Below are positions 1 through 35,562 of a stretch of DNA of 35,562 nucleotides, piece after piece. The first letter of the stretch is position 1. The number at the start of each line of letters is the position of its first letter. Source of the DNA: Candidatus Hadarchaeum sp. (lineage in GTDB: Archaea > Hadarchaeota > Hadarchaeia > Hadarchaeales > Hadarchaeaceae); NCBI RefSeq assembly GCF_049969415.1, contig NZ_JBMFOX010000013.1, positions 1 through 35,562 on the forward strand, read 5' to 3'. Position numbers and translations under genes: made by a program. The notes below the pieces were generated by a model. The model was given only the letters and a program-made list of their open reading frames with translations, searched no databases and was not told where the DNA came from.

Positions 1-712
1 GGTCCATTTAAATCTTCACAAGACCTTTTCCACACCCCATGGCGGCGGCGGACCCGGAGCTGGCCCGGTGGGTGTGGTTGAAAAGCTTGAAAAGTTTCTG
101 CCGGTGCCGATTGTCGAATACGATGAAAAGCGCGGCCGTTTTTGGCTCAACTATGACCGTCCGCATTCGATAGGCAAAATCAAGTCCTTTTTTGGCAACT
201 TCGGCGTGCTGGTAAAAGCCTATGCCTACATTTTGTCGATGGGCGCGGATGGCCTGAAGGAGGCAGCTGAGGCCGCTGTCCTGAACGCCAATTATTTGAT
301 GAAAAAGCTGGCCGATGGGAAAAACTTTAGGGTTAACTATGATGGGCCCTGCAAGCATGAGGTGGTTCTCAGCGCTGAGCCGCTTAAAAAGGAAACAGGG
401 ATTACGGCCAAGGATGTGGCCAAGCGCCTTCTCGACTTCGGCGTCCATCCGCCAACTTATTATTTCCCTCCGATAGTTTCCGAGGCCCTCATGGTCGAGC
501 CAACCGAGACTGAGTCAAAGGAAGAGTTGGATAGGTTTATAGAAGCGATGAGGACCATAGCTCGGGAATCAAGAGAAAATCCAGAGCTAGTCAGATCGGC
601 ACCGACGGCAACTGCGGTCGGCAGGCTTGATGAGACAAAGGCCTCGCGTGAGCCGATTTTGTCTTGGAGAATGTATCGAAAATTAAAACAGGGAAGTCAG
701 GTTTCTATTTAA
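1..712 (+). CDS. gcvPB: Glycine dehydrogenase (decarboxylating) subunit 2, glycine cleavage P-protein beta; 5'-truncated by window
   Basis: Frame is open from position 2: [19 protein letters not shown] (PLP-lysine motif), followed by [21 protein letters not shown] and [15 protein letters not shown]. Confidence 0.95.
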
Positions 713-1697
713 AGTGTTCATAACCGCGATCTTCCAGTTCCTCTGTGCTTTCCCCAATTTTGATGAATACTCCCTTGCCATCGACCACTTTACCGATCAC
801 GGTGGCCCTTGTTCCAACCCTATGGAGGGCAAGTTTAACACTTTCCCAGAACCTTGGTGGTGTGGTGAAAATTAATTCGAAATCCTCTCCACTGTAAAGC
901 GCGAAGTCATCAACATCGTAGCCATATTGTCGGGAGAATTTTTTGACCAAACTGTGGACAGGTATTTTTTCCCGATCGATGACAATTTTGACACCGCTTT
1001 CGCGGGACAAATGCCACAGATTGGCCGCCAGCCCGTCGGATACATCGGTGGCTGCTTTTACATGTCCACTTGCGGCCAGTATCATTCCTTCCTTTACCCG
1101 GGCATTTGGCTCCAGCTGCGCTTTCACTAGTTTTTCATATCCTCTGTGTGGAATTTTTTCCATCAAAATTTTAAGTCCGGCAGCGGCAGCACCGAGCTCT
1201 CCAGTGACCGCCAAGATATCACCTTTCCGGGCCCCAGATCTTAAGAGAATTCTGTTTTTTTTGGCGAGCCCGAAGGCAGCTCCGGCAATGGTTATTTCAT
1301 CGGCTTCATCAAGATCGCCTCCAACAACGTAGGTCCGGTACTCCTCCACCGTTTTTTCCATCCCCTTCATGATTCTGGCTGCGAATTCAAATTCAAGATC
1401 TCTCGGCATTGCAACTGAGAAAATAAGTCCTAAGGGCTCAGCACCCATCGAAGCCAAGTCACTGAGGTTGACGACCACCGACTTTCTGCCGATTTGTTCC
1501 GGTTTTATTCTTGGCGGAAAATGGCTGCTGGCGACCAGCATGTCCGTCGTAACCACTAAGCATTTTTCCCCCGGCAGGTCGATAGCCGCCGCGTCGTCGC
1601 CTATGCCGATTCTCACTGGTTTCCCTTTTCTGAAGGTTTTTTTTGCCGTTTCAATGAGGACTTTTTCGCCAACTTCATTGAGCTTCATCTCGGCCAC
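705..1697 (-). CDS. thiL: Thiamine-monophosphate kinase
   Basis: [39 protein letters not shown] and C-terminal GYEHF motifs. Confidence 0.95.
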
Positions 1698-2054
1698 CTA
1701 AAGCAGGGGAAGTTTCCCCGTGATTTGGTCCAGCTCTTCATTCGGTGCCGGGCCGATGCCCAAAGCGGTTACCGTTCCTGGAGCAAGCTCCGTCAGTCCT
1801 GCGTCAACGACCAGCATGTTCGGGAGTCCCAATTTATCGGCTTTTTTCTTAAGTTCCAGAAGTTCGTTTTCGTTTTTTACTTTCACCACGACTTTTTTTT
1901 GGCCCTCGGAAAACCATTCGTAAAACCATTTGCGGCGTTTTTTCCTAGCTGCCTCGGCGGCCCCCACTGCACCGTGGGCCGCTTGGGCGGCAATCTTTCC
2001 CGGGCTCATCTCCAAATCAGTCCTGACTACAATAACCTGCTTGTAATTGAACAC
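1698..2054 (-). CDS. pth2: Peptidyl-tRNA hydrolase, archaeal/eukaryotic Pth2 type
   Basis: KQVIVVRTDLEMSPGKIAAQAAH, QKKVVVK, DAGLTE, GIGP; GAGGTG SD before the GTG start. Confidence 0.95.
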   Translation of the reverse strand: MFNYKQVIVVRTDLEMSPGKIAAQAAHGAVGAAEAARKKRRKWFYEWFSEGQKKVVVKVKNENELLELKKKADKLGLPNMLVVDAGLTELAPGTVTALGIGPAPNEELDQITGKLPLL

Positions 2055-2066
2055 TAGGACACCTCT

Positions 2067-2441
2067 TCAACTTGCCGCACACCCTTCAGGAAGTTTTACC
2101 TGCTGTTCTTGTTCACTTTTCCTTGCGCGGGTTTTCAAAATTTTATCCTTGTACCAAGAAAAAACGTCCGAACCGCCGCGCAAAAATGCGAGAATTGCTA
2201 AGAAAATACAGGCCATTAAAGTCGCCATGGTGAAAGAGCCGAGCGAGAGAACACTTAATCCGGGAAATGATACTACATAGCCCACAAAGGCGGCGATTAT
2301 GGCCCCCAGACCTAAGCTGGCGCCCAGCCGGGACCAGAAATCGAGGTCGCCACGTTTTGGGTAAAGCACTACTGAAAGCAGAAAACCTGGTACCATGACC
2401 AAAACCAGCCCTAGGATGACATAGCCAGCGGCTTCAAGCAT
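2067..2441 (-). CDS. Small membrane protein, DUF1616-like
   Basis: Three hydrophobic helices; the PGFLL..LYP...LD...R...SLGL pattern resembles DUF1616 N-termini; co-oriented with pth2-thiL. Confidence 0.65.
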   Translation of the reverse strand: MLEAAGYVILGLVLVMVPGFLLSVVLYPKRGDLDFWSRLGASLGLGAIIAAFVGYVVSFPGLSVLSLGSFTMATLMACIFLAILAFLRGGSDVFSWYKDKILKTRARKSEQEQQVKLPEGCAAS

Positions 2442-2496
2442 AGCTTCACTCGTTAGCGTTATCTAATTGTATCCTAAAAAATTATGAGGTAAACGA

Positions 2497-3672
2497 ATGG
2501 AAACTGATGTCGTTATAGTTGGTGCTGGTCCGGCCGGATGTTTTGCGGGCAAAATACTGGCAGAACACGGCCTCAGAGTGAAGATAGTCGAAGAACATGC
2601 TGAAGTGGGCAGGCCCGCCTGCTGCGCCGGCATCGTTGGCCTGGAAGGCATCCGAGAGCTCGGAATAAAACCAGGGAAATGGATATTGGGACGACTAAGG
2701 GGTGTTAGGATTTATCCACCCTCAAACGAGCCGGTAGAATTGACAAGGGGGAAAGTTGAAGCGGCAGTGATAAATCGGGCGAATTTTGACCTCTCGCTGG
2801 CCGAGGCCGCAATCAAAGCAGGTGCGGAGTTGTATTTGAACACCAAATGCTTGGGAGTTAACTTCGATGGCGGTCCGGTGGTAAAAACTGACCGCGGTGG
2901 GAAGCTGAAAGCCAGCGTGGTAATGGGTGCCGATGGCCCGCTTTCCGCAGTTGCCCGCAGTTTGGGGCTTTTGGTCAAGAATAGTTACATTAAATGCGCG
3001 CAGGTCGAAACCGTGGCAGATTTGGATGACGATGTCGCCGAAGTTTTTCTAGATAAAAACTTTGCCCCAGGATTTTTTGGCTGGTTGGTAAAAGCCGGCG
3101 ATGTTGCCAGACTGGGCTTGGGCACGACGACGGGAAATCCAGTTCGGCTGCTGAAAACTTTCCTTTACAAGCACCCCGTAATCTCTCGCAGAGTGGGCAA
3201 GATGCTCACCCATCAGTGTGCCAAAGTAATTCCGGAATGTATGTCCCGCAGAATTCAGGAAAAGACGGTGATCTTAGTAGGCGACGCCGCTGGACAGGTG
3301 AAGCCACTTACCGGTGGCGGTATTTATATCGGATTGTCCTGCGCCAAGATTGCGGCCGAAACGGTGATAAAAGCCTTTGATCAAGGTTCGTTCGACGAGC
3401 TCGATAATTATCCGCGGGCGGTAATGCGAAAGTTCGGTACAGAGTTCACCATTGGTGCTCGTGTAAAAAAAGTTTTTGATCGGATGTCAAATGAAGATTT
3501 AGACCTTTTGTCCGCTTTTTTAGACCAGAGTGAGGCTAGGGAGATATTGCTAAAAAATTTTGATTTTGATCACCATGAAAAACTGATTACCGCGCTGATT
3601 TCCAAGGCACCGGAAATTTTGAGAACGTTTGGGGTTAAAAAGGCCTTAAGATACCTCAAGCTTTTAACTTGA
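2497..3672 (+). CDS. Geranylgeranyl reductase family FAD-dependent oxidoreductase
   Basis: VGAGPAG dinucleotide fold, CAG, RANFD, GADG, APGFFGW, LVGDAAGQVKPLTGGGI; GAGGT SD. Confidence 0.9.
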   Translation: METDVVIVGAGPAGCFAGKILAEHGLRVKIVEEHAEVGRPACCAGIVGLEGIRELGIKPGKWILGRLRGVRIYPPSNEPVELTRGKVEAAVINRANFDLSLAEAAIKAGAELYLNTKCLGVNFDGGPVVKTDRGGKLKASVVMGADGPLSAVARSLGLLVKNSYIKCAQVETVADLDDDVAEVFLDKNFAPGFFGWLVKAGDVARLGLGTTTGNPVRLLKTFLYKHPVISRRVGKMLTHQCAKVIPECMSRRIQEKTVILVGDAAGQVKPLTGGGIYIGLSCAKIAAETVIKAFDQGSFDELDNYPRAVMRKFGTEFTIGARVKKVFDRMSNEDLDLLSAFLDQSEAREILLKNFDFDHHEKLITALISKAPEILRTFGVKKALRYLKLLT

Positions 3673-3676
3673 ACCA

Positions 3677-3684
3677 ATAAAAAA
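3677..3684 (-). terminator. U-tract terminator following the putative ncRNA
   Basis: The minus strand reads ...GUCCCCGCC-GC-UUUUUU(AU) immediately after the terminal helix. Confidence 0.45.
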
Positions 3685-3686
3685 GC

Positions 3687-3916
3687 GGCGGGGACTTGAC
3701 CCTTCCAATACTTTTCTAACGAGCTCGCGAACCTCGACCACATCGCTCGCTCGTCATTTTTTCTTGTCAGGGTCTTCTTCCCGCAGCATTTGTCCCATCC
3801 TGTTCTTCCACAGGACTTATCCGCGTCCTTCCCCGGTTTTTAGCCCGGGTTTTTACACGGATCCCCGTTGCCCGTAGGCTCCGGTTCGACCCATTCTGCG
3901 GGCTACCGTCCCCGCC
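3687..3916 (-). ncRNA. Putative ~230-nt structured non-coding RNA of unrecognised family
   Basis: 9-bp terminal helix GGCGGGGAC/GUCCCCGCC, at least 6 further nested helices, C(UACG)G tetraloop, G-U pairs that work only on the minus strand, A-rich linkers, TATA box 25 nt upstream, U-tract downstream, no credible ORF. Confidence 0.75.
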
Positions 3917-3940
3917 AAGATCTTTTATGACGTTTGCGTT

Positions 3941-3957
3941 TATTTAAGTATTTTTTG
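3941..3957 (-). promoter_or_regulatory. BRE/TATA promoter of the putative ncRNA
   Basis: Minus strand CAAAAAATA-CTTAAATA ends 25 nt before the first G of the terminal helix, the same geometry as the tRNA-Leu promoter. Confidence 0.6.
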
Positions 3958-4061
3958 AAAAATGGAGATATCTCCAATTTGGCAATAACGTCCGTTAAAT
4001 GGTTATGGCCGTTGTTTCGACAATTTTTTTTCCGTATGTGATAAAATTTTCACCGATTATA

Positions 4062-5213
4062 TTGCCGGCCAATGTTACTCCCGAGTATAAAAAGGCAGAG
4101 GAACGCTATCTTCAGGCTCGAACGCTAGAGGAGAGGATCAAAGCTACAGAAGAGATGATTCGAGTAGCGCCGAAGCATAAGGGTTCGGAGAAGCTCTTGA
4201 GGACGCTTAAGCGTCGCTTGGCAAAGCTGCGGTTGGAGCTGGAAGAAAAACGGGAGAAGAAAGTTGGTCGCGGTAGCGGGCCCAGTTTTTCGGTGAAAAA
4301 AGAGGGAGCTGCGCAAATAGCGCTGGTTGGACTACCAAACTCGGGCAAGTCAAAAATTCTGCAGGACCTTACTAGCGCTCGCGTCGAGGTCGCCGAGTAT
4401 CCATTCACGACTAGGTATCCGATTCCTGGCATGATACAGTTTGAGGATGTGCAAATACAGCTGGTTGAAGTGCCTGCAATAGTGGAGGGTTCGAGCTATG
4501 GTCGAGGCCTTGGCGCCCGGCCCTTAAGTGTTGCCCGCAACGCAGACGCCATCGCCCTTGTCGTGGACGCTTCCGATGACCCGGTTAACCATATCAAGAT
4601 TTTGCTTAGTGAACTAGACGCAGTCGGGGTCAAGCTGAATTGTAAACCACCAAAGGTCAGCATTGAAAAACGATCCAGTGGCGGCATCGAGGTCAAAGGA
4701 GCCAAACTGGTTGGGGGTGGAGAAGCGGAAATAAAGAGAATACTGCAGGAACATCGCATCCACAATGCTTTCGTGGTAATCGAGGAACCAATCACACTTG
4801 ATGAGTTCGAGGAGGCGCTTTCAGAGTCAAATGTTTATCTTCGCGGTTTTGTTTTACTGACTAAATGTGATTTGCCTAACGCCGCTGAGAAAATAGAGAT
4901 GGTCAAACGTGAGTTTGGGGATTTGCTTGATGTTATCTGCACTGGCGGTAGACCTGAGGATTTAAAGGGGAGGATTTACCAGCAACTTGATCTAATACGC
5001 GTCTACACTAAGAAACCAGATGGGAAGCCGGCCGAACGTCCCCTGGTTTTGCCCAAGGGTTCCACAGTGATGGACGTTGCTCGTTCAGTCCATAAGGACT
5101 TTGCCAAGGGGCTGAAGTTTGCCCGTGTCTGGGGTTCGACTAAGTTTCCCGGACAGCAGGTCACGAGAGACTATGTGCTTGAGGATAAGGATGTAGTCGA
5201 GCTTCATACCTGA
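4062..5213 (+). CDS. DRG/OBG-family GTPase with C-terminal TGS domain (Rbg1/DRG-like)
   Basis: Likely TTG start giving MPANVTPEY; PKHKGSE, GLPNSGKS (G1), YPFTT (G2), TKCD (G4), TGS domain ending VLEDKDVVELH. Confidence 0.9.
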   Translation: MPANVTPEYKKAEERYLQARTLEERIKATEEMIRVAPKHKGSEKLLRTLKRRLAKLRLELEEKREKKVGRGSGPSFSVKKEGAAQIALVGLPNSGKSKILQDLTSARVEVAEYPFTTRYPIPGMIQFEDVQIQLVEVPAIVEGSSYGRGLGARPLSVARNADAIALVVDASDDPVNHIKILLSELDAVGVKLNCKPPKVSIEKRSSGGIEVKGAKLVGGGEAEIKRILQEHRIHNAFVVIEEPITLDEFEEALSESNVYLRGFVLLTKCDLPNAAEKIEMVKREFGDLLDVICTGGRPEDLKGRIYQQLDLIRVYTKKPDGKPAERPLVLPKGSTVMDVARSVHKDFAKGLKFARVWGSTKFPGQQVTRDYVLEDKDVVELHT

Positions 5214-5317
5214 GCGGATTCCGTCGTCATAAAAGGTTATATATCCAGTAACACAACTTTTCAAGGCGACAGATCTATTAAATAATAAAAAAATCATGAA
5301 TTGGGAAAGGTGTAAAA

Positions 5318-5836
5318 ATGCCGTTGAGACCAGCTCGGTGTTACCGGAGATTCAGCGGCCCGGCTTACACTAGGCGTGAGTTCGTCAAGGGCGTTCCCGC
5401 AGTACGTGTGACTTTCTTTGATATGGGCAATCCAAAGGGTGAATTTGATGTGGTGATGTCGTTGGTTGTTGCCGAGGCTGGGCAGATAAGGCACAACAGC
5501 CTTGAGGCAGCACGAGTAGCTGCCAACCGTTTGCTGGAACAAAAGGCCGGCAGGGATAATTACCACTTAAAGCTCAGGGTCTATCCGCACCAAATTCTTC
5601 GGGAGAATCCAATTGTCATGGGCGCAGGTGCGGACCGAGTTTCCGATGGGATGAGAAGAGCCTTTGGAAAGCCCATCGGTACCGCCGCTAGGGTCGACGT
5701 GGGGCAGAAGCTGATTACGGTATGTTGCAAAAAAGAGTTCGCTCGTTTGGCCAAGGAGGCATTGCGCAGGGCGAACTTAAAAATCCCGTTCGAGACAAAG
5801 ATAATTGTGGAAAAAGGCCAAGAATATCTTCAGTGA
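5318..5836 (+). CDS. rpl10e: 50S ribosomal protein L10e (uL16)
   Basis: [46 protein letters not shown]. Confidence 0.97.
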
Positions 5837-6717
5837 TCTTCATTTTTTGATCCCAGCGCGGCTAACAGCTCATAAATTATCCTCGCCGCCACAAATGAGG
5901 TTGTTCCATCGTCGTGCGGTGGAACCAGTTCCACGATATCAAAGCCCGAGATGTTGAGTTTACCCAGTTCCTTCAGAATTTTGAGAAGTTCAACTGTGGA
6001 TAGGCCGCCAGGTTCCGGAGTCGAGACCCCAGGAGCAAAAGCCGGATCCAGAACGTCGAGGTCAATTGAAAGATAAATTTTAGAGTTCTTAACGATCTCT
6101 TTCACTTCAGAAATTATTTTTCTCCGGTCTTCGATTGTTTCTTCCGCGCTATAAGCCAAGATGCCGGCTTCCTTGGCGAATTCCGCCTCCTCCTTGGAGC
6201 AGGATCTTACCCCAATCTGTATCAGTCGGTCAGCAGGTAGCCGGTCGAGAACTCTACGCATAACAGTGGCGTGGCAAATCCTGTCGCCCAAGTAGTCTTC
6301 GCGAAGGTCTCTATGTGCATCAAGGTGGATTACGACTACATCAGCAAAGGCTTGGAGAGAAAAGTAGGAAATGGTGTGTTCGCCGCCCATGATCGCAGGT
6401 ATTTTACCATCAATTAGGATTCTTTTGACAGTATTGGTAATTCTTTCCCCGGTCTGCGCCAGGTTGGCGGGAGAGACTATTATATCCCCAAGATCAGTGA
6501 TGTTTATTTTTTCAAAGACGTCAACCCCTGCGGACATAATGTAAGTTTCTAGGTTGGCTGAGGCCTCTCTTATTCTGGCAGGGGCGAATCGGTAACCCGG
6601 CCGGTAGCTTGAAGTAATGTCCACCGGTGCTCCGAAGAAGACGATTTGTGATTTTTCATATGGGAAATCAAATCCCCCAAAGCCAGGCCTCACCGGAACC
6701 AAGTCCTCAAACGACAT
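5830..6717 (-). CDS. speB: Agmatinase (ureohydrolase family)
   Basis: [25 protein letters not shown] and STPEPGG metal-binding motifs. Confidence 0.9.
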
Positions 6718-6806
6718 GATCGATCACATATCCCGCCGGTTGCGTTTAACATTATGGAGCAAAGATTTTTAAGCCTGATAGCACGCTTAACCTGTTGAGG
6801 GGTGGC

Positions 6807-9476
6807 ATGGCAAAAAGACTGTATTTCTTTGATGAAGGGGACGGTAGCAATAAGAGGCTGTTGGGAGGCAAGGGAGCAGGCCTATGTACTATGGCTCAGC
6901 TCGGGCTGCCGGTCCCTCCTGGGTTTGTGATTACTACTGAGGTTTGCAAGGAGTATTATGTCGCCGGTGGAAGGCTACCCGACGGGTTGATAGATGAAGT
7001 AATTGTGGCGATGAAAAAGCTTGAGAAAATGACGGGGAAAGGGTTTGGTGATCCTAGGAATCCGTTGTTGGTTTCCGTCCGTTCCGGGTCCATGTATTCA
7101 ATGCCCGGCATGATGGACACCATACTTAACCTCGGTTTGAACGACGAAACTGTGGAGGGTTTGGCCAAGCTCACGAACAACGAGAGATTTGCCTATGACG
7201 CTTATCGTCGTTTCATCCAGATGTTTGGAAAGATAGTTCTTGGCGTTGAGGGTAAGAAGTTTGAGGAGATTTTTGAGGGGCAAAAGGCGAAGGTCGGGGC
7301 CAAGTTTGATACCGATCTCAAGGCCGCTGAGCTCAAGGAGATAGTCAAAAAGTTCAAGCAGCTTGTGAAAGAGGAGACACATCATGATTTTCCCATGGAT
7401 CCAGTTAAACAGCTTGAGCTTGCTATTGGGGCAGTTTTTGCTTCGTGGCAAAACAAGCGCGCCATCGAATATCGGAGATTTTACAAGATTCCGGATGATT
7501 TGGGGACCGCGGTTAATGTCGTGACGATGGTGTTTGGAAACATCGGTGAGGACTCGGGAACCGGGGTGGCTTTCACGCGGGATCCTTCAACCGGTGAGCG
7601 CAAACTCTTCGGTGAGTTTCTCTTCAACGCGCAAGGTGAGGATGTAGTCGCCGGTATAAGGACGCCGCTTAAAATAGATGATTTGAAACGCAGATATCCG
7701 GAGATCTATGAAAAGCTGGTGGAGATAGCAGAGAAGCTGGAGCGCCATTACCGCGACATGCAAGATATTGAGTTCACTGTTGAGCGGGGCAGGCTTTACA
7801 TGCTTCAGACGCGGGCCGGCAAAAGAACTGCTCAGGCGGCGGTGAAAATAGCAGTAGACATGGTGGCTGAGGGTCTGATCACAAAAGAGGAGGCGCTGAT
7901 GCGGGTTGAACCCGGGCATATTGAGCAGCTTCTGCACAAGCAGGTTGATCCGAAGGCCCAGGTAACGGTCATAGCAAAAGGGTTGAACGCCAGCCCGGGT
8001 GCCGCTGTTGGTAAGGCGGTTTTCGATTCCGAGCGGGCCAAGGAGATGGGTAAGTCCGGTGAAAAAGTTATCCTTATACGTCCCGAGACCAGCCCGGATG
8101 ACGTTGGCGGTATCATCGCCTCTCAAGGTGTTTTGACCTCTCGGGGCGGGGTTACCAGCCACGCCGCCGTGGTGACGAGAGGGCTGGGGAAGCCGGCGGT
8201 TGTGGGTTGTGAGGCCATAAAAATCGATGTCGAGGCCCGTTCTTTTGAGGTGGACGGAACGGTGGTTAAGGAGGGGGACCTGATAACGATAAACGGAACC
8301 ACCGGAGAGGTAATCTTGGGCGAGGCCCCGCTGATTGAACCAAAGATGTCTTCCGAGCTTCAGACCATCCTTTCTTTCGCCGATGAGGTGAAAAAACTGC
8401 AAAACTGGGCCAATGCTGATTATCCAAGGGATGCCCGGAAGGCCAGAGAGCTTGGAGCTCAAGGGATTGGACTCTGCCGCACCGAGCACATGTTTTTCGA
8501 GGAGGATAGGCTGCCGCTCGTGCATGAGATGATACTGGCGCAAACTAGAGAGGAAAGAAAGAAGCCCTTAGAGAAGCTCCTCGAGATCCAGAAGAATGAC
8601 TTCAGGGAGATACTTGAGGTCATGGATGGCCTTCCAGTAATAATAAGGTTGTTGGACCCCCCCCTCCACGAGTTCCTGCCCAGATATGAGAAATTATTGG
8701 AAGAAGTCATCGAGCTCAGGCTCAGGGGATCCGATCGGGAAAAGCTCAGAAAATTGGAGGAGTTACTGAGAAGGGTTGAAGACATGCGCGAGGCCAACCC
8801 CATGATGGGACTCCGCGGCTGCAGGCTCGGCATAACCTATCCCGACATCAATGAAATGCAGGTCAGGGCGATTTTCGAGGCCGCCTGTGAGCTAAAGCGG
8901 GAAGGGAAGGACCCCAGACCGGAAATAATGATTCCGTTGGTCGGCCATGTTAACGAGCTCAAGGTCGTCAGGGAGCAGCTGGAGAAGGTTGCTCACGAGG
9001 TGATGCAAAAACACGGTGTAGATCTGAAGTATAAGTTTGGCACGATGATTGAAGTTCCCCGGGCGGCGCTTACTGCGGACGAAATCGCAGAGTACGCCGA
9101 GTTTTTCTCCTTTGGAACAAACGATTTGACCCAGATGGTCTTCGCCTATTCCCGGGACGATGCTGAAGGAGGATTTCTCTTCCAATACCTGGAGCGAGGT
9201 ATTCTTGAGGCCGATCCCTTCCAAAGGCTGGACCGCAAAGGTGTAGGGAAGCTTATGAAAATAGCGGTTGAGCTGGGTAGGGGCAAGAGGCCTGACTTGG
9301 AAATAGGCATCTGTGGAGAGCATGGTGGTGATCCCTCATCGATAGAGTTCTGCCATGAGCTGGGGTTGAACTATGTCTCCTGTTCACCTTTCAGGATACC
9401 TGTGGCCAGGCTGGCGGCCGCCCAAGCTGCTCTGAAACTAAGGGAGAGGGAAAAACAAACATACACCATAGCTTAA
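6807..9476 (+). CDS. ppdK: Pyruvate, phosphate dikinase
   Basis: LLGGKGA, VSVRSG..SMPGMMDT, GGVTSHAAVV (phospho-His), GLCRTEHM, FSFGTNDLTQ, ICGEHGG; ATG at 6807 follows a GAGGGGTGG SD. Confidence 0.97.
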   Translation: MAKRLYFFDEGDGSNKRLLGGKGAGLCTMAQLGLPVPPGFVITTEVCKEYYVAGGRLPDGLIDEVIVAMKKLEKMTGKGFGDPRNPLLVSVRSGSMYSMPGMMDTILNLGLNDETVEGLAKLTNNERFAYDAYRRFIQMFGKIVLGVEGKKFEEIFEGQKAKVGAKFDTDLKAAELKEIVKKFKQLVKEETHHDFPMDPVKQLELAIGAVFASWQNKRAIEYRRFYKIPDDLGTAVNVVTMVFGNIGEDSGTGVAFTRDPSTGERKLFGEFLFNAQGEDVVAGIRTPLKIDDLKRRYPEIYEKLVEIAEKLERHYRDMQDIEFTVERGRLYMLQTRAGKRTAQAAVKIAVDMVAEGLITKEEALMRVEPGHIEQLLHKQVDPKAQVTVIAKGLNASPGAAVGKAVFDSERAKEMGKSGEKVILIRPETSPDDVGGIIASQGVLTSRGGVTSHAAVVTRGLGKPAVVGCEAIKIDVEARSFEVDGTVVKEGDLITINGTTGEVILGEAPLIEPKMSSELQTILSFADEVKKLQNWANADYPRDARKARELGAQGIGLCRTEHMFFEEDRLPLVHEMILAQTREERKKPLEKLLEIQKNDFREILEVMDGLPVIIRLLDPPLHEFLPRYEKLLEEVIELRLRGSDREKLRKLEELLRRVEDMREANPMMGLRGCRLGITYPDINEMQVRAIFEAACELKREGKDPRPEIMIPLVGHVNELKVVREQLEKVAHEVMQKHGVDLKYKFGTMIEVPRAALTADEIAEYAEFFSFGTNDLTQMVFAYSRDDAEGGFLFQYLERGILEADPFQRLDRKGVGKLMKIAVELGRGKRPDLEIGICGEHGGDPSSIEFCHELGLNYVSCSPFRIPVARLAAAQAALKLREREKQTYTIA

Positions 9477-9570
9477 GAATAAGACTTATTTTAAATAGTG
9501 ATCCTTAGTGGTCGCTGCAGCGGAACTTTTAATTACGTTTGTAATATATTAACCCTCTGCGATTGTAAAA

Positions 9571-12249
9571 ATGGTGGTGCTGGTGGGTAAGCTAGAGAAT
9601 ATGTTAAACCCAAAGGCCGTGGCTTTAATCGGTGCTAGTGAAAAGGAGGGCACGGTTGGCAACCAAATTATGAAAAATCTTCTCCAAGGCAAAGAGAAAA
9701 GAAAGATCTATCCAGTGAACCCCAGCTACCAAGCGGTAATGGGTCTAAAGTGCTTCCCGAGCATAACCCAAATCCCGGAACACGTTGACTTGGCCGTAAT
9801 TGCGATACCGGCCAAGAGCGTCCCAGCCGTGGTTGACGAGTGTGGGCGGAGCGGCGTCGATGGCGTCGTGATAATTTCCTCAGGTTTTAGGGAGGCCGGC
9901 GAAGAGGGAGCAAAGCTGGAACAGGAAATAAAGAAGTTGCAGGAAAAATATGGACTTAGGATACTTGGCCCAAACTGTCTTGGTTTTATCCGACCTCACG
10001 ATTTCATCAATACCACTTTCTTGAGAAGCCAGCCGCAGCCGGGCGAGATAGCATTTATCTCCCAGAGCGGGGCCTTGGGTTCCGCGATTTTGGATTGGGC
10101 AGTTAGCACCCACATTGGTTTTAGCATGTTTGCTTCGTTGGGTTCAATGCTGGACATTGATTTCGGGGATTTGATAGATTATCTTGGGGAAGATCCCCGC
10201 ACGCGGAGCGTCATAATTTACATGGAGGGTGTCGGTTCGGCTAGAAAGTTTATAAGTGCCGCCAAAGGGTTTGCTCGAACAAAACCGATTATCATCATTA
10301 AACCCGGAAAATATGCTGAGAGCGCCAAGGCGGTTAAATCCCACACCGGGGCGCTGGCCGGAAATTTTGAGGTTTATCAGGCCGCTTTTAGAAGAGCCGG
10401 TGTGGTGATGGTGGATGAAATCGAAGATCTTTTTAACTGCGCCAGCGTCTTGGATTCGAGGTATTTGCCCGCTGGGCCGAACATCGCCGTAGTAACCAAT
10501 GCCGGCGGGCCAGGGGTGATTGCGGCTGATGCTATCATCGATAACTTCGGAGAACTGGCCGATCTTTCTCCTGAAACAATCACGGCATTGAATAAGGTTT
10601 TGCCGCCGCAGTGGAGTAAGGGAAACCCTGTTGATATACTCGGGGATGCCGATGTGGAAAGGTACGCCAAGGCGCTGGAGGCCTGTCTTTCCGATCCTAA
10701 GATAGATGGTATAGTGGTCCTCTATACTCCCCAAGGAGCCGCTAAATCAACTGATTTGGCTAAGAAAGTTGTCGAAATCGCCCAAAGGAGGCTTAAACCG
10801 ATTCTGACGGTTTGGATGGGTGAAAACGAGGTCGAAGAAGCAAGGAGGATATTCTATCAAAATGATGTACCCACTTACCCCACACCGGAGAAGGCGATAA
10901 GGACCTACATGTACATGTACAAGTACAAGCGCAACTTGGAACTTCTATATGAGACGCCCGAGGAGCTTTCTGTGGATCTTTCCCCTCCTAAGAGCCACCT
11001 AAGACTCATCATCAGAAGGGCCGTAGGTGAAGGAAGAACAAACCTGACTCAGGCAGAGATTGATAAGTTCTTTGATGCTTACCGGATTCCGAGACCGGAG
11101 GCTCATTTGGCGAAGAATGAGGAGGAAGCCGTTGCCGCCGCCTCCCGCATGGGCTATCCGGTAGTTTTGAAGATCGCCTCTCCCGAGATAATTCACAAGA
11201 CCGATGTTGGCGGGGTCGTGGTTGGAATAGATTCGGAGGAAAGTTTGAGAAAGAGCTATCGTTCGATGTTGGAATCCATTAAAAATGCCGTGCCCAAAGC
11301 CAAAATTGATGGAGTCTATGTTCAAAAAATGAAGAAGTTTGACTATGAGCTGATTCTGGGGGCTAAGAAGGATCGGGATTTCGGTTCAGTTATCCTGTTC
11401 GGTCAGGGCGGGATAGGCGTTGAGTTCTACAGGGACTTTTCGATAGCTTTGCCCCCGCTGAACCAGACGTTGGCTAGGAGGCTGATGGAGGAGACTAAAA
11501 TTTATCGCGCCATTTCCCGCGGGATAAGGAACAAGCCCCCCGTAGATATGAAGGCTCTGGAGGAAATTATAGTCCGGTTTTCTAGCCTAGTAGTGGATTT
11601 TCCCGAGTTCGCCGAAATCGACATTAACCCGCTTGTGGCCTCAAAAGGGGAGATTACCGCTCTCGACGCCAGAGCCACTATTGATGTTGAAGCGTTGAAA
11701 TTGACTGATCCCTACGCACATCTTTCTATCTTACCTTATCCCACGAAATATGTCTTGCCCTGGAGGTTGAAGGATGGCACCGAGGTCCTGCTCCGACCAA
11801 TCCGCCCTGAAGACGAAAAAATTGAATATGAGTTTATCAAAGGGCTTTCCGAGGAAACTAGCAGGTTCAGGTTTTTCAGGGTAATCAAAGAGCTATCCCA
11901 CGATGACTTGGTGCGATTCTGCAACATAGACTACGACCGGGAGATGGCGATAATCGCGGAGACCACTGAGGCTGGCAAAAAAAAGGAGATCGGGGTGGCC
12001 AGGCTGATTATTGAGCCGGGCAAGAAGCGCGGCGAGTTTGCCATCGTTGTGGCGGATAAGTATCAGGGAAAGGGCTTGGGCACCAAGCTCATGGATATGC
12101 TCATCGAGTTTGCTCAGGAGAAGGGGTTGGAAACCGTCTACGGGATTATCATGCGTGAAAACAAGAAGATGGTCCGGCTGGCGCAGAAAATGGGTTTCAC
12201 CCTCAAGCCGTCAGAGGAAGGATACGTGGCCACGTTGAATCTTGTTTGA
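9571..12249 (+). CDS. Acetate--CoA ligase (NDP-forming) family / C-terminal GNAT fusion (Pat/PatZ-like protein lysine acetyltransferase)
   Basis: GPNCLG, SQSGA, SHTGALAG, TNAGG, NPVD, ATP-grasp HKTDVGGV and DINPL; GNAT with LRPIRPED, RFF and YQGKGLG. Confidence 0.9.
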   Translation: MVVLVGKLENMLNPKAVALIGASEKEGTVGNQIMKNLLQGKEKRKIYPVNPSYQAVMGLKCFPSITQIPEHVDLAVIAIPAKSVPAVVDECGRSGVDGVVIISSGFREAGEEGAKLEQEIKKLQEKYGLRILGPNCLGFIRPHDFINTTFLRSQPQPGEIAFISQSGALGSAILDWAVSTHIGFSMFASLGSMLDIDFGDLIDYLGEDPRTRSVIIYMEGVGSARKFISAAKGFARTKPIIIIKPGKYAESAKAVKSHTGALAGNFEVYQAAFRRAGVVMVDEIEDLFNCASVLDSRYLPAGPNIAVVTNAGGPGVIAADAIIDNFGELADLSPETITALNKVLPPQWSKGNPVDILGDADVERYAKALEACLSDPKIDGIVVLYTPQGAAKSTDLAKKVVEIAQRRLKPILTVWMGENEVEEARRIFYQNDVPTYPTPEKAIRTYMYMYKYKRNLELLYETPEELSVDLSPPKSHLRLIIRRAVGEGRTNLTQAEIDKFFDAYRIPRPEAHLAKNEEEAVAAASRMGYPVVLKIASPEIIHKTDVGGVVVGIDSEESLRKSYRSMLESIKNAVPKAKIDGVYVQKMKKFDYELILGAKKDRDFGSVILFGQGGIGVEFYRDFSIALPPLNQTLARRLMEETKIYRAISRGIRNKPPVDMKALEEIIVRFSSLVVDFPEFAEIDINPLVASKGEITALDARATIDVEALKLTDPYAHLSILPYPTKYVLPWRLKDGTEVLLRPIRPEDEKIEYEFIKGLSEETSRFRFFRVIKELSHDDLVRFCNIDYDREMAIIAETTEAGKKKEIGVARLIIEPGKKRGEFAIVVADKYQGKGLGTKLMDMLIEFAQEKGLETVYGIIMRENKKMVRLAQKMGFTLKPSEEGYVATLNLV

Positions 12250-12251
12250 AT

Positions 12252-12401
12252 CTACCTTTCAACTTTGATTTCTATTTTTTTCCAGTCCTTTTTTATCCCG
12301 CGAAGTGAGGTCACCGCTCCGACTATGGCGCCGCTCAATATTTTCACCACGAACTCGTTCAGGTCGATTTCCTCACCGTCGACCGAGAGTTTGACGTCCA
12401 A
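12252..12401 (-). CDS. 49-aa small protein, MobB C-terminal-domain-like (not in ORF track)
   Basis: TTG start 4 nt after GAGGTGA; MDVKLSVDGEEIDLNEFVVKILSGAIVGAVTSLRGIKKDWKKIEIKVER. Confidence 0.75.
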   Translation of the reverse strand: MDVKLSVDGEEIDLNEFVVKILSGAIVGAVTSLRGIKKDWKKIEIKVER

Positions 12402-12483
12402 TCTATCACCTCAATTCCAATTCTATGTCGGAATAAAAAAAGAAATTGCAGACTTGGCTACAAATTCAGATAGCGACTTGTTT

Positions 12484-12545
12484 TTGTTTAATAGATTTTA
12501 CAAAAAGTAAAGTTTAAATAACATAATGTAACCAATTTTTTACAT
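12484..12545. promoter_or_regulatory. Three tandem pseudo-palindromic operators overlapping the TATA box
   Basis: TTGTTT-N8-TTACAA, AAGTAA-N8-TAACAT and ATGTAA-N8-TTACAT at a 21-bp period; TATA TTTAAATA at 12513-12520. Confidence 0.6.
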
Positions 12546-12551
12546 GATAAA

Positions 12552-12938
12552 ATGATGAGCGGCTGTTACACTTCCTACAAGCGAGCGGTGATGGCCATAG
12601 TTGCCAGTCTTGTTGCCTTTTCCGCGTTCACAGGTGAACTTTTGATAGCGGTGTTGTCAGTAGTTGTTGGCTTGCTGTTTTTGTATTTGCTTAAAAGCAA
12701 GACTGACGAGGTGCTGGTTGATGAGCGGGCCTACAAAATAAGTGAGAAGGCTTCACGGAGGACGATTCAGGTGGTTGGGTTAGCTTCAGCCGTTGTTGGC
12801 ATCTCAATGGTTGGCTTGAGCAGGGTCGGACATCCGGAGCTTTTGGAGGCCGGCCTTTCTCTGGCCTATTTTTCCGCAGTTTTGATGCTGGTTTACCTCC
12901 TCTTCTACCGATATTATGCCAAAAAGTTTGGGGATTAG
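12552..12938 (+). CDS. DUF2178-like membrane protein
   Basis: Four TM helices with a central VLVDER...ISEKASRRT motif; C-terminal FYRYYAKK; adjacent to an XRE HTH gene. Confidence 0.8.
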   Translation: MMSGCYTSYKRAVMAIVASLVAFSAFTGELLIAVLSVVVGLLFLYLLKSKTDEVLVDERAYKISEKASRRTIQVVGLASAVVGISMVGLSRVGHPELLEAGLSLAYFSAVLMLVYLLFYRYYAKKFGD

Positions 12939-12943
12939 CCGTC

Positions 12944-13147
12944 ATGAAAAACAAACTCAAGGTATATCGGGTGATGCATAATTTGACCCAGGAGGATCTT
13001 GCGAAGAGGCTGGGGGTAACGAGGCAGACCATAATAGCCATTGAAAGAGGAAAATACGACCCTTCGTTGCCGCTAGCTTTCAAGATAGCGCGATTTTTCA
13101 AGGCCAAGATTGAGGATATTTTCATTCCAGATGAGGAAGCCGGATAG
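12944..13147 (+). CDS. XRE-family helix-turn-helix transcriptional regulator
   Basis: MKNKLKVYR..LTQEDLA..LGVTRQTIIAIERGKYDPSLPLAFKIA..F...IEDIF. Confidence 0.93.
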   Translation: MKNKLKVYRVMHNLTQEDLAKRLGVTRQTIIAIERGKYDPSLPLAFKIARFFKAKIEDIFIPDEEAG

Positions 13148-13219
13148 ACCTTTGGAGTTCTATCGGCTATGCCGAGTTAACTGCAATTTTACACGCGTTT
13201 GAACGCTTAAATCCCACAT

Positions 13220-13307
13220 TGGTGCGGGGGAGGGGATTTGAACCCCCGAACCCCTACGGGACTGGCTCCTGAAGCCAGCGCCTTCAACCTGGCTTGGCTA
13301 CCCCCGC
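13220..13307 (-). tRNA. tRNA-Leu (anticodon CAG), CCA encoded, no intron
   Basis: GCGGGGG/CCCCCGC acceptor stem, CTGGC-TT-CAG-GA-GCCAG anticodon arm, long variable arm, GGTTCAAATCC T-loop, ACCA end; TATA CTTTAAAG about 26 nt upstream. Confidence 0.97.
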
Positions 13308-13390
13308 TCGTGAAAATCCTATCACAGCAAAGCTTTAAAGGTTAGCAGCAACCTTTATCAAAAAACAAACAGAGTAATTTAGGGAATCTT

Positions 13391-14566
13391 ATGCCCGAAG
13401 CCGACATCGTCTGGTGGATAGTGGCAAGCATCATCTTCTTCGCAGTGGTAACTCTACTTAGTCCACAGATGATGTGGCTACAGGCACGGGCAGGATTAAC
13501 CCAGATGAAAAAGGCGGTCGTTGATCTCGATAAAATGGCTAAGGAGAGCAAAAAGATAGCGTTGAAGGCGATAGTAAAACACGGCAAGCCCAAGCAGGAT
13601 GTGGAGAAAGAGTTCAATGACTTTTTAGATTTCTTCGCCATTGAGCCGGTCAGCGAGGATCCCGTGGGAGTCTTGAGAAGGCTGGAGCACATTCTTGATG
13701 TCCGGAATAAGCGATTTAAGGACGCCATCGCCAGACTGGCGCCGAACGCCGACCCTGAGACCGCCGCCAACTTGGAGATGGCGCTGGAGGGTGCGATGGC
13801 CAACTACACCCTGTATCGATTGGTGCGCCACTTTTTGGTTCTGGCCGAGAAAACGAAGAATATCCAGATTGTCATGCTAGTCCAGATGAATATCCCCTTC
13901 CTGAGAACATACGCCAAGGCCTTCGTCGATGCCACCAAGGCCTTCGTCGAGGGCAAGCCAATAGGTGATGGCGTCGGGCCCCTGACGGTTGTAAAGCTGG
14001 TTAAAGAGGGGAAGTTTTACGAGCCGGTCGAGGATACTGTCTACACCGAGTCCGAGTTTGAGGGGCGAAAGCTCCTCATTGTGAAGGCAAAGGGTCCTGG
14101 AGGCAGGGTCGGCAAGCCAGGTGAGCTTGTAGCTAGGCTGGCGAAGAAGCGGAAGGTGGCGCGCATAATCATGATCGACGCGGCTGGAAAGCTCGAGGGG
14201 GAAGCCAGCGGCGAAGTTGTGGAGGGGGTCGGCGCTGCCATCGGTGGCCCACCGACCGAGAAGTATAAGATCGAGGAGATAGCAGTGGAGCGGAAGATAC
14301 CCATCGACGCCATCGTGATCAAAGAGTCCTACACCGAGTCGCTAAAGCCCCTCAACAAGAAGCTGGTCCGTGGAGTGGATGAGGCTGTGGAAAGGGTTAA
14401 GAATGCCATTAGGCAGCGCACCAATCCGGGCGATACGGTAATCGTGGCCGGAATTGGAAACACCATAGGGATTGGGCAAAGCCTTAAAGATTTGCCCACA
14501 GATTTCCCGGCGCCACCAGAGGAGAAAAAGGATGAGATTGAATCAACGTATCTCCCGGTACGTTGA
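13391..14566 (+). CDS. DUF1512 family protein
   Basis: N-terminal TM helix; PIGDGVGP, KAKGPGGRVG, MIDAAGKLEGE, GVGAAIGG and GIGNTIGIGQ. Confidence 0.85.
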   Translation: MPEADIVWWIVASIIFFAVVTLLSPQMMWLQARAGLTQMKKAVVDLDKMAKESKKIALKAIVKHGKPKQDVEKEFNDFLDFFAIEPVSEDPVGVLRRLEHILDVRNKRFKDAIARLAPNADPETAANLEMALEGAMANYTLYRLVRHFLVLAEKTKNIQIVMLVQMNIPFLRTYAKAFVDATKAFVEGKPIGDGVGPLTVVKLVKEGKFYEPVEDTVYTESEFEGRKLLIVKAKGPGGRVGKPGELVARLAKKRKVARIIMIDAAGKLEGEASGEVVEGVGAAIGGPPTEKYKIEEIAVERKIPIDAIVIKESYTESLKPLNKKLVRGVDEAVERVKNAIRQRTNPGDTVIVAGIGNTIGIGQSLKDLPTDFPAPPEEKKDEIESTYLPVR

Positions 14567-14609
14567 TGCTATTTAAATAATGGAGTTCATATTTTGTGGA
14601 GTGGTTTAA

Positions 14610-16799
14610 ATGAGGCGTTACAAGCACCTAGCGGATGTCCAAAAGTTGATGTGGGAGCCAGAGCACATCAGGAACATTGGTATAGTCGCCCATGTCGATC
14701 ACGGCAAGACAACTTTAACCGACTCTCTGGTCGCCGCCTCAGGGATAATAAGCTTCGAGCTCGCCGGTGAGCAACTTTTCACGGATTTTTTGGATATCGA
14801 GCAGCAGCGAGGCATAACCGTCCAGACCTCCGCCGTCAGCCTTTCTCACGTTTTAGATGGCCAAGAGTATCTGATTAACCTACTTGACACCCCTGGGCAC
14901 GTTGATTTCAGCGGCGACGTAACCCGGGCCCTCCGCGCGATCGATGGTGTGGTCGTGGTAATGGATGCCGTTGAAGGTGTAATGCCCCAGACGGAGACGG
15001 TTTTGAGGCAGGCGCTGAGTGAAAGGGTGCGCCCCGTGCTCTACATCAACAAGGTCGACCGTCTGATAGACGAACTCAAGCTAACCCCGGAGGCGATGCA
15101 GGCCCGATTTGTCAAGCTGATAACTAAATTTAACGAGCTGGTTAAAAGGTATGCCCATCCGAGCGTTGCAGATAAATGGTTGGTAAACGTTGAAGCGGGC
15201 TCGGTTGCCTTTGGTTCGGCCAAGGAGAAATGGGCCGTGTCCATCCCACAGATGAGGAAAAAGAACATCACCTTCAAGGACATCATAAACGCTTACCAGT
15301 CCGGAAATCAGGCCGAATTGGCGAAGAAGAGCCCGGTTTATGAGGTTATCTTGGACATGGTTATCAAACACCTTCCAAATCCTAAGGAGGCCCAGGCCAG
15401 CCGCATTCCGGTCATCTGGAAAGGGGACATCAATAGCGAGCTTGGGCGTGACATGTTGGCGGCAAATCCCCACGGAAAGCTTTGCATGGTTATCACCGAC
15501 ATCATCGTTGATGAACAAGCCGGTGTGATATCGACTGGCAGGGTTTTCTCAGGCACCTTGGAAAAGGGCAAGACGGTCAGGTTGGTGAGTTCAGGGCAGG
15601 AGGCCCGTATCCAGCAGGTCAACGTCTACATGGGTCCGGATCGAGTGATGGTGGACAAGGTCCCGGCCGGCAACATCGGTGCCGTAATCGGATTGAAGGA
15701 GGCCTTTGTCGGTGAAACTTTGATCGAGGCCGGTGTCGAGGGCAAAGGGTTCGAGGAGCTCAGATACATCAGCGAGCCCGTGGTAACCGTGGCCGTCGAG
15801 CCGAAAAACTTCCAGGATCTCCCCAAGCTCGTCAACGAGTTGAAAAAGATATCTCGTGAGGACCCCAACGTCAAGGTGAAGATTAACGAGGAGACGGGGG
15901 AATATCTAGTTTCCGGAATGGGTGAAGTGCACCTTGAGATAGTAGAGTACAAGCTGAAGAAAGCCGGTCTGGAGGTTAAGACGTCGGAGCCAATCGTAGT
16001 CTACCGTGAAACCCCCACCAAGCGGGCTGGCCCCGTTGAAGGCAAGTCCCCGAACAAACACAACCGCTTCATGATTGTCGTGGAGCCGCTGGAGCCGCAG
16101 GTCATCAAGGCCATTGAGGAAGGTAAGATCAATGACAAGCAGGAAAGAAAGGAGCGAGCGAACATTTTGAGAGAGATGGGCTGGGAGACACATGAGGCCC
16201 GCAATATCGTTACCATAATTGGACCTAATGTCCTAGTGGATGCAACGAAAGGCGTCCAGTACATGAATGAAGTTGAGGACTACATCATCGAGGCCTTCAA
16301 GGAAGTGGTTGAGGAAGGGCCCCTTATGCGCGAGCCCATGCGCGGATTAAAGGCCATGATTGTCGATGCCAGCTTGCATGAGGACTCGGTCCACAGGGGT
16401 CCAGCGCAGATAATCCCCGCAGTAAGGCGCCCGATTCAGGCCGCCATACTTTTGGCGGATCCCACCGTGCTCGAACCATTGCTTAAGCTAGAGGTTCGGG
16501 TTCCTCAGGAGTTTATGGGTGGCGCTACTAAGGTAATCCAAGGCCGCCGTGGAAAGATCTTGAGCATGGAAGCCGAAGAGGACATAACGATAATTAGGGC
16601 CTCTCTGCCGGTGGCCAATTCGTTTGGTCTGGCTGCAGATCTTCGTTCCGAGACTGAGGGTCGAGCCATTTGGGCCACCGAGTTTGAGAAGTTCGATGTG
16701 GCGCCGAGGGAGCTTCAGGAGCAGATAATTCGGGACACGCGAAAGCGCAAGGGACTGAAGCCCGAGCCACCACAGCCAGAGGAATTCATGGAGAAGTAA
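14610..16799 (+). CDS. fusA: Archaeal translation elongation factor EF-2
   Basis: AHVDHGKTT, RGIT, DTPGHVDF, NKVD, GMGEVHL, SPNKHNRF and diphthamide loop LHEDSVHRGPAQ. Confidence 0.97.
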   Translation: MRRYKHLADVQKLMWEPEHIRNIGIVAHVDHGKTTLTDSLVAASGIISFELAGEQLFTDFLDIEQQRGITVQTSAVSLSHVLDGQEYLINLLDTPGHVDFSGDVTRALRAIDGVVVVMDAVEGVMPQTETVLRQALSERVRPVLYINKVDRLIDELKLTPEAMQARFVKLITKFNELVKRYAHPSVADKWLVNVEAGSVAFGSAKEKWAVSIPQMRKKNITFKDIINAYQSGNQAELAKKSPVYEVILDMVIKHLPNPKEAQASRIPVIWKGDINSELGRDMLAANPHGKLCMVITDIIVDEQAGVISTGRVFSGTLEKGKTVRLVSSGQEARIQQVNVYMGPDRVMVDKVPAGNIGAVIGLKEAFVGETLIEAGVEGKGFEELRYISEPVVTVAVEPKNFQDLPKLVNELKKISREDPNVKVKINEETGEYLVSGMGEVHLEIVEYKLKKAGLEVKTSEPIVVYRETPTKRAGPVEGKSPNKHNRFMIVVEPLEPQVIKAIEEGKINDKQERKERANILREMGWETHEARNIVTIIGPNVLVDATKGVQYMNEVEDYIIEAFKEVVEEGPLMREPMRGLKAMIVDASLHEDSVHRGPAQIIPAVRRPIQAAILLADPTVLEPLLKLEVRVPQEFMGGATKVIQGRRGKILSMEAEEDITIIRASLPVANSFGLAADLRSETEGRAIWATEFEKFDVAPRELQEQIIRDTRKRKGLKPEPPQPEEFMEK

Positions 16800-17622
16800 G
16801 CGAGTTGGTAATTTCACCGAAATCTTCAGGGGCTAGCTCGATCACTCTTGCTTTCAAAAGCTTACCGGGTAGAGCGGTATCAATGAATGTCCTTGCCTCA
16901 GCTCTAGTCATTTTACTTTCTGGAAAAATTTCAGAGAAGGAATGCAGCAAAGCATTTCTAACCAGCTGATTTCGATGCTGAAATAAGGCTCGGACGACAT
17001 TTGAGAAAAGTTTTTCGTCCTTGACCGCAAATGGGGGCTGGCGGGGCCTCAATCTGACGATTGCCGCGCTAACCTTCGGTGGAGGAAAAAATGCTGAGGG
17101 TGGGACCTCGTCTAGGAGCTCTACTTTGGCCCGGTAGTAAATATTGACGGTTAAGCGTCCGTAATTTTCCGAACTAGGCTGCGCAACCAATCTCTCGGCG
17201 AACTCCTTTTGGAACATTAAAACAGCGAGGCCAAAATTTAATCCCAGGAGCTTGAAGGTTATTTCTGATGATATCGAGAAGGGCAAGTTAGAAACTATTT
17301 TGTTGAAAATAGGCAGTTCCATTCGCAGGACGTCTCCCAGAATAATTTTGACGTTCGTCCGTCCCCTTAGATTTTCACCAAGGATATCGATTAATTTTTT
17401 GTCCCTTTCCACAGCAATTACGGTTCCGGCCACATCTGCGAGCATGGCAGTCAAATTGCCCGCCCCTGCCCCGATTTCCAGAACCACATCATTTTTCGTC
17501 AGTTCCGCATACTCCACCATTTTTCTCAGCACAGATGTATCAATGACTTGATTTTGTCCCAGCCTTCTTTTCAGCCAGATTTCCTTCTCCCGCAGGGTTC
17601 TCCTAGTTTCTTTTAGCATCAA
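16786..17622 (-). CDS. rsmA: 16S rRNA m6,2A dimethyltransferase RsmA/KsgA/Dim1
   Basis: LGQN, VLEIGAGAG, VSNLPFSIS, MFQKEFAERL, YGRLTV and FFPPPKVSA. Confidence 0.95.
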   Translation of the reverse strand: MMLKETRRTLREKEIWLKRRLGQNQVIDTSVLRKMVEYAELTKNDVVLEIGAGAGNLTAMLADVAGTVIAVERDKKLIDILGENLRGRTNVKIILGDVLRMELPIFNKIVSNLPFSISSEITFKLLGLNFGLAVLMFQKEFAERLVAQPSSENYGRLTVNIYYRAKVELLDEVPPSAFFPPPKVSAAIVRLRPRQPPFAVKDEKLFSNVVRALFQHRNQLVRNALLHSFSEIFPESKMTRAEARTFIDTALPGKLLKARVIELAPEDFGEITNSLTSP

Positions 17623-17683
17623 TTATATACTCAGCACCCGGTATTTTGACATTTGGAGAGAGATGATTTCGGAGTCATTTAAT

Positions 17684-18010
17684 ATGGCCAAGGAGGGTCT
17701 CTTCAAAAAATTGCAAATCGTTGCAGCGTTAACACCTGAAGTGGAAAATGAGATAATTGATTTATATCGAAACCGGGGCAAGCGTGCAATCGAGGCGATA
17801 AAGGGCGGACGGGTAATCAAGCGGGGGCAGCGCTGGTTTGTCAAGGGAAAGAACGATGAGTATGAGGTCGTGAAGAATTTCTGTACCTGCAGTGACTACG
17901 TGATGAATATCGCAACTGGCAAGGCGGATGTGGATATGTGCTATCATGCCTTAGCCAAGAACATCTGCCAAGTGCTTAACTCTTATTATGTCGCTGAACC
18001 AGAAAAATAA
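17684..18010 (+). CDS. SWIM-type zinc finger protein
   Basis: RGKRA..A, WFVKGKNDEY, CTC...CYH (CxC-xn-CxH); start uncertain (17663 or 17684). Confidence 0.75.
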   Translation: MAKEGLFKKLQIVAALTPEVENEIIDLYRNRGKRAIEAIKGGRVIKRGQRWFVKGKNDEYEVVKNFCTCSDYVMNIATGKADVDMCYHALAKNICQVLNSYYVAEPEK

Positions 18011-18027
18011 GCTTGGGGGGCGATTGT

Positions 18028-19443
18028 TTGAAGCTCGTTATTAAGTTCGGCGGCGTGCCCGTTAAGGACGGCGAGAGCATCAGAAGGGACGCGGAGCTGG
18101 TCGTCTCCAAGCATAAGCGCGGAGACCAAGTTGCAGTGGTCACCTCCGCCATGGCTGGGGTAACCGATCAGCTTCTTGACATCGCTCGCAAACTGTTAGA
18201 GCCCCGATCCAATCCTGAGCAACAGATCCCTGAGTTCGTGCGCCAAATCTCAGTGAGACATTATCAGGCCTGTCAAGAGGCGATAAAAGACAAGGAGGTT
18301 TTGGATAGGACCGTTCGCACCGTCAGGGAGACCATCGACCTGCTGGAGCGGGCCCTCACGGGAATCTCTTACCTAGGTGAGCTGTCCCCGCGTTCTCAGG
18401 ATCTAATATTATCCTTCGGCGAGCGACTTTCCGCCCCCATTTTATCAGGGGCCATAGAGTCGCTGGGGGTAAAGTCGAGGCCGTTGACCGGATTTGAGGC
18501 CGGCTTAGTCACCGATGACCACTTCACCGAGGCGCGTCCACTGATGGACAAGGCACGGAAACTGGCAAAGCAGAGGATTAATAAACTGTGGGCCGCAGGG
18601 GAAGTACCCGTTATAACCGGTTTTATCGGTGGCACGGAGGATGGGATTATAACTACCTTGGGACGGGGTGGCTCGGATTATTCCGCCTCAATAATCGGGG
18701 CGGCACTAGGTGTCGACGAAATTTGGATAATGACCGACGTTGATGGAATAATGACGGCAGATCCAAAAGTGGAACCAAACGCCAGAGTTATCAAGACCAT
18801 TTCCTATATCGAGGCCACTGAACTCGCCTACTTTGGAGCCAAGGTTTTGCATCCGAAGATGATTAGACCGGCCATGGATTCAAACATACCGGTAAGGGTT
18901 TTGAATGCCTTTAGGCCCAACCAGGGCGGTACTCTGATTACTAAGGAGCCGAATCGGGTTAAGGAAGTGGTCAAGTCAATCACCATGAGCAAAAATGTTT
19001 CTTTGATAACGGTTGGCGGTGCGGAGATGATCGGGGTCCCTGGAGTTGCCGCGACGGTTTTTGACATTATCGGGCGTGCCGGGATAAAGGTCCTGATGAT
19101 CTCTCAAAGTTCTTCTCAGGCCGACATAAGTTTCGTAGTCGATCGCAAGGAAGCTGACCTAGCCCTGCACGCTCTGCGCACCGAGTTCGAGAGACGCGAT
19201 ATTGGCTGGGACATCAGCTGCGAGAGAAACGTGAGCGTCATTGCAGCTATCGGCGCGGGCATGAAGGGTACCCCAGGAGTGGCGGCCAGAGTTTTTGGAA
19301 CCCTCGGGCGTAACGGTATAAACATATTAACGATTGCTCAGGGTTCGTCGGAGCTCAATATCTCTTTCACCGTGAGCGAGCATGACGCGGTAAAGGCCGT
19401 GAGAGCCCTGCATAGCGAGTTCCAATTGGACAGAGCCGGTTGA
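18028..19443 (+). CDS. lysC: Aspartate kinase with two ACT domains
   Basis: KFGG, VVTSAM, SFGERLS, TTLGRGGSDYSA, TDVDG..TADP, GAKVLHP and two ACT repeats; TTG start after a G-rich SD. Confidence 0.93.
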   Translation: MKLVIKFGGVPVKDGESIRRDAELVVSKHKRGDQVAVVTSAMAGVTDQLLDIARKLLEPRSNPEQQIPEFVRQISVRHYQACQEAIKDKEVLDRTVRTVRETIDLLERALTGISYLGELSPRSQDLILSFGERLSAPILSGAIESLGVKSRPLTGFEAGLVTDDHFTEARPLMDKARKLAKQRINKLWAAGEVPVITGFIGGTEDGIITTLGRGGSDYSASIIGAALGVDEIWIMTDVDGIMTADPKVEPNARVIKTISYIEATELAYFGAKVLHPKMIRPAMDSNIPVRVLNAFRPNQGGTLITKEPNRVKEVVKSITMSKNVSLITVGGAEMIGVPGVAATVFDIIGRAGIKVLMISQSSSQADISFVVDRKEADLALHALRTEFERRDIGWDISCERNVSVIAAIGAGMKGTPGVAARVFGTLGRNGINILTIAQGSSELNISFTVSEHDAVKAVRALHSEFQLDRAG

Positions 19444-20044
19444 TCGGGCACTTTTCGTGAAGAGGATTCCTTGAGCGGCAATATTTCCTACCCAGTTGAA
19501 TCAGCAGCATGTGGGCCTCAATTCTTCTTCCCGGTAGTATCACCTGCTCAAGTTTAGTTTTCACTTTTTCGTAACCATCTCTTTCCTCAGCAAAACCTAA
19601 TCTTTTTGCTACCCTGAAAATGTGGGTGTCCACCGGGATGATGTCATGTCTGGCCCAAAAAGCAAGCATGATGTCCGCAGTTTTCGGCCCAACGCCCGGA
19701 AAGGAAAGCAACTCCTCTCTTGCTTGTTCAATGGGCTTTTCAAGAACCGATTTCAGGTCCCCCCCGTATTTCGTCAGCACCAGCTTTGAGATTTCCTTCA
19801 ATCTCTTGGCTTTCTCTTGGTAAAGTCCACCAATTTTTATCAGTTCTTCAATTTCACTAAGTTTTGCATGTGCGAGCTCTTCTGCAGTTTTGAACTTTGA
19901 CGTTAGGCGGCTGAAGGCAGCGAAGGAATTGCGATCGTTTGTGTTCTGTGACAGCACAGTCCCGACAAGCAATAGGAACGGATCCCGGGTATGGGCGCGC
20001 CAAGTTTGGAAAACCTTGTCCAATTGATTTAGGATAGCCGCCAT
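19367..20044 (-). CDS. nth: Endonuclease III (HhH-GPD glycosylase)
   Basis: DPF..LV.TVLSQNTND, LLSFPGVGPKTA, PVDTHIFRV and Fe-S motif C-x6-H-x2-C-x5-C; start uncertain (frame open to 20119). Confidence 0.88.
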   Translation of the reverse strand: MAAILNQLDKVFQTWRAHTRDPFLLLVGTVLSQNTNDRNSFAAFSRLTSKFKTAEELAHAKLSEIEELIKIGGLYQEKAKRLKEISKLVLTKYGGDLKSVLEKPIEQAREELLSFPGVGPKTADIMLAFWARHDIIPVDTHIFRVAKRLGFAEERDGYEKVKTKLEQVILPGRRIEAHMLLIQLGRKYCRSRNPLHEKCPINRLCPIGTRYAGLSRPLPRHARSR

Positions 20045-20090
20045 GCGTCTTTGCTCAGCCTTTAAATTCTCCGCGTGATTAATTCGGTCT

Positions 20091-20507
20091 GTGGATAACT
20101 TGGATGCCATCGAGATCATCTACATCATATTTCTGGCAGGTTCTTTTGCTTTTGGTTTGGAGGCCATGCTGATCGGCTTTGGTGGCAAGATCTTAATCCT
20201 TCAACGTCTCCATAAAAAAGAAACCTTCTTTGCCGCATTTGGACTTGGTCTATTGATAGTAGTTTTGAGTATTGGAACTTCCCTGTTTTTTAATCTCGAG
20301 CCGGTTTACTTTATAGTCCTCGTTATGTGTTTTTCGATTATCGTGGGGAGGGTCGTTGGAGCTTTGGGCAGAAGACTGGTCGGAAAAACTTTTTCTCCGC
20401 CTTTACCCATGTCCTCTGATGAAGAGATTAAGAAAATGGTGGCTGCCCGCGGTTATGGCGACCTCTTAGAGAGATCAAGGCGACGAAAATCTGTGAAAAA
20501 AGGTTGA
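20091..20507 (+). CDS. Hypothetical membrane protein
   Basis: Three TM segments and a basic C-terminus; TATA-like CTTTAAAT about 24 nt upstream. Confidence 0.6.
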   Translation: MDNLDAIEIIYIIFLAGSFAFGLEAMLIGFGGKILILQRLHKKETFFAAFGLGLLIVVLSIGTSLFFNLEPVYFIVLVMCFSIIVGRVVGALGRRLVGKTFSPPLPMSSDEEIKKMVAARGYGDLLERSRRRKSVKKG

Positions 20508-20578
20508 AGGTTAAAGGGTAATACTGGCGATGTTTTTATGTTAAAATCTAAAAGAACTTTTGAGTCGGAAGGATTTGC

Positions 20579-21787
20579 ATGATGGAGCTGGTGATCTACG
20601 GTGTCGGTTTGGCGCTTTCCTTTTACATCGCTTGGTGTCTTGGGGCCAACGACGCCGCCAACCCTACCGACTGTGCCGTAGGCGCCGGAGCCCTGAGCAT
20701 GAGAAGAGCCATAATTTTATTCGCCATTTTTGCCGCCGCGGGTGGAATCTTGCTGGGTCCGATGGTCATGAAAACCGTCGATCGTGGACTAGTCGATAGG
20801 GAAAGCCTGGGCATCGAGGTTTTGGCGGTGGGAAGCTTTTCCGCCAGCCTTTCGGCCGGATTATGGATAACTTTCTGCACCTATAGGGGGATGCCTGTTT
20901 CGACCACCCACTCCATAATTGGTGGTGTAATAGGATTTGGACTGATAAGTTCGGCCCCGATGAGGTGGAACAACCTTTATACCGTCATCTTGGGTTTAAT
21001 TGTTTCCCCACTGCTAGCGATAATCCTTTCAGCCGGGCTTTACCTTTCTTTGAGAAATTATTTTAAACGGGAGAGGACGGAAAGGGCAAATCTGATGGCA
21101 ATCTATGCGTTGATATTTCTCCTCTCCTTTTCTTGCCTTTTCATGATTCTTTATCAAACCCTTGGCTTGAAATCGTTTGATGCCATTCTAATGGCCCTAA
21201 TCTCATCGTTTGTTTTTTCAACCATTCTGGCGTATGCGGTTAAGGCTAAGTATGGTGGTTGTAATGTTTCCAATTTGCTTTACGTCCTTTTGATAGTCGG
21301 TCTTTGTTTTTCTGCCTTTGCCTTTGGGGCTAATGATATGGCAAATGCAACTGGGGTTTTCGTGACGCCAACTCAGAAAATCACCGGAAACCCCACATTT
21401 GTTACAATGTTTCTGCTTTCGCTGCTAGGCTCGGCAGGAATAGCGTTTGGGGCCTTCACCTGGGGTTATAAGGTTTTGGAGGTCACTGCTTACAAAGTGA
21501 CCAGACTGGACATACTTACCGGAGCCGCCGCAGAATATGCCAATGCAATTGTGGTTTTTCTTTTCACGGTTTTGCCCTCTTTGTTTCTGGGATTCGGCTT
21601 GCCGATATCTACAACCCATGCTTCGGTTGGGTCCTTAATTGGTGTGGGTTTAGCAACTAAGGGGTTGGGGGGAGTAAACAAGGGAATCACAGGTAAGATC
21701 ATCGCCTTTTGGATTTTGACCATACCTGCAGTAATCTTAATTAGTATGTCTTTATTCTGGTTAATTAGCAAGATGGTAGGGATATGA
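20579..21787 (+). CDS. Inorganic phosphate transporter, PiT family
   Basis: Duplicated GANDxAN and P(V/I)STTH signatures. Confidence 0.93.
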   Translation: MMELVIYGVGLALSFYIAWCLGANDAANPTDCAVGAGALSMRRAIILFAIFAAAGGILLGPMVMKTVDRGLVDRESLGIEVLAVGSFSASLSAGLWITFCTYRGMPVSTTHSIIGGVIGFGLISSAPMRWNNLYTVILGLIVSPLLAIILSAGLYLSLRNYFKRERTERANLMAIYALIFLLSFSCLFMILYQTLGLKSFDAILMALISSFVFSTILAYAVKAKYGGCNVSNLLYVLLIVGLCFSAFAFGANDMANATGVFVTPTQKITGNPTFVTMFLLSLLGSAGIAFGAFTWGYKVLEVTAYKVTRLDILTGAAAEYANAIVVFLFTVLPSLFLGFGLPISTTHASVGSLIGVGLATKGLGGVNKGITGKIIAFWILTIPAVILISMSLFWLISKMVGI

Positions 21788-22461
21788 TGGCGAGAGGGCC
21801 GTTAATCTGGATGGGTGAATCAAAGGAAAGAAAAATCCTTGAAGTCTGCGACGAGCATATGAAAAGAATTGTCAAGACAGTTGCCAGTATGAATGAGGCT
21901 GTTCAGGCTTTTTGCGATCTGGACGTTAAAAAAATGGATAAGGGGTTCAACGAGGCCTTTAAGAACGAGCGCGAGGCCGATGTTCTGAAAAGGAACATTT
22001 TGGAGGAACTTTCGAAGGGAATATTTCATCCGATAAATCGGGATGAGATTATCCGATTGACTATGACTGCTGATGAAATTGCCGCCAATGCCAAGGCAGC
22101 CGCCCGAAAGCTGAAATACATCGAGGCTAGGAAACTTCCCGCCGACCTTAAAAAAACAATGAGAATTTACTCTGCAGCGGTTTTGGATACAGCCATCAAG
22201 ACTCACGAGACCTTTATTTCACTGGAGAAGGACCCCAAGACAGCGATAGCCCTTTCCCACGAAGTCGAAAAAATGGAGGAAAAGATTGACGATTTGCGTG
22301 CAGAAGAGTTGACGCCAGGGCTTTTGAAATGGTACAGAAAAATTAAGGATATAGGTCAGTCACTGCTCATGAAGGAAATAACTGAGAATATGGAGAGTAT
22401 TGCTGATCTTTGTGAGGATGTCAGCGATATCATCAGGTCTATTGCTATCAGCTACTCTTGA
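21784..22461 (+). CDS. DUF47/TIGR00153 PhoU-like phosphate transport regulator
   Basis: EREAD.LKR.I...L, PINRDEI, EEKIDD and IADLCEDVSD; coupled to the PiT gene. Confidence 0.88.
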   Translation: MMARGPLIWMGESKERKILEVCDEHMKRIVKTVASMNEAVQAFCDLDVKKMDKGFNEAFKNEREADVLKRNILEELSKGIFHPINRDEIIRLTMTADEIAANAKAAARKLKYIEARKLPADLKKTMRIYSAAVLDTAIKTHETFISLEKDPKTAIALSHEVEKMEEKIDDLRAEELTPGLLKWYRKIKDIGQSLLMKEITENMESIADLCEDVSDIIRSIAISYS

Positions 22462-22478
22462 AGTTTGCAAGCCTAGAT

Positions 22479-24470
22479 TTAATCCTGATAACCAACTATC
22501 CTTTTCAGAGTTTCAACGACGTCAGGATTGACCAGAGTTGATGTATCTCCGATTTTGTCCTTGGTGAGCAGGGCTTTCAGAATACGGCGCATTATCTTCC
22601 CGCTCCTTGTTTTGGGCAGCTCATCGACAAAGAATATTTGCTTTGGCTTGGCTATGGGTCCCACAGTTTTGCTAATGTGTTCGACTAGTTCTTTGCTCAA
22701 CTCTTCTGATCCCTTGTAGCCGCTTTTCAGCACCACGTAAGCAACTGGGACCTCGCCCTTCAGAGGGTCTGGTTGCGGGACGACGGCGGTTTCGGTCACA
22801 GCCGGATGTCGGTTAAACGCGTCCTCAAGTTCAGCCGTTGACAGCCTATGTCCGGCTACCTTCATTACGTCGTCGACCCTGCCAGTAACGCGGATAAAGT
22901 GCTTGATCTTCCCTTTCTCCTTAATGTGTGGGGCATGCTCGCCAATTACATCCCTAGCGCCGTCTCCAGTGAAATAATACCTTTTTGGATACCGGCTCCA
23001 ATAAGTCTCCCGGTATTTTTCGTCAGCCTTGTAAAGTCCCCTCAGCATTCCCGGCGGCATCGGGGGGGCCAAGACCAAATATCCGCCCTGCGGTGATGGA
23101 TTGCCCTCTTCATCAACAATCGCGTTTCTTACTCCAGGGAATGGTCTTCCTGAAACTGTGGGAATAAACGGACCAATCCCCGGCAGACTCATCATCAATG
23201 TTCCGCCGGTTTCAGTCTGCCACCAAGTGTCAACAATGGGACAACGTCCGCCGCCGATGTTGTTGAAATACCAAAGCCAAGCTTCACGGTCAATCGGTTC
23301 ACCGACCGTTCCTAATAACCTGAGGGTGCTCAAATCATGTTTTTTAGGCCATTCTTCACCAGCCCTGACAAACATGCGGATTGCAGTCGGGGCGGTGTAA
23401 AATATCGTCACTTTGTATTTTTCTATGATTTCCCACCAGCGGTCCATCGCCGGATAGTCTGGCGATCCCTCATACAGTATAAGCGTGGTGCAGTTGAGCA
23501 ATGGCCCGTAGCAGAGATAGGTATGCCCCGTAATCCAGCCGATGTCTGAAGTGCACCAGAAGATGTCGTCGTCGTGGATGTCGAAGACCCAGCGCGTGGT
23601 CCAATAGGCCTGCGTGAGGTATCCTCCAGTGGTATGAATTACGCCTTTTGGTTTTCCCGTAGTGCCGGAGGTATACAGCAGGAACAGCATATCTTCGCTG
23701 TCCATAGGTTCAGGATCACATTTGGGGCTGGCGTCCTTCATCAGCTCATGCCACCAAAAGTCCCGTCCCGGCGCCATGCTGATTTCATTACCAGCGCGTT
23801 TGACTACAACGACTTTTTCAACCTTGGTGTCTTTGATCCCCTCGTCCGCACTAGCTTTCAGATTTACTACCTTTCCCCTGCGGTAGTAACCGTCTGCCGT
23901 GATTAGAATCTTGGCCTCTGCGTCTTCGAGCCTGACCCTTAAGGAATCACCGCTGAAGGCGGAAAATACTACGCTGTGAACGGCGCCGATTCTGGTGCAG
24001 GCCAAAATAGCGATGTGGATTTCAGGTATTAGCGGAAGATAGATCCCAACCCGATCACCCTTCTTGACACCGAGCTTTTTCAACACATTGGCAAAACGAC
24101 AGACCTCATCCATCAGCTGTTGATAAGTTATTATCCTTTCGGGCTCGTTCGGTGGTTCAGGGACCCAGATTATTGCCGGCTTATTACCTTTACCCGCTTT
24201 AACATGTCGGTCCACCGCATTGTAGGAGGCGTTAAGTTTGCCTCCGATGAACCACTTGTAGTAAGGCAGGTCTTCCTCGTAAGCCTTATCCCAGGTCTTG
24301 AACCACACCAGTCCTTCCCTAGCCCGTTCCTCCCAAAACGCGACCGGATCCTTGTCAGCTTCTTCATATATTGACGGATTGGATACCCAAGCCCTTCGCT
24401 TGAGCTCTTCCGATGGCCACCAAACTTCCTTTTCCACCGAATCTTCCACGACCCACTTAATGCCTTTCAT
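22479..24470 (-). CDS. acs: Acetyl-CoA synthetase (AMP-forming)
   Basis: YTSGTTGKPKG, DIGWITGH, DTWWQTETG, GRVDD, GHRL and PKTRSGKIMRR. Confidence 0.96.
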   Translation of the reverse strand: MKGIKWVVEDSVEKEVWWPSEELKRRAWVSNPSIYEEADKDPVAFWEERAREGLVWFKTWDKAYEEDLPYYKWFIGGKLNASYNAVDRHVKAGKGNKPAIIWVPEPPNEPERIITYQQLMDEVCRFANVLKKLGVKKGDRVGIYLPLIPEIHIAILACTRIGAVHSVVFSAFSGDSLRVRLEDAEAKILITADGYYRRGKVVNLKASADEGIKDTKVEKVVVVKRAGNEISMAPGRDFWWHELMKDASPKCDPEPMDSEDMLFLLYTSGTTGKPKGVIHTTGGYLTQAYWTTRWVFDIHDDDIFWCTSDIGWITGHTYLCYGPLLNCTTLILYEGSPDYPAMDRWWEIIEKYKVTIFYTAPTAIRMFVRAGEEWPKKHDLSTLRLLGTVGEPIDREAWLWYFNNIGGGRCPIVDTWWQTETGGTLMMSLPGIGPFIPTVSGRPFPGVRNAIVDEEGNPSPQGGYLVLAPPMPPGMLRGLYKADEKYRETYWSRYPKRYYFTGDGARDVIGEHAPHIKEKGKIKHFIRVTGRVDDVMKVAGHRLSTAELEDAFNRHPAVTETAVVPQPDPLKGEVPVAYVVLKSGYKGSEELSKELVEHISKTVGPIAKPKQIFFVDELPKTRSGKIMRRILKALLTKDKIGDTSTLVNPDVVETLKRIVGYQD

Positions 24471-24622
24471 AGTATCCTCAACTACATATTATTGATGTTT
24501 TAAAAAGTTGACGGTGCTGTTAAGTAAAGCTTCCAAGTTAACACTTTTACTATTTTAATCCAATATTCCTATCATCAAAAGCTAAGACCACACGGCGGAG
24601 GCCTGGACCAGAGGTCATCAAG

Positions 24623-24775
24623 ATGACCAGACTAACCCCAGAACAGCGCCGCCAGATGGTGAAAGTAATTAGGCAGGGGATGGCTAAAAAAGATGCGGCC
24701 GAGGCTTTCGGGGTGAGCAGGCAAACGGTCTGGACATGATGTAAACGGGTCAAACACATGTGGATGAACGCCTGA
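24623..24775 (+). pseudogene. Transposase N-terminal HTH remnant (IS481/IS630-like) with internal stop
   Basis: MTRLTPEQRRQMVKVIRQGMAKKDAAEAFGVSRQTVWT*CKR; TGA at 24737 where Trp is expected; no catalytic domain follows. Confidence 0.65.
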
Positions 24776-24898
24776 CTCATCGCTCGAAAAGCAACAATTA
24801 CCGCTCAACATGGTTTCAATCACTACTCATGAACAGAAGTATCAGCTATCTGATGGTTGAAAACGTGTAACTAAGCCACGGGCGTTAAGTTGGAAACT

Positions 24899-25489
24899 TT
24901 ATTTAACAGGTGCTGCAAAAAAGAATTTCAGTTCGTTAGCGATTTGGGCAACGATTTTGAACTCCTCCACATAGGGTTCTAAATCTTTTAACACCGCCTC
25001 CCAGAGTTCCCCCAGTTCTCTCGATTTGACACCCCTTTCTGAATATTTGACAGCTTGGATCAGTATTGAAAGGTAATCTGCCGCGTGAACTAGCTTGGAT
25101 TCAATGGTTTTTTTCTCGCGGTATTCTTCCCACAGTTTCAGATATTCCTCCCCTTCAGATAGCCCTTTGAGCAGCTCCCTGAGGGCCTCAAGTTCCATTA
25201 GTTGTTTAGCCTCGGCCGGTTTTAGGTACTTCATCGCGGTGTAAGGGAAATCAGCCACCTTGGTCTCTGCCCAGTCGTGGATGAGCGCTATACGGATAGC
25301 TCGTTCACGGTTGACTTTCTCGCCTGCTTTTGCCAGTTCATCAGCAAGGAACATGGTGACGGTGGCCACCTCGAATGAGTGCTGAGCCACATCCTCGACT
25401 TCTGGGAGAGGAACGTTGCAGAAGAGCCAACCAGTCCTTGGCATATTCTTTAGCCTGCTTAACTCCAGCAAGAATTTGGTAAGTTTCAT
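24899..25489 (-). CDS. HD-domain hydrolase (YfbR/HDDC2-like 5'-deoxynucleotidase)
   Basis: LK.MPRTGW, EDVAQHS, ALIHDWAE, LWEEY and VHAAD. Confidence 0.88.
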   Translation of the reverse strand: MKLTKFLLELSRLKNMPRTGWLFCNVPLPEVEDVAQHSFEVATVTMFLADELAKAGEKVNRERAIRIALIHDWAETKVADFPYTAMKYLKPAEAKQLMELEALRELLKGLSEGEEYLKLWEEYREKKTIESKLVHAADYLSILIQAVKYSERGVKSRELGELWEAVLKDLEPYVEEFKIVAQIANELKFFFAAPVK

Positions 25490-25506
25490 TTCTGTCCCAT
25501 TTTAGC

Positions 25507-25917
25507 TTATGGTTTTATTACCATCAACTTTGCCTGTTTGACACCCCTTAAACTTTCAAGGCGCTCCACAATTTTTTCTATTTTTTCAGCCGGACCTTTA
25601 ACGACGGAAGTTTCTAAGCAGTTCTTTTGATCGAGGTGAATGTGCTGGACGGTGTTTATAATTTCACTTGAGGAATGCTGGATGTCAATTATGGCATCGG
25701 CCAGCCCTCGGACATCGTGCTCGTAGACCAGAATTAAGACCCCAACGATGTGGCCCTCAAGACTTTTTCGATATTTGTATTCGGAGAGTAAATTGCGAAG
25801 GGCATCTCTGACGGCTTCGGATCGGCTGGCGTAACCGCGGGACTTGAGGGATTCATCAAGCTCCTTGAGCAGCTCTTGAGGCAGGGTTAGACTTATGCGA
25901 GTTATTTTTTCAGCCAT
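25507..25917 (-). CDS. nikR: Nickel-responsive regulator NikR
   Basis: RISLTL ribbon, GYASRSEAVRDA, YEH, IQH and HIHL..NCLE nickel ligands. Confidence 0.95.
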   Translation of the reverse strand: MAEKITRISLTLPQELLKELDESLKSRGYASRSEAVRDALRNLLSEYKYRKSLEGHIVGVLILVYEHDVRGLADAIIDIQHSSSEIINTVQHIHLDQKNCLETSVVKGPAEKIEKIVERLESLRGVKQAKLMVIKP

Positions 25918-26019
25918 TTTTTCACCTGTTTATCCAGGCGTCGTTTGGCCAGTAAAAGTTGGTGCAGTTGAAAGGCTTTTCCAAATGATTCTATTGCAAC
26001 CATGACCATTTCATCAGTA

Positions 26020-26748
26020 TTACTTTTGATTACCCGATATAAGATTTGTTCGTTTTCGCAACAGTGATCGATATTTCTGGAAAATTTCTTTCTTGTTCTT
26101 GATTTCGCCGACAATTCTGCCTTCATCCATTAGATAGGCGTGGTCACAAAGATCCATGATATCTAGGTCATGTCCGGAAATAACCACCGTCCTATTTTCA
26201 CCCAGATCTTCTAGCAGCTCGATGAAGCTCTTTTTGATCCAAGGGTCGAGTGAAAGCGTTGGTTCGTCGAGCACCAGTATTTCCGGATCCATGGCCAGCA
26301 CGGTGGCTATGGCAATCCTTTTCTTTTCACCGTAGCTGAGGTGGTGAGGACTCCTATCCTCAAAACCAGCCATACCAACAATCTTTAGAGCGTTTTTCAC
26401 CCTCCTTTTAATCTCGGCCTCCCCAAGACCCATATTCTCCGGTCCGAAGGCCACATCTTCATAAACCGTCGGCATGAAGAGCTGATCGTCAGGATTTTGG
26501 AAAACTAAGCCAACCTTCTTCTTTACTTCTTCGCCCCACTTTTCAGTTTCAGTGCCGAGAATCACGACCTTCCCCCTTTGCGGTTTTAGGATTCCGTTGA
26601 GGTGAAGAAGTAACGTAGATTTTCCTGAGCCGTTTGGGCCGATGATGTAGGCCTTTTCCCCTTTCCCCACTGTTAGGTTCACGCCGCGCAGCGCGACGGT
26701 GTCATCAGGATACTTGTAGTGCAGATTCCTTACCTCCACCGCCATCAT
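26020..26748 (-). CDS. ECF Ni/Co transporter ATPase (NikO/CbiO)
   Basis: GPNGSGKST, VFQNPDDQLF, LSYGEKKR, LDEP and H-loop. Confidence 0.92.
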   Translation of the reverse strand: MMAVEVRNLHYKYPDDTVALRGVNLTVGKGEKAYIIGPNGSGKSTLLLHLNGILKPQRGKVVILGTETEKWGEEVKKKVGLVFQNPDDQLFMPTVYEDVAFGPENMGLGEAEIKRRVKNALKIVGMAGFEDRSPHHLSYGEKKRIAIATVLAMDPEILVLDEPTLSLDPWIKKSFIELLEDLGENRTVVISGHDLDIMDLCDHAYLMDEGRIVGEIKNKKEIFQKYRSLLRKRTNLISGNQK

Positions 26749-27500
26749 CAGACCACCGCTACCAAAACTAATATCAATAAAAATGCTGTCATGAAAGAGA
26801 TGTCATAACCGTTCATCTTCAGTTCTCGGGTAAGCTTTATTTTTCCTTGGTATCCCCGAGAGCGCATAGCCACGTAAATCCTTTCTCCCCTTTCATAGCT
26901 CCTTATAAATAGAGTACCGATCATGTTTCCGGCGGTTTTTAATGAACGGGACCACGAGGGTTTGAAGGTTCTGGCGTCCCGCGCTCTGACCATCCTGTAG
27001 AGCTCGTCTTCCAGAATAAAGACAAAACGATACATGAAGGAAAGGATCATCACAAACACGGTCGGCATTTTTAACCTCTGAAAACCGTTTAGGAGCCTCG
27101 AAAATGGCGTTGTGGAAGTAAGCGCTATCATGGCCAGCACGCAGAGCCAAGATTTAACCAATACATTCAAAAAAATCAAGGTCGCCGATTGGTTTATCGT
27201 AAAGATGCCAAGGCTCAAAGAACCGCCGCCGTTTCCCATAAAGGGCAAGCCTATTGCCACCAGGCCGACGAACGGGAGTATCACTAAAGACCTTTTTAGC
27301 ACGAAACTAATCGGCACTTTTGAGATTAAGATTAGCGCGATTAACAGCGTTCCATAAAACAAAAATTTTGGAGCCAGAGTTATCGGGGTGAAAACTACAA
27401 TAAACAAAAAAGAAAAAAGCGTGATTATCTTTGCCCGCGGGTCGAGCCGGTGAATCGGGCTTTTAAGACTGCCGTATTTGTCGATAAAACTGTGTTTCAT
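26748..27500 (-). CDS. ECF Ni/Co transporter T component (NikQ/CbiQ)
   Basis: IHRLDPRAK, MYRF, ARDAR and LFIRSYERGERIYVAMRSRG. Confidence 0.93.
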   Translation of the reverse strand: MKHSFIDKYGSLKSPIHRLDPRAKIITLFSFLFIVVFTPITLAPKFLFYGTLLIALILISKVPISFVLKRSLVILPFVGLVAIGLPFMGNGGGSLSLGIFTINQSATLIFLNVLVKSWLCVLAMIALTSTTPFSRLLNGFQRLKMPTVFVMILSFMYRFVFILEDELYRMVRARDARTFKPSWSRSLKTAGNMIGTLFIRSYERGERIYVAMRSRGYQGKIKLTRELKMNGYDISFMTAFLLILVLVAVV

Positions 27501-27512
27501 TTTTTTCCTTTT

Positions 27513-27797
27513 TTATCTTTTTAGTAGTTTAGCCCAGCTCAACGTAAGAACGAGGATGATCAGGACGCCAATTAAGCCGGCAAGTGCTGAAGCAATTTTT
27601 TCGTTACCAACTCCAAGAACAGTATAGTCTGGCATCGGAGCGTGGATCACTTCCTGCCCCTCGGCTTTTTCGATAAAGCCATAATCCTCAGCCACTCTTT
27701 CAAGACCGTCGGGTTCTGGAGAGGCGAAGAGGGACAGCACGCTGGCCATAAACAGCGCGATTATTATTCCGGTAATCCACCACTTTTTTACCTTCAT
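27513..27797 (-). CDS. PDGLE-domain protein (NikN)
   Basis: ASPEPDGLERVA, APMPDY and two TM helices. Confidence 0.9.
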   Translation of the reverse strand: MKVKKWWITGIIIALFMASVLSLFASPEPDGLERVAEDYGFIEKAEGQEVIHAPMPDYTVLGVGNEKIASALAGLIGVLIILVLTLSWAKLLKR

Positions 27798-27805
27798 TTT
27801 TTCAC

Positions 27806-28438
27806 CTAAATTTTAGGTAGATTGAGCAGGTCGTTTCTCGTTTTCATGACAAATCCGACCACGGTCACGGTTATGGCCGCTTCGATAATGCCAATTATGG
27901 AGTGAATGCCCACCATCGCGGGCAGAACAATCCAAAGCGGCGAGGTTCCAGAGGCAGCCAGTTCAAAGGCACAGGCGGCCGATGCCAGCACTACAGATAT
28001 CCAAGCGGCCACGGCAACCCCAATCAGCTGCCCCTTGTCTTTTAATATTTTAGTGAGAATAAGGTAGATGTAGAATCCGATAATTGTCCCGATTAATCCC
28101 ATATTGATGATGTTGGCCCCAAGAGCAGTTATTCCACCGTCTTGAAAGAAAATAGCCTGAACGGCGAAAATCGAGCTCATCACTATTGAGCCCGCCAGCG
28201 GACCAACAAAGATGGCGATCAGCACTCCGCCAAGCAAATGCCCGCTGGTGCCACCAGCCACGGGCACGTTCAACATCTGGGCAGCGAAAACGAAAGCCGC
28301 CAAGACACCTAACAGTGGAACGTGTTTGTCGCTGAGCTTTTTATTGGTTTTCCATACCGCGATGGCTAAGATTATTGCTGCCACAGCCCACAGAGGCGCC
28401 CAAACCCCAAAGCTTAGAAATCCATCAGGTATGTGCAT
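27806..28438 (-). CDS. ECF Ni/Co transporter S component (NikM/CbiM)
   Basis: Conserved N-terminus MHIPDGFL sets the start at 28438; GTSGHLLG, QAIFFQDGG..ALGAN and HSIIGIIEA. Confidence 0.93.
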   Translation of the reverse strand: MHIPDGFLSFGVWAPLWAVAAIILAIAVWKTNKKLSDKHVPLLGVLAAFVFAAQMLNVPVAGGTSGHLLGGVLIAIFVGPLAGSIVMSSIFAVQAIFFQDGGITALGANIINMGLIGTIIGFYIYLILTKILKDKGQLIGVAVAAWISVVLASAACAFELAASGTSPLWIVLPAMVGIHSIIGIIEAAITVTVVGFVMKTRNDLLNLPKI

Positions 28439-28454
28439 ATTTCGTCTTTCATCA

Positions 28455-28482
28455 GTATTATTTTTTAGTATATAAATATTAC
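28455..28482. promoter_or_regulatory. NikR operator overlapping the nikM TATA box
   Basis: GTATTA-N16-TATTAC matches the GTATGA-N16-TCATAC geometry; minus-strand TTTATATA lies in the spacer. Confidence 0.7.
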
Positions 28483-28605
28483 CCAAAATTTATCTTGGTT
28501 TGACATCCACCGTTTGGCATGGCCAGAATCCATTTCCAACTTACCCTGTTTTGGCACTGAAAAAGGATTTTAATTAGGCGGCACAACTTTAATAGGGCGA
28601 GGTTG

Positions 28606-28866
28606 ATGGAAGCCGGTGAGAAAAAGCTCGTTGGGAAAGTAGTTCACTATTATTCCAAAATTGGTGTGGCGGTTGTTGAGTTAACAGGAGACTTGAGCGT
28701 TGGTGATAGGATTTCCATTGAGGGCACAACGACAAACTTTCAACAGCCCGTAGAATCGATTCAAATCGAACACAAAAATTTGAGCAGCGCCAAGGCCGGT
28801 GAATCGATAGGTCTTAAAGTTCAGCAAAAGGTTAGAGAAGGCGATTTGGTCTATAAAATTGGCTAG
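28606..28866 (+). CDS. Small beta-barrel protein (translation elongation factor-like / U32 peptidase C-terminal-like)
   Basis: VGKVVHYYSKIGVAVV, L.VGD.I.I.G..T.F.Q.V.S.QI.H, A.AGESIG and VREGD.VYK. Confidence 0.8.
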   Translation: MEAGEKKLVGKVVHYYSKIGVAVVELTGDLSVGDRISIEGTTTNFQQPVESIQIEHKNLSSAKAGESIGLKVQQKVREGDLVYKIG

Positions 28867-28920
28867 TTTCCCAAGCCAATATCTTTCCCAGCCATCTTTC
28901 GGCGATGGGTTTAGGTGAGC

Positions 28921-29901
<981 letters not shown>

Positions 29902-29926
29902 TTAAATCGAGCCGTCAGGATTAAAA

Positions 29927-30166
29927 TCAATCGGAGCTAAGTTTGGCAAGGTTGCGTCTGAGCTCAGATAAAAATATCTGCCCATCCGTTCTTCTGATGA
30001 TGTCAGATTTCTCGTTCAGTTTCTTCAATTTTTCAATGAAGCTTTCGATATCTTGGCATTCGTTTGCTTCTCGTTCTATGAATTCCCTTAGCTCGCTGAT
30101 GAAGGCAATGTAAGGCATCACAGAGGAGAGGGATTCAATCATGATTTTTTTATGTTCTTCTTTCAT
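29927..30166 (-). CDS. Hypothetical 79-aa helical protein
   Basis: AGGTG SD, charged amphipathic sequence, tightly packed between lrp and the isomerase gene. Confidence 0.65.
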   Translation of the reverse strand: MKEEHKKIMIESLSSVMPYIAFISELREFIEREANECQDIESFIEKLKKLNEKSDIIRRTDGQIFLSELRRNLAKLSSD

Positions 30167-30174
30167 TCCAACAC

Positions 30175-30615
30175 CTATAAGTTGGCCAAAGTTTCTTTGA
30201 TAGTTTCCATGGCCAAGGTTGTTCTCACTCTTTTCACCGAATCAAAACACCTGATGTGATCGTCAACGAACTTGTTAAGCGCGTCCACATCTTTTACCTT
30301 GACCTTAATCATCAGGTCGTGCCCCCCGGTCGTCCGGTGAAGTTCACACACCTCATGGCGGTGGGAAAGGGATTTGGTCAGTTCTCCCAGTTCTCTGGAG
30401 TCAGCGTCCACGCTTATGAATGCCGTCACACCATACCCATATTTTTTTGGGTCAATTATGGCCGCGTATTTTTTTATCACACCGTTTTTCTCCAGCTTTT
30501 TGATCCTTCTTCTCACGCCGGAGGTACTAAGGCCGACCTCCCGGCCCAGCTTTCGAAGCGGCGTGTGGGCGTCTTCAACTAGCATCTTCAAGAGTTTGAG
30601 ATCTACATTATCCAT
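30175..30615 (-). CDS. Lrp/AsnC family transcriptional regulator
   Basis: MDNVDLKLL..L..D, HTH, RIKKLEKNGVIKKY..IIDP and TTGGHD RAM domain. Confidence 0.93.
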   Translation of the reverse strand: MDNVDLKLLKMLVEDAHTPLRKLGREVGLSTSGVRRRIKKLEKNGVIKKYAAIIDPKKYGYGVTAFISVDADSRELGELTKSLSHRHEVCELHRTTGGHDLMIKVKVKDVDALNKFVDDHIRCFDSVKRVRTTLAMETIKETLANL

Positions 30616-32164
30616 TAAAAATCCCGATCCACTCCGCGCTAAATTCGTGCCATAATTTATTTAAATTTTTTTCGTTGGCTTGAATTACTTTTAGTTTTTC
30701 GGCGACAGGTTGGCAGGCCCTTACCAATGATTCGCCCCAGCAGCTTCTGTCGTTGAAGAGAATAACCTGCCGATATGAGCTTCCGTGACGCTTTAAGTAG
30801 TTTTCTAAAGATTCGGCTGCGGCCGCAATGACTTCAGCTTCGAGCTCTTTAGGTACTTCATTCTGTGAGAGGGGGTATATTTCCTCCAGTTCCTCAGGCA
30901 CAACCCCGAATGGAGGGACTATCTTCAACACATGGGAGTCCCCTGCGTCCACATTGGTTTTTTCCCCAAAGCCGGATAAGATGATTAAGGTGTCCTGCCG
31001 AGGTGGCGTATATCTGCTTTTCATCCGTTGTTGGTGGCGAATTACTTCCGGTCGCTTTATCGATTCGCTGCCAGAATAGAAAAAGGCGGATTTTTTCGTC
31101 ACCGGGTCGAAGCGCTCGATAAATTCGGAGTAATCCATAAACCTTTTAAGTGCTGCTAGAAGGCTGGGGTGCGCCCGGCACTTAATTTGTACATACTCCA
31201 ACAGTCTGCCGTCAACAATTGCCTGCCTGATTTTTCGGAGTTCACCAAAGGTAACATGAAGGTTATGCCGCGCAAGCAGTTTGATTTTTTCATCCAAAGG
31301 CTCGCGTCTTATTTCTTTAACGGTGGTGCTGGAGCATACCGGACATTCGCAGGGAAGAAATTCAAGTTCGTTTAGATGGAGAGTGCCCTCAGCAGTCATG
31401 TATCTGTCGTCTCTCGCGAAAAGAATGTACGCTGCTGAGTCAAAGAGGTCGCAGCCCATGGCCACTGCCAGCGACAGCATCATCGGATGTCCAGCTCCGA
31501 AAAGGTGAACTGGACGCTCAAGCGGAAGATTTTTTTTCGCCGCCATTACTAAATCCACAACTTCAGTGTAGCGGTAGTCGTTCAGAAGTTCCACAGGGCT
31601 TCCGATGGCGTGAAACTTGTAGTCCAGCTTGCCCATTTCTCTCGCCGAATGCTCCACGAGGTCGGTAAAAAGGCCACCCTGAATGGGGCCGCACCACATG
31701 ACATTTGGGTTGGAGAGAATGCGCAAGGCTTCTCTCGCCCTTTCAAGAGTGATTCGAACCGTTTCGGCAGCATATTCTCGTGATGCGTTCACACCGGTAG
31801 GAATGTCCAATATGGTGGCGATATCGGGGGAGATTAAGTCCTGATACCTGACTATTTCCTCAGGCGGGACATCAATGCTTCCGTAACGAAGTATTTGGTA
31901 TCCACCGCTGTCGGTCATAATCGGCCCGTCGTAGTCAAGAATCTGATGGATTTTTAAGTCGGGATTTTTTCCAAAGTGGAGCAGGGTTAGATAGGCGTTA
32001 GTTATTATCAACTCCGCTCCAAACTCCCGCTTAATTTCCCTTGGAGTCAGGACGATATCAGTAGGGTCGATGACCGGCATCAGCGTGGGCGTGGTGAAAT
32101 TTCCATGGGCGGTTTTGACCTTGCCGATTCTACCCATGCCGTCCCGCTTTATTATCTGAAAAAT
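30608..32164 (-). CDS. tgtA: Archaeosine tRNA-guanine(15) transglycosylase, lacking PUA domain; probable ATT start
   Basis: (M)FQIIKRDGMGRIG, TP.LMPV, ITNAY, MTDSGGYQ, PIQGG, HLFGAGHP, DLFDSAAY and Zn site CECPVC...HNL. Confidence 0.93.
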   Translation of the reverse strand: MFQIIKRDGMGRIGKVKTAHGNFTTPTLMPVIDPTDIVLTPREIKREFGAELIITNAYLTLLHFGKNPDLKIHQILDYDGPIMTDSGGYQILRYGSIDVPPEEIVRYQDLISPDIATILDIPTGVNASREYAAETVRITLERAREALRILSNPNVMWCGPIQGGLFTDLVEHSAREMGKLDYKFHAIGSPVELLNDYRYTEVVDLVMAAKKNLPLERPVHLFGAGHPMMLSLAVAMGCDLFDSAAYILFARDDRYMTAEGTLHLNELEFLPCECPVCSSTTVKEIRREPLDEKIKLLARHNLHVTFGELRKIRQAIVDGRLLEYVQIKCRAHPSLLAALKRFMDYSEFIERFDPVTKKSAFFYSGSESIKRPEVIRHQQRMKSRYTPPRQDTLIILSGFGEKTNVDAGDSHVLKIVPPFGVVPEELEEIYPLSQNEVPKELEAEVIAAAAESLENYLKRHGSSYRQVILFNDRSCWGESLVRACQPVAEKLKVIQANEKNLNKLWHEFSAEWIGIFNG

Positions 32165-32216
32165 GCGATCACCATATCTTCAGATTCTCTCAGGGCAAAA
32201 AATTTTTCCCCGAGTT

Positions 32217-33425
32217 TCAACAGACGGGATAATCTCCCCGAGCGAGACATTTGGTGAACTCGTTAATTTTTTCGAGTTCTCTTTCAATTATTTCTGAGAT
32301 TTCTTTTCTAACGCTGTTCAATTTAACTTCTGGTTTAGTGAGCACTCTCGCCGCAGCTATCGCGGGCTGGTCTATGGGAGCCCCTATCTGACTTACCAAC
32401 CAAACGTAAACCTCACTTAGGCCGTCAACATTCCGGTAAATCTCGCCAGCAATTTTGTGCGTTAAGATGTTGTAGATTTTACCCACATGACTGACCGGAT
32501 TTTTACCAGCTGCGGCTTCTGACCCGACATGTCTGTTTAGCGGGATGACCCCGTTGCTCCTGTTTCCTCTGCCCACTTGACCTGAGTCGGCACCGTCAGC
32601 ACTGGTGCCTAGGACGGTAAGGTAGACCCCATCCACCCCTCTACCCCGAGTATCAAGTGTGTTCAGCTTGAGGTCCAAATTTTCAAAGTCGGAGTTTTCC
32701 TCTACAAATTCACGGGTCCTTTCCAAAATTTCCTCCTTTTTCCTAAAGTAATCGTTTTCGTCCTTGACGTGGCGGTCGACGAAGGCCACGCCGATCATCA
32801 GTGATAGGTTGTTGTTTTTCCGGAAGCCCATCACTTTTATATCTTCGCCCGATTCTGGGAACTCTTTCTTGAATTTTTTCGAGTTCAAATAGTGCTCAGT
32901 TTTAAGCACAATCTCCTCGGTTGGGGTCATAGGGGCATAGCCCACAGCGGCCGAGGTGTCATTTGCGCTGAGGACTTTACCCTTTCTTCTGAAGATATCC
33001 GTCAGCGCAGCCGAGCCCGGTTTTAACTCCACTTGGTAGCGCAGGTGTTTTTCAGGGTCAACGTATCTGAGGTTCTTCTTAATCCATTTTTTTGCCGCGT
33101 TTATCGCGATTGTACCGACATCTATTTTTTCGCCCTCGACCTCATCGGTTGCTCGGTCCCCAAAGATCAAAAGCATGGGCTCCTTGACTTCACCCCCGCC
33201 GAACCTTGTTTCCACCTTGCCGGCCACTAAAAGGGATTTGTCCGTGTTGTGGTGCATGATGACGCCAAATCTTTTCAAGTATTCTTGACACAGTTCAACC
33301 GAAACTCGATCCAGGATTGAGTCACATATTGAGTCCGGGTGTCCAATTCCTTTCCTTTCAACTATTTCCAAATTTTGCTTCGCAAGTGGGACCTGTTTGA
33401 TTTCTTCAACAATTATATTTCTCAT
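32217..33425 (-). CDS. mat: S-adenosylmethionine synthetase, archaeal type
   Basis: MRNIIVE, EIVERKGIGHPDSICD, HHNTDK, ANDTS, GEDIKVMG, DSGQVGRGNR and AGKNPVSHVGKIYN. Confidence 0.96.
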   Translation of the reverse strand: MRNIIVEEIKQVPLAKQNLEIVERKGIGHPDSICDSILDRVSVELCQEYLKRFGVIMHHNTDKSLLVAGKVETRFGGGEVKEPMLLIFGDRATDEVEGEKIDVGTIAINAAKKWIKKNLRYVDPEKHLRYQVELKPGSAALTDIFRRKGKVLSANDTSAAVGYAPMTPTEEIVLKTEHYLNSKKFKKEFPESGEDIKVMGFRKNNNLSLMIGVAFVDRHVKDENDYFRKKEEILERTREFVEENSDFENLDLKLNTLDTRGRGVDGVYLTVLGTSADGADSGQVGRGNRSNGVIPLNRHVGSEAAAGKNPVSHVGKIYNILTHKIAGEIYRNVDGLSEVYVWLVSQIGAPIDQPAIAAARVLTKPEVKLNSVRKEISEIIERELEKINEFTKCLARGDYPVC

Positions 33426-33517
33426 CAGCTCATGCCCCGTGAATTTAGATTTTAACAGGTCGTGTTTATATTTATAGGTTTCCCAGATATTATAACTCAT
33501 AGGAATGAGGAGTTTAC

Positions 33518-34087
33518 ATGGGTGTAGTCAAGCCTTCTGAAGTCAGGGCCATGAGGATGCGTTTGGGGTTCAGCCAGTCCAAGCTGGCCAAGCTGGCGGG
33601 TGTCACCCAGGCCTATATTGCCAAGATAGAATCGGGGAAGGCGGACCCGAGGTTTTCAACTCTGGAAAGGATATCAAAAGTGCTGGAGCAGGCAAGCGCA
33701 CCGGAAAAGCAGGTTTTGGTCGAGAAAATAATGTCCGCCCCGATAGTTTTTGCTAGGCCCAATGATAAGGTGGAAACCGTCATCAAGACGATGAGGGCCC
33801 ACGACATCTCTCAGCTGCCTGTTTTAGATCGCGAGGTTCAAGTCGGTTCCATCTCTGAAAGCAGCGTTGTCCAGAGAATAGCTACAGGGGAGAACATGGC
33901 TAGGCTGCTGCGCCGCAACGTGAGCGAGATAATGGATAAGCCTTTTCCAACGGTTGCCAAGGAAGCCGACGTGAATATCGTTTACTCCCTTCTTGAGCAT
34001 GCTCCCGCAATTTTGGTCGTGGATCACGGTAGGCCGGTTGGAATAATCACCAAAGCAGATGTTTTCAAGCTGGCCATGAAGACCTAG
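33518..34087 (+). CDS. XRE-HTH plus CBS-pair transcriptional regulator
   Basis: SQSKLAKLAGVTQAYIAKIESGKADPR followed by two CBS repeats (ISQLPV, GIITKAD). Confidence 0.92.
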   Translation: MGVVKPSEVRAMRMRLGFSQSKLAKLAGVTQAYIAKIESGKADPRFSTLERISKVLEQASAPEKQVLVEKIMSAPIVFARPNDKVETVIKTMRAHDISQLPVLDREVQVGSISESSVVQRIATGENMARLLRRNVSEIMDKPFPTVAKEADVNIVYSLLEHAPAILVVDHGRPVGIITKADVFKLAMKT

Positions 34088-34125
34088 CATTTAAAGGCTG
34101 GCGTTCATAAAATCAGTTGAATTTT

Positions 34126-34842
34126 ATGGCCGAAGAGGTAAGGGACAGAATTGCGCGTTGGATCGCTGGCGATATCACCCTGTCGGATTCACCTGGGCTA
34201 GCCATTAAGCTCTGGCGGGAGCGGTTTGGCGTCAACCAGCCCACATTAGCCAAGGTGATGCGGGTTTCCCCTTCAGTGATCAGCGACTATGAAGCCGGCA
34301 GAAGAAAATCGCCGGGGGTTAACACCATAAAGAGGATTGTCGAAGCGTTGTTGGAAGTTGACGAACAGCAAGGCGGGAAAATGTTTCGGGTTTTCTCCCA
34401 AGTTTTTGGTACACAGCTGCCTCCCGATGTCGTCCTCGAGATTCGGGAGTATACCATTCCGGTCGACGGCAAGGCAATAGTCAAGGCCGTGGCGGGGGAG
34501 GTCGTGGCGAACAAGGACCTGCTGGATAGGAAGATATTCGGGTATACGGTTATCGACAGCCATAAGGCCATACTGGCCCTCTCCGCCGATGATTTCAGAC
34601 GTCTCTACGGGCTGACCACAGAGCGGGTGCTGGTTTTCACCGGCGTGACTACAGGCCGATCTCCGCTGGTGGCGGTTAAGGTTATCGGGATAACCCCTGG
34701 GATGGTCGTTCTTCACGGGGATTTAAAGGCAGTTGACGAAGTTGGCATAAAAATAGCAGAGATACTTAAGCTGCCTCTGGTGATTGCCCGGGTGCCCACG
34801 GTTAATGATCTTCTTTCTGGGCTCAGAAAGTGCTCTTCCTGA
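34126..34842 (+). CDS. Archaeal HTH transcriptional regulator (COG1709-like)
   Basis: IAGDITLSDSPG..IK.WRERF, SPSVISDYEAGRRKSPG, GYTVIDS and FTGVTTGRSP.VA. Confidence 0.88.
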   Translation: MAEEVRDRIARWIAGDITLSDSPGLAIKLWRERFGVNQPTLAKVMRVSPSVISDYEAGRRKSPGVNTIKRIVEALLEVDEQQGGKMFRVFSQVFGTQLPPDVVLEIREYTIPVDGKAIVKAVAGEVVANKDLLDRKIFGYTVIDSHKAILALSADDFRRLYGLTTERVLVFTGVTTGRSPLVAVKVIGITPGMVVLHGDLKAVDEVGIKIAEILKLPLVIARVPTVNDLLSGLRKCSS

Positions 34843-34949
34843 AATTTTAAATTTTTACGACAAATGACGTTGTTTCAAACGACAAACAAAAGCTTTTTAA
34901 ATGGTTAAATCAGGGTAAAGACAAGTGGAAGGAAACTGGGTGATTCAAG

Positions 34950-35562
34950 GTGAATGTTGGCATCGTGGGCTATGGTGTTTATATACCTAGGTACCGCATC
35001 CGAGTTGACGATATTGCCAAGGTTTGGGGCGAGGATCCCTCCCGGATTAAACAAGGTTTAATGATTGAGGAAAAATCCATTCCTGCCCCAGATGAAGATA
35101 CCGCCACCCTATCTGTGGAGGCGGCGCGAAATGCGGTAAAGCGGGCAAAGATAAGCCCGCAAGAAATCGGTGCCATTTACGTCGGGTCAGAGTCACACCC
35201 CTACGCGGTAAAGCCCACCGCGACCATCGTGGCCGAGGCCATTGAGGCCACCCCCAATCTTACCGCGGCCGATATGGAGTTTGCCTGCAAGGCGGGGACT
35301 GCGGGGATTCAGGCCTGCGCCGGCTTGGTCGAGATGGGGATGGTCAAGTATGGAATTTCTGTGGGAGCCGATACTGCACAGGCGGCTCCTGGGGATGCTT
35401 TAGAATACACGGCAGCGGCCGGAGCCGGCGCTGTGATTGTGGGGAAAAATAATGGGGAGGCGCTGGCGGAGATTGAGGGAACTTTTTCCTACACCACCGA
35501 CACACCAGATTTCTGGCGCCGCGAGATGAGACCCTACCCCATACACGGCGGGAGGTTCACGG
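34950..35562 (+). CDS. Hydroxymethylglutaryl-CoA synthase; 3'-truncated by window
   Basis: GTG after GGGTGA; [41 protein letters not shown] (catalytic Cys) and DTPDFWRR. Confidence 0.95.

What the first reader, a model, noticed from the sequence alone, without database searches (positions are those of the whole stretch)
3687..3916. Unrecognised ~230-nt structured RNA gene with its own promoter and terminator
Seen in sequence (plus-strand coordinates, RNA on minus): terminal helix 3908-3916/3687-3695 closes a three-way junction. Arm 1 is CCCGCAG/CUGCGGG (3896-3902/3780-3786), leading to a multibranch of CCG-GA-GCC(UACG)GGC-AA-CGG, AUCCGUGU/ACGCGGAU (enclosing a CCCGG/CCGGG hairpin behind a purine-rich internal loop) and UCCUGU/ACAGGA. 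Arm 2 is GACCCU/AGGGUC, tandem GA, an A-rich internal loop, then UGACGAGC-GA-GCGA/UCGC-GA-GCUCGUUA. G-U pairs, the UNCG loop and A-rich linkers all point to the minus strand. A TATA box lies 25 nt upstream and a U-tract follows. Established knowledge: RNase P RNA needs GAGGAAAGUCC-like CR-I and ACAGAA-like CR-V elements, and SRP RNA needs the helix-8 CAGG/GNRA/AGCA motif; neither is present in place. Inference: a stable, standalone archaeal RNA of a class I cannot name, possibly a ribozyme or RNP scaffold.
Basis: partly seen in the sequence, partly recalled or inferred. Interest (0 to 1): 0.85.

Follow-up and report, generated by a model that had tools for sequence, protein, structure and literature searches.

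The report
New structured RNA family in Hadarchaeota
This is a real gene for an elaborately folded RNA of about 231 nucleotides that matches no described RNA family, is kept in most genomes of the uncultured archaeal phylum Hadarchaeota, and has no known function.

Summary
Window 3686-3916 (minus strand) folds far better than shuffles (z -9.5). Its helices match a consensus structure with strong covariation: 98% of cells paired against 35-46% for slid partners, and 44 of 60 pairs changed on both sides.

An A/T-rich box sits about 24-31 nt upstream, and a T-run follows the 3' end. Both recur in 46 and 47 of 48 homologues.

No Rfam family matches the RNA or two homologues. The genome has SRP RNA, RNase P RNA, two 5S genes and 23S rRNA elsewhere.

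A covariance model finds the RNA in 51 of 66 Hadarchaeota species genomes, at 1-6 copies each and three in this genome. It finds none in 151 genomes of another archaeal phylum.

Copies lie between housekeeping genes with conserved synteny. There is no linked protein gene, no viral copy and no sign of mobility.

Function is unknown. My best guess is a stable trans-acting protein-binding scaffold RNA. A ribozyme, a ribosome-associated RNA and an RNA-only assembly remain open.

The parts
3686..3916 (-). Mature-length RNA gene, 231 nt; the founding member of the family in this window
   Evidence: Covariance model R1 matches positions 1-232 at 247.5 bits. MFE z-score is -9.52. Covariation is shown.
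3940..3947 (-). TTAAATAA, a TATA-box-like element; an A-run at 3951-3957 lies just upstream of it
   Evidence: Read. An A/T-rich octamer (>=7 of 8) lies between -40 and -15 in 46 of 48 homologues. That it works as a promoter is inference.
3679..3684 (-). T6 run directly after the 3' end (archaeal terminator-like)
   Evidence: Read. A run of T4 or longer lies within the last 20 nt examined in 47 of 48 homologues.
3908..3916 (-). P1, 5' strand (GGCGGGGAC); pairs with 3687-3695
   Evidence: In helix 1, 3 of 7 pairs have changes on both sides and 99.7% of cells are paired.
3687..3695 (-). P1, 3' strand (GUCCCCGCC)
3780..3902 (-). Arm 1: P2 (3896-3902 with 3780-3786), P3 (3888-3890 with 3792-3794) and a multibranch loop. 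The loop carries P4 (3865-3884, tandem GA/AA loop, UACG loop), P5/P5b (3819-3862, A-rich loops) and P6 (3797-3816, purine-rich loop).
   Evidence: In helices 2-6, 25 of 34 pairs have changes on both sides. This arm holds the most conserved sequence of the family.
3698..3774 (-). Arm 2, an irregular rod: P7 (3769-3774 with 3698-3703), a UGA/GAA loop, P8 (3764-3766 with 3706-3708), an internal loop GAAAAAA (3757-3763) opposite GAAAAGUA (3709-3716), P9 (3749-3756 with 3717-3724), a tandem GA, P10 (3743-3746 with 3727-3730) and an apical loop at 3731-3742 containing GUGGUCGAG.
   Evidence: In helices 7-10, 16 of 19 pairs have changes on both sides. A155-A158, A205, U207 and A208 are invariant. Reading the internal loop as a loop-E / sarcin-ricin motif rests on a recalled consensus (AGUA opposite GAA) and is inference.
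2497..3672 (+). Convergent neighbour: FAD-binding oxidoreductase, not part of the RNA. It is the conserved downstream neighbour of this copy.
   Evidence: Pfam FAD_binding_3, 1.2e-16. It is the neighbour in 30 of 66 distinct loci.
3999..5213 (+). Divergent neighbour: GTPase with MMR_HSR1 and TGS domains, not part of the RNA
   Evidence: Pfam. It is the neighbour in 21 of 66 distinct loci.

Best explanation
Window 3686-3916 (minus strand) is a real gene for a highly structured non-coding RNA of about 231 nt, transcribed on its own.

Structure: a 9-bp terminal helix closes a three-way junction. Arm 1 is a multibranch domain with three hairpins. Arm 2 is an irregular rod with tandem purine mismatches and an internal loop that resembles loop E.

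Family: it founds an RNA family found so far only in the uncultured archaeal phylum Hadarchaeota. Genomes carry one to six paralogous copies. There is a long form of about 231 nt and a short form of about 205 nt that lacks the tip of arm 2.

What it is not: SRP RNA, RNase P RNA, 5S rRNA, a riboswitch or a mobile element.

Most likely mode of action (inferred, not shown): a stable RNA that acts in trans as a folded scaffold. Its invariant internal loops and junctions would bind one or more proteins encoded elsewhere, forming an RNP. It would not work by long antisense pairing or by controlling a neighbouring gene.

I put about 0.97 on 'real conserved structured RNA gene of a new family' and about 0.45 on the scaffold/RNP mechanism.
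For: Shown by tools:
- Fold stability: z -9.52.
- Covariation on a structure-blind MAFFT alignment of 47 homologues: 98.0% of 2807 cells paired against 34.8-45.6% with partners slid by 1-3 columns. 44 of 60 pairs have changes on both sides, against 12-21 for slid partners. 0 of 500 shuffles reach any observed measure.
- The top mutual-information pairs in 75 distinct metagenome sequences are the predicted pairs.
- Promoter-like box in 46 of 48 homologues and T-run in 47 of 48.
- Strand: 215 G-U cells against 23 A-C cells.
- No Rfam match for this copy or two homologues.
- SRP RNA (156.9 bits), RNase P RNA (196.1 bits), two 5S genes (93 and 79.8 bits) and 23S rRNA lie elsewhere in the genome.
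- Distribution: 51 of 66 genomes of the phylum, and 20 of 26 high-quality ones. 0 of 151 genomes in another archaeal phylum. No significant match in 5 other genomes.
- An exact-pattern scan of 185,579 species genomes gave 51 stretches. 43 carry Hadarchaeota-type titles. Of the 8 with other titles, 6 were checked directly and a seventh blasted without an identical match; all 6 checked are identical to loci from genomes of this phylum.
- 101 metagenome stretches match the pattern, and the 80 listed hold 91 model matches.
- This genome has three copies: C13:3686-3916, C2:100083-100313 and the short C2:85154-85356.
- Neighbours are housekeeping genes with conserved synteny and no recurrent RNA-related protein gene.

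Support for a scaffold reading (inference): sequence is invariant in internal loops and junctions, not only in stems. The AGUA-opposite-GAA loop abuts P8 in the geometry of a loop-E / sarcin-ricin motif (recalled consensus). There are tandem G-A loops in P4, P7/P8 and P9/P10. The RNA ends in a GC-rich closing helix.

Weak hint of transcription: two runs of one study have a library described as METATRANSCRIPTOMIC, though the tool rates them 'RNA? (probably DNA)'. In these, 2944 and 851 short contigs at least 85% alike lie on the gene. Their loose ends continue as the family's own P1/P2 and P2'/P7 sequences.
Against: - No run on record as RNA holds the stretch, and contig depth is a poor measure of expression. 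Transcription and the RNA ends are therefore not proven.
- No partner protein was found. There is no conserved neighbour. A whole-genome comparison of one RNA-positive and one RNA-negative relative gave only metabolic gene clusters. The one profile tested, MoaC, does not follow the RNA.
- The RNA is missing from 15 of 66 genomes, including five that are at least 90% complete. In two of these the flanking genes sit about 50-60 nt apart with no RNA between them. It is therefore dispensable in some lineages, which argues against a core housekeeping RNP.
- Nothing here separates scaffold from ribozyme.
- Relatedness inflates shuffle statistics. The slid-partner control is the sounder one.
Confidence: 0.55

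Rival explanations
1. It is a natural ribozyme. The conserved purine-rich joiners of the three-way junction and the multibranch core of arm 1 would form an active site for RNA cleavage, ligation or another reaction.
For: Single-stranded junction segments are highly conserved: GAYGGAAG, GGAAAAAG and GAAGU. The fold is complex, and no protein gene is linked to the RNA.
Against: No Rfam ribozyme family matches. No cleavage site or substrate is evident. The ends of the gene coincide with the promoter spacing and the terminator, so self-processing is not needed. Nothing tested here bears on catalysis.
Confidence: 0.12
2. It is a ribosome-associated RNA, a distant and much expanded relative or analogue of 5S rRNA. 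Both share a terminal helix, a three-way junction and a 3' arm with a loop-E-like motif.
For: The topology and the AGUA/GAA loop resemble 5S rRNA (the motif is recalled). A CGAACCGGAG stretch recalls the loop C region of this genome's own 5S. The RNA is multi-copy with strong consensus promoters. Contig depth was very high in two runs labelled metatranscriptomic, which is only a hint.
Against: The 5S model does not match it even at E<=10, and two canonical 5S genes exist. It is absent from 15 of 66 genomes, including near-complete ones. A ribosomal component should not be lost in this way.
Confidence: 0.08
3. It forms an RNA-only assembly or architectural particle, in the manner of the ornate bacterial RNAs OLE, ROOL and GOLLD, through loop-loop contacts between copies.
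For: The apical loop is invariant and contains the self-complementary UCGA. There are A-rich loops suited to docking, and no partner protein was found. The precedent comes only from an abstract seen in the listing (10.1101/2024.12.08.627333).
Against: At 231 nt it is much smaller than those RNAs. The short paralogue lacks the apical loop altogether. No multimer evidence can be obtained here.
Confidence: 0.08
4. It is a trans-acting regulatory or guide RNA that pairs with target RNAs through its exposed conserved loops.
For: There are several paralogues per genome, which differ mostly in P6 and the tip of arm 2.
Against: The loops that are conserved are the same in all paralogues and species. 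Guides usually vary. The 9-nt complement of the apical loop is not found in any of the 32 tRNAs, and its 37 sites scattered over the genome mark no particular target. No C/D or H/ACA family matched.
Confidence: 0.07
5. It is a cis-acting leader or processed 5' element of the family B DNA polymerase gene, and the copy in this window is a duplicate that lost that context.
For: In 12 of 66 distinct loci, spread over three families of the phylum, the RNA lies on the same strand and directly upstream of a family B DNA polymerase gene. In most of these loci the gap is about 35-125 nt.
Against: Each copy has its own T-run terminator. The window copy and the 30 loci like it face a convergent gene. In some genomes the only copies are not next to the polymerase. 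The A/T-rich sequence between the RNA and the polymerase could serve as the polymerase's own promoter (inference).
Confidence: 0.04
6. It is a selfish or mobile element (MITE- or SINE-like), or a remnant of one.
For: It has several copies per genome. It shows clean presence or absence between the same two genes in related genomes.
Against: This genome has only three copies, at 82% identity or less. No flanking repeats were seen when reading the sequence. The position is orthologous across genera. Compensatory evolution maintains the fold. There were 0 hits in viral contigs.
Confidence: 0.03

Closest known systems
5S ribosomal RNA (Rfam RF00001)
   Same: A terminal helix formed by the 5' and 3' ends closes a three-way junction. 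The 3' arm is an irregular rod with a loop-E-like AGUA/GAA internal loop. It is multi-copy and standalone, with its own promoter and terminator.
   Different: It is twice the size. Arm 1 is a four-helix multibranch domain rather than helices II-III. The 5S model gives no match at E<=10. The genome has two canonical 5S genes. The RNA is absent from 15 of 66 genomes of the phylum.
Archaeal SRP (7S) RNA (RF01857) and RNase P RNA (RF00373)
   Same: They are of similar size class and are GC-rich stable archaeal RNAs. Their ends are paired, and conserved internal loops serve as protein-binding sites.
   Different: There is no model match. Both genuine RNAs are encoded elsewhere in this genome, at 156.9 and 196.1 bits.
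Orphan structured ncRNA classes of unknown or recently probed function (bacterial raiA, OLE, ROOL, GOLLD; archaeal HgcC family)
   Same: It was discovered from sequence alone, has rich covariation and invariant loops, is restricted to one lineage and has no linked protein gene.
   Different: All of those are in Rfam and none matches. They are bacterial, apart from HgcC, which is shorter by my recollection. Architecture and sequence motifs differ. What I know of raiA and the ornate RNAs comes from abstracts in the listing and from recall.
Y RNA / Ro60 RNP
   Same: It is a stable small RNA with a long closing stem, a U-rich 3' tail and a dispensable, patchy distribution.
   Different: No TROVE-domain (Ro60) protein is found in this genome. 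There is no Y-RNA-type Rfam match.

Membership tests
Any of the 4227 Rfam 15 families | Covariance-model score at or above the family's gathering score | tested here: not met
   In the whole window only a tRNA passes. In 3550-4050 at E<=10 the best E-value is 0.099, a 9.7-bit match against a gathering score of 55; no match exceeds 17.5 bits, and all are to unrelated families. Two homologues also give only unrelated sub-threshold hits, with no family recurring.
RNase P RNA (archaeal, RF00373) | Model match including the P4 elements (CR-I/CR-V); one such RNA per genome | tested here: not met
   There is no match here. The genome's RNase P RNA is at C1:28967-29254, 196.1 bits.
SRP RNA (archaeal, RF01857) | Model match with helix 5/8 and the Alu domain | tested here: not met
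   There is no match here. The genome's SRP RNA is at C16:17850-18157, 156.9 bits, covering the full model length.
5S rRNA (RF00001) | Model match to the 120-nt consensus | tested here: not met
   There is no match at E<=10. Canonical copies are at C6:21605-21725 (93 bits) and C119:401-515 (79.8 bits).
5S rRNA (RF00001) | Three-way junction closed by the paired ends, with a loop E in the 3' arm | tested here: inconclusive
   The topology is present and covariation supports it. The loop-E reading rests only on a recalled AGUA/GAA consensus. No 3D-motif tool was available.
Y RNA / Ro RNP | A Ro60 (TROVE domain) protein encoded in the same genome | tested here: not met
   PF05731 gives 0 matches in the genome, which is 95% complete. 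The control rings in 2 of 14 genomes.
MITE or other mobile element | Many dispersed near-identical copies with terminal repeats or target-site duplications | tested here: not met
   There are three copies, at 82% identity or less. Synteny is conserved. Viral contigs give 0 hits. Flanks were read by eye only; no formal repeat search was run on them.
Riboswitch or cis-regulatory leader | Lies upstream of, and on the same strand as, the gene it controls, without a terminator of its own in the 'on' state | tested here: not met
   In the window the downstream gene is convergent. A T-run follows 47 of 48 copies. 12 of 66 loci do have a family B polymerase gene downstream on the same strand, so a link there is not excluded.
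New Hadarchaeota RNA family (model R1, defined here) | Full-length match to R1; ten covarying helices; promoter-like box and T-run | tested here: met
   The match scores 247.5 bits over positions 1-232. The window copy was part of the model's seed, so its own score is circular. The independent support is 91 matches in 80 metagenome loci that were not in the seed.

The most novel reading that the evidence does not exclude
This is the RNA subunit of an RNP or ribozyme class not yet known, specific to Hadarchaeota. It would be made in very large amounts. It could be an accessory ribosome- or translation-associated RNA, or a catalytic RNA with a new fold.
Probability: 0.2. Interest if true: 0.92.

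Novelty: categorically new. Interest (0 to 1): 0.78.

Why it matters
Large structured non-coding RNAs are few, and almost all known archaeal ones are universal: rRNA, tRNA, SRP RNA, RNase P RNA and the guide RNAs.

This one is a 231-nt RNA with ten covarying helices and invariant loops. It occurs at up to six copies per genome and is confined to one uncultured subsurface and hot-spring phylum. RNAs of this kind have in the past turned out to be new ribozymes, RNP cores or self-assembling particles.

The report provides a testable object: exact coordinates, a consensus structure, a covariance model built from 47 sequences, more than 90 further sequences, and natural presence/absence contrasts. 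Some near-complete genomes lack the RNA at an otherwise unchanged locus. These contrasts can be mined for a partner protein.

It also warns annotators that Hadarchaeota genomes carry an unannotated RNA gene family.

Tried and rejected
Known-family explanations rejected:
- RNase P RNA, SRP RNA, 5S rRNA and 23S fragments: genuine copies lie elsewhere, and neither model nor sequence similarity is found here.
- Y RNA: no TROVE protein.
- Mobile element.

Search beyond the phylum:
- 5 other archaeal genomes gave only one E=0.34 fragment.
- 151 genomes of another phylum gave nothing. Only that sample was searched, so this reads as 'not found in those searched'.

Expression:
- No RNA holder is listed for the stretch.
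- After laying four runs, the flanks 3400-3678 and 3927-4300 have no cover in the two runs labelled metatranscriptomic. I do not count that blank as evidence, because relatives' flanks would not match anyway.
- Contig depth is not used to rank anything. The summed word depth reaches 2.48 million in X2 and 0.84 million in X3, in bin 3834-3864.
- One loose end (5 contigs) reads as the family's 5' end followed by three extra letters and adaptor-like letters. That could mark an RNA 5' end at the first G of P1, but it is too thin to use.

Partner-protein hunt, with no result:
- Neighbours of all three copies in this genome and of 66 distinct loci are housekeeping genes.
- I fetched all of one RNA-positive genome (G023) and one RNA-negative genome (G016). 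Of 1156 G023 ORFs, 347 have no match in G016, and 142 of those occur in the window's genome.
- The two genomes proved as distant from each other as from the window's genome (median identity 57% against 58%), so the contrast is blunt.
- I looked at 20 of the 142. Among them, three clusters look like pilus-type genes (by a class III signal peptide on one member), glycine cleavage and molybdenum-cofactor genes. A fourth looked like a membrane antiporter or hydrogenase from subunit sizes alone and was not tested.
- MoaC is present in 57 of 66 genomes, including all 7 of the RNA-negative genus, so it does not track the RNA.

Target search:
- The complement of the apical loop occurs in none of the 32 tRNAs and at 37 scattered genome sites. 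This is uninformative.

Pseudoknots:
- Mutual information beyond the nested structure gave one candidate pair (alignment A3 columns 23 and 254, 97% complementary). One partner is already paired, and the signal follows the long/short split, so I dropped it.

Literature:
- Five searches combined Hadesarchaea/Hadarchaeota with noncoding RNA, ncRNA, small RNA, RNA motif, Rfam and metatranscriptome terms, and archaeal novel-ncRNA terms. I saw listings and abstract starts only. None describes this RNA.
- In bioRxiv 10.64898/2026.10.21.760802 I read four passages found with 'archaea' terms. Neither Hadarchaeota term ('hadarchae', 'hadesarchae') occurs in its main text.
- 'Not in print' therefore means not found by these searches.

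Full report
**1. The observation**

I read 3500-4100 on the minus strand. It shows, in order:
- an A-run
- TTAAATAA at 3940-3947
- 23 nt of spacer
- a GC-rich stretch starting GGCGGGGAC at 3916 and ending GUCCCCGCC at 3687
- two bases
- T6 at 3679-3684

Folding 3684-3918 (-) gives -117.2 kcal/mol. Two hundred dinucleotide shuffles average -72.9 +/- 4.65, so z is -9.52 and none folds as well.

The stretch is intergenic. It lies between a convergent FAD-binding oxidoreductase gene (2497-3672, +) and a divergent GTPase gene with MMR_HSR1 and TGS domains (3999-5213, +). The only ORF over it is a 57-codon frame that covers part of arm 2.

**2. Is it a known RNA?**

No. At gathering thresholds the whole window holds only tRNA-Leu(CAG) at 13220-13307. 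With permissive filters on 3550-4050, six matches appear at E<=10. All are far below their families' cut-offs and all are to unrelated families. Two homologues from other genomes give the same picture, and no family recurs.

The window's genome has 1.47 Mb in 138 contigs and is 95% complete. It carries the RNAs this one might have been mistaken for:
- SRP RNA, 156.9 bits
- RNase P RNA, 196.1 bits
- two canonical 5S rRNA genes, 93 and 79.8 bits
- 23S rRNA

BLAST and nhmmer of the new RNA against the whole genome find only its own paralogues. No TROVE (Ro60) protein is present.

**3. Homologues and covariation**

BLAST finds the RNA in 40 of 61 related genomes. I took 51 hits and fetched the missing ones. 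Three truncated hits were dropped, leaving 48, which I aligned with MAFFT without structural guidance (A1).

RNAalifold predicts 61 pairs on A1, and 45 keep pairing through changes on both sides.

For the trimmed alignment A2 I also dropped one degenerate copy, L057, leaving 47 sequences. On A2, 98.0% of 2807 cells are standard pairs. Sliding the 3' partners by 1-3 columns gives 34.8-45.6%. 44 of 60 pairs show double changes, against 12-21 for slid partners. No shuffle out of 500 reaches any observed measure. Because the sequences are related, the slid control carries more weight than the shuffles.

All ten helices are supported. There are 215 G-U cells against 23 A-C cells, which fixes the strand. 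In 75 distinct metagenome sequences that were not in the seed, the highest mutual-information column pairs are the predicted base pairs.

**4. Gene signals**

- In 46 of 48 homologues an A/T-rich octamer lies 15-40 nt upstream of P1, mostly starting at -26 to -32.
- In 47 of 48 a run of at least four T follows the 3' end.
- The spacing puts the transcription start at or within a few bases of the first G of P1. The primary transcript should therefore be close to the mature RNA. This is inference from what is generally known of archaeal promoters.

**5. Distribution**

A covariance model built from A2 (R1: 232 positions, 60 pairs) matches 51 of 65 genomes of the class and 51 of 66 of the phylum, at one to six matches per genome. 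Among genomes at least 90% complete, 20 of 26 have it.

By family, leaving out the window's genome, the counts are 39/45, 6/6, 1/1, 3/3, 1/9 and 0/1.

Five near-complete genomes give nothing even at E<=1. In two of them the oxidoreductase and GTPase genes are adjacent, with a spacer of about 50-60 nt and no RNA. The absence is therefore real, and the RNA is dispensable in some lineages.

Outside the phylum:
- Five other archaeal genomes gave no significant match.
- 151 genomes of another archaeal phylum gave none.
- An exact degenerate pattern over one genome for each of 185,579 species returned 51 stretches. 43 carry Hadesarchaea- or Hadarchaeota-type titles.
- Of the 8 with other titles, I checked 6 directly and blasted a seventh without an identical match. 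All 6 checked are identical to loci of genomes that the genome tool places in this phylum.
- The window's organism is therefore a member of Hadarchaeota.
- The same pattern finds 101 metagenome stretches and no viral contig.
- R1 matches 91 sites in the 80 listed metagenome loci.

**6. Paralogues and forms**

This genome has three copies:
- the window copy, 247.5 bits
- C2:100083-100313, 248.1 bits, 82% identical
- a short, more diverged copy at C2:85154-85356, 106.6 bits

Across metagenome hits, lengths cluster at 230-234 nt (56 of 91) and 200-209 nt (24 of 91). The short form lacks P10 and the apical GUGGUCGAG loop but keeps everything else. In nine genomes of one genus the short form sits about 90 nt upstream of a long one.

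**7. Context**

Among 66 distinct loci:
- 30 have the oxidoreductase gene convergent downstream.
- 21 have the GTPase gene upstream.
- 12 have a family B DNA polymerase gene downstream on the same strand, in most of them about 35-125 nt away.
- The short copy of this genus lies next to a glutamate dehydrogenase gene.

No RNA-related or unknown protein gene recurs. The polymerase-linked position occurs in three families of the phylum and may be the ancestral one. The window's position looks like a later duplicate. That order of events is inference.

**8. Anatomy**

P1 (9 bp) closes a three-way junction whose joiners are conserved purine-rich strands.

Arm 1 is P2 and P3 leading to a multibranch loop with three hairpins:
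- P4: CCG-GA-GCC-UAMG-GGC-AA-CGG, with a tandem purine loop
- P5/P5b: flanked by AAAAA and carrying a GAAAAA-type loop
- P6: with a purine-rich loop

Arm 2 is a rod made of, in order:
- P7
- a UGA/GAA loop
- P8
- an internal loop with invariant GAAAA opposite (G)AGUA
- P9
- a tandem G-A
- P10
- the apical loop

The AGUA 3' end and the GAA 5' end both abut P8. That is the geometry of the loop-E / sarcin-ricin motif as I recall it. No tool here tests 3D motifs.

The segment AACCGnnGCCUAnGGGCnACGGGGAGCC, the GAAAA and AGUA strands, and several junction purines are at least 80-97% conserved in 75 distinct environmental sequences.

**9. Expression**

- No run on record as RNA holds the stretch.
- Four runs were laid. 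Two of them come from one study, and their library text says METATRANSCRIPTOMIC, but the tool rates them 'RNA? (probably DNA)'.
- In those two runs, 2944 and 851 short contigs at least 85% alike lie on the gene.
- Their loose ends continue as the family's own sequences on both sides, so they are family members.
- I treat this as a hint that relatives' RNAs are abundant there, nothing more. Contigs cannot give levels, ends or strand.

**10. What it does**

Nothing computed here settles this.

For a trans-acting scaffold:
- It is a standalone gene.
- Loops and junctions are invariant, not stems alone.
- It carries motifs that serve as protein platforms in rRNA.
- Its ends are closed in a helix.
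- Conserved loops show no variable, guide-like segments.

Against a core housekeeping role:
- It has been lost in 15 of 66 genomes.

I looked for a partner by neighbourhood and by comparing a complete RNA-positive genome with an RNA-negative one. I found only metabolic differences, and the one profile I tested does not track the RNA. Ribozyme, ribosome-associated RNA, RNA-only assembly, guide RNA, polymerase leader and mobile element are the rivals, in that order of likelihood.

**11. Novelty**

- No Rfam family matches.
- Five literature searches returned nothing that describes it (listings and abstract starts only).
- One recent atlas preprint uses neither Hadarchaeota term ('hadarchae', 'hadesarchae') in its main text.

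I rate the RNA as a new class, with the caveat that 'new' rests on these searches.

Noticed in passing
G000:C19:15670-20342 (outside the window): The 23S rRNA match spans 4673 nt against a 2987-position model, so it carries about 1.7 kb of insertions. A LAGLIDADG-type ORF of a relative matches inside it at C19:17851-18453. This points to an intron with a homing endonuclease in the 23S gene.
   Followed up: partly
G000 contigs C68, C73, C74, C80, C84, C85, C87 (outside the window): Many short contigs of this genome bin hold partial 23S rRNA matches covering the same model regions several times. Either several organisms' rRNA fragments were binned together, or the rRNA operon is assembled in variant pieces.
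   Followed up: no
L038, L051, L052, L056, L058, L059 and six other loci: In 12 loci a family B DNA polymerase gene starts downstream of the RNA on the same strand, in most of them about 35-125 nt away. In the closest cases the RNA's T-run is the only A/T-rich stretch upstream of the polymerase start, so it may double as the polymerase's TATA box.
   Followed up: partly
G000:C2:85154-85356 (-), locus L090: The short third copy lies between a glutamine synthetase gene and a glutamate dehydrogenase gene. Its T-run comes only about 25 nt after the closing helix.
   Followed up: partly
L057 (a same-genus relative): One copy has lost the 5' strand of P1 and scores only 135.9 bits. It may be a decaying copy.
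   Followed up: no
Loci L103, L110, L117, L125, L128: Five public records titled as a family of the Asgard group carry this RNA. Three of the five are identical to loci of genomes placed in Hadarchaeota. The record titles look like a Had-/Hod- naming slip.
   Followed up: partly
window 13220-13307 (-): tRNA-Leu (CAG) with a long variable arm is the only Rfam-recognised RNA in the window.
   Followed up: no
L027/L078, L031, L032, L046, L072, L074, L075, L083, L088: In one genus the short and long forms are tandem, about 90 nt apart on the same strand. Each appears to have its own upstream A/T-rich box.
   Followed up: no
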